Below are positions 1-64,000 of a stretch of 64,000 nucleotides of DNA, in pieces (positions within the stretch are counted from its first letter, which is position 1; every line of letters begins with the position of its first letter). The notes under the pieces are model-generated. The model had not been told where the DNA came from. It worked only from the letters and a program-made list of their open reading frames with translations, and did not search any database. The translations under genes were made by a program, and so were the position numbers. The DNA is from Escherichia phage REP4: the sequence record OQ174503.1. One strand, written 5' to 3'.

Positions 1-428
1 TGTGTTTTAGTGTCAGATTCATTATATTCAAATCCTCTTTGAAGCATCTCAGCCATCATTTCCTCTTTTCCTAAACGAGAAAATTCCTTTGATTTATCTC
101 CAACAAAGTTAGGGTGAATATTATTTTGGGTGTAATCGGATTTTAAATAAGTAAGTAAATTTTCTAACCATTCAAGATAATCAACACCTTGTCCCTTTAA
201 GCCAGAACGATTAAATTTATGCTTCATTTGACCTTCCGCAGCATTGCAAAGATTACAGAGCAATCCACGCACCTTTCCAGCTTTCGGTCCATTTAATTCA
301 TGGTCATGGTCAAGGTGATTAGCTTGAACATCAGGATTTAGTTCTCGTTGGCAAATTAAGCATTTACCGTTTTGTGCATCATAAAATTTTTGTTTTTCTT
401 CTTTGTACAATTTGCCAGTCAATAACAT
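1..428 (-). CDS. 49: Endonuclease VII (Holliday junction resolvase), N-terminal ~142 codons; C-terminus beyond window start
   Basis: Minus-strand ORF with ATG at 428..426 translates MLLTGKLYKEEKQKFYDAQNGKCLICQRELNPDVQANHLDHDHELNGPKAGKVRGLLCNLCNAAEG..., matching T4 gp49 from memory; absent from ORF track because it runs off the window. Confidence 0.9.
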   Translation of the reverse strand, partial: MLLTGKLYKEEKQKFYDAQNGKCLICQRELNPDVQANHLDHDHELNGPKAGKVRGLLCNLCNAAEGQMKHKFNRSGLKGQGVDYLEWLENLLTYLKSDYTQNNIHPNFVGDKSKEFSRLGKEEMMAEMLQRGFEYNESDTKT

Positions 429-477
429 AATAAAACCCTTACCTTGAATAGATAAGGGTATTTATTATTTTCAAGTA

Positions 478-942
478 TTAAAACGCTCGGTCAGAAAAAG
501 AAATTTGAGTTTCAAGCCATTCAATATATTCTGCCGCAGCTTGCATCAAATTTCCTTCATAACCATCGTTATTTTCTTGTGCAGCTAATTTAGCTAATGC
601 ATATGAAATACGTTCACCTTGAAAAGCGGCTTTAGGTTTATGAATAGTTTGATCAACTCGTTCTACAACTTCTTCAATTTCGCCATTTTCTACTGATTCA
701 GTATTCCACAAGCACCAATACGTAATTGGCTTATCGTAGATGTTAATAATCTTTCCATCAGAAAGTTCAATTTCAATAATTCCAGTATCAGGTTCTATAT
801 CATCTTCACATTCTTTTGCAAGTTCACGAACTTTAAAGACAGTACCTGCACTAAGTTCAGGCCAGTAATTACACAGCCCTGTATCAGCACGATTAATTCT
901 AAACCACTTATCTACTGTAATCATGTCCCATCTCCATATCAA
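478..942 (-). CDS. Hypothetical protein in the 49-nrdC interval (position of T4 pin/49.x genes); true start may be internal Met
   Basis: 154-aa ORF in track; position only, no motif recognised. Confidence 0.5.
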   Translation of the reverse strand: MIWRWDMITVDKWFRINRADTGLCNYWPELSAGTVFKVRELAKECEDDIEPDTGIIEIELSDGKIINIYDKPITYWCLWNTESVENGEIEEVVERVDQTIHKPKAAFQGERISYALAKLAAQENNDGYEGNLMQAAAEYIEWLETQISFSDRAF

Positions 943-1047
943 TTAAGTCATTTATTGTTGGTTCATTATATACTGTTTCTTCATCAGTGTAAACCGGTTC
1001 TTCCGGCTCTGGCTCTACTGTTTCCCATCTAGCCGCCCACCAGGGTT

Positions 1048-1356
1048 TTATAGCGTAATCCATTCTCGTACTGTCTGAGTTACTACACGTTCTCGAGGTT
1101 CGACTAGTTCAACAGTCGGAACTGCATAATACCAGTCAGAATGGTAAGAACCTGAGCGAGATTCATTTACAGCCACATGAACATTGTGTTTTGGACTAAA
1201 ATAAACACATTGCCGATATTGGCATTTGCCATCTTGTACCCAGTCTTCTATTTCGATAGGTTTAAGATAATCCGAAAAATCGAAATCATAGTTTTCTGAA
1301 AATGCATCATGGTCTTCGATTATTTCGCTCAGAACTGCATCAACATCGTAAATCAT
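1048..1356 (-). CDS. Hypothetical protein
   Basis: 102-aa ORF, same strand and tight spacing as neighbours. Confidence 0.5.
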   Translation of the reverse strand: MIYDVDAVLSEIIEDHDAFSENYDFDFSDYLKPIEIEDWVQDGKCQYRQCVYFSPKHNVHVAVNESRSGSYHSDWYYAVPTVELVEPRERVVTQTVREWITL

Positions 1357-1358
1357 AT

Positions 1359-1574
1359 TTACCCCAGTTTAACCATGCAATCGCCATATTTCCATTTAGA
1401 AATAGACTTTTCACCATTAGAATAATAAACTTCGAGTTTAGCGCGGCCATTTTTAATTTGAATAACTTTTGCTGTCATCAAAGTTCCATACCCATAATAA
1501 ACTGCAACCTCATCACCCACATATACCGCGCTTCCACGGTAGTCATGGATATAATCAGTTCCTTCAAGCATCAT
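1359..1574 (-). CDS. Hypothetical small protein
   Basis: 71-aa ORF abutting nrdC. Confidence 0.5.
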   Translation of the reverse strand: MMLEGTDYIHDYRGSAVYVGDEVAVYYGYGTLMTAKVIQIKNGRAKLEVYYSNGEKSISKWKYGDCMVKLG

Positions 1575-1834
1575 TTAAAGTATTCACGCAATTGGTCAAA
1601 TCCACCAATATGACTTCCGTCAGGAGCAAATACCTGAGGCATCGTCAATCCGATTTGAGTATCACGACCCAGTTTAGTCAGAAGCTCAGCGATTTTCTCA
1701 TCATCAAAAACACCTTTTTCCGGCATAATGTTGATAAATTCAAACGGCTGTTTCTTCACAGTCAAGAGACGTTTTGCATTATCGCAATACACACATTTGT
1801 GGATGTTGCTATCATAACCATATACTTTAAACAT
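1571..1834 (-). CDS. nrdC: Phage glutaredoxin/thioredoxin (reductant for ribonucleotide reductase)
   Basis: 87-aa protein MFKVYGYDSNIHKCVYCDNAKRLL... with CVYC redox motif, matches T4 NrdC from memory. Confidence 0.93.
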   Translation of the reverse strand: MFKVYGYDSNIHKCVYCDNAKRLLTVKKQPFEFINIMPEKGVFDDEKIAELLTKLGRDTQIGLTMPQVFAPDGSHIGGFDQLREYFK

Positions 1835-1835
1835 A

Positions 1836-2093
1836 TTATTCCTTAATTCCTAGTACTTGTTTAAAAGTCTCGTCATAATCAAGACTTTGGCCCGTTTGTT
1901 CTTTATGTTTGTATATAATATCACTTACTTCTGATAGCATATTTTTATATGAACGAGTTAAAGCAGATTTAAGCACGCTGTATCTATCAGGAAATTTACC
2001 ATGTTCATTATAATAAGCTATTGCTAATTCACGGACTGCTTTTTCAGCAATCTCCATATATTCTTTACGCTTTTTCATTTTCTTCTCGGTCAA
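1836..2093 (-). CDS. Hypothetical protein
   Basis: 85-aa ORF. Confidence 0.5.
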
Positions 2094-2382
2094 ATCGATG
2101 TTTACAATGACGACATTTATAACGAAGATTACTAGTCTGCCAATGAACTAATTGTACCTGTTCAGTACCACATTTTGGGCAGTTCGGAACATTCTTAGAA
2201 GCCCTTTCGCGGCGTTCAACCATAGCCATAATAGCATCCCAGGCTGGAGGTTTAAAATCTAAATCGTCACAACCATGAATCTTTCCACGCATTTCTAAAT
2301 CGTCTTCTTCACCATCCATAATAATTTTAATTAGACTGGAATTACTTGAAGCTGCAATATCTTCTAATAAGCGCTTTTTCAT
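2065..2382 (-). CDS. Small zinc-ribbon protein (CPKC...CRHC)
   Basis: 105-aa ORF with two CxxC pairs near C-terminus. Confidence 0.55.
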
Positions 2383-3311
2383 TTCAATACCTCAATAGCA
2401 TTTCGTAAACCGTCAGCTTTTGCATTCAGAGCTTTTAATGATTTAGTTTGTTCTGCAATCCGGGCTTCGACTTCTTTCAGACGAGATTTGAGATATTCGC
2501 GTTCTTCTCTTAAGTTATCAACTTTTTCTGCTTTAGGCTCTTTAATAGGCTTAGGCTTATACTCATTAGGGTTCTTCAACTTAATTTGAATGTGAGAACT
2601 GTATAACATTGAACCATTATCTTCGGTTTCATCATACGTTTCTACTACGTCCATGATTCTTAACATCATGCGAAGTTTATAAGACAGCGAACGAATGGTT
2701 TTGTTGCGCTTATTAATTTCTTCGGCTTTCATGGTACCGAGATTACGTGAGTAGTAATAAGGAACCTGGATATCAATTGATAATGATGCGTTACCATTAC
2801 CGGTTGGTTTGAATACTGCAGTAACCCAATCTTTAACATGAACTTTATTTGTACGATCATCGCCGCCTGTGAATAATTTACGTGAATGTTTAAAAAGCAT
2901 ATTCACTTGGTTATTGAATTCACAAGCAAATTTATCAGCAAATTTAGTTTCAGGAATGGTAGATAACCAATCAGCTAAATGGGTCTTTTTAACATCGTTA
3001 ACAATAGTAAATTCAACCAAATCAGTTATAGATGTCGCAGATTTAATGAAGCTTGGCTTCATAAAGTTTTTAATGTTATCGCGAGCTACAGTAGAAGATA
3101 ACATACGAGAACGTTTAAACCATTCAAGCAAATTGCCTAACGAATGAGAATAAGCGTTTTGAGTATCTTTACAGATATGATTTTCCTGGCCAACATATTG
3201 AAGGAAATCACGAAGAATATTATTGATTACTGCTCTGTGCCCGATTTGATAATTACGGTGTTTAGTAATAAGACTGTCAAAATAATCAATATAATGTTTA
3301 CGAGTTTTCAT
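2379..3311 (-). CDS. Hypothetical protein, member A of tandem family (globular N-domain, Pro/Lys linker, C-terminal coiled coil)
   Basis: 310-aa ORF; C-terminal heptad-like ...[44 protein letters not shown]. Confidence 0.6.
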   Translation of the reverse strand: MKTRKHYIDYFDSLITKHRNYQIGHRAVINNILRDFLQYVGQENHICKDTQNAYSHSLGNLLEWFKRSRMLSSTVARDNIKNFMKPSFIKSATSITDLVEFTIVNDVKKTHLADWLSTIPETKFADKFACEFNNQVNMLFKHSRKLFTGGDDRTNKVHVKDWVTAVFKPTGNGNASLSIDIQVPYYYSRNLGTMKAEEINKRNKTIRSLSYKLRMMLRIMDVVETYDETEDNGSMLYSSHIQIKLKNPNEYKPKPIKEPKAEKVDNLREEREYLKSRLKEVEARIAEQTKSLKALNAKADGLRNAIEVLK

Positions 3312-3363
3312 GTTCTTCTCACTTGGTTAATGATTTATACTCCGAGCCATCCTTGGCTTTAAA

Positions 3364-4365
3364 TTACTTAATTAACTGTAAAGCTTGTTCAAGACGATCC
3401 AAGCGATTAACAGATTCTTCCCAAATCCTTTTAGCCTTCTCATATTCTTTCTGTGCTTTATTAGAAATTTCTAGAACTTCCTTATAAGCTTTTTCTAATG
3501 CAATAACTTCTGGACGAATTTCTACCGGTTTAGGCGAATCATCAAGATTATCCATTAGTTCCTCAAGGGTAGTTTCTTCTTTAGGAGTATTCACAATTTC
3601 ATCACATTTTTGTTGGTAAATTTCTTTATCAGTCGGTGAGTACGTACGTTTCACTTCACGAAGGCTAATTATAATTTTATATCCTTCCCAACCACACATA
3701 TTTTTGAAAGGATATGTATGAATACTTTTTACGGTTTCCATACAGCCCAAAGCCGCCTCTAATTGATAAGTTATAGTGCTAGCAATTGAGAAAAATTTAT
3801 TAATATTCTTTTGGTTAGCGTTTGGTGTAAAAAATCCATAATTCACAAAAATAGCTACTTTATTTTTATCAAGCTCATATTCTTTTACGATAACCATATC
3901 AGAAGCCAAAGGATGAATTTGACGATAATCGCCATAACATAATTTAGAAGCTGATTTTAGAATCTGTCCTTTGAAAAGCCTGAAATTACTAATCCAACGA
4001 CGAGTAAAAATATTCTCAGGGTCTTCTTTATTATTAAGATGATAAGAATTAACATCACCGAACCAATTATATCCTACTACATCTTTAGTTCGTTTAATTT
4101 CTTTCCCAAATTTACCAAGAATATCTCTGTTGACTAAGTATGAAAGAAGACGAGACCCTTTAAAGGTTTTCTTAATGTCATCTTTATCTGTACGACTAGA
4201 AATTTCACGAACTTCGTGAATAAATCTGCTGGAAGAAACAATGCTTACATCAATATTATTGAGCCATTGATTGATAATAGAAAGAACACTATTCTGACTA
4301 GACTTAGGTTTAACTTTATCATCAATAACGCTATTGAATGATTTGATATATTCGTTACGAGTCAT
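3364..4365 (-). CDS. Hypothetical protein, member B of tandem family; start moved to internal Met (MTRNEY...) because track start overlaps an early promoter
   Basis: ORF track 3364..4416; promoter-like GTTTAC/TGGTATAAT at 4394-4423. Confidence 0.55.
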   Translation of the reverse strand: MTRNEYIKSFNSVIDDKVKPKSSQNSVLSIINQWLNNIDVSIVSSSRFIHEVREISSRTDKDDIKKTFKGSRLLSYLVNRDILGKFGKEIKRTKDVVGYNWFGDVNSYHLNNKEDPENIFTRRWISNFRLFKGQILKSASKLCYGDYRQIHPLASDMVIVKEYELDKNKVAIFVNYGFFTPNANQKNINKFFSIASTITYQLEAALGCMETVKSIHTYPFKNMCGWEGYKIIISLREVKRTYSPTDKEIYQQKCDEIVNTPKEETTLEELMDNLDDSPKPVEIRPEVIALEKAYKEVLEISNKAQKEYEKAKRIWEESVNRLDRLEQALQLIK

Positions 4366-4393
4366 ATTAATCTCCTCAGTAGAAAGTAAGAAC

Positions 4394-4423
4394 ATTATAC
4401 CACATCCTTGTGGCAAAGTAAAC
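4394..4423 (-). promoter_or_regulatory. T4 early-type promoter (-35 GTTTAC, extended -10 TGGTATAAT)
   Basis: Minus-strand GTTTAC at 4423..4418 and TGGTATAAT ending at 4394. Confidence 0.6.
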
Positions 4424-5445
4424 TAGTTCAGTGCATTTAGTGCATTGTTCAGTTTAGAACGTTGCTTCGTGAGATTTTTGACTTTTTCTTGAGCTTTTTC
4501 TAGCATCTTTTCAGCTTCTAACACTTCATTAGTTGCTTTAACGAGTTCATCATCTACTGCCTTGATAGACTTCTCAATCGCATCCGCGTGCCATTTTTCA
4601 ACAGGTTTAAGACTCGGATTTTCAACAGGAAGAAAATTCGCTTTATTGAATTTCCATGCATCCTTATTACCTGAACTATACATCCAAAATTTAGGATCGT
4701 TTGATGAGTAATTGGATAAATTTAAGATATCTTGCACTTCTTGCTTTTTCTCTTGCGTGACTTCGTCCTTTCTCAAAAAATCGTATTTAAATGAAACGAT
4801 CATATCAAGTTCATACGTTGTTGTGTCTAATTTAAATCGTTCAAAACGAGGTAAAATCTTAGACTGAACAGCGGCAACAACATCCATATACTTAAATGCT
4901 TCTGTCAACTGCGATTTAAGGCATTCGCAAATTGAAAGAGAATTTTTTGTATTAGGTTTAAAGCTAATTCGTGCAGTTCTATTATTTTCTTTTAATGGTC
5001 TTACTTCCATCTGAAGAGTATAACCATCAAATTTCAGATTCTTTAAGTTAATATCAGAACCTTTTAATCGACTCGCAGTTGATAAAATTTGCTTTAATTG
5101 TCTACGGAACAGAGCAATAAATCTCCATTCAATACGATAATGATTTGGATTGAAAAATCCAGATGATAAATCGACCTTACTTTGACCAACGCCTTGAACA
5201 AATAGAGGATTTTTATAATCAATAGTTTTACAGAAATCGGTGAGCTGCTCACGGGCCGTCATTTGTGTAATATACCCTGCTTTACTAAAATTACGCACCC
5301 ATTCACTGCTATTCGTATACTTAAAGTGATGAATAACACGATTAACTTTATCAGGGTCTAAATTATTTTCACACAAAAATGTCATAACATCACGAGTATA
5401 GCTGGCATTACGAACCATATCTTCAATTTGAGAACGAGTTTTCAT
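4423..5445 (-). CDS. Hypothetical protein, member C of tandem family
   Basis: 340-aa ORF, ATG with AAGGAA RBS; shares RxxWRF..LF..QLKQIL-type segment with member B and C-terminal coiled coil. Confidence 0.6.
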   Translation of the reverse strand: MKTRSQIEDMVRNASYTRDVMTFLCENNLDPDKVNRVIHHFKYTNSSEWVRNFSKAGYITQMTAREQLTDFCKTIDYKNPLFVQGVGQSKVDLSSGFFNPNHYRIEWRFIALFRRQLKQILSTASRLKGSDINLKNLKFDGYTLQMEVRPLKENNRTARISFKPNTKNSLSICECLKSQLTEAFKYMDVVAAVQSKILPRFERFKLDTTTYELDMIVSFKYDFLRKDEVTQEKKQEVQDILNLSNYSSNDPKFWMYSSGNKDAWKFNKANFLPVENPSLKPVEKWHADAIEKSIKAVDDELVKATNEVLEAEKMLEKAQEKVKNLTKQRSKLNNALNALN

Positions 5446-5453
5446 GGTATTCC

Positions 5454-6344
5454 TTAAGATTTAAGTAAATCAACGATTTTAATTAACTTTTCACGCTCAG
5501 ATTTAGCTTTACTACTCAATCCAGATAGTCTGAAAATTTCATCGTCATATTGTTGAATAGAAATATTCAGCTCTTCAATTTGCTTATTAAAATAATCAAT
5601 TTGTTCAGAATGTTTTTCGTTACTACGAACTGGTACAGGTTTTGTAGGCAATTTAGTTGAACTGGATTCATCCGGGCGATAAATTAAAATACAACTTGAA
5701 CCAATAGGGCATTTTGCACCAGATGAATATTCTAATGTTCCAGCTTCTTTTAAAACTTCAAAAGCCAAACAGAGATGATGCCCCATATTAACATAATCTG
5801 TAGAGTGAGCTCTGATGTAATAATCATCTCCGCGAATACTGAATTTAAAGCATTTAAGGTCTTCTGTATTATTGGTCTTAAAAATCATTTGTTTATCTAG
5901 ACCTTTAGCTAATCGAGCGCCTAATGCTAATAATCGTCGTTGATTTTCCCACAAATCCGTTATCATTTGATCGAATGATAATTTTGGCATTAGTCGACCA
6001 TAAAGGTCATATCCTTTATTATAATTACGAAGGATTTCGCTCGCATTAATACGAGACAACGCTCCAATTTTATTAAGGGCTTTCATAATGCGATTAGATA
6101 AACTCATTCCAGACCCGGTTGTTCGCTGCAAATGTTTTTCTAATCCAAATCCAATATCAACTTTAAACTTATCTAAAATTTCTGCATGAACATCTTTGTC
6201 GATAACATTCAAATCCAAAGTTGGGTTAAATCTATGAAAAAATTTATCTGGCTCTCCACGGCGAAGTACAGTCCATTCATTCATCGTTTTTTTATTAACT
6301 AATGATTTAATTACTGCATTGACATTATTAATTACTACTGACAT
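5454..6344 (-). CDS. Hypothetical protein, member D of tandem family (start at internal Met MSVVINN... after upstream stop)
   Basis: ORF track 5454..6380; C-terminal coiled coil ...KSEREKLIKIVDLLKS. Confidence 0.55.
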   Translation of the reverse strand: MSVVINNVNAVIKSLVNKKTMNEWTVLRRGEPDKFFHRFNPTLDLNVIDKDVHAEILDKFKVDIGFGLEKHLQRTTGSGMSLSNRIMKALNKIGALSRINASEILRNYNKGYDLYGRLMPKLSFDQMITDLWENQRRLLALGARLAKGLDKQMIFKTNNTEDLKCFKFSIRGDDYYIRAHSTDYVNMGHHLCLAFEVLKEAGTLEYSSGAKCPIGSSCILIYRPDESSSTKLPTKPVPVRSNEKHSEQIDYFNKQIEELNISIQQYDDEIFRLSGLSSKAKSEREKLIKIVDLLKS

Positions 6345-6351
6345 ATTTTCC

Positions 6352-6759
6352 TCACTCAATTTCAATTTTACTAAATACACAGAATATGATTGAACAGACT
6401 ACATAAGCGCCACACACGGATTGAACTAATACCATCCCAAAGAACCAAACAATATTATCAAACAGTGTCTGTTTTACGTCGAAAGGACGTAAACTTACAG
6501 TAATATTATCACCCTTTTCTATTGAAGAATACATCTCTGGGGAAATATATTCACTAAATCTATAACCGTCTTTAAGTTCATATACGGCAATAAACGATAA
6601 ACTAGACCCTTTTCCTTGTGTTCCTGTAATGGTATTAACTACAGTAACATCATAATCTTTATAATGCATATAATCATTAATTGCGTAATAACCGTATGCA
6701 ACTACTACACATAAACAACATATCAATAAATTCAATCTTTTAATTATCAACTGTTTCAT
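6352..6759 (-). CDS. Small membrane protein (N- and C-terminal hydrophobic segments)
   Basis: 135-aa ORF with hydrophobic stretches LLICCLCVVVAYGYYAI and IVWFFGMVLVQSVCGAYVVCSIIF. Confidence 0.55.
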   Translation of the reverse strand: MKQLIIKRLNLLICCLCVVVAYGYYAINDYMHYKDYDVTVVNTITGTQGKGSSLSFIAVYELKDGYRFSEYISPEMYSSIEKGDNITVSLRPFDVKQTLFDNIVWFFGMVLVQSVCGAYVVCSIIFCVFSKIEIE

Positions 6760-6817
6760 AATAATAATCTCAATTAAAAGGGCTTAGAACCATTATACCA
6801 TCCTTGGTATAAAGCGG

Positions 6818-7344
6818 TTATGCGAGTACCGTCTTTAACCGTTCTTCAAACTTCCGAAGAGTATTTTGGCGTTCAGCTCTTTGCTTTTTGTAAGTTTCAA
6901 TACGCTCTGAAATGAGAGAGTATCGTTCATTTACTGATTCTTTCATAAAATCAGGAATTTCACGAGAAGCTTTAATCTCATCAAATTTATCAATAACAGC
7001 TTGCTCTTCAGCAATTAAGTTATCATACATTAAAATATCTTTCTTGATGAACTCAATATCTTCTTGAGTTACACGAGATAATTTAGATGCTTTATCCTTT
7101 TTGTACTGTTCGTTAGTATCACGAGACCAGTGTAATGTACGATTTTTATTCGTATTTTTGTAAATTTCGACAATACCAATCTCATCAATAATAACGATCC
7201 AATTCCAACGGGATTTGTAAATTTGTCCTCCATCAACAGTGATTTCACCTCCGATTGAGATGTCGTTAAAGAACTTACTCTGTGCTTCAGATTTAAATTT
7301 ACCATCGTTGTAATTTACCAGGTTGAAAATATCTTTAGCGTTCA
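6818..7344 (-). CDS. Hypothetical protein with C-terminal coiled coil
   Basis: Track ORF 6818..7405 trimmed to internal ATG (MNAKDIF...) preceded by GGAGG RBS; track start overlaps promoter. Confidence 0.55.
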
Positions 7345-7370
7345 TTTTTGTTCCTCCGTAGTTGATAGTT

Positions 7371-7401
7371 GTATAGTACCACAGAGGAACAGTCTTGTAA
7401 A
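7371..7401 (-). promoter_or_regulatory. T4 early-type promoter with conserved leader
   Basis: GTTTAC at 7401..7396, TGGTACTAT about 18 nt downstream, then ACAACTATCAACTAC. Confidence 0.55.
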
Positions 7402-7404
7402 CCA

Positions 7405-7704
7405 CTAAAAGAAACTTCTTTCACAATTTTTTCCACTGAACCATGCGCTCACTGCTTTCTTAGTCTCAGGAGCAGTGTTATCCATAAACCATTCAAAGGC
7501 AGCCTTTTTATGATTCTGGAGGGCTTCTCGGGCTTTAATCTGCTCACGGTCTATTAACACTAACATATGAGCCTTTCTTGTCACCATGGGCTTCTTATGA
7601 TTTTTTGAATACTCCCAATCATTTGTCCATCGCATCGTTGTTGCGAACTGAAATACTGCTTCTTTAATTTTAGTTTCGTAAATTTCACGAGCCTTTGAGT
7701 ATAA
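7405..7704 (-). CDS. Hypothetical protein
   Basis: Track ORF 7405..7719; likely start at internal Met MLYSKAREIY. Confidence 0.45.
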   Translation of the reverse strand, partial: LYSKAREIYETKIKEAVFQFATTMRWTNDWEYSKNHKKPMVTRKAHMLVLIDREQIKAREALQNHKKAAFEWFMDNTAPETKKAVSAWFSGKNCERSFF

Positions 7705-7808
7705 CATCACTACCTCCATTCACCAGTTTAATTCTAGTCATCTTTTTAATGGCAGTCCATATAATCTATTTCTGAACTGCCTTTTTGTCATAGAAGTCCT
7801 CTTATGAA

Positions 7809-8777
7809 TTATTTCAGAAGAGTAACCTCAGCAATTTCTTCCCAACCGTTTTTGTCGGTCATAATAAAGTCAGCAAGATAAAGAGCAGTACGCAGTGAAA
7901 CATTGCGTAAACGGTTAACATTAACTTTCATCCATGATAATGCTTTATAAGTTTCTTCATCAGAAAGACCACGCTTTTGCATCATGTCAGTTGAAAGAAT
8001 AACATCTTCAACCCTGACCATAATTTCTTCATTAGTGTGAACACCCAAATCCAAATAAACCGAGCGGGACACTAATGCTTGTAAATGTGGAGCAAGTTTA
8101 GTACCACGGTCTAATTCGCGGTCAATGTCAACGTTTGTGATAAAAACAATCGTTCCTTTAAATTCAAACTCACGCTCAATGCCTTTTTCTTCTAAGTAAG
8201 AAGACGCAGTGCTCCAGCAGACTTTACGGATCTCTCCAGTGTCCAGAGCAGCTTTTAGAAGATTAAGAATGTCCATATCAGAGAAAACATCCACATCATC
8301 AATCAAAAGGACAGAATTCTCTTCACGATTATTCCAAAGCTGCTCATAAAGACCAATACCAGAGATTTTACCATTAATGCTTTTATATTCAATGTATCCA
8401 TTATCATTTGCTTTATTTAAAGCTTTATCTAAAGAATACGTTTTACCAATACCTGCTGCGCCAGAGATAATTAATGAACGAATATTTCCATTAATAATAC
8501 CATTCGTCATCATTCCCATAACATTAAATCTTTTATTAATGCGGGTTTTCATATCTTCATACGATTCTTTAACTTCTTCAACTTTTACACCATCATATGA
8601 AATATCTGATTTGTAAACCCAAACACCGCGACGTTTACCGTCAATTTCAACAAAAACTTTACCATCTCCTTGTGCATCTACCGGAGCATTATCTGGGAAC
8701 CATTCGCCTAAGAGCTCAAAAGTTCCAGAGATTTCTTTACCGAAGTAGATACCCTTATTGATAGTTACAGTTTTCAT
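7809..8777 (-). CDS. P-loop (AAA-type) ATPase
   Basis: Walker A GAAGIGKT and Walker B VLLIDDVD; start set to internal ATG (MKTVTINKG) with GGAG RBS downstream of promoter at 8811-8841. Confidence 0.65.
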   Translation of the reverse strand: MKTVTINKGIYFGKEISGTFELLGEWFPDNAPVDAQGDGKVFVEIDGKRRGVWVYKSDISYDGVKVEEVKESYEDMKTRINKRFNVMGMMTNGIINGNIRSLIISGAAGIGKTYSLDKALNKANDNGYIEYKSINGKISGIGLYEQLWNNREENSVLLIDDVDVFSDMDILNLLKAALDTGEIRKVCWSTASSYLEEKGIEREFEFKGTIVFITNVDIDRELDRGTKLAPHLQALVSRSVYLDLGVHTNEEIMVRVEDVILSTDMMQKRGLSDEETYKALSWMKVNVNRLRNVSLRTALYLADFIMTDKNGWEEIAEVTLLK

Positions 8778-8810
8778 TTTATTCTCCAAATCCGTATCAG
8801 TTGATAGTTG

Positions 8811-8841
8811 TATAGTACCATAAAGCTTTATGCCTGTAAAC
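8811..8841 (-). promoter_or_regulatory. T4 early-type promoter with conserved leader
   Basis: GTTTAC at 8841..8836, TGGTACTAT, ACAACTATCAACT; sits between NTase terminator and ATPase gene. Confidence 0.55.
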
Positions 8842-8867
8842 CGTTTTGTGAAAAAAAAAAAAATTTG

Positions 8868-8898
8868 AAATAAAAAAAAGGGAGCCCGAAGGCTCCCT
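8868..8898 (-). terminator. Intrinsic terminator after the nucleotidyltransferase gene
   Basis: Hairpin GGGAGCC-CGAA-GGCTCCC followed by a U-tract on the minus strand. Confidence 0.7.
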
Positions 8899-8899
8899 A

Positions 8900-9913
8900 T
8901 CATTTATAATAACTTCGGTGGTTTTCAAGATAAACCCTCTCAAGGAAGTCATCCCAGAAACCCATGTCTACTTTTTGCTGCATACCGTTCTTAGAAGCTT
9001 CAATGGATGCTGCTTCTACTTGATCGACCACATCTTCCAAAAACTCTTGAACAGTTTTAAATGGATGTTTACCCAGCTTCACGTCGAGAATAAATGGAGC
9101 GTCTTGAAGTGGATAAACTAAGTCACCAGTTTTGTAAATTTCCAATAGTTGGAGTCCACCACGGCAAGCATGACTAAGAGCTTTCCAGTCAATGCCCTCA
9201 TTCGCTTCAGCCTTACGAGCACGTTCGCCGTATTCAGCATCTAATTTGTTCAGTGACTGCTTAAGCTCAATAAGAGAAAGTGTTGTCTGATATTTACGAC
9301 CCAACACAGTGTAAAACGTTTGTGGACCTGTTTTCTCATGATTATGGAATACCCATTCGCAGAACTCGTTCTCTGGAAGACGATGCTTAATATCTTCAAC
9401 TTTAGTTCGACGTTGCTTAATAGAACCATCTTCTTGGTAATCAACCCATTGCTCAGGGATTTGATTAACTACTTTCAATACATCACGTAATGCGGCCAAA
9501 CGAGAACCCTTAACACCATATTTAGAAGCTTGCTTGCGAACATATCCTAAATAGGATTTCATGTTAGTTGTATAAAACCGTGAACGATTGTCTTGAATAA
9601 ACTTCCATACATCAGGCAAATCAGATTTAACTACCAGTTCAGGTGGAGTGTGGAGCATATCCAATGCTACAGTTTCACCATCTGCTGCTAATTTAAAGAA
9701 ATATTTAAGACTGTATAGTTCATGGTCAATATCATCTTTGGTGTTTTTAGATGATGTGTTGTTAGTGTTTTTACTCATATGCTCTTTAACATTTCCGATA
9801 AGAATATCACGAGCAGGAGGAACAAAGATTTCTTTAAAATCTACATCAGATTCTGGAGTAGAAGTTCCATAAAGATGACTACCGAAATAGCTTTTCATTA
9901 CTGTTTTCATCAT
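8900..9913 (-). CDS. Pol-beta superfamily nucleotidyltransferase
   Basis: 337-aa protein with canonical GSx3Gx5SDxD motif (GSHLYGTSTPESDVDF) near N-terminus. Confidence 0.65.
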   Translation of the reverse strand: MMKTVMKSYFGSHLYGTSTPESDVDFKEIFVPPARDILIGNVKEHMSKNTNNTSSKNTKDDIDHELYSLKYFFKLAADGETVALDMLHTPPELVVKSDLPDVWKFIQDNRSRFYTTNMKSYLGYVRKQASKYGVKGSRLAALRDVLKVVNQIPEQWVDYQEDGSIKQRRTKVEDIKHRLPENEFCEWVFHNHEKTGPQTFYTVLGRKYQTTLSLIELKQSLNKLDAEYGERARKAEANEGIDWKALSHACRGGLQLLEIYKTGDLVYPLQDAPFILDVKLGKHPFKTVQEFLEDVVDQVEAASIEASKNGMQQKVDMGFWDDFLERVYLENHRSYYK

Positions 9914-10371
9914 TCAGCCTTATATTCAATAACAGGACATACTTTAGCTTTACGCGCTTTTAAAAATTCGACGATAATAGATTTCTTGGGTTGAATAGGA
10001 GGTAAACCTTTATATGCCCTATCAATATTTTCTACATGTAAAGCATAATCCTTTTTCCATTTATAATCTTTATATTTTTCATGCAGTTGTGCAGGAATAA
10101 CAAATGAACCGATAATAAGTAAAACAAGCAAAATAGCAAGTATAAATGCTGATGGAATAAGAGTCCATAAACTACCAAAAATAAGCCATTTCTGCATGAT
10201 TTCTGCGCAGATGATAGTTAGACCTGCGAGTATAGTACATCCGAAAAAAGAAACGAAAAATGTAGGAATAACAATAGACCAAAAATACGCGCACAGTGTC
10301 TTAGGTCGTTTCCATTCATCATTAAACATTTTGAATAATTTATAGTGCCAAGAGCTTTCATTAATAATCAT
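9910..10371 (-). CDS. Multi-pass membrane protein, translationally coupled to the downstream nucleotidyltransferase
   Basis: 153-aa ORF with three or four hydrophobic helices; stop overlaps NTase start. Confidence 0.55.
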   Translation of the reverse strand: MIINESSWHYKLFKMFNDEWKRPKTLCAYFWSIVIPTFFVSFFGCTILAGLTIICAEIMQKWLIFGSLWTLIPSAFILAILLVLLIIGSFVIPAQLHEKYKDYKWKKDYALHVENIDRAYKGLPPIQPKKSIIVEFLKARKAKVCPVIEYKAE

Positions 10372-10373
10372 AA

Positions 10374-10895
10374 CTATCCTTTCATTGAAGGTGTAACAGT
10401 TGTTAAATACTTAATCATAGCTTCAGCTTCTGATTTTGATAATGAAATTTCTCCATTGTTTTGACGAATAGAAATAAAATCCGGATGACGATCACCACCA
10501 GCCTTTAAAACACACATATAAGTATCAGTTTCATCTTCAATATTTGAAATGATTGAAGCAGTTCCACATGAATGTGGTTTTTGATAAATCAATGCAGCTT
10601 TTCTTCCACCGTTTGACTGTTCATAAACTTTTAACACATCAAACAAATCACTTCTTTTATCAATAGCTAAGATGTTGTTTTCATCTTCAATGTTAAATCC
10701 TTCGGATACTTCATAAAGTGTCACCCATAAATCACCTATATCGATAGTAGCATTTCCTTTTCCACGACTTTCAAGAATATGACAAATTTTCTTGATTTCG
10801 TCATAACTCATTTTAATAATATCATCTCCTTGAATAAGGAAGATGTCATTTTTAAATTCAACACGAATTAAACCGCTTTCACTTGAAATAAACAT
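10374..10895 (-). CDS. Hypothetical protein, paralog pair member (ends ...EAEAMIKYLTTVTPSMKG)
   Basis: 173-aa ORF; C-terminal motif shared with upstream 185-aa ORF. Confidence 0.55.
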   Translation of the reverse strand: MFISSESGLIRVEFKNDIFLIQGDDIIKMSYDEIKKICHILESRGKGNATIDIGDLWVTLYEVSEGFNIEDENNILAIDKRSDLFDVLKVYEQSNGGRKAALIYQKPHSCGTASIISNIEDETDTYMCVLKAGGDRHPDFISIRQNNGEISLSKSEAEAMIKYLTTVTPSMKG

Positions 10896-10901
10896 ATTTC
10901 C

Positions 10902-11459
10902 TCACTTTGAAATCATAGTTGGAATGACAGAATCAAGATAAGTCTTTAGCGCAATAGCTTCGTCTTTGGTAAATGTGACAATATGTGATCGAAAATCATC
11001 AATTTGACGAATAGTTAAGACATCTCCCTCTTCATAACATTTTGATACATTTAAAAGAGTTTCATCATTCTGATTGCAATCGTTAGTAATAATAGCATTG
11101 CAATTTTTGAGCCATTTTAAACTATGTTTTCTTTCATTAGAATAATAAAAATATTTAATCTTAGCTATAAAACTATCCCAATGAATAACTGATAAACACA
11201 TTGACTCACTTTTAATATTAAATCCTGGGCATGAAGAATAAAAATGAATTTTGTGCTCATCATTGATGCTTACTATTTTATCAGTATAAGGATATTCAAT
11301 TTGGGTTAAATGAATGATTTCACTAGGCGTAAAATACAGCATATCGTCTTCTTGCGTCAAACGATACATGTTATTTACTTTTTCTATAGCCAATTCACCA
11401 AAAAGCGGACTAACTTCTAATACTAATCGTTTCATATTGATTCTCTTCGACTCACTCAC
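10902..11459 (-). CDS. Hypothetical protein, paralog pair member (ends ...EAIALKTYLDSVIPTMISK)
   Basis: 185-aa ORF. Confidence 0.55.
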   Translation of the reverse strand: MSESKRINMKRLVLEVSPLFGELAIEKVNNMYRLTQEDDMLYFTPSEIIHLTQIEYPYTDKIVSINDEHKIHFYSSCPGFNIKSESMCLSVIHWDSFIAKIKYFYYSNERKHSLKWLKNCNAIITNDCNQNDETLLNVSKCYEEGDVLTIRQIDDFRSHIVTFTKDEAIALKTYLDSVIPTMISK

Positions 11460-11593
11460 AATTACATACTCCTTTGAATAATATCAATAATGTTGTTCAC
11501 CAGATTATAAGTAAACATTGGGTAATTATATTGAATCATCACATACACAACAAACAAAATTTTCATTCTCTTCTCCTTGGCAGTTGACAAGAT

Positions 11594-11624
11594 TACTATA
11601 CCATAACCTTGCCAACTTGTAAAC
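11594..11624 (-). promoter_or_regulatory. T4 early-type promoter
   Basis: GTTTAC at 11624..11619, 18-nt spacer, TGGTATAGT. Confidence 0.5.
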
Positions 11625-11626
11625 CA

Positions 11627-11800
11627 TTAAATGACGTTTTCAATAAAATTCTGGAGTTTTGTGTGAGCATCAACCATAATTTTCATTTCTTCCTTTGCGA
11701 AAGCTGTACCTCTTTCACGAGAAGAATACTCATAGTCAGAAACTGCATTAGCATATTCTTCAATTAGCTTCATTAAAAACATCTGCTTTTCAGTTTTCAT
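11627..11800 (-). CDS. Small hypothetical protein (57 aa) missed by the ORF track
   Basis: ATG at 11800..11798, stop TAA at 11629..11627; translation MKTEKQMFLMKLIEEYANAVSDYEYSSRERGTAFAKEEMKIMVDAHTKLQNFIENVI. Confidence 0.4.
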   Translation of the reverse strand: MKTEKQMFLMKLIEEYANAVSDYEYSSRERGTAFAKEEMKIMVDAHTKLQNFIENVI

Positions 11801-11984
11801 TATTCCACCTAATCATTTCAAGATATTGAACTAACTTAGCTTTGGATTTATCCAAATCCTTTTTAGCTGCTTCTATACCATCGTACGAATATCCTTCACA
11901 ATGCTCAACTGCCAATTGGTATGAATCTATTTCAATATCACGTGCTAATTTAATGATTTTTTCAAACTGTTCACGTGTTAGCAT
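11790..11984 (-). CDS. Small hypothetical protein
   Basis: 64-aa ORF. Confidence 0.45.
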   Translation of the reverse strand: MLTREQFEKIIKLARDIEIDSYQLAVEHCEGYSYDGIEAAKKDLDKSKAKLVQYLEMIRWNNEN

Positions 11985-11986
11985 AC

Positions 11987-12190
11987 TTAAACTCTCGTAT
12001 TATGATCGATAATTTCATCAAGAAACATATCTAAAGCTTCTACAGCATTATCAACTTTAGCTTCAAGTTCTTCAGCGCCTTTATTTGCAATGCCTGCCGA
12101 AAACCAAGCAAAGTCACTAAGTTCCTCGTCTGCTTTGCGAATTAAAGCTACCAATTCTTTAATTTTATCTGCTTGTTCGATACTAATCAT
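11987..12190 (-). CDS. Small acidic hypothetical protein (start at internal Met [11 protein letters not shown])
   Basis: Track ORF 11987..12226 trimmed so that it begins after the upstream gene. Confidence 0.45.
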   Translation of the reverse strand: MISIEQADKIKELVALIRKADEELSDFAWFSAGIANKGAEELEAKVDNAVEALDMFLDEIIDHNTRV

Positions 12191-12378
12191 TATTCCACCA
12201 CATATGAAAGAGAGAATATTGCACACGCCATATGAGTTGCAGCTTCATCACACATATCATAACGTTTCTTAAGAAGTTTTTCAAGTTCTTCACTAGTAAC
12301 TTCATCCATGTCGACGAAAAAATCACCATTAATGATGACGTAGATATTTCCTTCTTGATTAAGTGCTTCAATTTTCAT
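12190..12378 (-). CDS. Small hypothetical protein ([10 protein letters not shown]...)
   Basis: Internal ATG with AAAGAGGAGAA RBS just downstream of early promoter at 12406-12436. Confidence 0.5.
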
Positions 12379-12405
12379 GATGTTCTCCTCTTTATCTGAT
12401 GGTTG

Positions 12406-12436
12406 TATAGTATCACAGCTCAAATGGAAAGTAAAC
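12406..12436 (-). promoter_or_regulatory. T4 early-type promoter
   Basis: GTTTAC at 12436..12431, TGATACTAT. Confidence 0.5.
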
Positions 12437-12443
12437 CGGTAAA

Positions 12444-12469
12444 ATGAAAAAAGTCTCCCGAAGGAGACT
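12444..12469 (-). terminator. Intrinsic terminator
   Basis: Hairpin GTCTCC-TTCG-GGAGAC plus U-tract (minus sense). Confidence 0.65.
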
Positions 12470-12473
12470 AATG

Positions 12474-12860
12474 TTATTCGAGGGAAAGAAGATATTTACT
12501 CTGGTAAAACATTCCAGTAATATCATCTATCGTGCTTTGAATGGCTGGAGGCATTTCTTTGTAAATGCTATTAGATTGGTCTAGTATGCGATCAATCATT
12601 TTAATTGTGTCGGTAGGAAGTTTACTAGCATCTGGAATTGAAGGTGTGTATTTTCTACCAGAATACCCCAAATACTGCTCACCAAATTTATCAATCAAAT
12701 CTGGCAACTCAGAGAAAATAAAATCGTATGCCTTGTGTCTAGCATAACTTTTAGTTTCAAAATGCGCAGAATGAAAATAAGCTTGCGCAGCCATTAATAA
12801 ACCTAAGTATTCATCTGCCTTTGAAGGTTTTCCACTTTGTGAAAAGTCGCTGAATTTCAT
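12474..12860 (-). CDS. Hypothetical protein (position of T4 rI.1)
   Basis: 128-aa ORF; its ATG overlaps the stop of the out-of-frame rI C-terminal segment. Confidence 0.55.
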
Positions 12861-13151
12861 TCAGTCTCCAATTTAATGTTCATAATTCTAGCGTATGATT
12901 GTGCCATCTCCGCGCCTCGTTCTATACATTCAAAATCAGAAGAACACGGGTCATTTTTTATAAGTCGTTCGCATAAAACTATAGAACTGTTCAGATGATT
13001 CTACGCTTTTATTTTCAAAAAGCATATAAACGTGTCTAATACCAGATTCCATAAATTTATCAAAATGAGGATCGACATTCGCTTCAATTGGCGGAGATAA
13101 AGCAAACGCTAATCCTAGCATGGCAAATAGTGCCGTTGCTTTTAAGGCCAT
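12857..13151 (-). pseudogene. rI: Lysis-inhibition regulator rI interrupted by a +1 frameshift in an A6 run (reads ...TYKK-stop; remaining 31 codons [31 protein letters not shown] continue in the next frame)
   Basis: Track ORF 12951..13151 gives a 66-aa signal-anchor protein MALKATALFAMLGL...RTTYKK; out-of-frame continuation read directly from sequence; summed length matches the 97-aa T4 RI. Confidence 0.7.
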
Positions 13152-13163
13152 AAAGGCCTCCTA

Positions 13164-13376
13164 TCATTTTTGTCCTGTATTTACTTTATGCCGATGCACG
13201 GCCTTAACTTTATCAAGGTATTTTTCAAAATTTCGCAATCTAGTATAGTCTGCCGGAGATTGGTTAAGTGATACTTCTCGACGCAAAGCTGAAATGATAT
13301 TTCCAACTTCCCTACGAATTTCATCTAATTGAAGAACAGTAAGATTGCGAAGTTGCTTTTCAGTTAATTGTAGCAT
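13164..13376 (-). CDS. Small hypothetical protein
   Basis: 70-aa ORF. Confidence 0.45.
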
Positions 13377-13418
13377 ATATACCCCTTTAGTTAGATAAAC
13401 CTATTTATAACTTTTGCA

Positions 13419-14000
13419 CTAACCGAGCTTTTTAGTTAATTCATTCCAATGTTTTCTACACAAAGAAACATAAATTTCATCACCAATACAGATTTGATTA
13501 CCTTCTTTAACTGGTGTTCCATCTTCCATTAATCGAGCTGTCATAATCGCTTTTTTACCGCAATGACAAACTGCCTTTAGTTCAATAAGTTTATCTGCAA
13601 TCGCCAAAAGTTCTTTAGAACCTTCAAATAATTTTCCAGCGAAATCAGTCCTTAGACCATAAGCCATAACAGGAACATTATATGTATCGACAATTCGGCT
13701 TAATTGATGTACCTGTTCAGTTTTTAAAAACTGAGCTTCATCTACAAATACACAATGAATATCTTTTTGTGCTTCAGCCCATTTATAGAACTCAAAAATA
13801 TCCATATCATCCGTAATAATATTCGCTTCCTGCTTAATTCCAATGCGAGAAACGACTTCACAGACAGAATCACGAGTATCAATAGCAGGCTTAAGAACTA
13901 ATACACCCATTCCGCGTTCTTTATAATTATGCGCAGCAGTCAAAAGAGAAGCAGATTTTCCAGCATTCATTGCTGCATAAGTAAAAATTAAACTCGCCAT
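13419..14000 (-). CDS. tk: Thymidine kinase
   Basis: 193-aa protein with P-loop NAGKSASL and C-terminal Cys cluster (CHCGKKA...C), typical TK1-family thymidine kinase; matches T4 tk. Confidence 0.9.
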   Translation of the reverse strand: MASLIFTYAAMNAGKSASLLTAAHNYKERGMGVLVLKPAIDTRDSVCEVVSRIGIKQEANIITDDMDIFEFYKWAEAQKDIHCVFVDEAQFLKTEQVHQLSRIVDTYNVPVMAYGLRTDFAGKLFEGSKELLAIADKLIELKAVCHCGKKAIMTARLMEDGTPVKEGNQICIGDEIYVSLCRKHWNELTKKLG

Positions 14001-14009
14001 ATCACCTTC

Positions 14010-14195
14010 TTAAAGCGTATTCACATAAGCTATTAATTCGTTTTCTTTCTTATCAAACCGGTCAGCAAATTCTTCCTGTTGTTCGGGAGATAGCGGGCCG
14101 TATTCATCATAAAAGGTGTTTGCTTCTATATGCTCATCTAGAAGTTCATGGATAAGCTCAAACAATTTATCTTTTTGTTCTTTACTCAGACTCAT
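14010..14195 (-). CDS. Small acidic hypothetical protein
   Basis: 61-aa ORF. Confidence 0.45.
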   Translation of the reverse strand: MSLSKEQKDKLFELIHELLDEHIEANTFYDEYGPLSPEQQEEFADRFDKKENELIAYVNTL

Positions 14196-14361
14196 ATATT
14201 AATTTCCAGAAGTTTTAAAATAATTCGCTTTTGCTTAAATATTTCCATAGTTAAATGATCAGTATCTTTTTGACCAATTCCGATGGCAAAACCTTTATTA
14301 ACAGCGAGTTCAATTAAATTATCAAGCTCACGTAACACTTCATATTGTAACTCAGAACTAT

Positions 14362-14568
14362 TCATTTTGGTTTACCTTCTTTAACAAAATCGGGATAAGG
14401 ATAAAATCCTGAATAAAATCCTTCACCTTTATGATTAATGCATCCTTTATTAGAGCAATAGCACCAATAATCGAAATCACAAGCCATTTCATCATTGCAT
14501 AAAGCAAAAACAACTGGCCATTTACACTTTTCACAATGTGCATTTTTAAGAATGCTAGTTTGGCTCAT
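14362..14568 (-). CDS. Small Cys-rich (zinc-binding-like) protein
   Basis: Track ORF 14362..14589 trimmed to internal Met MSQTSILK; eight Cys (CEKC...C...C..C.C...C). Confidence 0.45.
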   Translation of the reverse strand: MSQTSILKNAHCEKCKWPVVFALCNDEMACDFDYWCYCSNKGCINHKGEGFYSGFYPYPDFVKEGKPK

Positions 14569-14777
14569 AACCGTGTAACCTTTAAGCAATATTCTTCTAC
14601 ATGCTGTTTACGACCTTTCTTATCAATAAAGGTATATTCAACGAATGTTCCAATATAGTCTTTATCTACATCATGTGGACTATTAATTGGGCATTTAGTA
14701 CGGCAAATGCGTTCCCATTGACGAATAATTTCCACTTTGTTTTTAGGATCAAACGGATGCGGGTAATGTGCTTTCAT
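14565..14777 (-). CDS. Small hypothetical protein
   Basis: 70-aa ORF starting ATG. Confidence 0.45.
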   Translation of the reverse strand: MKAHYPHPFDPKNKVEIIRQWERICRTKCPINSPHDVDKDYIGTFVEYTFIDKKGRKQHVEEYCLKVTRL

Positions 14778-15228
14778 AATCCACCACTATTAAATCAATA
14801 TCAGGAGTAAACATGTCGATTAATTTAGAAACCTTATCCCAATCGCCGCCAGCAATACCGCAACCTATGCGTGGAATATAAATTACTGGTTTAAACAAAA
14901 GGGTCTCTGCCTGTAGATTTAATTCTATCATGCAGTTTACTAAAGCACCATAATCAAGATTAGGACCCGGTTCGTATTGCGTATAAAGGTTATAGCATAT
15001 ACCAAATCCTGTAGGACTGTGTTTAAAAACAATAGACATATCGCCTAATTTATCACGAGAACCGTACTCGGTAGTGGTTTTATCTATTTCTAAAATTTTG
15101 GGATAGGCTTTTGCTAATTGACCTGCTACGCCAGAGCCCATTGTGTGGAAGCAATTGCACCCGTGCGCAATAATATTACCTTGAAGAAATAGGGCGACAA
15201 TATCGCCCTTGATATATTTTACAATCAT
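14749..15228 (-). CDS. Macro-domain protein (ADP-ribose binding / ADP-ribosyl hydrolase fold)
   Basis: 159-aa protein with macro-like motifs ...IAHGCNCFHTMGSGVAGQLAKAYP... and ...PRIGCGIAGGDW... Confidence 0.6.
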   Translation of the reverse strand: MIVKYIKGDIVALFLQGNIIAHGCNCFHTMGSGVAGQLAKAYPKILEIDKTTTEYGSRDKLGDMSIVFKHSPTGFGICYNLYTQYEPGPNLDYGALVNCMIELNLQAETLLFKPVIYIPRIGCGIAGGDWDKVSKLIDMFTPDIDLIVVDYESTLPASV

Positions 15229-15566
15229 CTAGTACTCAATCCTCGATTATAAGAATCTACCAAACGGTCAACCATTGAATGACAAGCGGCTTTATCTTTC
15301 TCCTCCGCAACTGAACATTCTAAGGTATTCCACTTTTTAGCATATCGTTTTAATAAAGTATCATTTTTGTATCTGCTTGATTTATCTCTTTCTCCGTCTT
15401 TATATGCATATATTAATTTCTGCGCAAATTCAGCTTGGCATGCTTTATTTTTCCCGCAATAATCCGCGGCAGTACGGTTTACATACTCTCTAATTTCAGT
15501 ATATGATGTATTTGCTAACGCAGAAAATGAAATTAATCCTATACATAAAACCAAAATTTTAGTCAT
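15225..15566 (-). CDS. Secreted/periplasmic Cys-containing protein with N-terminal signal peptide
   Basis: 113-aa ORF, N-terminus MTKILVLCIGLISFSALA. Confidence 0.5.
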   Translation of the reverse strand: MTKILVLCIGLISFSALANTSYTEIREYVNRTAADYCGKNKACQAEFAQKLIYAYKDGERDKSSRYKNDTLLKRYAKKWNTLECSVAEEKDKAACHSMVDRLVDSYNRGLSTR

Positions 15567-16104
15567 TTACTATTTCCAAAAGTTTATTATTTTTAAGGTA
15601 GTTAGCCTTTTCTAGGACTTCAGAAGCATATTTAGAACCTGCTTTAACATTCCATCCCGAATTATAAGAGGATATTGCCTTTCTTATATCACCCTTATGT
15701 ATATTTAACCAATAAGAAAGTTCAATGTACGCCCAGGAAGCTGAATTGGACCGTTTATTCAACATTCTTTTTATTTCGGCATCGGTCATATTATAACCAA
15801 GTTCCTTAATTCTTGCTCGCATGGTCGGCAAATAATTTTGGAACATTCCGTAGGCATGATGCTTTGGTTTAGATTTTAAATTAACTCCGGCAGAGCTTTC
15901 TTGCCATAAAATAGCAGCCATTATATGACCTAATCCACTCTTGTGGATATTTTTGTGTGTTTTATATTTTCCATCCTTAGAAAATTGTTCCCCGAATTGA
16001 TACGCGTAACGCATGTTATCGAGTTGGACATTACTGAAAGTATGCTCGGAGCTATGTGCCATCATAGAAATGGCCAATAGACCAGCGAGTAGTGCTTTTC
16101 TCAT
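15559..16104 (-). CDS. Periplasmic lytic transglycosylase-like protein (SLT-type domain) with signal peptide
   Basis: 181-aa ORF, signal peptide MRKALLAGLLAISMMAHS, catalytic-like ILWQESS and YGMFQ segments. Confidence 0.55.
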   Translation of the reverse strand: MRKALLAGLLAISMMAHSSEHTFSNVQLDNMRYAYQFGEQFSKDGKYKTHKNIHKSGLGHIMAAILWQESSAGVNLKSKPKHHAYGMFQNYLPTMRARIKELGYNMTDAEIKRMLNKRSNSASWAYIELSYWLNIHKGDIRKAISSYNSGWNVKAGSKYASEVLEKANYLKNNKLLEIVND

Positions 16105-16111
16105 GCTTACC

Positions 16112-16573
16112 TCATTGAGTTTTAATTACTGCTTTAGAAGCCTTTCCTGGTAAACGACGACTGTTGATAATTGCCATCCTGCATTGAAGCGACGGGTCTT
16201 TGAACTTCGCATTAGGTTTACAAACTGTAAATCCAAGCCAAAGATTTCCATCGGTGATTTCTAAACGCCCAGGACGATATTCAACCCCATCAATAAAATC
16301 CTCGTCAATGTCAGGACGCGGAGGCATACTTAGGAATTCATTAACTTCTAAAACATGGTCTTTTATTTTATGGAATAATTCAAAAACATATGTCTCATCA
16401 ATCTCCCGTTGAATTGCGCGATCAAGAAGATGCTGAGAATATTTTAGATGAAACGATGAGACCCCTGCTGCTTTTGATGCCTCACGAATCTCATTGTTAA
16501 TTTGACGAAACTCCGACTCAAAGTGACGACGGAGCTTATTTCGACGGATAAAAACTTCTGTGTTGATAGTCAT
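16112..16573 (-). CDS. regB: RegB site-specific endoribonuclease
   Basis: 153-aa protein MTINTEVFIRRNKLRRHFESEFRQ... matches T4 RegB length and sequence from memory. Confidence 0.85.
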   Translation of the reverse strand: MTINTEVFIRRNKLRRHFESEFRQINNEIREASKAAGVSSFHLKYSQHLLDRAIQREIDETYVFELFHKIKDHVLEVNEFLSMPPRPDIDEDFIDGVEYRPGRLEITDGNLWLGFTVCKPNAKFKDPSLQCRMAIINSRRLPGKASKAVIKTQ

Positions 16574-16600
16574 GTTATTCTCCTCTTAACTGATAGAAAA

Positions 16601-16630
16601 ATTATACCACAGTCAAGAGGAAAAGTAAAC
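16601..16630 (-). promoter_or_regulatory. T4 early-type promoter upstream of regB
   Basis: GTTTAC at 16630..16625, extended -10 TGGTATAAT at 16610..16602. Confidence 0.6.
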
Positions 16631-16632
16631 AG

Positions 16633-16911
16633 TTATTCTTTAAATCTAATCAATTTATTCATAGACTTTGAAACTTCTGCACGAACCTCATGTAGGTTTT
16701 TAAGCTGTTCAAGACGCTGCTCATAGTAAGCAATTTCATCTTCTTCGAGACAGTCCTGTGAATCTTCTTTAAGATAACGTGCATAGTCCTGGAAAGCTTT
16801 ACGGACTACTTCCTGGAAGTCATCAAGACTTTGAATTTTCTTAGGAGCAACAGATACACGACGAGGGGCAGTATAATACTCATAACCAAACCCTGCGCTT
16901 AATTGAGCCAT
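16633..16911 (-). CDS. Hypothetical protein (start at internal Met MAQLSAG...)
   Basis: Track ORF 16633..16953 trimmed to begin at stop of upstream gene. Confidence 0.45.
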
Positions 16912-17213
16912 TAATATTTTTCCTCTGGTTGAAACACAGCACGACAAGCCCACATACTAGCTTCTTTGAGTTTCGTTTTAGCAATAGTTAACTGATCGAT
17001 GCTTTCAGCATAATTCTTCGCGAATTCATAGTCTTCACAATTATTTAGCACTTCCCAGAATTCGTCGTATAAAGCATCAAAGATAAGTCCTAAACGAACT
17101 TCAGCGTCTTTGATTGCATTCACTTTACCGATTTTCTCTTCAGTATGGGGCTTATAACCTTTAATGTCTTCAATCATATTTGACTTCCTCACCAGTACAT
17201 AAATCATATTCAA
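16911..17213 (-). CDS. Hypothetical protein
   Basis: 100-aa ORF. Confidence 0.45.
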
Positions 17214-17391
17214 CTAAACGAATAGGTTCATGAATGCCATATCCCTGAACGGAAATTTCTGTCGTAGGATAAATTCCACTAATATCACCCATGTTCCATG
17301 CTTCATTAAATTGCTGTTCGCCTGAATTACTAAACCATTCGGCGAAAGCATTTAGCACATCTTCAGAACCTTCAATAATTATCTTTGCCAT
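17170..17391 (-). CDS. Small acidic hypothetical protein
   Basis: 73-aa ORF. Confidence 0.45.
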   Translation of the reverse strand: MAKIIIEGSEDVLNAFAEWFSNSGEQQFNEAWNMGDISGIYPTTEISVQGYGIHEPIRLVEYDLCTGEEVKYD

Positions 17392-17753
17392 TACAGGCTC
17401 TCAGTAAAGGTACGAGCGATAACGTCGCGCTGCTGTTCCGGAGTCAGAGAGTTAAAGCGAACTGCATAACCGGATACACGGATGGTCAGCTGCGGATATT
17501 TTTCCGGATGCTTAACTGCATCTTCCAGAGTTTCACGACGCAGAACGTTAACGTTCAGGTGTTGACCACCCTCGATTTTAACTGTAGGTTGTGTTTCAAT
17601 TTCAATTTCACGGGCATGCAAACCATAGAAAATTTCTGGGTCTACAAAAGAGTCCTCTTTAAAAGTTTTAGAGACAATAATTCGTGCTTGAATACCATCT
17701 TCAAAATAAATAGTACCTTTATGCGTGCCTTCAAGAATTTGATATGCTTTCAT
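17391..17753 (-). CDS. Autonomous glycyl-radical cofactor (GrcA/YfiD-like; T4 Y06I-type)
   Basis: C-terminal 65 aa ...[60 protein letters not shown] contains the RVSGY glycyl-radical motif and matches E. coli GrcA from memory; DNA of this part is GC-rich. Confidence 0.85.
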
Positions 17754-17760
17754 ATAAACC

Positions 17761-18090
17761 TCAATTAGAAAATAAATTTATCCAAGATTGTTCTTTAATT
17801 AAAAATGGCTCAGAATCATATGCCATTAAACTCTGTGTGATTAGTCCTTTAAAAGGCCCATCAATAAATTCCATAGTAAAATATGGAATTTTATTCATTA
17901 GCCGTGCATTAGGAGCCGTGCACAAAACTCTGCATCCTTTGAATACGCCTTTTTGTAATTTGTATTGCTTAGGATAAAATTCGCTCAAAATGTTATTTTT
18001 TGCTAAAATTTCAAAATGATTCACCAATTTATTTTTAATAGTTTTTGGCGAAAAATAGAGATATTCGAAAAGCTGAGTGTCTGTCATCAT
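17761..18090 (-). CDS. Hypothetical protein
   Basis: Track ORF 17761..18141; start probably at internal Met pair MMTDTQ. Confidence 0.45.
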
Positions 18091-18626
18091 TGCATTCCGA
18101 TTACGAAAAACTGTGGACGAGTAATACCACCAATGCAACATTTAATATTACAGCAGCAGTGTACAGTGTCAATATGGACACTATAAATCTTATCCATATC
18201 AGGAGATTTGACAGGCTCATCAATTATATATAAAATTCGCGAAAGCTTTAAACCTCTGAACTTGCTTCCTTTATTACCGATAAAACTGCGCACAGAATCA
18301 GTAAATAAACGAAAACGTATATCATCATTAGAATAACGCGAAAATTCCTTTTTAATGTTATTTGCAGAAATTTTAGCGTAAGCTGAAGTATTAGAAAGAA
18401 CAATAACTGTTCCGCCATCATACAACCAATTAGCAGCAAAGTTAGTCACAGCAATTGATTTACCGGATTGACGTCCACCGTCTAGTCGAAGTGTGCAATA
18501 CTGTTTAAGTAATTCTTCAAATGGCGGGATATATTCGTTTTTACAAATTTCTTCTACTCTAGCATCAGAATGGTGTGTAAAAGCATTCATCAGGGATAGA
18601 TAAGGACCAGTTAAAAATGTTCTCAT
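18087..18626 (-). CDS. Small P-loop NTPase-like protein
   Basis: 179-aa ORF with Walker-A-like GGRQSGKS and Walker-B-like ILYIIDEP. Confidence 0.5.
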   Translation of the reverse strand: MRTFLTGPYLSLMNAFTHHSDARVEEICKNEYIPPFEELLKQYCTLRLDGGRQSGKSIAVTNFAANWLYDGGTVIVLSNTSAYAKISANNIKKEFSRYSNDDIRFRLFTDSVRSFIGNKGSKFRGLKLSRILYIIDEPVKSPDMDKIYSVHIDTVHCCCNIKCCIGGITRPQFFVIGMQ

Positions 18627-18766
18627 TTCTTCTCTCTAAATTTGGGCCATTCCGTGGCGCATGAATTGTCCATTTCTGTATTTACCCATTACCGCACTTG
18701 GGCTCGACCTTATTACAGGTTGGCGGGAATCCCTCACAGAATCATGAGGTCCAGGTTGTTCCCATA

Positions 18767-19240
18767 TTATTTGAACGATTTAACGTACTGAATAGAACCT
18801 TTACTATTCACGAAAGCGATTTTACCATTTTTATTATACATGGTAGCAGTACGCTGATAGCCATAAGTTTGCTTACCAGATTGATAACCAACTAATGCAA
18901 AATTATCTTCACCCATTTTATTCTGTTTAGCGCGAATGCGTTCATGACCATGTGCCATAAGAACCTTAGCATCACCAGTTGCAATGGATCGACGAGTTTT
19001 TTCATCTTCAACTGTATTAACAAAGTCGTCAAATGAATCAAATTTAGCATGAGATTTATTATACAGTTTTCCATCTACTGCATAATTATATCCCTGTACA
19101 TCCATCTCAACTTCTGTACCATCATCCAATACAGCAGTGATTTTCTGTCCTTTTTTAAATTTCAAAAGATCAGTAAAAGATTCAGCAATAATTTGAGAAT
19201 TAATAGTTGCTTCAGTAATAAATTCTTGATATGTTTTCAT
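18767..19240 (-). CDS. Internal-protein-like head cargo protein with capsid-targeting sequence (MKTYQEFITE|A)
   Basis: N-terminal 10-residue motif matching the T4 IP capsid-targeting sequence and gp21 cleavage context (I-x-E). Confidence 0.7.
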   Translation of the reverse strand: MKTYQEFITEATINSQIIAESFTDLLKFKKGQKITAVLDDGTEVEMDVQGYNYAVDGKLYNKSHAKFDSFDDFVNTVEDEKTRRSIATGDAKVLMAHGHERIRAKQNKMGEDNFALVGYQSGKQTYGYQRTATMYNKNGKIAFVNSKGSIQYVKSFK

Positions 19241-19256
19241 GTGTATCCTTTAATTT

Positions 19257-19574
19257 TTATTCTTTAGGGAAGTTTTTAGAATATGCATCATAAAGCTTAT
19301 TTCCAATACGGCGGAAAACTCTAGCCGCAAAACGATTTTCTGGGTTTTTAATCATGATTTGCATCATATAAGTACCCGCGTCAGAAAGAGCTTCTTCATA
19401 GTACCCGTTAATTTCTTTAAGAGTCCTACGTTTACCACCAGGACCATCAACAGTGATTTTCCATTTACCTGTAGAAGTGCGACTTGGCGGCTCAACTTGT
19501 TCAATCCAGATATAACCGCCTTCTACACGTTGTCCTTGGGCAGATTCTGCAATAAATTCTTTAAACGTTTTCAT
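19257..19574 (-). CDS. Internal-protein-like head cargo protein with capsid-targeting sequence (MKTFKEFIAE|S)
   Basis: 105-aa ORF; capsid-targeting motif; own early-type promoter upstream. Confidence 0.7.
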   Translation of the reverse strand: MKTFKEFIAESAQGQRVEGGYIWIEQVEPPSRTSTGKWKITVDGPGGKRRTLKEINGYYEEALSDAGTYMMQIMIKNPENRFAARVFRRIGNKLYDAYSKNFPKE

Positions 19575-19610
19575 ATGGTTCCTTTAAATATTTTAATTAG
19601 TAACTATGAA

Positions 19611-19641
19611 TATACTATCACAGTTCTAGGAGAAAGTAAAC
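19611..19641 (-). promoter_or_regulatory. Early-type promoter upstream of IP-like gene
   Basis: GTTTAC at 19641..19636 and TGATAGTAT -10 region. Confidence 0.45.
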
Positions 19642-19645
19642 AACT

Positions 19646-20614
<969 letters not shown>

Positions 20615-20633
<19 letters not shown>

Positions 20634-21103
20634 TCAGTGATAAAATTATTTAAATTTTGAGTATATTTCTTTTCATCAAAAATCTTTTGCTGCCTACGTA
20701 ACCGCCATGGCATTTCAATGAACACGCACCATATTCCTGATAGTACTGCTGCTGTAAAAATATTAACAAGTATAATTAAAAGAATCCAATCTTCCGTTCT
20801 GCCTACTGGACTTTCTCCAAAGAAGCAAAATACAAATGATGTCACAGGAAAACTAATAATATACCACAGAATCATAATCTTATCTGTGAACCAATCAGCG
20901 TTCGTTAATTTAGCGCGACCATTATGAATACACACGAATTTATCATCTGTTGCAGTAGATGGCTTAACTGGTTGATATCCCATTCTAAACTCCCTAATCA
21001 GCAAATTTTTCATATCTTCGGAACAGCCATTCCAGTCAACTCTATCAACTGAAATGCCATCATCCCCGTCATCTAAATCATACCAGCGAGTTTTTAAAAT
21101 CAT
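20615..21103 (-). CDS. Membrane protein (array member 3), C-terminal ...FITECRKLK
   Basis: Track ORF 20615..21118; start at internal ATG overlapping upstream stop; hydrophobic helices. Confidence 0.5.
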
Positions 21104-21462
21104 TTGATTTTCCTGCAATCACTCACAAACTCTTTCATTGATTCATTTTCAATATAAGACATGTAGCTATTATATTCTTTTAATTGTATTTTGTAATCCT
21201 TTTTTCTTTGCCAATTTATTTTAAAATTATCATAATGAAAATATAGCATGGTACCAAAGAATGAAAATAATGAAATAATTTTAGTATAGCGAAGTTCACT
21301 CCAAACTTCTATTATATTTACTGTGCCGTCGATGTTTAAAATAAGACAGTCAATTAATAATCCAAAAAGACTACCCGCAAGAGCTGCAGCCAACGCCACA
21401 GCAAAAATTAAAAATGACTCAGGAAGCGAATATTTGACTTTATTTAGTTTTGGCTTTTGCAT
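21100..21462 (-). CDS. Membrane protein (array member 2), C-terminal ...EFVSDCRKIK
   Basis: 120-aa ORF with two hydrophobic helices. Confidence 0.5.
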   Translation of the reverse strand: MQKPKLNKVKYSLPESFLIFAVALAAALAGSLFGLLIDCLILNIDGTVNIIEVWSELRYTKIISLFSFFGTMLYFHYDNFKINWQRKKDYKIQLKEYNSYMSYIENESMKEFVSDCRKIK

Positions 21463-21836
21463 CGTGATTCCTTAACAAATTTCATAATTTCATCAAATTC
21501 ATACGCAGCAAGTTTAAGCTGATGTTCCTTTTTAATCTTTTTACACTGTGCTTTCCAATCACGTACGCGTTTACGATAATGCCTTCCTTGATACCAGTAT
21601 CCTACCCAATTTACAGGTACTAATAAAAGTGGAACTATTAATGGAAGAATTAGCATTAACACAAGTATTTCGCCAGAATCAATATCAGTCATAACATCTA
21701 AAACACCTCCAATAATCAATAGAATTACAAATGATATGAGTATAACAGGACCTATTAATACATCAGTAGGAATTAGCTGGCGCTTTAATTCATACTTCAA
21801 AGGTTTACTTGGAAGGTATAGTGATGGCTTTGACAT
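21444..21836 (-). CDS. Membrane protein (array member 1), C-terminal ...KFVKESRCKSQN
   Basis: Track ORF 21444..21857 begins with a non-ATG codon; first ATG at 21836 (MSKPSLY...). Confidence 0.5.
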   Translation of the reverse strand: MSKPSLYLPSKPLKYELKRQLIPTDVLIGPVILISFVILLIIGGVLDVMTDIDSGEILVLMLILPLIVPLLLVPVNWVGYWYQGRHYRKRVRDWKAQCKKIKKEHQLKLAAYEFDEIMKFVKESRCKSQN

Positions 21837-22413
21837 ATTCTCTACATTCCTTAACAAATTTTTCTAGTAATAAATCACTTTCAAAATTAGGATTTTCCAC
21901 TAATTTATCAAAAAGATCATCAACAATATTCAAGATATTTCTTTTACTAAGAATACGTTTATTTTCATGCTTCGTTTCAGAATCAACTATAAGAGTAAAG
22001 AAATATTTCTTTCCCTGAAATTTTACTGTAGTATCAATATAGAATAAATTTGACTTTTGTAAGTTACGTTTAAACCATGCGTCACTTAAACTATAAACAC
22101 CGAGATAATCAAAATCGTCGTTTAAATAACAAACTGTCCATTCAGGAGAAATGAAATCAGTAAATTCAACATCAAAATCACATGTCAATAAATGAATTGA
22201 TTCAATATTGTTAATAAGTATTCCAGGACGTATTAAAGACTTTTTACCTCTGGAAAATCTTCCAGAAAGACTTTCATCAGTTTCATATGAAGAACCCCAA
22301 TAATAATTACGTCCTTCTGCCATACGTTTAAGAGCATTTAGTAATTGATCTGGAACATCAACCTGTCTTTGGAACTCTTCAAACATTGAATTGAAATCAC
22401 TTTGCATTTTCAT
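21805..22413 (-). CDS. Hypothetical soluble protein, C-terminal ...EKFVKECREYVK
   Basis: 202-aa ORF starting ATG. Confidence 0.5.
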   Translation of the reverse strand: MKMQSDFNSMFEEFQRQVDVPDQLLNALKRMAEGRNYYWGSSYETDESLSGRFSRGKKSLIRPGILINNIESIHLLTCDFDVEFTDFISPEWTVCYLNDDFDYLGVYSLSDAWFKRNLQKSNLFYIDTTVKFQGKKYFFTLIVDSETKHENKRILSKRNILNIVDDLFDKLVENPNFESDLLLEKFVKECREYVKAITIPSK

Positions 22414-22454
22414 TCCTATTTACTCCAAGTAATAGGGGCCGAAGCCCCTTATCA

Positions 22455-23048
22455 TTATTTCAGAGAATTAATGTATTCCTGAACATCGGCAGAAGTAGTT
22501 TCAACCCCAGAAATATTACCGTTAAAGGTTTCAACTCGAGCAAGGGTATCTTCAATATCAACCTTAGTCAGTGCTGCAATTTCAACTACATCATCAGCAG
22601 TACTAATTCCAAGGGCATTTGCCGCACGAGTTTCACGGATATATTCCAATTTAACTGCAAGTTCTTGGCGAGCATCATCTAACTCAACTACTTTCTTAGC
22701 GATTTCAATTCGCATTTCGGCATAACCGTCAGCCTTAGTAGTCAACTGCTCAGCTGTTCGACGATATAGTAAACCAAGTTTAGCATGCATTGTTACATCT
22801 TGACCTTCGGAAAGAAGCTTGCGAATTTCACGCTCTTTTGATTCGGCCTGTCGATTCTTTTCGATAACAAGTTCACGAATACGTTTTTCTTCATTAATAG
22901 ATTTAACGGAAGCAGTTTTTAGATCTTTAATTTTATCAAGTAGTTTTGCTGCTGCAGCAGTATACTGTTCTTCAACAGATAGATTTTTAGCCATAGCAGA
23001 ACCAAGTTTAGTGCGAATAAAATCAACAATTTTCTTCAGTGTGTTCAT
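22455..23048 (-). CDS. Coiled-coil protein with PspA/IM30-like architecture (tentative)
   Basis: 197-aa, predominantly helical, charged heptad-rich sequence with amphipathic N-terminus [15 protein letters not shown]. Confidence 0.35.
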
Positions 23049-23091
23049 AGTATTTCCTTAGGTTAATTAAGATTTAAAATCCATGAGAGTA

Positions 23092-23268
23092 TTATACTCC
23101 GGATAGTTTGTAAACTATTTCAACATCGCCTTTTGCTGCTTTATAACCTTCAGCCCAAGATACAACCGAGTTTTTATCTGAAGATTCAAATTCTGGCATT
23201 GGACTTTCATCAATGTTCACACAGTATGTTTCTTCATTTTCGTCAAACCAAATAGTTAAAGTAGTCAT
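23092..23268 (-). CDS. Small acidic hypothetical protein (58 aa) missed by ORF track
   Basis: ATG at 23268..23266 preceded by GGAGAAATAA; translation MTTLTIWFDENEETYCVNIDESPMPEFESSDKNSVVSWAEGYKAAKGDVEIVYKLSGV. Confidence 0.4.
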   Translation of the reverse strand: MTTLTIWFDENEETYCVNIDESPMPEFESSDKNSVVSWAEGYKAAKGDVEIVYKLSGV

Positions 23269-23336
23269 TTATTTCTCCGCTTCTGTGATTGTTTTGATAA
23301 GTCTATAATAACACCGTCCTTGGTGTTTGTACACAC

Positions 23337-23600
23337 TTATTTCATATTATTGAAATATTCTTCTGCGATTTCATCGTTATCGTGGTAAACTTTAGAAGAC
23401 AGTTTAACATAACCTTCAGCAGTGAACATATTAATCACAACTTTTACAGTATACCACTGACCGTCTTCATTACCCATTACTGCGTAAGTTTCAAACATCG
23501 GATGGTCAGGACCGATGACTTTAATATCATTCACTGTACGACCGAAATCTTCTGAAACGCATTTCATAAAGAAGTTGAACAGTTCGCCGTAATTATCCAT
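23337..23600 (-). CDS. Hypothetical protein (start at internal Met MDNYGELF...)
   Basis: Track ORF 23337..23654 overlaps promoter; internal ATG has GGAG RBS. Confidence 0.5.
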   Translation of the reverse strand: MDNYGELFNFFMKCVSEDFGRTVNDIKVIGPDHPMFETYAVMGNEDGQWYTVKVVINMFTAEGYVKLSSKVYHDNDEIAEEYFNNMK

Positions 23601-23644
23601 TTCATTCTCCAAGTTGTTTTTCTGTATCAGTAGTTGATAGTTGT

Positions 23645-23674
23645 ATAGTACCACGGAAGAACAGGGATGTAAAC
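23645..23674 (-). promoter_or_regulatory. T4 early-type promoter with conserved leader
   Basis: GTTTAC at 23674..23669, TGGTACTAT, ACAACTATCAACTACTG. Confidence 0.55.
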
Positions 23675-23840
23675 AATTTTGTGAAAAAATTTTTAAAAAG
23701 TTTTAGGGAATTCTAGGGAAGGGAGGGGCAATTAAAGGATAGGATAATATATTATAAAGGGTAGAAACTAAATGATGCCTAGAGAGGTCCAGAAAGGCCT
23801 AGATATCAAAAAGCCCTATCATTTAGATAGGGATTTAAAA

Positions 23841-24404
23841 TTATTTACCTAGTTTAGTTATTATAGCTTCTGCGGCAGCTTTTAGTTTAGATGCGGTGTT
23901 AATACGATTTTTAATTTCAGTATACGCATCGCCAAGAACGTCAAGGCTATCAGAATAAACGCTTACACTATTGCGTTCGCTATTTGAAATAGAACCTTTA
24001 GTTTTACGATCAAAATCAATGTACACGTCTTGAAGATCATGGGCTGCCTTCTTTGCATCATCCAATGCATCAAGAGCTTTATTCAAAGCATTAACGTATT
24101 TTTTAGTGTCGAACATATTCTTAGAAATTTTAACAGGCGCACGTTCAGGAGTAGCTAAGGCAGATTTAGGAACCTGAGCGCCAGATGCCAGTTTCTTAGA
24201 AATTTTGAAAAATGCTTTATTGAATTTATTTTCTTGACTCATCGTAAAAGAACTATTATCGATGTTATACATTTCAATAGCTTTAGCTTTCCACTTAAGA
24301 AAATCGCCACGGTCTTTTGGGTCCAATTGGAAGAATACTTTAGTAAGTTCTGCTTCAGATGGTAATTTTGCTGCTTCGGTTAAAAATTCGGCATAAGTTT
24401 TCAT
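23841..24404 (-). CDS. Internal-protein-like head cargo protein with capsid-targeting sequence (MKTYAEFLTE|A)
   Basis: 187-aa ORF with capsid-targeting motif; terminator hairpin of the upstream gene lies just before it. Confidence 0.65.
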   Translation of the reverse strand: MKTYAEFLTEAAKLPSEAELTKVFFQLDPKDRGDFLKWKAKAIEMYNIDNSSFTMSQENKFNKAFFKISKKLASGAQVPKSALATPERAPVKISKNMFDTKKYVNALNKALDALDDAKKAAHDLQDVYIDFDRKTKGSISNSERNSVSVYSDSLDVLGDAYTEIKNRINTASKLKAAAEAIITKLGK

Positions 24405-24494
24405 TTAAAATCCTTGAAATAATCTATCGGTTGGTTATTAATTATTTATTACTTTGTTATTATCCGTAACAGCGTTATCCGAGTGATTCAAACT

Positions 24495-24522
24495 AAAAAG
24501 CCCCAACCTTTCGGTCGGGGCT
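24495..24522 (-). terminator. Intrinsic terminator after IP-like gene 24530..25003
   Basis: 10-bp stem AGCCCCGACC/GGUUGGGGCU, GAAA loop, UUUUU; identical copy at 25054-25081. Confidence 0.75.
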
Positions 24523-24529
24523 AAGAATG

Positions 24530-25003
24530 TTATTTGATTTGTTTAGCAGACCAAATGCGGTCTTTGATGATTTTTTGGAGATCTTCAACATACTCTAGGT
24601 CATGAGCATGTGGATTATCTTTGAAACTATAGGCACGGGCTAATTTTTGGCCTTCGGTTTTAATTACTAAAAGCTCTTTAAGGATAGCTTCATATTTAGC
24701 GATAATTCCTTTAACAATATTTTTTTCTTGTGCAGCTTTAGGATCTGCTTTAGGAGCAGGTTTACCCGAAGCCTTTGCAAAAGCAGCACCAGTAGCAACT
24801 AAACTTTTCCAGGCCATACTAACCGCATTTCCTGTAAATCCTTCTGCTTTCATGTCGCGAGCAAACTGGAATCGTGATTCGTCAGAAGCATCTTTATAGG
24901 AATATTTACCCGCTGCAATGGCTGCTTTTGCGACAGCTTGAATTTCGGTGCTAGATGCTTCATTTAACACCGCTTCATTTAAAAATTGAGCATATGATTT
25001 CAT
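24530..25003 (-). CDS. Internal-protein-like head cargo protein with capsid-targeting sequence (MKSYAQFLNE|A), Ala/Lys-rich
   Basis: 157-aa ORF; late-promoter motif (TATAAATA on minus strand) at 25044-25051; intrinsic terminator downstream. Confidence 0.65.
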   Translation of the reverse strand: MKSYAQFLNEAVLNEASSTEIQAVAKAAIAAGKYSYKDASDESRFQFARDMKAEGFTGNAVSMAWKSLVATGAAFAKASGKPAPKADPKAAQEKNIVKGIIAKYEAILKELLVIKTEGQKLARAYSFKDNPHAHDLEYVEDLQKIIKDRIWSAKQIK

Positions 25004-25043
25004 CTTATTTCCTGTTTTAATTCGTGGATTTAATATACTACTA

Positions 25044-25051
25044 TATTTATA
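25044..25051 (-). promoter_or_regulatory. Late promoter (TATAAATA) upstream of IP-like gene 24530..25003
   Basis: Plus-strand TATTTATA immediately after the upstream terminator. Confidence 0.55.
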
Positions 25052-25053
25052 CT

Positions 25054-25081
25054 AAAAAGCCCCAACCTTTCGGTCGGGGCT
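25054..25081 (-). terminator. Intrinsic terminator ending the tRNA/small-RNA transcription unit
   Basis: Exact copy of the hairpin and U-tract at 24495-24522. Confidence 0.75.
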
Positions 25082-25390
25082 AAGCCTTGCGGCAACCTTG
25101 TCGGGGTTCCACCTGCTAAGGCAAGTGTTTGTACGAAACGCCGGGATTCGAACCCGGTTATTAAGCAGTTGACGCTACTTAATATTTTTAAAAGGCCATA
25201 TCTCGACCATATCCGAACGTTCCGTCAAAAACGCTACTCGGCTTACGGCAAAGATATTTCCTCGAATCGATAATTCGGTGCGCCGTTTCTGCTGTGATGT
25301 AAGAGGGCATCAACAAATCATAAAGATTTATTAACACAATTCCTTACCCAGGGAACATCAGTCCGACGACTTACCGGTAGCGACCCGGTT
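25082..25390 (-). ncRNA. Non-coding stretch between the tRNA-cluster ORF and a terminator; contains a tRNA-like T-arm (CCGGGTTCGAATCCCGG); position of the T4 stable RNAs rnaC/rnaD
   Basis: No ORF of 60 aa or more; T-arm-like element at about 25141-25157 (minus sense); ends at intrinsic terminator 25054-25081. Confidence 0.35.
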
Positions 25391-25392
25391 TC

Positions 25393-25743
25393 TTAATATT
25401 CTTTTAAAGCATCAATCTGTTCACGACGTTTACGCCATAAATCAATTGCTTCATACGCAGATTCAGCATTTCGAATTGGACGGCATTTATATAAAGACTT
25501 GTGATTTTGATATTGCGTAGATAACGGAATTTTATCTAAAAGGTCTTTACGTTCAAAGTATTCGTAACCATCTAAGCCAAATGAACGATTTTTGAGAAAT
25601 TGCCAATGACCAAATTCGTTTTGAATATAAATATAATCCGCGTGTTGATAAAGTAAATTAATTTCACGAAATGAGATATGTTTTTCATATTCATTGAAGT
25701 AAAATGTTAAATCATGAACTACTAAATAAACATTACCTTTCAT
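25393..25743 (-). CDS. Hypothetical protein immediately downstream of the tRNA cluster
   Basis: 116-aa ORF with RBS-like GTGAGGAAA before the ATG. Confidence 0.45.
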   Translation of the reverse strand: MKGNVYLVVHDLTFYFNEYEKHISFREINLLYQHADYIYIQNEFGHWQFLKNRSFGLDGYEYFERKDLLDKIPLSTQYQNHKSLYKCRPIRNAESAYEAIDLWRKRREQIDALKEY

Positions 25744-25761
25744 ATTTTCCTCACTTATAAT

Positions 25762-25837
25762 TGGTCGAGGCAGTAGGGATCGAACCTACGACCTAGGACT
25801 TAGAAGGTCCTTGCTCTTCCTTCTGAGCTATGCCCCG
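25762..25837 (-). tRNA. tRNA-Arg (anticodon UCU), CCA encoded
   Basis: Manual fold: acceptor CGGGGCA/TGCCTCG, anticodon loop CTTCTAA, T-loop GGTTCGATCC. Confidence 0.85.
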
Positions 25838-25841
25838 TAAT

Positions 25842-25917
25842 TGGGGTGACCGATGGGAGTCGAACCCATGACTACGAGAATCACAATCTCGAGTTCTACC
25901 AACTGAACTACGGCCAC
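25842..25917 (-). tRNA. tRNA-His (anticodon GUG), discriminator C73, CCA encoded
   Basis: Manual fold: acceptor GTGGCCG/CGGTCAC, anticodon loop TTGTGAT, 3' end ...CACCCCA as in bacterial tRNA-His. Confidence 0.8.
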
Positions 25918-26030
25918 ATTAATACCTACTCCAACAATCAAGATGTCTTCACACGAAATTAAGAGAAGAGTGATCAGTTCAACCCTATAATCGCGTCAAG
26001 TAGATATTAATGTGACAGTTGTCACAAATT

Positions 26031-26105
26031 TGGCGGACGTGATAGGATTCGAACCTATAACCAATCGCTTAACAGGCGATCGCTCTGCCATTGAGCTACA
26101 CATCC
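26031..26105 (-). tRNA. tRNA-Asn (anticodon GUU), CCA encoded
   Basis: Manual fold: acceptor GGATGTG/CACGTCC, anticodon loop CTGTTAA. Confidence 0.8.
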
Positions 26106-26109
26106 AAAT

Positions 26110-26196
26110 TGGTGGGGAGTGATGGAGTCGAACCACCCGAGTCGCAATGACAATGGATTTACAGTCCACACCGCTACCTCTACGGGATAACTCCCC
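26110..26196 (-). tRNA. tRNA-Tyr (anticodon GUA), long variable arm, CCA encoded
   Basis: Manual fold: acceptor GGGGAGT/ACTCCCC, anticodon loop CTGTAAA, 87 nt. Confidence 0.8.
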
Positions 26197-26209
26197 TTAA
26201 TTCTTAATT

Positions 26210-26284
26210 TGGTGGCCCTGGGTGGAATTGAACCACCATCTGGCGATTATGAGTCGCTTGCTTGAACCTTCCAGCTACAGGGCC
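26210..26284 (-). tRNA. tRNA with CAU anticodon (T4-type tRNA-Ile reading AUA, or Met)
   Basis: Manual fold: acceptor GGCCCTG/CAGGGCC, anticodon loop CTCATAA. Confidence 0.8.
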
Positions 26285-26285
26285 T

Positions 26286-26361
26286 TGGTGCTGATTGACG
26301 GAATCGAACCGCCGACCTTCTCATTACAAGTGAGTTGCTCTACCTACTGAGCTAAATCAGC
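26286..26361 (-). tRNA. tRNA-Thr (anticodon UGU)
   Basis: Manual fold: acceptor GCTGATT/AATCAGC, anticodon loop CTTGTAA. Confidence 0.8.
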
Positions 26362-26366
26362 AAAAC

Positions 26367-26456
26367 TGGCGGAGGCGATAGGATTTGAACCTATGAGTCG
26401 CCGGAGCGACTGCCGGTTTTCAAGACCGGTGCATTAAACCACTCTGCCACGCCTCC
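26367..26456 (-). tRNA. tRNA-Ser (anticodon UGA), long variable arm
   Basis: Manual fold: acceptor GGAGGCG/CGCCTCC, anticodon loop CTTGAAA; directly follows tRNA-Pro (dimeric precursor arrangement as in T4). Confidence 0.8.
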
Positions 26457-26457
26457 A

Positions 26458-26532
26458 GTCTCCATACAAGGATTTGAACCTTGGACCTCCTGATCCCAAA
26501 TCAGGCGCTCTACCAAACTGAGCTACACGGAG
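26458..26532 (-). tRNA. tRNA-Pro (anticodon UGG), 3' CCA not fully encoded
   Basis: Manual fold: acceptor CTCCGTG/TATGGAG, anticodon loop TTTGGGA; 2-nt spacer to tRNA-Ser. Confidence 0.8.
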
Positions 26533-26542
26533 TAAATTAAAT

Positions 26543-26616
<74 letters not shown>

Positions 26617-26621
26617 AAATT

Positions 26622-26708
26622 TGGTGCGAGAAGTGGGACTCGAACCCACAAGGAAATCATTCCGCAGCATTTTAAGTGCTGTGCCTTTACCAATTTGACC
26701 ATTCTCGC
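26622..26708 (-). tRNA. tRNA-Leu (anticodon UAA), long variable arm
   Basis: Manual fold: acceptor GCGAGAA/TTCTCGC, anticodon loop CTTAAAA. Confidence 0.8.
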
Positions 26709-26709
26709 G

Positions 26710-26782
26710 CTGGGAATAAAGGACTCGAACCTTTGCATCCTGGAATCAAAATCCAGTGCCTTACCAACTTGGCTAATTCCCA
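26710..26782 (-). tRNA. tRNA-Gln (anticodon UUG), U1 start, CCA not encoded; forms a dimer with tRNA-Leu
   Basis: Manual fold: acceptor TGGGAAT/ATTCCCA, anticodon loop TTTTGAT. Confidence 0.8.
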
Positions 26783-26879
26783 ATTATTAACAAAGGCTCT
26801 CAAGCAAGAACCCTTGATGATAGAGGGTATTAATCAGTGCGATATGAGTTAATAATAACAAATAATTCTTAAAGCATAT

Positions 26880-27167
26880 TTACCATTTATGATAATACAT
26901 ATTTACGATGCATTCAAGACCCAAAGGATTCTTGAAAATATCATATTCAAGAGGACCTTTTTCCGTTTCAATAAAGAAATCAAAATTTACTGTATTAAAT
27001 TTACGGTCTTCCTTCACTAATTTAACTTGAGAAGATGAACGATCAATGTAAACCTTTTCAACTTCAAAACATGTTAAAATGCCATAATCATCAATCAAGG
27101 CTTTAGCTGCTTCTTGATCATATTTATATCCATTTTCAATGGATGATACTTTCGCATAAAGAATCAT
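26880..27167 (-). CDS. Hypothetical protein
   Basis: 95-aa ORF. Confidence 0.45.
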   Translation of the reverse strand: MILYAKVSSIENGYKYDQEAAKALIDDYGILTCFEVEKVYIDRSSSQVKLVKEDRKFNTVNFDFFIETEKGPLEYDIFKNPLGLECIVNMYYHKW

Positions 27168-27169
27168 TA

Positions 27170-27574
27170 TTAACCTTTATCAACAATAGTATGTGTATGG
27201 GCATTTACGATTTGCCACCAGTCAAAACTATCGCCAAATCGTTTTGATTTATTGTCTTCAATAATTTGGCGTAATTCATCTTCTGTTTCAGCATACGCAA
27301 TCAAATCATCATATCCACCGCAAGGATAGTAATTATCGCCTGCGAACAAAAGAAAATTTACTTTAGATGGGTCTACATAATAATGCTCTTTAGGATATTT
27401 AGTTCCTTTCCAATCAGTTACTTCAACATAACGATAAGAAAATCCATTTTTACTTTCAACCCAACTCCACGCTTCAAAAGGAGTATTAAAAACTCTATCA
27501 GGTATTAAATTACCTTCAAAATGAGAAGGATTTGCATAATCCCCAGCATAAACATAATATTCGTTAATATTCAT
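27170..27574 (-). CDS. Hypothetical protein
   Basis: 134-aa ORF. Confidence 0.5.
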   Translation of the reverse strand: MNINEYYVYAGDYANPSHFEGNLIPDRVFNTPFEAWSWVESKNGFSYRYVEVTDWKGTKYPKEHYYVDPSKVNFLLFAGDNYYPCGGYDDLIAYAETEDELRQIIEDNKSKRFGDSFDWWQIVNAHTHTIVDKG

Positions 27575-27760
27575 TTATTCACCTTTAGAAATTTTATCCA
27601 TAACAATAGCGATTAAACCAATTAAAAATGCTACTACAAGTGAAAAAACATTTTCTGCTGTAGTCAATAATCCACATATAAATCCAACAAACATTGAAAA
27701 ACTAAAAGCAGAAGCAGAAATTGCAATAGCAACATTTCGAATTAATTCACAACGTTTCAT
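27575..27760 (-). CDS. Small two-helix membrane protein
   Basis: 61-aa ORF with ATG preceded by GGAGAATAAA and an early promoter upstream. Confidence 0.5.
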   Translation of the reverse strand: MKRCELIRNVAIAISASAFSFSMFVGFICGLLTTAENVFSLVVAFLIGLIAIVMDKISKGE

Positions 27761-27787
27761 TTTATTCTCCTCAGTAGTTGATAGGGT

Positions 27788-27818
27788 AATAGTATCACAA
27801 CTAAAACCCTATGTAAAC
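27788..27818 (-). promoter_or_regulatory. T4 early-type promoter
   Basis: GTTTAC at 27818..27813, TGATACTAT. Confidence 0.5.
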
Positions 27819-27836
27819 AACTTTGTGAAATATTTA

Positions 27837-28124
27837 TTACAAAAGATTTTTAGCAATAATCTTGAGATGTGCCGCAGAAATGTGTTTAGCTTTAAACAAC
27901 GCAGTTTCTTCAGCAGGAGAGATAATGATTGTAGCACCATCCTTTTTAGCAGACCACCCATCACCTAGGTAAACAGTACCTTTGATTTCTTCGCCATCAA
28001 CCAAACTAATCATTGGTTTACCTTCTCGTCCTTTATTTGCTTTAATAACTTCAGAAGTAAGAGTAGCTTCAGTAATAGTAGAAACCGGGGTAGTTGTAGA
28101 AGTAAATTCTTTGAAAGTTTTCAT
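27837..28124 (-). CDS. ipI: Internal protein I-like head cargo protein (95 aa) with capsid-targeting sequence; by position and sequence the T4 IPI (anti-restriction) homolog
   Basis: MKTFKEF... N-terminus, probable gp21 cleavage after ...ITE; located next to 57B as in T4. Confidence 0.75.
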   Translation of the reverse strand: MKTFKEFTSTTTPVSTITEATLTSEVIKANKGREGKPMISLVDGEEIKGTVYLGDGWSAKKDGATIIISPAEETALFKAKHISAAHLKIIAKNLL

Positions 28125-28154
28125 TTTATTTTCCTAATTAATTTTGATGAGATA

Positions 28155-28184
28155 ATAGTATCACTACCTCATCAACGTGTAAAC
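28155..28184 (-). promoter_or_regulatory. T4 early-type promoter upstream of ipI-like gene
   Basis: GTTTAC at 28184..28179, TGATACTAT; flanking sequence nearly identical to the promoter at 27788-27818. Confidence 0.5.
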
Positions 28185-28196
28185 AACTTTGTGAAA

Positions 28197-28893
<697 letters not shown>

Positions 28894-28894
<1 letters not shown>

Positions 28895-29607
28895 TATAGT
28901 ACCTTTAGTGTATTTTTAATTTTAGAAAAAAGTTCTTCAAGAGAACCATCGTTTGTAATTACTAAATCGCCATCACGAATTGGCAATCCAGCTTCTGTAA
29001 TATGAGTATCATTGGATTTTTGACCAGGACGAACTACATGAATTACTGTAGCACCCATCGCCCTAGCCGCATCCATTTCATGATCTTGACGAGTATCAGG
29101 AACGATATAATAATCATAACCTGAGTTAAATTTATCAAGATAATCTAAAGCAAATAATTTTACCCAATACATGCGGTCGAAGTTATTAACAATCAAATCC
29201 GTACCTAGGGCTTGCATCAGACGACGGACTGACCATTGATCTTCAATATTATTTATAACGTCAGCAATCTTGTTAAATGCTACGAAATTAACTGCGTCAT
29301 CAAAAACAAACACACCTTTAATTGGGCTTTTACTATTAAGATAGCAAAATGCTTGTTCCATAATCGTAATTACTTCTAATTTAGTCAGATTTAAATTAGT
29401 CTCACGATCATAGTCAATTCCTTCAAACTCTTTACGAGTTAAACAAGGATAGTCAGTGTTTGCTGCAAATACACCCCATGCATAAGCCAATGCATCCTTA
29501 ATAGGACCAGCAAGTTGATATTTAACTGCAGAATAATTATTCATAATAAAATCTGCAGTAGTATCTTTTCCACTACGCTTTACACCACTTAAAAAGATTA
29601 GTTTCAT
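28894..29607 (-). CDS. 1: Deoxynucleoside monophosphate kinase
   Basis: MKLIFLSGVKRSGKDTTADFIM... with P-loop; matches T4 gp1. Confidence 0.9.
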
Positions 29608-29656
29608 ATGTTTCTCCTCAAATTTAGTTAAGATTATAACACATGAAACTGAAGCA

Positions 29657-30187
29657 TTAAACTTCTGCTATAATTTTGCCATCTTTTTCTACTTGAAAAT
29701 ACGTATAAGGAATCGTTGCTGTGCATACTAAGGCTGGGTCTGAATCTTCCGTGTAGCTAAATTCTACTTCAGACAGGTCAGAAACCCAAGGCTTATAAAA
29801 ATTTATTGACATCACGATTTCAGTTTTACTATTATCTAAAATGTAAAGCGTAATGTATTCAGGACCTGTTTTTTGGGCAGTATTTTCGCCTGTAAGATAG
29901 TTACTAGTTCCTAGCATCCATTCATACATTCCTATCCACGACTTAAGCTCTTCATCAACTATAAATCTCACGATGAGTGGGTCGTACTCAAATGTAACAC
30001 CTGGACGTTGTGCTCGGCCTAGTCCAAACGGCCCAGTCACGGTATCAGTAACAGGTATCCTAATTCCCGGAATAGGAACTGACTGAGCATTTAAAGTAAA
30101 AGCGGATGTAGTATTACTATGCGGTATTGATACTACAAAGTTAGTTGTATTTGCTTGGTTAAAAATTTGTTGTAGTGCTTGCGACAT
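29657..30187 (-). CDS. 3: gp3 tail-tube terminator / tail completion protein (176 aa, start at internal ATG)
   Basis: Track ORF 29657..30268 begins with a non-ATG codon; internal ATG (MSQALQQIF...) with GAGGAA RBS gives the T4 length. Confidence 0.8.
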   Translation of the reverse strand: MSQALQQIFNQANTTNFVVSIPHSNTTSAFTLNAQSVPIPGIRIPVTDTVTGPFGLGRAQRPGVTFEYDPLIVRFIVDEELKSWIGMYEWMLGTSNYLTGENTAQKTGPEYITLYILDNSKTEIVMSINFYKPWVSDLSEVEFSYTEDSDPALVCTATIPYTYFQVEKDGKIIAEV

Positions 30188-30293
30188 ATATTCCTCATAA
30201 TGCTTCATAAATGTTGGTGGTATAATGGGTCTAAGTCCCTTCCATTCAATTCCAATTAGAACAAACAATAGAAAAGAATGGAAGATAATAGAA

Positions 30294-31118
30294 TTAGATA
30301 TTTGACCAGACTTTGTTTGCAGAGAAACGTTTTCCTTTTGAAACGAACTGCTGAAGTGGCATTAATACAACGTTCGCCCAGTCTTTCGGGGCGATTTCAA
30401 CAAGGCTACCCATGATATTACCAGGTATATATGCCTTAATCATTTGGTCTGCACCTCTAAATCCTTTCACTTGACTCCAATCAATTTTTAATTTCGTTTT
30501 ATTAGTAATAGTAGGTGTATTTGAATATTGCTTTAAAAGCTCTTCTAGAAATTGCTGACGAGCTTTAGGTGGAATATAGTGCAAGTTCAATCCGTACATT
30601 AAATTATGTTTACCTAAACCGAGGTAAATTATCAAAGGAAATTTATCCCAGTAAGGAAGAGTTTCTTTGTGTTTAGCATCGTAAGCAAAAGCATATATTC
30701 GTCCCGGCTGCGGGCGAACAACTTTATGTCCTTTTACCTGCTTAATAGTTTCAGCAAACCACTTTCTGGTTTTATTATTAATTGCTGCGCCTTCATTACG
30801 AATTTTATCACGCAATGTTTGCCTGAATGAATTTATCATAAGCAGTTGTCTTTCTTGCTTATTGAGTTTATTCATTGGTTTTGATTCAAGCTTTTGAATC
30901 TTTTCAGCCGTTTTAATTCCTGAAGCATATTTTGACATTGCCGAAGTAAACGTAGAGTATTTGATTCCTCTTTCTTCAGCAAATTGCTTTCCTGTCATTC
31001 CTTTTGCTTTGGCCTTTTTGTATTCAAGACCTATCTGAATCCATTTCTTTTCGTTTAATGATTGCTTAACCTTTGGAACTTGGGGAGTGCTTTCATTAAT
31101 TATTTGAAAAATAGCCAT
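30294..31118 (-). CDS. 2: gp2 DNA end-protector protein
   Basis: 274 aa, T4 gp2 length; synteny 4-2-3-1. Confidence 0.85.
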
Positions 31119-31570
31119 TATGCCCCCTTAAAGCCAAGAGCTCGTAATCCATCTTCTGTTAGAATTCTAAATTTTATTCCACGCTTTTCAGCTAAAGCTT
31201 GCGCTGCTTTCCATTTATCAGTATTAACGGAATATGTATAAATTTCATTCATAAATCTTTTCTTCGCTGCGGTTGTTAGATGTGCCGGTTTAACTGGTGG
31301 TTGTGTTTCTTTTTTAGGTTTTATTTCAATAAAAAATTCTTGTCCAGAAGAATCTTTCATCCAAATATCCATGAAGTATCTACGTTTTTTCCCTTCTGCA
31401 TTACAAAAATAAGGAATTACTGCTGTTTCACTACCCCATGCAATAATTTCTGGATTTTTATCTAACCATTCAAAAAAGAATTTTTCCCAATTTGATCTAT
31501 ACGTAATTTTTTTAGGGTCACCTCTATATTTTGATATATTTTTAGGAACCCATTTTCCAGAATATGCCAT
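31118..31570 (-). CDS. 4: gp4 head completion protein
   Basis: 150 aa, T4 gp4 length; divergent from gene 53 with late promoters on both strands between them. Confidence 0.85.
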
Positions 31571-31581
31571 TGGATTCTCCT

Positions 31582-31604
31582 TATAAATAGATAATATATT
31601 TATA
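31582..31604. promoter_or_regulatory. Divergent late promoters between genes 4 and 53
   Basis: TATAAATA on plus strand at 31582-31589 (gene 53) and on minus strand at 31597-31604 (gene 4). Confidence 0.7.
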
Positions 31605-31617
31605 AACAGGAGGGCCC

Positions 31618-32208
31618 ATGCTCTTTACATTTTTTGATCCGATTGAATATGCGGCCAAAACGGTGAATAAAAACGCGCCGACTATTCCTATGACAGATAT
31701 TTTTAGAAACTATAAAGACTATTTTAAACGCGCTCTTGCGGGATATCGCTTACGTACTTATTATATTAAAGGTTCACCACGCCCGGAAGAATTAGCAAAT
31801 GCTATATATGGAAATCCACAGTTGTATTGGGTTTTATTGATGTGTAATGATAATTATGATCCGTATTATGGATGGATTACTTCGCAGGAAGCTGCTTATC
31901 AAGCATCTATACAAAAATACAAAAATGTAGGTGGAGACCAAATAGTATATCATGTGAATGAGAACGGTGAAAAATTTTATAATTTAATATCATACGATGA
32001 TAATCCGTATGTTTGGTATGACAAAGGCGATAAAGCCAGAAAATATCCTCAATATGAAGGAGCACTTGCTGCGGTCGATACGTATGAAGCTGCTGTTCTT
32101 GAAAATGAAAAACTTCGTCAAATAAAAATAATAGCAAAATCAGACATTAATTCATTTATGAACGACCTTATACGTATAATGGAGAAATCTTATGGAAATG
32201 ATAAGTAA
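31618..32208 (+). CDS. 53: gp53 baseplate wedge protein
   Basis: 196 aa, T4 gp53 length; ATG with AGGAGGG RBS and late promoter upstream. Confidence 0.9.
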   Translation: MLFTFFDPIEYAAKTVNKNAPTIPMTDIFRNYKDYFKRALAGYRLRTYYIKGSPRPEELANAIYGNPQLYWVLLMCNDNYDPYYGWITSQEAAYQASIQKYKNVGGDQIVYHVNENGEKFYNLISYDDNPYVWYDKGDKARKYPQYEGALAAVDTYEAAVLENEKLRQIKIIAKSDINSFMNDLIRIMEKSYGNDK

Positions 32209-33919
32209 TAACCTTAATTGGTTTGTTGGTGTTGTTGAAGATAGAATGGACCCATTAAAATTAGGTCGTGTTCGTGTTCGTGTGGTTGGTCTGCATCCGC
32301 CTCAAAGAGCACAAGGCGATGTAATGGGTATTCCAACTGATAAATTACCATGGATGTCAGTTATTCAACCTATAACTTCTGCAGCAATGTCTGGAATTGG
32401 AGGCTCCGTTACTGGTCCGGTAGAAGGAACTAGAGTATATGGTCATTTTTTAGACAAATGGAAAACTAACGGAATTGTCCTTGGCACGTATGGTGGGATA
32501 GTTCGCGAAAAACCTAATAGACTTGAAGGATTTTCTGACCCAACTGGACAGTATCCTAGACGTCTAGGAAATGATACTAACGTATTAAACCAAGGCGGAG
32601 AAGTAGGATATGATTCGTCTTCTAATATTATCCAAGACAGTAATTTAGATACTGCAATAAATCCAGATGATAGACCGCTATCAGAAATTCCAACTGATGA
32701 TAATCCAAATATGTCAATGGCTGAAATGCTTCGCCGTGATGAAGGATTAAGACTAAAAGTTTATTGGGATACTGAAGGATATCCGACAATTGGTATTGGT
32801 CATCTTATCATGAAGCAGCCAGTTCGTGATATGGCCCAAATTAATAAAGTTTTATCAAAACAAGTTGGTCGTGAAATTACCGGAAATCCAGGTTCTATTA
32901 CAATGGAAGAAGCGGTAACTTTATTTGAACGCGATTTGGCTGATATGCAACGTGACATTAAATCACATTCTAAAGTTGGCCCAGTTTGGAAAGCAGTTAA
33001 TCGTTCTCGTCAAATGGCGTTAGAAAATATGGCATTTCAGATGGGTGTTGGCGGTGTAGCTAAATTTAACACAATGTTAACTGCTATGTTAGCCGGAGAT
33101 TGGGAAAAAGCATATAAAGCTGGTCGTGATTCATTGTGGTATCAACAAACAAAAGGCCGTGCATCCCGTGTTACCATGATTATTCTTACCGGGAATTTGG
33201 AATCATACGGTATTGAAGTGAAAACGCCAGCTAGGTCTTTGTCTGCAATGGCTGCTACTGTAGCAAAGTCTTCTGACCCGGCTGATCCTCCTATTCCGAA
33301 TGATTCGAGAATTTTATTTAAAGAACCTGTTTCTTCATATAAAGGTGAATATCCGTATGTTCACACAATGGAAACTGAAAGCGGTCATATTCAGGAATTC
33401 GATGATACCCCTGGGCAAGAGCGATACAGATTAGTTCATCCGACTGGAACGTATGAGGAAGTATCACCATCAGGAAGAAGAACAAGAAAAACTGTTGATA
33501 ATTTGTATGATATAACAAATGCTGATGGTAATTTTTTGGTAGCCGGTGATAAAAAGACTAACGTCGGTGGATCAGAAATTTATTACAACATGGATAATCG
33601 TCTTCACCAAATAGATGGAAGCAATACAATATTTGTGCGTGGCGATGAAACTAAGACAGTTGAAGGTAATGGAACTATCCTAGTTAAAGGTAATGTTACT
33701 ATTGTAGTTGAAGGTAATGCTGACATTACAGTTAAAGGAGATGCTACCACTTTAGTTGAAGGAAATCAAACTAATACAGTAAATGGAAATCTTTCTTGGA
33801 AAGTTGCTGGGACAGTTGATTGGGACGTTGGTGGTGATTGGACAGAAAAAATGGCATCTATGAGTTCTATTTCATCTGGTCAATACACAATTGATGGATC
33901 GAGGATTGACATTGGCTAA
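32192..33919 (+). CDS. 5: gp5 baseplate hub / cell-puncturing device with lysozyme domain
   Basis: 575 aa; MEMISNNLNWFVGVVEDR...; internal lysozyme domain MAEMLRRDEGLRLKVYWDTEGYPTIGIGHLI; C-terminal VxGxxxxx beta-helix repeats. Confidence 0.97.
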   Translation: MEMISNNLNWFVGVVEDRMDPLKLGRVRVRVVGLHPPQRAQGDVMGIPTDKLPWMSVIQPITSAAMSGIGGSVTGPVEGTRVYGHFLDKWKTNGIVLGTYGGIVREKPNRLEGFSDPTGQYPRRLGNDTNVLNQGGEVGYDSSSNIIQDSNLDTAINPDDRPLSEIPTDDNPNMSMAEMLRRDEGLRLKVYWDTEGYPTIGIGHLIMKQPVRDMAQINKVLSKQVGREITGNPGSITMEEAVTLFERDLADMQRDIKSHSKVGPVWKAVNRSRQMALENMAFQMGVGGVAKFNTMLTAMLAGDWEKAYKAGRDSLWYQQTKGRASRVTMIILTGNLESYGIEVKTPARSLSAMAATVAKSSDPADPPIPNDSRILFKEPVSSYKGEYPYVHTMETESGHIQEFDDTPGQERYRLVHPTGTYEEVSPSGRRTRKTVDNLYDITNADGNFLVAGDKKTNVGGSEIYYNMDNRLHQIDGSNTIFVRGDETKTVEGNGTILVKGNVTIVVEGNADITVKGDATTLVEGNQTNTVNGNLSWKVAGTVDWDVGGDWTEKMASMSSISSGQYTIDGSRIDIG

Positions 33920-33929
33920 TATACTTCCA

Positions 33930-34448
33930 ATGAGCGCTGATTTAGGAGAATCCATGGAAGGTTCTTCTATCGACGTCACCTTTACCGCTCAATTAGAAAC
34001 AGGTGAAACGTTAGTATCTATAAATATAACTAGTTACGAAGAAACTCCTGGGGTTTTAGTAGAAGAAAATCATTTATATGGAACGTATGAATCTGTGTTT
34101 GGATTTGGAAATGACGCATTGAAATATCGTTTAGATGATGAATTTAAAACTGCTGCTTCATGGGAAGACCTTCCAACTGATTCTAATACTCAGTTATATT
34201 TGTGGAAAGCTCCTCAAAACCTCCAGAAGACATTCACTTATGAAGTAACATTAATATATGACTACCAAGAACAAAGTGAATCTGGAGGTTCTGGCAGTAA
34301 TTCTAGGTCATCTTCTGATACTACTGAACCAACGAATCCTCCAGCTCCAATAAGAAAAACTCTTGTTAAAAATTACACAAAAACTATAGTTGGAAATTGG
34401 AGTCGTTGGGCTAATAAATTGAGAAGCTATGTGTATGAGAGGCCATAA
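33930..34448 (+). CDS. 5.1: gp5.1-like baseplate-associated protein (start at ATG just after gp5 stop)
   Basis: Track ORF 33891..34448 overlaps gp5; internal ATG at 33930. Confidence 0.6.
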
Positions 34449-34742
34449 ATGTCAGGATTAAGTTATGATAAGTGTGTTACTGCTGGCCATGAAGCATGGC
34501 CTCCAACAGTTGTGAATGCCACACAAAGTAAAGTATTCACCGGAGGAATTGCTGTTCTCGTAGCAGGTGATCCAATTACAGAACATACAGAAATTAAAAA
34601 GCCATATGAGACACATGGCGGAGTGACACAACCTAGAACTTCTAAGGTATATGTCACTGGAAAGAAAGCTGTTCAAATGGCTGATCCAATATCATGCGGT
34701 GATACTGTGGCTCAGGCATCATCTAAAGTATTCATTAAATAG
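34449..34742 (+). CDS. 5.4: gp5.4 PAAR-repeat spike tip protein
   Basis: 97 aa, T4 gp5.4 length, Gly/Val/Thr-rich sharp-cone PAAR-type sequence. Confidence 0.85.
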
Positions 34743-34750
34743 GATTTAAA

Positions 34751-36733
34751 ATGGCAAATACCCCTGTAAATTATCAATTAACAAGAACAGCAAATGCTAT
34801 TCCCGAGATATTCGTCGGGGGTACATTTGCTGAAATAAAACAAAACCTCATTGAATGGCTTAATGGTCAAAATGAATTTTTGGATTATGATTTTGAAGGC
34901 TCAAGATTAAACGTTCTGTGCGACCTTTTAGCTTATAATACATTATACATTCAGCAGTTTGGTAATGCTGCTGTGTATGAAAGCTTTATGCGTACTGCTA
35001 ACTTACGTAGTTCAGTAGTTCAAGCTGCACAAGATAATGGATATTTACCTACTTCAAAATCAGCTGCTCAAACTGAAATTATGCTAACTTGTACAGACGC
35101 ATTGAATAGAAATTACATTACTATTCCTCGTGGTACTCGCTTTTTAGCATATGCAAAGGATACTTCTGTTAATCCTTATAACTTTGTCTCTACCGAAGAT
35201 GTTATTGCTATTCGTGATAAAAATAACCAATATTTTCCACGTTTAAAATTGGCCCAGGGACGTATAGTAAGAACTGAAATCATTTATGATAAATTAACAC
35301 CTATTATCATTTATGACAAAAATATAGATAGAAACCAAGTTAAATTATACGTTGATGGAGCAGAATGGATTAACTGGACAAGAAAGTCAATGGTTCATGC
35401 TGGTTCTACATCAACAATTTACTACATGCGTGAAACTATTGATGGAAATACTGAATTTTATTTTGGTGAAGGCGAGATTTCCGTCAACACGGCAGAAGGA
35501 GCATTGACTGCTAATTATATTGGAGGTCTTAAACCTACCCAGAACTCTACGATTGTTATTGAGTACATCAGTACTAACGGTGCAGATGCGAATGGCGCAG
35601 TCGGATTTTCATACGCAGATACATTAACAAATATAACTGTTATCAATATTAATGAAAACCCAAACGATGACCCAGATTTTGTTGGGGCAGACGGTGGCGG
35701 TGATCCAGAAGATATTGAGCGTATTCGCGAATTGGGTACTATTAAACGCGAAACTCAGCAACGATGCGTAACTGCGACTGACTATGATACATTCGTTTCA
35801 GAGAGATTTGGTTCTATTATTCAAGCAGTTCAGACTTTCACTGATTCTACTAAACCTGGTTATGCATTTATTGCTGCTAAACCTAAATCAGGGCTGTATT
35901 TAACTACTGTACAGCGTGAAGATATTAAAAATTATCTCAAAGACTACAATTTAGCTCCTATTACGCCATCAATTATTTCTCCTAATTATCTTTTTATTAA
36001 GACTAATTTAAAAGTCACATATGCTTTAAATAAGCTGCAAGAATCCGAACAGTGGCTCGAAGGTCAAATAATTGATAAAATTGATCGTTATTATACCGAA
36101 GATGTAGAAATTTTTAACTCATCTTTCGCTAAATCTAAGATGTTGACATACGTAGATGATGCAGATCATTCTATCATTGGCTCATCGGCGACAATTCAAA
36201 TAGTACGTGAAGTACAAAACTTCTATAAAACGCCTGAAGCGGGTATTAAATACAATAATCAAATAAAAGATCGTTCTATGGAATCTAATACGTTTTCATT
36301 TAATTCTGGACGAAAGGTTGTAAATCCTGATACTGGTTTAGAAGAAGATGTATTATATGACGTTCGTATAGTATCAACAGACCGAGATTCTAAAGGAATT
36401 GGTAAAGTTATTATTGGTCCATTTGCTTCTGGCGATGTTACAGAAAATGAAAACATTCAGCCGTATACAGGCAACGATTTTAACAAATTAGCAAATTCTG
36501 ATGGACGCGACAAATACTATGTTATCGGTGAAATAAATTATCCGGCTGATGTGATTTACTGGAATATCGCTAAAATTAATTTAACATCTGAAAAATTTGA
36601 AGTTCAGACTATTGAATTATATTCTGACCCAACCGATGATGTTATCTTTACTCGCGATGGTTCACTGATTGTATTTGAAAATGACTTACGTCCACAATAC
36701 TTAACTATCGATTTGGAGCCTATATCACAATGA
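34751..36733 (+). CDS. 6: gp6 baseplate wedge protein
   Basis: 660 aa, synteny and T4 length. Confidence 0.93.
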   Translation: MANTPVNYQLTRTANAIPEIFVGGTFAEIKQNLIEWLNGQNEFLDYDFEGSRLNVLCDLLAYNTLYIQQFGNAAVYESFMRTANLRSSVVQAAQDNGYLPTSKSAAQTEIMLTCTDALNRNYITIPRGTRFLAYAKDTSVNPYNFVSTEDVIAIRDKNNQYFPRLKLAQGRIVRTEIIYDKLTPIIIYDKNIDRNQVKLYVDGAEWINWTRKSMVHAGSTSTIYYMRETIDGNTEFYFGEGEISVNTAEGALTANYIGGLKPTQNSTIVIEYISTNGADANGAVGFSYADTLTNITVININENPNDDPDFVGADGGGDPEDIERIRELGTIKRETQQRCVTATDYDTFVSERFGSIIQAVQTFTDSTKPGYAFIAAKPKSGLYLTTVQREDIKNYLKDYNLAPITPSIISPNYLFIKTNLKVTYALNKLQESEQWLEGQIIDKIDRYYTEDVEIFNSSFAKSKMLTYVDDADHSIIGSSATIQIVREVQNFYKTPEAGIKYNNQIKDRSMESNTFSFNSGRKVVNPDTGLEEDVLYDVRIVSTDRDSKGIGKVIIGPFASGDVTENENIQPYTGNDFNKLANSDGRDKYYVIGEINYPADVIYWNIAKINLTSEKFEVQTIELYSDPTDDVIFTRDGSLIVFENDLRPQYLTIDLEPISQ

Positions 36734-39700
36734 CAGTAAAAGCACCTTCAGTCACTAGTCTCAGAATTTCCAAGTTATCCGCAAATCAGGTGCAAGTACG
36801 CTGGGATGACGTTGGTGCTAATTTCTACTATTTTGTAGAAATCGCTGAGACAAAAACAAACTCGGGGGAAAATCTCCCGAGTAATCAATATAGATGGATT
36901 AACTTAGGATATACTGCAAATAACAGCTTCTTTTTTGACGATGCTGACCCGTTGACATCATACATTATCAGAGTAGCTACTGCTGCGCAAGATTTTGAGC
37001 AGTCTGATTGGATTTATACCGAAGAGTTTGAAACTTTTGCTACAAATGCTTATACATTTCAAAACATGATTGAAATGCAATTAGCTAATAAATTCATTCA
37101 GGAAAAATTTACTCTTAATAATTCTGATTATGTCAATTTTAATAATGACACTATAATGGCTGCATTAATGAATGAATCATTTCAGTTCAGCCCATCATAT
37201 GTTGACGTTTCATCAATAAGTAATTTTATTATTGGTGAAAATGAGTATCATGAAATACAGGGTTCTATTCAGCAAGTATGTAAGGATATTAACCGAGTTT
37301 ATTTGATGGAATCAGAAGGGATTTTATACCTTTTTGAGCGCTATCAACCTGTAGTTAAAGTATCCAATGATAAAGGACAAACTTGGAAAGCTGTAAAGCT
37401 CTTCAATGACCGCGTAGGATATCCTTTATCTAAGACAGTATATTACCAATCTGCGAACACAACATACGTTCTAGGATACGACAAGATTTTCTATGGCCGC
37501 AAATCTACTGATGTTAGATGGTCAGCTGACGATGTCAGATTTAGTTCGCAGGATATAACATTCGCTAAACTTGGCGACCAATTACATCTAGGATTTGATG
37601 TAGAAATTTTTGCCACTTACGCAACTTTGCCAGCGAATGTATATCGCATTGCAGAAGCTATTACTTGCACCGATGATTACATTTACGTTGTCGCCAGAGA
37701 CAAAGTTAGATACATAAAAACGAGTAATGCACCTATAGATTCTGATCCATTATCTCCGACATATTCGGAAAGACTTTTTGAACCTGATACTATGACTATA
37801 ACTGGAAATCCTAAAGCAGTATGCTATAAAATGGATTCTGTCGGTGATAAAGTTTTTGCTCTTATTATTGGTGAAGTTGAAACACTAAATGCTAATCCTA
37901 GAACATCAAAAATAATTGATTCTGCTGATAAAGGAATATATGTTTTAAATCATTACACAAAAACATGGAAAAGAGTTTTTGGCAACACTGAAGAAGAAAG
38001 AAGACGTATTCAACCAGGGTATGCGAATATGTCAACTGATGGTAAATTAGTTTCTCTATCATCGAGTAATTTTAAATTTTTAAGTGATAATGTTGTTAAT
38101 GACCCTGAAACTGCGGCAAAATATCAGTTAATCGGTGCCGTTAAATATGAATTTCCTCGTGAATGGCTAGCTGATAAACATTATCATATGATGGCATTTA
38201 TAGCGGATGAAAAGTCTGATTGGGAAACTTTTACTCCTCAGCCGATGAAATACTACGCAGAACCATTCTTTAACTGGTCTAAAAAATCTAACACACGTTG
38301 TTGGATAAACAACTCTGATAGGGTTGTAGTAGTTTATGCTGATTTAAAATACACTAAAGTTATAGAAAATATTCCGGAAACATCACCAGATAGATTAGTT
38401 CATGAATACTGGGATGATGGCGATTGCACTATAGTAATGCCAAATGTTAAATTCACTGGATTTAAAAAATATGCATCTGGGATGCTTTTCTATAAAGCCT
38501 CTGGTGAAATAATTTCTTACTATGATTTTAACTATCGTGTTAGAGACACTGTCGAAATTATTTGGAAGCCAACTGAAGTATTTTTAAAAGCATTTTTACA
38601 AAACCAAGAGCATGAAACTCCTTGGTCGCCCGAAGAAGAGCGTGGATTAGCTGACCCTGATTTAAGACCATTGATTGGCACAATGATGCCTGATTCTTAT
38701 TTGTTACAGGATTCGAATTTTGAGGCATTTTGCGAAGCATATATTCAGTATCTTTCTGATGGATATGGAACTCAGTATAACAATTTACGAAATTTAATTC
38801 GTAACAAATATCCACGAGAAGAGCATGCATGGGAATATTTGTGGTCAGAGATATATAAAAGAAACATTTATTTAAATGCTGACAAACGTGATGCTGTTGC
38901 AAGATTTTTCGAATCACGCAGCTATGATTTTTATTCTACTAAAGGAATTGAAGCATCATACAAATTTCTTTTTAAAGTTCTTTATAATGAAGAAGTTGAA
39001 ATTGAAATTGAATCTGGAGCTGGTACTGAATATGATATAATCGTTCAATCTGATTCTTTGACTGAAGATTTAGTAGGACAAACGATTTATACAGCTACAG
39101 GAAGATGTAATGTTACTTATATAGAAAGAAGCTATTCTAATGGTAAATTGCAATGGACCGTAACTATTCATAATCTTTTGGGAAGATTAATTGCTGGTCA
39201 AGAAGTTAAAGCAGAAAGACTCCCTAGTTTTGAAGGCGAAATTATTCGCGGGGTTAAAGGAAAGGATTTGCTTCAAAATAATATAGACTATATTAATAGA
39301 AGTCGATCATATTATGTAATGAAAATTAAATCCAATTTACCTTCTTCCCGCTGGAAATCTGACGTTATTCGTTTTGTTCATCCAGTAGGATTTGGATTTA
39401 TAGCAATTACTCTTTTAACAATGTTTATTAATGTTGGTTTAACTCTTAAACATACAGAGACTATAATTAATAAATACAAAAACTATAAATGGGATTCTGG
39501 ATTGCCTATTGAATATGCTGATAGAGTAGCTAAATTGACTCCAACCGGTGAAATTGAGCATGATTCGGTAACAGGCGAAGCAATTTATGAACCTGGCCCA
39601 ATGGCTGGTGTAAAATATCCTCTTCCTGATGACTATAATGCTGAAAATAATAATTCAATATTTCAAGGTCAATTGCCATCTGAACGACGTAAATTAATGA

Positions 39701-39828
39701 GTCCTCTATTTGATGCATCTGGAACAACATTTGCACAATTTAGGGATTTAGTTAATAAACGTCTAAAAGATAATATAGGAAATCCAAGAGACCCTGAAAA
39801 TCCAACACAGGTTAAAATAGATGAATGA
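36730..39828 (+). CDS. 7: gp7 baseplate wedge initiator
   Basis: 1032 aa, synteny and T4 length. Confidence 0.93.
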   Translation: MTVKAPSVTSLRISKLSANQVQVRWDDVGANFYYFVEIAETKTNSGENLPSNQYRWINLGYTANNSFFFDDADPLTSYIIRVATAAQDFEQSDWIYTEEFETFATNAYTFQNMIEMQLANKFIQEKFTLNNSDYVNFNNDTIMAALMNESFQFSPSYVDVSSISNFIIGENEYHEIQGSIQQVCKDINRVYLMESEGILYLFERYQPVVKVSNDKGQTWKAVKLFNDRVGYPLSKTVYYQSANTTYVLGYDKIFYGRKSTDVRWSADDVRFSSQDITFAKLGDQLHLGFDVEIFATYATLPANVYRIAEAITCTDDYIYVVARDKVRYIKTSNAPIDSDPLSPTYSERLFEPDTMTITGNPKAVCYKMDSVGDKVFALIIGEVETLNANPRTSKIIDSADKGIYVLNHYTKTWKRVFGNTEEERRRIQPGYANMSTDGKLVSLSSSNFKFLSDNVVNDPETAAKYQLIGAVKYEFPREWLADKHYHMMAFIADEKSDWETFTPQPMKYYAEPFFNWSKKSNTRCWINNSDRVVVVYADLKYTKVIENIPETSPDRLVHEYWDDGDCTIVMPNVKFTGFKKYASGMLFYKASGEIISYYDFNYRVRDTVEIIWKPTEVFLKAFLQNQEHETPWSPEEERGLADPDLRPLIGTMMPDSYLLQDSNFEAFCEAYIQYLSDGYGTQYNNLRNLIRNKYPREEHAWEYLWSEIYKRNIYLNADKRDAVARFFESRSYDFYSTKGIEASYKFLFKVLYNEEVEIEIESGAGTEYDIIVQSDSLTEDLVGQTIYTATGRCNVTYIERSYSNGKLQWTVTIHNLLGRLIAGQEVKAERLPSFEGEIIRGVKGKDLLQNNIDYINRSRSYYVMKIKSNLPSSRWKSDVIRFVHPVGFGFIAITLLTMFINVGLTLKHTETIINKYKNYKWDSGLPIEYADRVAKLTPTGEIEHDSVTGEAIYEPGPMAGVKYPLPDDYNAENNNSIFQGQLPSERRKLMSPLFDASGTTFAQFRDLVNKRLKDNIGNPRDPENPTQVKIDE

Positions 39829-40825
39829 TTCAAGTGTTATCTATCGTGCGATAGTTACTTCAAAATTTAGAACAGAAAAAATGTTGAATTTTTATAATTC
39901 AATTGGAAGTGGTCCGGATAAAAACACTATCTTTATCACATTTGGAAGATCAGAACCATGGTCATCAAATGAAAATGAGGTGGGATTTGCCCCACCTTAT
40001 CCCACCGATTCTGTATTAGGTGTAACTGACATGTGGACTCATATGATGGGAACCGTGAAGGTTCTTCCATCTATGCTTGATGCAGTTATTCCTCGTCGAG
40101 ATTGGGGAGATACTAGATATCCGGATCCATACACATTTAGAATTAACGATATTGTAGTATGTAACTCAGCTCCTTACAATGCTACCGAATCAGGCGCAGG
40201 CTGGTTAGTATATCGTTGTTTAGATGTTCCTGATACCGGAATGTGTTCAATTGAGTCTTTAACTAATAAGGATGAATGCCTTAAGTTAGGTGGAAAATGG
40301 ACTCCTTCTGCTAGGTCAATGACTCCTCCTGAAGGTCGAGGAGACGCGGAAGGAACAATTGAACCTGGAGACGGATATGTTTGGGAATATCTTTTTGAGA
40401 TTCCGCCTGATGTGTCTATAAATAGATGCACGAATGAATATATCGTGGTTCCTTGGCCTGAGGAATTAAAAGAAGACCCGACTAGATGGGGATATGAAGA
40501 TAATCTCACATGGCAGCAAGATGATTTTGGATTAATTTACCGGGTTAAGGCAAATACTATTCGTTTTAAAGCATATTTAGATTCAGTTTATTTTCCTGAA
40601 GCTGCATTGCCGGGAAATAAAGGATTTAGACAAATATCAATAATCACGAATCCTCTTGAAGCTAAAGCTCATCCAAATGACCCAAACGTTAAAGCTGAAA
40701 AGGATTATTATGATCCGGAAGATTTAATGAGGCATTCGGGCGAAATGATTTATATGGAAAATAGGCCACCTATTATCATGGCAATGGATCAAACAGAAGA
40801 AATCAATATTCTGTTTACATTTTAA
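39821..40825 (+). CDS. 8: gp8 baseplate wedge protein
   Basis: 334 aa; followed by intrinsic terminator. Confidence 0.93.
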   Translation: MNDSSVIYRAIVTSKFRTEKMLNFYNSIGSGPDKNTIFITFGRSEPWSSNENEVGFAPPYPTDSVLGVTDMWTHMMGTVKVLPSMLDAVIPRRDWGDTRYPDPYTFRINDIVVCNSAPYNATESGAGWLVYRCLDVPDTGMCSIESLTNKDECLKLGGKWTPSARSMTPPEGRGDAEGTIEPGDGYVWEYLFEIPPDVSINRCTNEYIVVPWPEELKEDPTRWGYEDNLTWQQDDFGLIYRVKANTIRFKAYLDSVYFPEAALPGNKGFRQISIITNPLEAKAHPNDPNVKAEKDYYDPEDLMRHSGEMIYMENRPPIIMAMDQTEEINILFTF

Positions 40826-40830
40826 CTTAA

Positions 40831-40855
40831 GGGAGCCCATGGGCTCCCTTTTTCT
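40831..40855 (+). terminator. Intrinsic terminator after gene 8
   Basis: GGGAGCC-CATG-GGCTCCC followed by TTTTTCTTT. Confidence 0.7.
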
Positions 40856-40856
40856 T

Positions 40857-40864
40857 TATAAATA
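40857..40864 (+). promoter_or_regulatory. Late promoter for gene 9
   Basis: TATAAATA about 25 nt upstream of the gp9 ATG. Confidence 0.65.
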
Positions 40865-40888
40865 CTATAAACTCATAAGGAAACCGCT

Positions 40889-41755
40889 ATGTTCATTCAA
40901 GAACCAAAGAAATTGATTGATACCGGCGAAATTGGTAACGCTTCTACTGGTGATATCTTATTCGACGGTGGTAATAAAATTAATAGTGATTTTAACGCAA
41001 TTTATAATGCGTTTGGCGATCAACGTAAAATGGCAGTAGCAAATGGCACTGGAGCAGATGGTCAAATTATCCATGCTACTGGATATTATCAAAAACACTC
41101 TATTGCAGAGTACGCAACTCCAGTAAAAGTTGGCACTAGACATGATATTGATACCTCTACTGTAGGTGTTAAAGTTATCATTGAAAGAGGCGAACTTGGC
41201 GACTGCGTTGAATTTATTAACTCAAATGGATCAATATCAGTTACTAATCCTTTAACGATTCAAGCTATTGATTCAATTAAAGGCGTTTCAGGTAATTTGG
41301 TAGTAACTAGCCCATATAGTAAAGTAACTTTACGCTGTATTTCATCTGATAATTCTACATCGGTTTGGAATTATTCTATTGAAAGTATGTTTGGACAAAA
41401 GGAATCACCAGCTGAAGGTACATGGAATATTTCTACATCCGGATCAGTTGATATTCCACTATTTCATCGTACTGAATATAACATGGCTAAATTGTTAGTT
41501 ACATGTCAATCAGTAGATGGAAGAAAAATTAAAACGGCAGAAATAAATATTCTTGTAGATACTGTTAATTCAGCGGTCATTTCTTCTGAATATGCTGTCA
41601 TGCGAGTTGGGAATGAAACCGAAGAAGACGAAATCGCTAATATTGCATTTAGTATTAAAGAAAATTATGTAACGGCGACTATAAGTTCTTCAACTGTCGG
41701 TATGAGAGCAGCAGTTAAAGTTATCGCTACGCAGAAAATCGGGGTGGCTCAATAA
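40889..41755 (+). CDS. 9: gp9 baseplate wedge / long tail fibre socket
   Basis: 288 aa; late promoter TATAAATA at 40857. Confidence 0.93.
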   Translation: MFIQEPKKLIDTGEIGNASTGDILFDGGNKINSDFNAIYNAFGDQRKMAVANGTGADGQIIHATGYYQKHSIAEYATPVKVGTRHDIDTSTVGVKVIIERGELGDCVEFINSNGSISVTNPLTIQAIDSIKGVSGNLVVTSPYSKVTLRCISSDNSTSVWNYSIESMFGQKESPAEGTWNISTSGSVDIPLFHRTEYNMAKLLVTCQSVDGRKIKTAEINILVDTVNSAVISSEYAVMRVGNETEEDEIANIAFSIKENYVTATISSSTVGMRAAVKVIATQKIGVAQ

Positions 41756-43563
41756 TGAAACAAAATATTAATATCGGTAATGTTGTTGATGATGGTACCG
41801 GTGACTACCTGCGTAAAGGTGGTATAAAAATAAATGAAAACTTTGATGAGCTTTATTACGAGCTTGGTGATGGAGATGTTCCATATTCAGCCGGTGCCTG
41901 GAAAACTTATGATGCTTCATCTGGTCAAACACTAAAAGCCGAATGGGGAAAATCATACGCTATTAATACCTCTTCTGGAAGAGTGACTATAAATCTTCCA
42001 AAAGGAACTGTCAATGATTACAACAAGGTAATTAGAGCTAGAGACGTATTTGCTACATGGAACGTCAACCCAGTTACACTAGTAGCTGCTTCCGGCGATA
42101 CGATTAAAGGGTCTGCAGTACCAGTTGAAATTAATGTTCAATTCAGCGATTTAGAATTAGTGTATTGCGCCCCAGGACGTTGGGAATATGTCAAAAATAA
42201 GCAAATTGACAAAATTACCAGTTCAGACATTAGTAATGTAGCTCGTAAAGAATTTTTAGTCGAAGTCCAAGGACAAACAGACTTTTTAGATGTTTTCCGT
42301 GGAACTAGTTATAATGTAAATAACATCAGAGTAAAACATCGTGGTAACGAATTGTATTACGGCGATGTATTTAGTGAAAACAGCGATTTTGGCTCTCCGG
42401 GCGAAAACGAAGGTGAATTAGTTCCTCTTGATGGATTTAATATTCGATTAAGACAGCCTTGTAATATTGGTGATACTGTTCAAATTGAAACATTTATGGA
42501 TGGCGTATCACAGTGGAGAAGTTCATATACAAGACGTCAAATTAGAGTGTTAGATTCAAAATTAACGTCAAAGACTTCTTTAGAAGGAAGCATTTACGTT
42601 ACTGATTTATCAACAATGAAATCAATTCCGTTTTCAGCTTTTGGATTAATTCCAGGTGAACCTATTAATCCTAATTCTCTTGAGGTTCGTTTTAATGGAA
42701 TTTTACAAGAATTGGCTGGAACAGTTGGAATGCCATTATTTCATTGTGTTGGTGCCGATTCAGACGATGAAGTAGAATGCTCTGTTTTAGGTGGAACTTG
42801 GGAACAGTCTCATACAGACTATTCAGTTGAAACTGATGAAAACGGCATACCAGAAATTTTACATTTCGATAGAGTATTTGAGCATGGTGACATTATCAAT
42901 ATCACCTGGTTTAATAATGATTTAGGTACATTATTAACAAAAGATGAGATTATCGATGAAACTGATAATCTCTATGTATCGCAAGGACCAGGAGTAGATA
43001 TTTCCGGTGATGTAAATTTAACAGACTTCGATAAAATTGGTTGGCCAAATGTAGAAGCAGTTCAATCCTATCAACGCGAATTTAATGCTGTTTCAAATAT
43101 CTTTGATACGATTTATCCTATTGGAACTATATATGAAAACGCTGTTAATCCAAATAACCCTGTTACATATATGGGATTCGGCTCATGGAAATTATTTGGG
43201 CAAGGAAAAGTTTTAGTTGGATGGAATGAAGATATTTCGGACCCTAACTTTGCTCTAAATAATAACGATTTAGATTCGGGTGGAAATCCTTCACATACGG
43301 CGGGTGGAACAGGCGGTTCTACTTCTGTTACATTGGAAAATGCTAATCTTCCTGCAACTGAGACAGATGAAGAAGTTCTAATAGTTGATGAAAATGGATC
43401 AGTCATTGTTGGTGGATGTCAATACGACCCAGATGAATCCGGTCCAGTTTACACGAAATACCGTGAAGCTAAAGCATCTACTAACTCTACTCATACTCCG
43501 CCAACATCAATAACTAACATTCAACCATATATTACAGTTTATCGTTGGATAAGGATTGCATAA
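41755..43563 (+). CDS. 10: gp10 baseplate wedge protein
   Basis: 602 aa. Confidence 0.93.
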
Positions 43564-44222
43564 TGAGTTTACTTAATAATAAAGCGGGAGTTATTTCCCG
43601 CTTAGCCGATTTTCTTGGTTTTAGACCTAAAACTGGCGACATCGATGTAATGAATCGTCAATCAGTTGGGTCAGTGACAATTTCTCAATTAGCGAAAGGA
43701 TTTTATGAACCAAACGTAGAATCAGCTATTAATGACGTTCATAATTTTTCTATAAAAGACGTTGGTACAATTATTACTAATAAAACTGGTGTTTCTCCTG
43801 AGGGTGTTTCTCAAACTGATTATTGGGCATTTTCGGGAACTGTAACAGATGATTCGCTTCCTCCTGGTTCTCCTGTTACTGTGTTAGTATTTGGTCTTCC
43901 AGTTTCAGCAACAACTGGAATGACAGCTATTGAGTTTGTCGCCAAAGTTCGTGTTGCTCTACAAGAAGCTATTGCGTCATTTACTGCTATCAATTCATAT
44001 AAAGACCATCCAACAGATGGTAGTAAATTAGAAGTTACTTATTTAGATAATCAAAAACATGTATTAAGCACATATTCTACATATGGAATAACTATTTCTC
44101 AGGAAATTATTTCAGAATCTAAGCCTGGATATGGCACATGGAATTTGCTTGGTGCACAAACTGTAACTTTAGATAATCAGCAAACTCCGATAGTACTTTA
44201 TCATTTTGAGAGAACAGCATGA
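43563..44222 (+). CDS. 11: gp11 baseplate wedge / short tail fibre attachment
   Basis: 219 aa from ATG at 43563 ([20 protein letters not shown]...), overlapping the gp10 stop; track start 43545 is upstream. Confidence 0.93.
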
Positions 44223-45802
44223 GTAATAATACATACCAACACGTTTCTAATGAATCTCGCTATGTAAAATTTGATCCAACTGGTACAAATTTTCCAGCAG
44301 AGATTACTGATGTTCAGGCTGCTATAGCAGCCATTTCTCCTGCTGGTGTAAATGGAGTTCCTGATGCATCATCAACAACAAAGGGAATTTTATTTCTTGC
44401 CACTGAACAGGAAGTTATCGACGGAACTGATAATACCAAAGCAGTTACACCAGCAACGTTGGCAACAAGATTATCTTATCCAAACGCAACTGAAACTGTT
44501 TATGGATTAACAAGATATTCAACCAATGATGAAGCAATTGCCGGAGTTAATAATGAATCTTCTATAACTCCTGCTAAATTTACTGTTGCCCTTAATAATG
44601 CCTTTGAAACTCGTGTTTCAACTGAATCAAAGAATGGAGTTATTAAAATTTCATCTCTACCGCAAGCATTAGCTGGCGCAGATGATACTACTGCGATGAC
44701 TCCGTTAAAAACGCAGCAGTTAGCTATTAAACTAATTGCGCAAATCGCTCCTTCTGAAACCACAGCTACCGAATCGGACCAAGGTGTTGTTCAATTAGCG
44801 ACAGTAGCTCAAGTTCGTCAAGGAACCTTAAGAGAAGGCTATGCAATTTCTCCTTATACGCTAATGAATTCTACTGCTACTGAAGAATATAAAGGCGTAA
44901 TTAAATTAGGAACACAATCAGAAGTTAACTCGAATAATGCTTCTGTTGCGGTTACTGGCGCAACTCTTAATGGTCGTGGTTCTACAACGTCAATGAGAGG
45001 CGTAGTTAAATTAACTACAACCGCCGGCTCACAGAGTGGAGGTGATGCTTCATCAGCATTAGCTTGGAATGCTGATGTTATCCACCAAAGAGGTGGTCAA
45101 ACGATTAATGGAACACTTCGCATTAATAATACGCTCACAATAGCTTCAGGCGGAGCAAATATTACCGGAACAGTTAACATGACCGGTGGTTATATTCAGG
45201 GTAAGCGTGTTGTAACACAGAATGAAATAGATAGAACTATTCCTGTCGGAGCTATTATGATGTGGGCGGCAGATAGTCTTCCTAGTGATGCTTGGCGCTT
45301 CTGTCATGGCGGAACTGTTTCAGCATCAGATTGTCCGTTATATGCTTCTAGAATTGGAACAAGATACGGCGGAAGCTCATCAAATCCTGGATTACCTGAT
45401 ATGCGCGGTCTTTTTGTTCGTGGCTCTGGTCGTGGCTCTCACTTAACAAATCCAAATGTTAACGGTAATGACCAATTTGGCAAGCCTAGATTAGGCGTAG
45501 GTTGTACTGGTGGGTATGTTGGTGAAGTACAGAAACAACAGATGTCTTATCATAAACACGCTGGCGGATTTGGTGAGCATGATGATTCTGGAGCATTCGG
45601 TAATACCCGTAGATCAAATTTTGTTGGTACACGTAAAGGACTTGACTGGGATAACCGTTCATATTTCACCAATGACGGATATGAAATTGACCCAGCATCA
45701 CAACGAAATTCCAAATATACACTAAACCGTCCTGAATTAATTGGAAATGAAACACGTCCATGGAACATTTCTTTAAACTACATAATTAAGGTAAAAGAAT
45801 GA
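44219..45802 (+). CDS. 12: gp12 short tail fibre
   Basis: 527 aa. Confidence 0.93.
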
Positions 45803-47262
45803 CAGATATTGTACTGAATGACTTACCATTCGTTGACGGCCCTCCTGCAGAGGGCCAGAGCCGCATTTCCTGGATTAAAAACGGCGAAGAAATATTAGGA
45901 GCTGACACACAGTATGGAAGTGAAGGTTCAATGAATAGACCTACAGTTTCTGTACTAAGAAATGTTGAAGTTCTTGATAAAAACATTGGAATACTCAAAA
46001 CATCTTTAGAATCCGCGAATAGTGATATTAAAACAATTCAGGGCATCTTAGATGTATCTGGTGATATTGAAGCTTTGGCCCAAATAAGTATCAATAAAAA
46101 GGATATTTCTGACCTTAAAACGCTAACCAGTGAACATACAGAAATATTAAATGGAACTAATAGTACAGTTGACAGCATTCTTGCTGATATTGGTCCATTT
46201 AACTCCGAGGCCAACTCTGTATACAGAACGATCAGAAATGATTTACTGTGGATAAAGCGTGAACTTGGGCAATATACAGGCCAAGATATTAATGGTCTTC
46301 CTGTTGTAGGAAATCCTAGCACAGGAATGAAGCATCGCATTATTAATAATACTGATGTCATCACTTCACAGGGAATACGTTTAAGCGAATTAGAAACAAA
46401 ATTTATTGAATCTGATGTAGGTTCTTTAACTATTGAAGTTGGTAATCTTCGCGAAGAACTTGGACCTAAACCACCATCGTTTTCACAAACCGTTTATAGT
46501 CGCTTAAATGAAATTGACACTAAACAGACAACAGTTGAGTCTGACATTAGTGTTATTAAGACCTCAATAGGATATCCAGGAAATAATTCGATTATTACGA
46601 GTGTTAATACAAACACTGATAATATTGCATCTATTAATTTAGAGCTAAATCAAAGTGGAGGTATTAAACAACGTTTAACCGTTATTGAAACTTCTATTGG
46701 TTCAGATGATATTCCTTCGAGTATTAAAGGCCAAATCAAAGATAATACAACTTCAATCGAAGCTCTAAATGGAATCGTCGGTGAAAACACTTCATCCGGT
46801 TTAAGAGCGAATGTTTCGTGGTTAAACCAAATTGTTGGAACTGATTCTAGCGGTGGACAACCTTCTCCTCCTGGGTCTCTTTTAAACCGAGTTTCTACAA
46901 TTGAAACTTCTGTTTCAAGCTTGAACAACGATGTTCAAAACCTACAAGTAGAGATTGGTAATAACAGCGCAGGAATTAAAGGGCAAGTTGTAGCGTTAAA
47001 TACTTTAGTAAATGGAACTAATCCAAACGGTTCAACTGTCGAAGAACGTGGATTAACCAATTCAATAAAAGCTAACGAAACCAACATTGCATCAGTTACA
47101 CAAGAAGTGAATACAGCCAAAGGCAGTATATCTTCTCTGCAAAGTGATGTTCAAGCTCTACAAGAAGCAGGTTATATTCCTGAAGCTCCGAAAGATGGTC
47201 AAGCTTACGTTCGTAAAGACGGCGAATGGGTATTACTTTCTACCTTTTTATCACCAGCATAA
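45799..47262 (+). CDS. wac: Fibritin (whisker antigen control, neck whiskers)
   Basis: 487 aa with long coiled-coil segment repeats and C-terminal foldon-like [27 protein letters not shown]. Confidence 0.95.
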
Positions 47263-47275
47263 CATGGGGCCGCAA

Positions 47276-47292
47276 GGCCCCAAAGGATTTTT
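47276..47292 (+). terminator. Hairpin after wac (weak terminator)
   Basis: GGGGCC-GCAA-GGCCCC, T-run only after AAAGGA. Confidence 0.4.
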
Positions 47293-47294
47293 AA

Positions 47295-48996
<1,702 letters not shown>

Positions 48997-49037
48997 TAAA
49001 TATTATAAACTAATTAAAGCCCAGATTAGGAGAAATC

Positions 49038-52178
<3,141 letters not shown>

Positions 52179-52206
52179 TATTAAAGCATATTAAAGAGGA
52201 TTAAAA

Positions 52207-54186
52207 ATGACTTTATTATCTCCGGGCATTGAGCTCAAAGAAACTACGGTTCAAAGCACCGTGGTTAATAACTCTACTGGTACAGCAGCTTTGGCCGGTA
52301 AATTCCAGTGGGGTCCTGCTTTTCAGATTAAACAGGTTACAAATGAAGTAGATTTAGTTAATACTTTTGGTCAACCTACAGCTGAAACTGCTGATTATTT
52401 TATGTCTGCAATGAATTTCTTACAATATGGAAATGATTTACGAGTTGTGCGCGCTGTCGATAGAGATACCGCTAAAAACTCATCTCCGATTGCTGGTAAT
52501 ATTGAATACACTATTTCTACCCCAGGTAGTAACTACGCGGTTGGAGATAAAATCACAGTTAAGTATGTTTCAGAAGACATTGAAACGGAAGGTAAAATTA
52601 CCGAAGTAGATGCTGATGGAAAAATTAAGAAAATTAATATTCCTACCGCAAAAATTATCGCTAAAGCGAAAGAAGTCGGTGAATATCCAGCATTAGGTTC
52701 TAACTGGACCGCGGAAATTTCTTCGTCTTCCTCTGGTTTAGCTGCAGTAATAACTCTTGGAAAAATTATTACTGATTCTGGTATTTTATTAGCTGAAATT
52801 GAAAATGCCGAAGCTGCTATGACAGCGGTTGAATTTCAAACAAATCTTGAAAAATATGGAATTCCAGGAGTAGTAGCTCTTTATCCAGGCGAGTTGGGCG
52901 ATAAAATCGAAATTGAAATCGTATCTAAAGCTGACTACGCAAAAGGCGCTTCTGCATTACTCCCAATTTATCCAGGTGGCGGAACACGCGCATCTACTGC
53001 AAAAGCAGTGTTTGGATATGGACCACAAACTGATTCACAATATGCTATTATAGTTCGTCGCAATGATGCTATTGTTCAAAGCGTTGTTCTTTCAACAAAG
53101 CGTGGTGAAAAAGATATTTACGATAGTAACATCTATATTGATGACTTTTTCGCAAAAGGTGGTTCAGAATATATTTTTGCAACTGCACAAAACTGGCCAG
53201 AAGGCTTCTCTGGAATTTTAACTCTGTCTGGCGGATTATCATCAAATGCTGAAGTAACAGCAGGAGATTTGATGGAAGCTTGGGACTTCTTTGCTGACCG
53301 TGAATCCGTTGATGTTCAGTTGTTTATTGCTGGCTCTTGTGCCGGTGAATCTTTAGAAACAGCATCTACTGTCCAAAAACATGTTGTTTCAATCGGGGAT
53401 GCTCGTCAGGATTGCTTAGTATTATGCTCACCACCGCGTGAAACTGTAGTTGGAATTCCTGTAACTCGTGCTGTCGATAACTTAGTCAATTGGAGAACTG
53501 CAACTGGTTCATACACTGATAATAACTTTAATATCAGTTCAACCTATGCAGCAATTGATGGTAACTACAAATATCAGTATGACAAATATAATGATGTAAA
53601 TCGTTGGGTTCCATTAGCAGCTGATATTGCTGGTTTATGCGCAAGAACTGATAACGTTTCTCAGACTTGGATGTCTCCAGCTGGTTATAATCGCGGCCAG
53701 ATTCTTAACGTTATTAAACTTGCTATTGAAACTCGCCAGGCTCAGCGCGACCGTTTATATCAAGAAGCTATCAACCCGGTAACCGGTACAGGTGGTGATG
53801 GTTACGTATTGTATGGTGATAAAACAGCTACTTCTGTTCCTTCTCCATTTGATCGTATTAACGTTCGTCGTCTGTTTAATATGTTGAAAACGAATATCGG
53901 ACGTAGTTCAAAATATCGTTTGTTCGAATTAAACAACGCGTTTACTCGTTCATCATTCCGCACAGAAACTGCCCAATACTTACAGGGAATTAAAGCTCTC
54001 GGTGGAATTTATGAATATCGTGTAGTTTGCGATACAACAAATAACACTCCGTCAGTAATTGATAGAAATGAGTTTGTTGCAACATTCTACATCCAACCGG
54101 CTAGAAGCATTAACTACATTACCTTGAACTTCGTAGCAACTGCTACTGGTGCAGATTTCGATGAGTTAACTGGTCTTGCAGGTTAA
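52207..54186 (+). CDS. 18: Tail sheath protein
   Basis: 659 aa; late promoter TATAAATA at 52171. Confidence 0.95.
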   Translation: MTLLSPGIELKETTVQSTVVNNSTGTAALAGKFQWGPAFQIKQVTNEVDLVNTFGQPTAETADYFMSAMNFLQYGNDLRVVRAVDRDTAKNSSPIAGNIEYTISTPGSNYAVGDKITVKYVSEDIETEGKITEVDADGKIKKINIPTAKIIAKAKEVGEYPALGSNWTAEISSSSSGLAAVITLGKIITDSGILLAEIENAEAAMTAVEFQTNLEKYGIPGVVALYPGELGDKIEIEIVSKADYAKGASALLPIYPGGGTRASTAKAVFGYGPQTDSQYAIIVRRNDAIVQSVVLSTKRGEKDIYDSNIYIDDFFAKGGSEYIFATAQNWPEGFSGILTLSGGLSSNAEVTAGDLMEAWDFFADRESVDVQLFIAGSCAGESLETASTVQKHVVSIGDARQDCLVLCSPPRETVVGIPVTRAVDNLVNWRTATGSYTDNNFNISSTYAAIDGNYKYQYDKYNDVNRWVPLAADIAGLCARTDNVSQTWMSPAGYNRGQILNVIKLAIETRQAQRDRLYQEAINPVTGTGGDGYVLYGDKTATSVPSPFDRINVRRLFNMLKTNIGRSSKYRLFELNNAFTRSSFRTETAQYLQGIKALGGIYEYRVVCDTTNNTPSVIDRNEFVATFYIQPARSINYITLNFVATATGADFDELTGLAG

Positions 54187-54221
54187 TACGGTGCATTCTA
54201 AAGGCCTGTTTCGGCAGGCCA

Positions 54222-54288
54222 TATAAATACACTATATCCTTAATTCTTTAATTCTATATGCCCTAGGTTAAACATAGGGATATAAATA
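54222..54288 (+). promoter_or_regulatory. Late promoter motifs upstream of gene 19 (two TATAAATA copies)
   Basis: TATAAATA at 54222-54229 and 54281-54288. Confidence 0.6.
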
Positions 54289-54302
54289 CTACAGAGGCTA
54301 AT

Positions 54303-54794
54303 ATGTTTGTAGATGATGTAACACGAGCGTTTGAATCTGGTGATTTTGCTCGACCTAACTTATTCCAAGTAGAAATTTCTTATCTTGGACAAAATTTTAC
54401 GTTTCAATGTAAAGCCACTGCTTTACCAGCTGGTATTGTAGAAAAAATTCCAGTCGGATTTATGAACCGTAAAATTAACGTAGCAGGCGATCGTACATTC
54501 GATGACTGGACTATTACAGTAATGAACGATGAAGCACATGATGCTCGCCAGAAGTTTGTTGATTGGCAAAGCATTGCTGCTGGGCAAGGGAACGAAATTA
54601 CTGGTGGAAAACCAGCAGAATATAAAAAGAGCGCTGTTGTTCGCCAATATGCTCGTGACGCTAAAACTGTAACAAAAGAAGTCGAAATTAAAGGCTTGTG
54701 GCCTACTAACGTGGGTGAACTTCAATTAGATTGGGATTCAAACAATGAAATCCAAACCTTTGAAGTAACTCTCGCTCTCGATTATTGGGAATAA
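54303..54794 (+). CDS. 19: Tail tube protein
   Basis: 163 aa; late promoter at 54281. Confidence 0.95.
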   Translation: MFVDDVTRAFESGDFARPNLFQVEISYLGQNFTFQCKATALPAGIVEKIPVGFMNRKINVAGDRTFDDWTITVMNDEAHDARQKFVDWQSIAAGQGNEITGGKPAEYKKSAVVRQYARDAKTVTKEVEIKGLWPTNVGELQLDWDSNNEIQTFEVTLALDYWE

Positions 54795-54826
54795 AATGAA
54801 TGGGGAGAAATCCCCATCCTGCTTAA

Positions 54827-56451
<1,625 letters not shown>

Positions 56452-56452
<1 letters not shown>

Positions 56453-56700
56453 TGGAAGGTTTAATTGAAGCTATTAAATCAAACGACCTCGTAGCCGCTC
56501 GTAAATTATTTGCTGAAGCCATGGCTGCAAGAACGATTGATTTAATTAAAGAAGAAAAAATCGCTATCGCTCGTAATTTCTTAATCGAAGGTGAAGAACC
56601 TGAAGACGAGGATGATGACGAAGACGAAGATAGTGATGATAAAGACGACAAAAAAGACAAAGACTCTGACGAAGATGACGAAGACGAGGATGATGAATAA
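56452..56700 (+). CDS. 67: gp67 prohead core protein with poly-acidic C-terminus
   Basis: 82 aa ending [32 protein letters not shown]. Confidence 0.85.
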
Positions 56701-57125
56701 TGCTTCTGATCCCTGAAACTCATGAATTAGTTCTCGAGAATGTCGAAGCACTTATTCCTGAAGCACAGGGTCGCTTTGACGAATTGTCTTCTGCTTTAAA
56801 TAAAGACGATATAAATACAATTGTCGAGAATATGCTTGATGATGAAACTGATTTAGCAGTTGCATTAGCTTCTATTAATGAAAATATGCCGTTAAATGAA
56901 TTCATTGTTAAGCATGTTTCAGCTCGTGGTGAAATTACACGTACTAAAGACCGCAAAACACGCGAACGTAATGCATTTCAAACCACTGGGCTGTCTAAAG
57001 CAAAACGTAGACAAATTGCTCGCAAAGCTACCAAAACGAAGATTGCCAATCCAGCAGGTCAATCTCGTGCTCAGCGTAAGCGTAAAAAAGCTCTTAAACG
57101 CCGTAAAGCATTAGGATTAAGCTAA
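56700..57125 (+). CDS. 68: gp68 prohead core protein
   Basis: 141 aa with basic C-terminus. Confidence 0.85.
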
Positions 57126-57763
57126 TGAATGAACCCCAATTACTAATTGAAACTTGGGGTCAACCTGGCGAAATTATTGATGGTGTGCCAATGCTTGAAT
57201 CCCACGATGGAAAAGACTTAGGTTTAAAACCTGGTTTATACATCGAAGGAATATTCATGCAAGCGGAAGTCGTCAATAGAAATAAACGTCTTTATCCAAA
57301 ACGCATATTAGAAAAAGCGGTAAAAGACTATATTAATGAGCAAGTTTTAACTAAACAAGCTCTCGGAGAATTAAATCATCCTCCACGCGCTAATGTTGAC
57401 CCGATGCAAGCCGCTATCATTATAGAAGATATGTGGTGGAAAGGAAATGACGTATACGGACGAGCTCGTGTTATTGAAGGTGACCACGGTCCTGGAGATA
57501 AATTAGCAGCTAATATTCGTGCCGGATGGATTCCAGGAGTTTCTTCTCGTGGATTAGGTTCATTGACTGACACAAATAAAGGTTATCGTATCGTAAACGA
57601 AGGATTCAAATTAACTGTAGGTGTTGATGCAGTATGGGGTCCAAGTGCTCCAGATGCATGGGTAACTCCTAAGGAAATTACCGAATCACAGACGGCGGAA
57701 GCCGATACAAGTGCCGATGACGCCTATATGGCTCTCGCAGAGGCCATGAAAAAAGCGTTATAA
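57125..57763 (+). CDS. 21: Prohead core protease
   Basis: 212 aa, synteny 67-68-21-22-23. Confidence 0.93.
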   Translation: MNEPQLLIETWGQPGEIIDGVPMLESHDGKDLGLKPGLYIEGIFMQAEVVNRNKRLYPKRILEKAVKDYINEQVLTKQALGELNHPPRANVDPMQAAIIIEDMWWKGNDVYGRARVIEGDHGPGDKLAANIRAGWIPGVSSRGLGSLTDTNKGYRIVNEGFKLTVGVDAVWGPSAPDAWVTPKEITESQTAEADTSADDAYMALAEAMKKAL

Positions 57764-57793
57764 ATATTATTATCTAAACAACAGGACTACAAA

Positions 57794-58603
57794 ATGCTTA
57801 AAGAACAACTGATTGCTGAAGCGCAAAAAATTGATGCTTCCGTTGCTCTTGATAGTATTTTCGAATCAGTTAATATTTCTCCGGAAGCAAAAGAAACTTT
57901 CGGCACTGTATTCGAAGCTACCGTCAAGCAGCACGCCGTTAAATTAGCTGAATCTCATATCGCTAAAATTGCTGAAAAAGCAGAAGAAGAAGTAGAAAAA
58001 AATAAAGAAGAAGCCGAAGAAAAAGCTGAGAAGAAAATCGCTGAGCAAGCTTCTAAATTCATCGACCATCTTGCGAAAGAATGGCTCGCTGAAAATAAAT
58101 TAGCAGTTGATAAAGGCATCAAAGCCGAACTGTTTGAATCCATGCTTGGTGGATTAAAAGAGCTCTTTGTTGAACACAACGTTGTTGTTCCAGAAGAATC
58201 AGTTGATGTTGTGGCTGAAATGGAAGAAGAGCTGCAAGAACATAAAGAAGAATCAGCTCGTCTGTTCGAAGAACTCAATATGCGCGACGCATATATCAAT
58301 TATGTGCAGCGTGAAGTGGCATTGAGCGAAAGTACTAAAGATCTGACTGAGTCTCAAAAAGAAAAAGTCTCTGCTCTGGTCGAAGGTATGGATTATTCAG
58401 ATGAATTCTCAAATAAATTGAGTGCCATCGTAGAAATGGTGAAGAAGTCTAATAAAGATGAAAGCACTATTACTGAGGGTATAAATACTCCTGATACTGA
58501 AGCAGCCGGACTGAATTTCGTCACTGAAGCTGTAGAAGATAAAGCTGCACCTGGTGCAGAAGATATTGTAAGTGTATATGCGAAAGTCGCATCTCGTTTC
58601 TAA
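57794..58603 (+). CDS. 22: Prohead core scaffold protein
   Basis: 269 aa, acidic helical; contains the gene 23 late promoter near its 3' end. Confidence 0.93.
   Translation: MLKEQLIAEAQKIDASVALDSIFESVNISPEAKETFGTVFEATVKQHAVKLAESHIAKIAEKAEEEVEKNKEEAEEKAEKKIAEQASKFIDHLAKEWLAENKLAVDKGIKAELFESMLGGLKELFVEHNVVVPEESVDVVAEMEEELQEHKEESARLFEELNMRDAYINYVQREVALSESTKDLTESQKEKVSALVEGMDYSDEFSNKLSAIVEMVKKSNKDESTITEGINTPDTEAAGLNFVTEAVEDKAAPGAEDIVSVYAKVASRF
58480..58487 (+). promoter_or_regulatory. Late promoter for gene 23, located inside the 3' end of gene 22
   Basis: GGGTATAAATACTCC. Confidence 0.75.
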
Positions 58604-58621
58604 TTTTAAAGGTTAACACAA

Positions 58622-60187
58622 ATGACTATCAAAACTAAAGCTGAACTTTTGAACAAATGGAAGCCATTACTGGAAGGTGAAGGTTTACCGGAAATTGCTA
58701 ATAGCAAACAAGCGATTATCGCTAAAATCTTTGAAAACCAGGAAAAAGATTTCCAGACAGCTCCAGAGTACAAAGACGAAAAAATCGCTCAGGCGTTCGG
58801 TTCTTTCTTAACAGAAGCTGAAATCGGTGGTGACCACGGTTACAATGCTACTAACATCGCTGCTGGTCAGACTTCTGGCGCAGTAACTCAGATTGGCCCA
58901 GCTGTTATGGGTATGGTACGTCGTGCTATTCCTAACCTGATTGCTTTCGATATTTGCGGTGTTCAGCCGATGAACAGCCCGACTGGCCAGGTATTCGCAC
59001 TGCGCGCAGTATATGGTAAAGACCCAATCGCTTCCGGTGCTAAAGAAGCATTCCACCCAATGTATGGCCCAGATGCAATGTTCTCTGGTCAGGGTGCTGC
59101 TAAGAAATTCCCGGCTCTGGCTGCTAGCACAGAAACCACAGTAGGTGATATCTATACTCACTTCTTCCAGGACACTGGTACTGTGTATCTGCAGGCTTCT
59201 GCTCAAGTAACAATTAGTGCAAGCGCAACTGATGCAGCTAAATTAGATGCTGAAATTAAGAAACAAATGGAAGCTGGTGCATTGGTAGAAATCGCTGAAG
59301 GTATGGCTACTTCTATCGCTGAACTCCAGGAAGGTTTCAACGGTTCTACCGATAACCCATGGAATGAAATGGGCTTCCGTATCGATAAACAAGTTATCGA
59401 AGCTAAATCTCGCCAGCTGAAAGCTGCTTACTCTATCGAATTAGCACAAGACCTCCGCGCTGTTCACGGTATGGATGCTGATGCCGAACTGTCTGGTATT
59501 CTGGCTACCGAAATCATGCTGGAAATCAACCGTGAAGTTGTTGATTGGATTAACTACTCGGCTCAGGTTGGTAAATCTGGTATGACCCTGACTCCAGGTT
59601 CTAAAGCTGGTGTATTTGACTTCCAGGATCCGATTGATATTCGTGGTGCTCGCTGGGCGGGTGAATCCTTTAAAGCTCTGTTGTTCCAGATTGACAAAGA
59701 AGCAGTTGAAATTGCTCGTCAGACCGGTCGTGGTGAAGGTAACTTCATTATCGCTTCCCGTAACGTAGTTAACGTTCTGGCTTCAGTTGATACTGGCATT
59801 TCTTATGCTGCACAGGGTCTGGCTACCGGCTTTAACACTGATACTACCAAGTCAGTATTTGCTGGTGTTCTGGGTGGTAAATACCGTGTATATATCGACC
59901 AGTATGCTAAACAGGATTATTTCACTGTAGGTTATAAAGGTCCGAACGAAATGGATGCTGGTATTTACTACGCTCCATATGTAGCTCTGACTCCGCTGCG
60001 TGGTTCCGATCCGAAGAACTTCCAACCAGTAATGGGATTCAAAACTCGTTACGGTATCGGTATCAACCCATTTGCAGAATCCGCTGCTCAGGCTCCGGCT
60101 TCTCGCATTCAAAGCGGTATGCCTTCTATTCTGAATAGCCTTGGTAAAAACGCTTACTTCCGCCGTGTATATGTTAAAGGTATCTAA
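58622..60187 (+). CDS. 23: Major capsid protein
   Basis: 521 aa; host-like codon usage; strong terminator downstream. Confidence 0.97.
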   Translation: MTIKTKAELLNKWKPLLEGEGLPEIANSKQAIIAKIFENQEKDFQTAPEYKDEKIAQAFGSFLTEAEIGGDHGYNATNIAAGQTSGAVTQIGPAVMGMVRRAIPNLIAFDICGVQPMNSPTGQVFALRAVYGKDPIASGAKEAFHPMYGPDAMFSGQGAAKKFPALAASTETTVGDIYTHFFQDTGTVYLQASAQVTISASATDAAKLDAEIKKQMEAGALVEIAEGMATSIAELQEGFNGSTDNPWNEMGFRIDKQVIEAKSRQLKAAYSIELAQDLRAVHGMDADAELSGILATEIMLEINREVVDWINYSAQVGKSGMTLTPGSKAGVFDFQDPIDIRGARWAGESFKALLFQIDKEAVEIARQTGRGEGNFIIASRNVVNVLASVDTGISYAAQGLATGFNTDTTKSVFAGVLGGKYRVYIDQYAKQDYFTVGYKGPNEMDAGIYYAPYVALTPLRGSDPKNFQPVMGFKTRYGIGINPFAESAAQAPASRIQSGMPSILNSLGKNAYFRRVYVKGI

Positions 60188-60202
60188 TCTTTGACGATTT
60201 AA

Positions 60203-60230
60203 GGGACCTTCGGGTCCCTTTAGTTGTTTT
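60203..60230 (+). terminator. Intrinsic terminator after gene 23
   Basis: GGGACC-TTCG-GGTCCC followed by TTTAGTTGTTTTT. Confidence 0.75.
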
Positions 60231-60235
60231 TATGG

Positions 60236-60243
60236 TATAAATA
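60236..60243 (+). promoter_or_regulatory. Late promoter for gene 24
   Basis: TATAAATA about 28 nt upstream of the gp24 ATG. Confidence 0.65.
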
Positions 60244-60270
60244 AATCATATAAACCAAAAGGAAAGCGCA

Positions 60271-61554
60271 ATGGCTAAAATCAACGAACTTCTGCGCGAA
60301 TCAACCACAACGAATAGCAACTCAATCGGTCGCCCAAATCTCGTTGCTTTGACTCGCGCTACCACTAAATTAATATATTCTGACATTGTAGCAACGCAAA
60401 GAACTAATCAACCTGTTGCTGCTTTTTATGGTATCAAATACCTTAACCCAGATAACGAATTTACATTTAAAACTGGTGCTACTTACGCTGGCGAAGCTGG
60501 GTACGTAGACCGAGAACAAATCACAGAATTAACAGAAGAGTCTAAATTAACTCTCAATAAAGGCGATTTATTCAAATATAATAATATCGTTTATAAAGTA
60601 TTAGAAGATACACCATTTGCTGATATTGAAGAAAGCGATTTAGAATTAGCTCTTCAGATTGCAATTGTTCTTTTAAAGGTTCGTCTATTTTCTGATGCAG
60701 CATCAACAAGCAAATTTGAAAGCTCTGATAGCGAAATTGCGGATGCTAGATTCCAGATTAATAAATGGCAAACCGCAGTTAAATCTCGTAAACTTAAAAC
60801 TGGCATTACAGTTGAATTAGCACAAGATTTAGAAGCAAATGGATTCGATGCTCCTAATTTCTTGGAAGATTTGCTTGCAACTGAAATGGCGGATGAAATC
60901 AATAAAGATATTCTGCAATCTTTGATTACAGTATCAAAACGCTATAAAGTTACAGGAATTACTGATACTGGATTCATTGATTTGAGTTATGCATCTGCAC
61001 CTGAAGCTGGTCGTTCATTATACCGAATGGTGTGTGAAATGGTTTCGCATATCCAAAAAGAATCAACTTATACTGCAACGTTCTGTGTTGCTTCAGCTCG
61101 TGCCGCTGCGATTCTTGCTGCATCAGGTTGGTTAAAACATAAACCAGAAGATGATAAATATCTTTCACAAAATGCCTATGGGTTCTTAGCTAATGGTTTA
61201 CCGCTTTATTGCGATACTAACAGCCCATTAGATTATGTAATCGTTGGCGTAGTAGAAAATATTGGTGAAAAAGAAATTGTCGGATCAATTTTCTATGCTC
61301 CGTATACAGAAGGTCTTGACTTAGATGACCCTGAACATGTAGGTGCATTTAAAGTTGTAGTTGATCCAGAAAGCTTACAACCATCTATCGGTTTATTGGT
61401 TAGATATGCTTTATCTGCAAATCCTTACACTGTAGCAAAAGATGAAAAAGAAGCAAGAATAATTGATGGTGGAGACATGGATAAAATGGCGGGTCGTTCA
61501 GATTTGTCTGTTTTATTAGGTGTTAAGCTACCAAAAATTATCGTCGATGAATAA
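60271..61554 (+). CDS. 24: Capsid vertex protein
   Basis: 427 aa; no intervening homing-endonuclease gene between 23 and 24. Confidence 0.93.
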   Translation: MAKINELLRESTTTNSNSIGRPNLVALTRATTKLIYSDIVATQRTNQPVAAFYGIKYLNPDNEFTFKTGATYAGEAGYVDREQITELTEESKLTLNKGDLFKYNNIVYKVLEDTPFADIEESDLELALQIAIVLLKVRLFSDAASTSKFESSDSEIADARFQINKWQTAVKSRKLKTGITVELAQDLEANGFDAPNFLEDLLATEMADEINKDILQSLITVSKRYKVTGITDTGFIDLSYASAPEAGRSLYRMVCEMVSHIQKESTYTATFCVASARAAAILAASGWLKHKPEDDKYLSQNAYGFLANGLPLYCDTNSPLDYVIVGVVENIGEKEIVGSIFYAPYTEGLDLDDPEHVGAFKVVVDPESLQPSIGLLVRYALSANPYTVAKDEKEARIIDGGDMDKMAGRSDLSVLLGVKLPKIIVDE

Positions 61555-61581
61555 AACAAAGGGACCGAAAGGTCCCTTTTT
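61554..61581. terminator. Bidirectional intrinsic terminator between gene 24 (+) and rnlB (-)
   Basis: GGGACC-GAAA-GGTCCC flanked by an A-run upstream and a T-run downstream. Confidence 0.75.
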
Positions 61582-61583
61582 AT

Positions 61584-62588
61584 TTAACTTACCAATTCAA
61601 TCCAAGCCGGGCGAAGTACATCTTGCACCATTTTAACTAATTCCTTTTTAATCAAAGAAGGATTATCTGCTTGAGTTAGAGTAATACCTTCACGAGAAGT
61701 TTCTTCCAAAATATCTTGAACAGTTAGTCCCATCACCTTTCCAAAATCCTTTGGACCAATTTCGCCAATTTTAGAAATGACGTTATTTACTCGGTTCAGT
61801 GTAACGTAGCAAGCTAAAATTCCCAGCAATTTATTATCAGCTTCTGACAGCTCAACTTTAGCTTTAATAGGCTTATCAGACTTTTTCTTTTCGCTAAATT
61901 TAGAGTTCTTGCATTTAATAGCTACACGATTACCGTTAGGCATCCAAGAAGGATAACAAGGTTTCAATACATAGCCTTCAGCGGTAAATACTTCGCCTTT
62001 TGCTTCGGCATTCCAGACGCATTTATTTGCATCAACTAATCCAGCATGGTCTACCGTAAAATTATAATCTTGAACGACAGAATCTAAATCATTTGGCAAT
62101 TTAATAAGTTCTTCAAATTTACCACGACCCAAAAGTGGAGCCATTTTAAATTTGAATGTATTACAGAATGATTCCATCATATAATCATCGACATAAGTCA
62201 CATCACCACTTTCTGTAGTAACAATAATGTCAAATACATAAAAATCTTTATCACCATAATCGACATTCTTCTGAATGCCAGGTCCAGCGAATTCGCCGAA
62301 GACTTGATAAGATACAACTGCCGAAGTTTCCATAATATCTTGTACTGCTTTAATGGAATCAGCGTAATTCTTTAGAATAATTTCATACCCAAAGAAATCT
62401 TCAGCAGGAAGAATCGGTCCAGTACGTTTAGCACAAGTTGCTTTATCGCGTTCAATAATCAATGAAAAGTTTGTACCGTGAATCTTTTCACGAGCTACCC
62501 ATTCGCCGCCAGTCAATCCTAAGCTGTAAAGTTTTTCAATGAATTTAGAATTATAATGATTTTCAAGACTGCTATACTTTTTAAACAT
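61584..62588 (-). CDS. rnlB: RNA ligase 2
   Basis: 334 aa [43 protein letters not shown]... with ligase KxHG(T)N motif. Confidence 0.93.
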
Positions 62589-62597
62589 AATTAATCC

Positions 62598-62876
62598 TCA
62601 AAATGTAATTTCTAACCAATCACCATCACGCTGATCACTATTGACTTTAAAGCTAAATCCTTCTTTTCTCAGCCAATCACCAATTTCTTCAGTAATCAAT
62701 TTATCGCGAGCAGTACAATAATAACTAAAATATGTTTTACCTTGTTCAGCTGCTTTATTAGCAAGTTCCGAAAAATCTTTAATAAAACACTCTAGTTTAA
62801 ACTGTTTACTTTTAAGGGCTTTTTCGCGTAATTGATTAGCAAAAGATTCATTTTCATAAAGATCATACTGTTCCAT
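62598..62876 (-). CDS. Hypothetical protein
   Basis: 92-aa ORF. Confidence 0.5.
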   Translation of the reverse strand: MEQYDLYENESFANQLREKALKSKQFKLECFIKDFSELANKAAEQGKTYFSYYCTARDKLITEEIGDWLRKEGFSFKVNSDQRDGDWLEITF

Positions 62877-63066
62877 TTTTCACCTTTTTATTGATATGTC
62901 TTTTTCTATAGACAACTTTTTCTCGAGTCTCAAATTTATTCTTAGCAGTCATAGCTCGAGCCCATAATACAGCCACTTCTTTCGCCTGTAAGTTCAATTC
63001 ACGAGCAATTTCAATGAATGACTTTCCAGACTCATGGAGTGTAAACACCACAACCTCAGTTCTCAT
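62863..63066 (-). CDS. Small helix-turn-helix protein
   Basis: Track ORF 62863..63078, start probably internal Met MRTEVVVF; HTH-like KSFIEIARELNLQAKEVAVLWARA. Confidence 0.45.
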   Translation of the reverse strand: MRTEVVVFTLHESGKSFIEIARELNLQAKEVAVLWARAMTAKNKFETREKVVYRKRHINKKVKNGTV

Positions 63067-63130
63067 AATCAATCTCATGTTATCGAGTTGGTGCCATTAT
63101 ATACATCGTTTTCTGATTGTGTTTTGTGTG

Positions 63131-63162
63131 CTTTCAAAATGAAGAAAGGGGCCGAAGCCCCT
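63131..63162 (-). terminator. Terminator hairpin after hoc
   Basis: AGGGGCC-GAA-GCCCCT followed by a U-rich tract in minus sense. Confidence 0.6.
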
Positions 63163-63166
63163 GAGA

Positions 63167-64000
63167 TTATGGATAGGTATAGATGATACCAGTTTCTAAA
63201 GCAGTTTTATGAATGATGTATCCATTGCGCGATTCTTGAACATCAACTTCTGGATAGTCTTTCATCATCTTCTGAAGAGTGTAACGATGCAAGTAGTACT
63301 TACTATCTGGGTCGTCAGTTTTCCAGTCTTTACCTTCTTCAGTCATTTTTTGGATTTCATCCATAACCCACCAACCGCACCAGATATAAGCTGAAGTACG
63401 ATGTGGAAGAGGATGAACATAAGGCAATTCACCTTCCGGTTCCGGAGCAACTTTATCAGTTACCTGAACTTGACCTTCTGCTGTAATAGTTTTGCTATCA
63501 TAATCAGTGGCAGTAACAGTTGCAGTAACTTCAATAGTTTGACTTCCAATAGATGATGTATCAACGGTGTATACATTAGTTGACCCTTCTACAGGAGAAG
63601 AATCTTTCTTCCATGAATAAGTAATTTGCGCTTCTTCCGGAGCATCCGTAACGTTAGCAGTAAATGTAGCCGAAGCATCTTGCTGAACATTAATAGAAGG
63701 AGGAGTCAATGTAACCTGTGGATTCATTGTCTTCTTATTAACTGTCAATGATACTTCATTGGAAGTAACTTCCTTTTCATTATAATTTTCTGCAGTTACT
63801 TGGGCTACGCATTTAATTCTTTTTACTCCACTTGTAGTTGGAGTATAGTTAAATGTAGAGTTAGTTTCTCCACCAACTTGTGAATCATCTACATACCACT
63901 GATACGTGGCAGACGCTCCATCAGGTTGAGAAGCTAAGGCAGCAGTAAATTGAACCGGGGTTCCAATTACTCCAGCAGCAGGACTATCAGGAGTTACTGC
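63167..64000 (-). CDS. hoc: Highly immunogenic outer capsid protein, C-terminal part (N-terminus beyond window end)
   Basis: Reading frame open to the window edge; Ig-like repeats and C-terminal capsid-binding segment ...PYVHPLPHR.SAYIWCGWWVMDEIQ...; track start at 63748 is a non-ATG codon inside the gene. Confidence 0.9.
   Translation of the reverse strand, partial: AVTPDSPAAGVIGTPVQFTAALASQPDGASATYQWYVDDSQVGGETNSTFNYTPTTSGVKRIKCVAQVTAENYNEKEVTSNEVSLTVNKKTMNPQVTLTPPSINVQQDASATFTANVTDAPEEAQITYSWKKDSSPVEGSTNVYTVDTSSIGSQTIEVTATVTATDYDSKTITAEGQVQVTDKVAPEPEGELPYVHPLPHRTSAYIWCGWWVMDEIQKMTEEGKDWKTDDPDSKYYLHRYTLQKMMKDYPEVDVQESRNGYIIHKTALETGIIYTYP

What the first reader, a model, noticed from the sequence alone, without database searches (positions are those of the whole stretch)
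25842..26196. Inserted block of three GUN-anticodon tRNAs (His, Asn, Tyr) absent from the T4 set
The cluster holds eleven tRNAs. Eight correspond to the T4 set, including the Pro-Ser and Gln-Leu dimer arrangements. His(GUG), Asn(GUU) and Tyr(GUA) are additional and lie where T4 carries segB. These are three of the four queuosine-family tRNAs, the substrates of colicin E5-type anticodon nucleases. A phage-borne set could replace host tRNAs cleaved by such a nuclease, or it could just be codon supplementation.
Basis: partly seen in the sequence, partly recalled or inferred. Interest (0 to 1): 0.6.

Follow-up and report, generated by a model that had tools for sequence, protein, structure and literature searches.

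The report
Known accessory tRNA genes in T4-like phage
The three extra tRNA genes (Tyr, Asn, His) are real, but they are a common and already described variant of the T4-family tRNA cluster; T4 is the unusual one for lacking them, and at least the Tyr tRNA is already known to help such phages survive a host tRNA-cutting defence.

Summary
ARAGORN and Rfam find 11 tRNA genes on the minus strand, with Tyr(GUA), Asn(GUU) and His(GUG) at 25842-26196, where T4 carries segB. The window is a Tequatrovirus, 99.7% identical to vB_EcoM_G50.

It is not one inserted block. Tyr-Asn is the majority, segB-free allele: 395 phage records carry it, against 126 with T4-type segB. It was described for T2L/RB1/RB3 in 2008, and SegB's preferred cut site lies in the tRNA-Asn gene. 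His is a separate 189-bp cassette made of a structured leader plus the tRNA. It is shared with Karamvirus and Jiaodavirus and present in about 190 Tequatrovirus records.

All three anticodon loops are identical to the host's and keep colicin E5's YGUN determinant, so there is no escape by mutation.

A published experiment on the T6 tRNA-Tyr (85/87 nt identical) shows that it counters Septu, which cuts the variable arm, and that it works by dosage. The replacement idea is therefore right in spirit, but the nuclease is not E5-type.

Asn and Tyr codons are about 1.4-1.5 times enriched relative to the host sample. His codons are depleted (0.75 times).

The main finding is already known. Two side observations are new: the tRNA-His gene lacks an encoded G-1, and a conserved, covarying ~95-nt leader RNA with no Rfam family abuts it.

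The parts
26110..26196 (-). tRNA-Tyr(GUA), type II, CCA encoded. 100% identical to the RB3 tRNA-Tyr and 85/87 to T6's. Its variable arm UGUCAUUGCGACUCGG is identical to those of T6 and T5.
26031..26105 (-). tRNA-Asn(GUU), CCA encoded, identical to the RB3 tRNA-Asn. In T2L/RB1/RB3 this gene carries the preferred SegB cleavage site. Positions 36-41 read UAAGCG, against UAAUCC in E. coli asnT.
   Evidence: PMC2330249
25918..26012 (-). Conserved structured ~95-nt leader RNA that directly abuts position +1 of tRNA-His. It has a terminal helix plus two inner hairpins. It is not annotated and matches no Rfam family.
26011..26026 (-). Short palindrome TGTGACAACTGTCACA between tRNA-Asn and the leader. 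It is shared only partly with Karamvirus copies.
25842..25917 (-). tRNA-His(GUG), 7-bp acceptor stem, C73, CCA encoded. Position -1 is U, so no G-1 is encoded. It differs by 1 nt (75/76) from the Karamvirus and Klebsiella-phage copies.
25762..25837 (-). tRNA-Arg(UCU), RB3/T2L-type allele (61% identical to T4's). It forms the right edge of the variable cassette.
26210..26284 (-). tRNA with CAU anticodon (Met or Ile2), RB3/T2L-type allele (61% identical to T4 tRNA-Ile). It forms the left edge of the variable cassette.
26286..26782 (-). Conserved half of the cluster: Thr, Ser, Pro, Gly, Leu and Gln, 89-100% identical to T4.
25393..25743 (-). 116-aa ORF (PHROG 3355, unknown function) lying between tRNA-Arg and rnaD. 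It is absent at this position in T4 and RB3.
25132..25396 (-). Homologues of the T4 stable RNAs rnaD (about 25277-25396) and rnaC (25132-25270), followed by a terminator at 25058-25081.

Best explanation
The interval holds three genuine, transcribed-strand tRNA genes in the hypervariable right half of a Tequatrovirus tRNA cluster. They form two modules. (i) Tyr-Asn, together with RB3-type CAU and Arg tRNAs, is the common segB-free allele of this site. T4 lacks these genes because the homing endonuclease gene segB occupies the site. SegB cuts preferentially inside the tRNA-Asn gene of segB-less phages and converts the locus. (ii) A 189-bp cassette, made of a structured leader RNA plus tRNA-His, was inserted between Asn and Arg and is exchanged with other T4-like genera. 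On function, these are extra copies of tRNAs for which the host has a single isoacceptor species. Expressed early from the phage cluster, they top up pools that tRNA-targeting defence nucleases deplete, and so keep phage translation going. What is shown: published experiments on the near-identical T6 tRNA-Tyr against Septu/PtuAB, where the phage tRNA is itself cleaved and works by dosage or as a decoy. What is inferred: tRNA-Asn helps against PARIS AriB, which cleaves host tRNA-Asn at 40|41; the phage Asn shares the U39->G change with T5's PARIS-rescuing tRNA-Asn. What is unknown: the target relevant to tRNA-His. Higher Asn and Tyr codon demand in the AT-rich phage probably adds a secondary benefit.
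For: The tRNAs are real. The allele structure follows from the window, T4, RB3 and T6 maps and from sequence identities. Record counts: Tyr-Asn pair 395, whole block 186, T4-type segB 126, conserved Gln-Leu-Gly core 446. The SegB preferred site in tRNA-Asn, and about 94% inheritance of segB with loss of the T2L Met/Tyr/Asn/Arg region, come from PMC2330249. The window has no SegB homologue. Phage CM8 carries a Tyr/His chimeric remnant, which shows the block can be lost by recombination between shared T-loops. The Septu results are in PMC13096335: Septu cleaves tRNA-Tyr at C48/A49 of the variable arm, T6 tRNA-Tyr overexpression rescues, a T6 deletion of the tRNA-rich region (which includes tRNA-Tyr) is more sensitive, T4 cannot escape, and T2 is resistant. 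The window's Tyr is 85/87 identical to T6's with the same variable arm. AriB cleaves tRNA-Asn(GUU) at U36AAUC|C41, and T5 tRNA-Asn contributes to rescue (PMC12409363). The window's Asn reads UAAGC|G and T5's reads UAAGU|U. T4, which lacks these tRNAs, has the same His/Asn/Tyr codon usage as this phage, so presence or absence does not track codon bias.
Against: No experiment exists on this phage or on its Asn and His tRNAs. tRNA-Asn is only a minor AriB target, and this phage has no tRNA-Lys, which is the main PARIS target. The differences at positions 39 and 41 are close to what chance gives for non-orthologous anticodon stems. No defence system is known to deplete tRNA-His as a main target. 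Without segB next to it, the T6-style amplification route is not available here. tRNA-His lacks the G-1 identity element, so how efficiently it is charged is uncertain.
Confidence: 0.6

Rival explanations
1. Codon and amino-acid supplementation. The AT-rich phage uses far more Asn and Tyr (NAU) codons than the host, and the extra tRNAs simply raise decoding capacity for late-gene translation.
For: Per 1000 codons, window versus E. coli sample: Asn 58.8 vs 42.1 (1.40x), Tyr 44.6 vs 30.3 (1.47x), AAU 2.1x, UAU 2.0x. The eight T4-type tRNAs all match codons enriched 1.3-5.5x.
Against: His codons are less frequent than in the host (15.2 vs 20.2, 0.75x). Lys is the most enriched (1.75x) yet has no phage tRNA. 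T4 has the same usage (His 13.0, Asn 60.4, Tyr 41.3) without these tRNAs. The genes are polymorphic among near-identical genomes. Unlike the A-ending rare codons served by the T4 set, NAY codons are read by the host's only, multi-copy isoacceptor.
Confidence: 0.2
2. One reading: the three GUN tRNAs are a coordinated counter-measure to a colicin E5-type nuclease that cleaves queuosine-family anticodons.
For: Three of the four E5 substrates are present. A naive chance estimate for this is 4/220 = 1.8%. Sister genera carry all four Q-family tRNAs. The hypothesis has been proposed in print (PMC10264068).
Against: Anticodon loops 32-38 are identical to the host's, and the YGUN determinant is retained in all three, so they would be cleaved as well (PMC1635277). 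The set was assembled from at least two independent modules. Asp is missing. From my own knowledge, colicin E5 is an imported bacteriocin, not a phage-triggered defence. The Tyr-directed defences that are documented cut the variable arm. All four Q-family tRNAs appearing in a 12-tRNA set is not unusual (P about 0.10).
Confidence: 0.08
3. Essentially neutral cargo. tRNA genes are the preferred landing and cutting sites of free-standing homing endonucleases, so which tRNAs a given phage carries reflects endonuclease drive and T-loop recombination rather than selection for their function.
For: SegB recognises the T-psi-C motif and converts this region (PMC2330249). Endonuclease genes replace tRNA-Pro in AR1, and Pro and Gln in CM8. 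CM8 has a Tyr/His chimera produced by deletion. segB is associated with tRNA genes across phages (PMC13096335).
Against: The Tyr-Asn sequences are kept at 99-100% identity with intact cloverleaves in hundreds of genomes. The T6 tRNA-Tyr has a measured phenotype. The His cassette is conserved across genera, with compensatory changes in its leader.
Confidence: 0.12

Closest known systems
tRNA gene region of phages T2L, RB1 and RB3 (Brok-Volchanskaya et al. 2008, PMC2330249; GenBank AJ884578)
   Same: Same order, CAU-tRNA, Tyr, Asn, Arg, without segB. Tyr and Asn are 100% identical to RB3's (H57). The Arg and CAU alleles are of the same type.
   Different: The window has an extra 189-bp leader + tRNA-His cassette between Asn and Arg, and a 116-aa ORF between Arg and rnaD.
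Phage T6 tRNA-Tyr / segB anti-Septu locus (Chihara et al. 2026, PMC13096335)
   Same: tRNA-Tyr is 85/87 identical, with the same variable arm that carries the Septu cleavage site.
   Different: T6 has segB in place of Asn/His and T4-type CAU and Arg alleles. The window has no segB, so SegB-driven amplification in cis is not available.
Phage T5 tRNA set used against retron-Eco7/Septu (Tyr) and PARIS (Lys, Thr, Asn) (PMC11555353, PMC12409363)
   Same: The variable arm and T arm of tRNA-Tyr are identical to T5's. tRNA-Asn shares G39 in place of the host's U39.
   Different: Overall identity to T5 is 83% (Tyr), 69% (Asn) and 63% (His). The window has no tRNA-Lys. It carries 11 tRNAs, against the many more (about two dozen) annotated in T5's tRNA region.
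T5 stable RNAIII immediately upstream of T5 tRNA-His (annotation of NC_005859)
   Same: A structured RNA of about 100 nt, closed by a long terminal helix, directly abuts a tRNA-His whose position -1 is U rather than G.
   Different: No detectable sequence homology: local alignment score is 24, and the covariance model of the leader does not hit T5. The number of inner hairpins differs.
Colicin E5 substrate set (tRNA Tyr, His, Asn, Asp; PMC1635277)
   Same: All three tRNAs carry U33-G34-U35-N36, the YGUN determinant.
   Different: Asp is absent. There are no determinant changes that would suggest evasion. There is no evidence that an E5-like enzyme acts during phage infection.

Membership tests
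Canonical bacterial-type tRNA (Rfam RF00005) | Covariance-model score at or above the gathering threshold (29 bits), plus a cloverleaf with anticodon | tested here: met
   Asn 74.1, His 65.1 and Tyr 30.2 bits. ARAGORN cloverleaves for all three. Tyr passes only marginally.
segB-free tRNA-region allele of T2L/RB1/RB3 | tRNA-Tyr and tRNA-Asn lie between the CAU tRNA and tRNA-Arg, with no segB | tested here: met
   Order and spacing. Tyr-Asn is 100% identical to RB3's (H57). tblastn with T4 SegB finds no hit in the window.
Bacterial tRNA-His | Genomically encoded G-1 opposite C73 (HisRS identity element; PMC6471195) | tested here: not met
   Position -1 is T in the window and in the Karamvirus and Jiaodavirus copies, whereas E. 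coli hisR has G-1. C73 is present. The T5 tRNA-His is annotated with T at -1.
Colicin E5 substrates | YGUN at positions 33-36 of the anticodon loop (PMC1635277) | tested here: met
   The loops are UUGUGAU (His), CUGUUAA (Asn) and CUGUAAA (Tyr), identical to hisR, asnT and tyrU. They are therefore predicted to be substrates, not resistant variants.
Nuclease-resistant phage tRNA variants (anticodon-loop mutation model, PMC10264068; T5 tRNA-Lys versus AriB) | Substitutions relative to the host tRNA at the nuclease's recognition or cleavage positions | tested here: inconclusive
   Not met for E5, because the loops are identical. Not met for Septu, because GUCA at the cleavage site is retained and the T6 orthologue is cleaved. 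Met for AriB in tRNA-Asn (U39G, C41G), but that is near chance expectation for unrelated stems.
Dosage-type anti-Septu tRNA-Tyr (T6) | Near-identical tRNA-Tyr with the same variable arm | tested here: met
   85/87 identical, with an identical variable arm.
Dosage-type anti-Septu tRNA-Tyr (T6) | An adjacent segB that enables segmental amplification | tested here: not met
   No segB at the locus or anywhere in the 64-kb window.
Dosage-type anti-Septu tRNA-Tyr (T6) | Rescue of plating on Septu-carrying hosts | not testable with these tools
   This needs efficiency-of-plating assays with deletion and overexpression constructs.

The most novel reading that the evidence does not exclude
The tRNA-His part is not an ordinary tRNA gene. 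It is a mobile two-part RNA module: a ~95-nt structured leader RNA, with no Rfam family and no annotation in the GenBank records I inspected, fused to a tRNA-His that lacks the G-1 identity nucleotide. The module moves between T4-like genera, and the leader also sits upstream of tRNA-Gln in a Vequintavirinae phage. In position it mirrors T5's stable RNAIII-tRNA-His pair. The leader would be a new family of phage stable RNA or processing element. The U-1 tRNA-His may be handled unusually by RNase P or HisRS, or may act as a decoy rather than, or in addition to, a decoder.
Probability: 0.3. Interest if true: 0.55.

Novelty: already known. Interest (0 to 1): 0.25.

Why it matters
Phage tRNAs are now recognised as counter-defence genes, and this locus is a typical example of the majority Tequatrovirus arrangement. 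T4, the laboratory reference, happens to lack that arrangement because a homing endonuclease gene occupies the site. The practical lesson is that T4 is a poor proxy for the tRNA repertoire of its relatives, and so for their sensitivity to Septu, retron-Eco7 or PARIS. The one part that could open new work is the tRNA-His cassette, with its missing G-1 and its conserved, covarying leader RNA. It offers a tractable test of how phage tRNA precursors are processed and what the 'stable RNAs of unknown function' in phage tRNA clusters do.

Tried and rejected
1. The 113-nt Asn-His spacer as a promoter. The scan found no sigma-70-like site on the transcribed strand there. By eye I saw no MotA box or TATAAATA late-promoter motif. 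Rejected.
2. The spacer as a degraded tRNA. ARAGORN makes no call and Rfam finds nothing at E<=1. Rejected.
3. The spacer as a relative of T4 rnaC/rnaD or of T5 RNAIII, RNAI or RNAIV. Only chance-level local alignments appeared (scores 17-24), and covariance model R1 does not hit the T5, T4, T6 or RB3 loci. No homology is shown; only a positional and architectural analogy with T5 RNAIII remains.
4. A single inserted block. Rejected: RB3 has Tyr-Asn without His, T6 has Tyr alone, and the His cassette has its own cross-genus distribution.
5. None were found.
6. segB elsewhere in the window. tblastn finds no hit.
7. Function of the 116-aa ORF. It matches only PHROG 3355 (unknown function) and gives a sub-threshold DUF2654 hit.
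8. The viral contigs pattern scan gave only 6 loci, one of them (L018) a chance match, so the leader alignment stays shallow at 9 distinct sequences.
9. Literature searches for a tRNA-His-specific defence nuclease, for T5 RNAIII and for tRNA-His U-1 found nothing useful in the held library.

Full report
OBSERVATION. ARAGORN finds exactly eleven tRNA genes in the window, all on the minus strand between 25762 and 26782. In the direction of transcription they run Gln, Leu, Gly, Pro, Ser, Thr, a CAU tRNA, Tyr(GUA) at 26110-26196, Asn(GUU) at 26031-26105, a 113-nt spacer, His(GUG) at 25842-25917, and Arg(UCU). Rfam's tRNA model supports the three tRNAs at gathering threshold: Asn 74.1 bits, His 65.1 bits and Tyr 30.2 bits against a cut-off of 29. 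The low Tyr score reflects its long variable arm and weak D stem. The cloverleaves, the discriminators C73, G73 and A73, and the encoded CCA ends are all in place. These are real tRNA genes, not chance matches.

WHAT THE WINDOW IS. The region is 99.7% identical to Escherichia phage vB_EcoM_G50, a Tequatrovirus, whose GenBank record annotates the same eleven tRNAs. Phage AR1 also carries Arg-His-Asn-Tyr-Met in the same order, with all of them annotated.

THE BLOCK IS TWO MODULES INSIDE A LARGER VARIABLE CASSETTE. Six of the 'T4 set' tRNAs (Thr, Ser, Pro, Gly, Leu, Gln) are 89-100% identical to T4's. The Arg(UCU) and CAU tRNAs are only about 61% identical, so they are different alleles with the same anticodons. 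They match the alleles of RB3. RB3 (GenBank AJ884578) has CAU-tRNA, Tyr, Asn, a 4-nt spacer, then Arg, and its Tyr and Asn are 100% identical to the window's. Relative to RB3 the window carries an extra 189 bp between Asn and Arg: 113 nt of leader, the 76-nt tRNA-His, and a 4-nt spacer that balances the one already present. T6 has the T4-type CAU tRNA, then Tyr, then segB, then T4-type Arg. T4 has the same arrangement without Tyr.

HOW COMMON EACH STATE IS. I counted records among the 50,697 in the phage collection.
- The conserved Gln-Leu-Gly segment is covered at >=80% in 446 records.
- The Tyr-Asn pair is covered in 395.
- The whole Tyr-Asn-leader-His block is covered in 186, and the leader at >=95% identity is in 197.
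- T4-type segB is covered in 126.
The state 'absent from T4' is therefore the majority state, and T4 is the minority.

DIRECTION OF CHANGE. Brok-Volchanskaya et al. 2008 (PMC2330249) described this polymorphism in T2L, RB1 and RB3. [quoted passage not shown] In T4 x T2L crosses segB is inherited at about 94%, with loss of roughly 1250 bp of T2L DNA encoding tRNA-Met, Tyr, Asn and Arg. The window's tRNA-Asn is identical to RB3's, and the window has no SegB homologue, so this locus is a recipient allele for segB homing. Loss also happens without segB. In phage CM8 the 104 nt between the CAU tRNA and Arg are a chimera of the 5' part of tRNA-Tyr joined, at the shared T-loop GGTTCGACTCC, to the 3' end of tRNA-His. 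That is a deletion of the Tyr 3' end, Asn, the leader and the His 5' end. Other endonuclease genes replace Pro in AR1, and Pro and Gln in CM8. 'Inserted block' is therefore the wrong picture for Tyr-Asn. It is the right picture only for the His cassette.

ANATOMY COMPARED WITH HOST tRNAs. I fetched E. coli K-12 hisR, tyrU and asnT. Positions 32-38 are identical between phage and host for all three: UUGUGAU, CUGUUAA and CUGUAAA. Colicin E5's determinant is YGUN at positions 33-36, and unmodified minihelices are fully susceptible (PMC1635277). The phage tRNAs should therefore be E5 substrates, with no sign of evasion by mutation. Outside the loop the sequences diverge. Identity to the host is 61/76 for His, 47/76 for Asn and 58/89 for Tyr. 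The Tyr variable arm, UGUCAUUGCGACUCGG, is identical to those of T6 and T5 and keeps GUCA at the Septu cleavage site. In tRNA-Asn, positions 36-41 read UAAGCG, against UAAUCC in the host and UAAGUU in T5.

FUNCTIONAL EVIDENCE FROM THE LITERATURE. Chihara et al. 2026 (PMC13096335) report the following.
- Septu EcB88 (PtuAB) cleaves E. coli tRNA-Tyr at C48/A49 in the variable arm.
- T6 tRNA-Tyr is cleaved as well, at C48.
- Overexpressing T6 tRNA-Tyr rescues T6, and deleting T6's tRNA-rich region (the stretch that includes tRNA-Tyr) sensitises it.
- Escape mutants amplify tRNA-Tyr together with segB.
- T4, which has no tRNA-Tyr, cannot escape, and T2 is resistant.
The window's tRNA-Tyr is 85/87 identical to T6's. 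Azam et al. 2024 (PMC11555353) showed the same principle for T5 tRNA-Tyr against retron-Eco7. [quoted passage not shown] Cleavage products of tRNA-His were also detected. T5 tRNA-Asn contributes to rescue (PMC12409363). The window's Asn shares G39 with T5's Asn, which breaks the UAAU motif. That fits resistance but is weak evidence, because unrelated stems would often differ at these positions. This phage also lacks tRNA-Lys, which is the main PARIS target. The hypothesis that phage tRNAs answer colicin E5 and similar enzymes was published by van den Berg et al. 2023 (PMC10264068).

CODON USAGE. I used mechanically called ORFs of at least 100 aa: 17,951 codons from the window and 15,345 codons from a 50-kb E. 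coli K-12 sample.
- Asn: 58.8 vs 42.1 per 1000 (1.40x).
- Tyr: 44.6 vs 30.3 per 1000 (1.47x).
- His: 15.2 vs 20.2 per 1000 (0.75x).
- Lys: 1.75x, with no phage tRNA for it.
The eight T4-type tRNAs match codons enriched 1.3-5.5x. A 50-kb stretch of T4, which lacks the three tRNAs, gives the same usage: His 13.0, Asn 60.4 and Tyr 41.3 per 1000. Supplementation may contribute for Asn and Tyr. It does not explain His, and it does not explain the presence/absence polymorphism.

THE HIS CASSETTE (side finding). The 95 nt upstream of tRNA-His (25918-26012, minus strand) are as conserved as the tRNA across Tequatrovirus, Karamvirus and Jiaodavirus. The element occurs once per genome in 355 records. 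In the Gelderlandvirus phage STP4-a it is followed only by a GTGG remnant and then tRNA-Asn. In a Vequintavirinae phage it sits upstream of tRNA-Gln.

RNAalifold on nine distinct copies predicts a long terminal helix enclosing two hairpins. Counting pairs on that structure gives 96.7% of cells paired, against 39-53% when the 3' partners are slid by 1-3 columns. Eight pairs have changes on both sides, and 0 of 500 shuffles reach the observed covariation score. Many pairs are G-U, and the reverse strand scores 19 bits against 109 for the forward strand with the covariance model. Both points indicate an RNA on the transcribed strand. The element has no Rfam match, no promoter-like site, and no similarity to rnaC or rnaD.

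The tRNA-His gene has T at position -1 in every copy examined, whereas E. coli hisR encodes G-1. G-1 is the HisRS identity element and is normally genome-encoded in bacteria (PMC6471195). T5 shows a striking parallel. Its tRNA-His is annotated with T at -1 and is directly preceded by the 106-nt 'RNAIII, stable RNA with unknown functions', which also folds with a 12-bp terminal helix. However, the two tRNA-His genes are only 63% identical, and the leader model does not detect RNAIII. The T5 record notes that its tRNA-His becomes an effective amber suppressor when the anticodon is changed, so a U-1 tRNA-His can be charged in vivo. I infer, but have not shown, that the leader is released as a stable RNA by RNase P cleavage at the tRNA-His 5' end.

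VERDICT. The finding is already known: the genes are annotated in hundreds of records, the polymorphism was described in 2008, Tyr's counter-defence role was shown in 2026, and the E5 hypothesis was published in 2023. My best explanation is an accessory tRNA cassette at a homing-endonuclease and recombination hotspot, kept mainly because it replenishes tRNAs depleted by host defences, with higher Asn and Tyr codon demand as a secondary benefit (confidence about 0.6). The only potentially new material is the leader RNA together with the G-1-less tRNA-His.

Noticed in passing
window 25918-26012 (minus strand): Conserved ~95-nt structured RNA directly upstream of tRNA-His. It has a terminal helix with compensatory changes and two inner hairpins, and it matches no Rfam family. 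It is present once per genome in 355 phage records across at least five genera, and it lies upstream of tRNA-Gln in a Vequintavirinae phage (L013) and of a His remnant in STP4-a (L012).
   Followed up: partly
window 25917/25918; L009, L010, L011, L014, L015: The phage tRNA-His genes have T, not G, at position -1, so the HisRS identity nucleotide G-1 is not encoded. The same holds for the unrelated T5 tRNA-His, which also directly follows a stable RNA (RNAIII).
   Followed up: partly
L024 (Shigella phage CM8) 1543-1646: An unannotated chimeric pseudo-tRNA: the 5' two-thirds of tRNA-Tyr joined at the shared T-loop to the 3' end of tRNA-His. It is a deletion scar showing that CM8 descends from a phage carrying Tyr-Asn-His.
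   Followed up: yes
window 25393-25743 (minus strand): A 116-aa ORF (PHROG 3355, unknown function) inserted between tRNA-Arg and rnaD, where T4 and RB3 have nothing. It is labelled 'trna.2 protein' or 'matched to T2D' in other records. It may be another accessory gene in this hotspot.
   Followed up: partly
window 25132-25270; L002 1144-1237; L009 1180-1275: The tRNA-like 3' part of the rnaC (species 1 RNA) homologue is annotated as 'tRNA-Lys(ttt), 94 nt' in the G4500 record, and my ARAGORN run calls it 'tRNA-Phe, 96 nt' in the unannotated KMB19 locus. These are probably false tRNA calls. ARAGORN does not call it in the window.
   Followed up: partly
window 25762-25837 and 26210-26284: The Arg(UCU) and CAU tRNAs are only about 61% identical to T4's tRNA-Arg and tRNA-Ile and match RB3's alleles. 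I did not determine whether the CAU tRNA is an elongator Met or a lysidine-modified Ile2.
   Followed up: partly
L010 2320-2404; L009 2292-2376; L011 2298-2382: The tRNA-Asn(GUU) of the Klebsiella and Enterobacter T4-like phages is 85 nt long with a long variable arm. That type II-like architecture is unusual for tRNA-Asn.
   Followed up: no
window 26011-26026: A 16-nt palindrome, TGTGACAACTGTCACA, lies between the tRNA-Asn 3' end and the leader RNA. It is only partly shared with the Karamvirus copies, and its role (processing site or recombination junction) is unknown.
   Followed up: no
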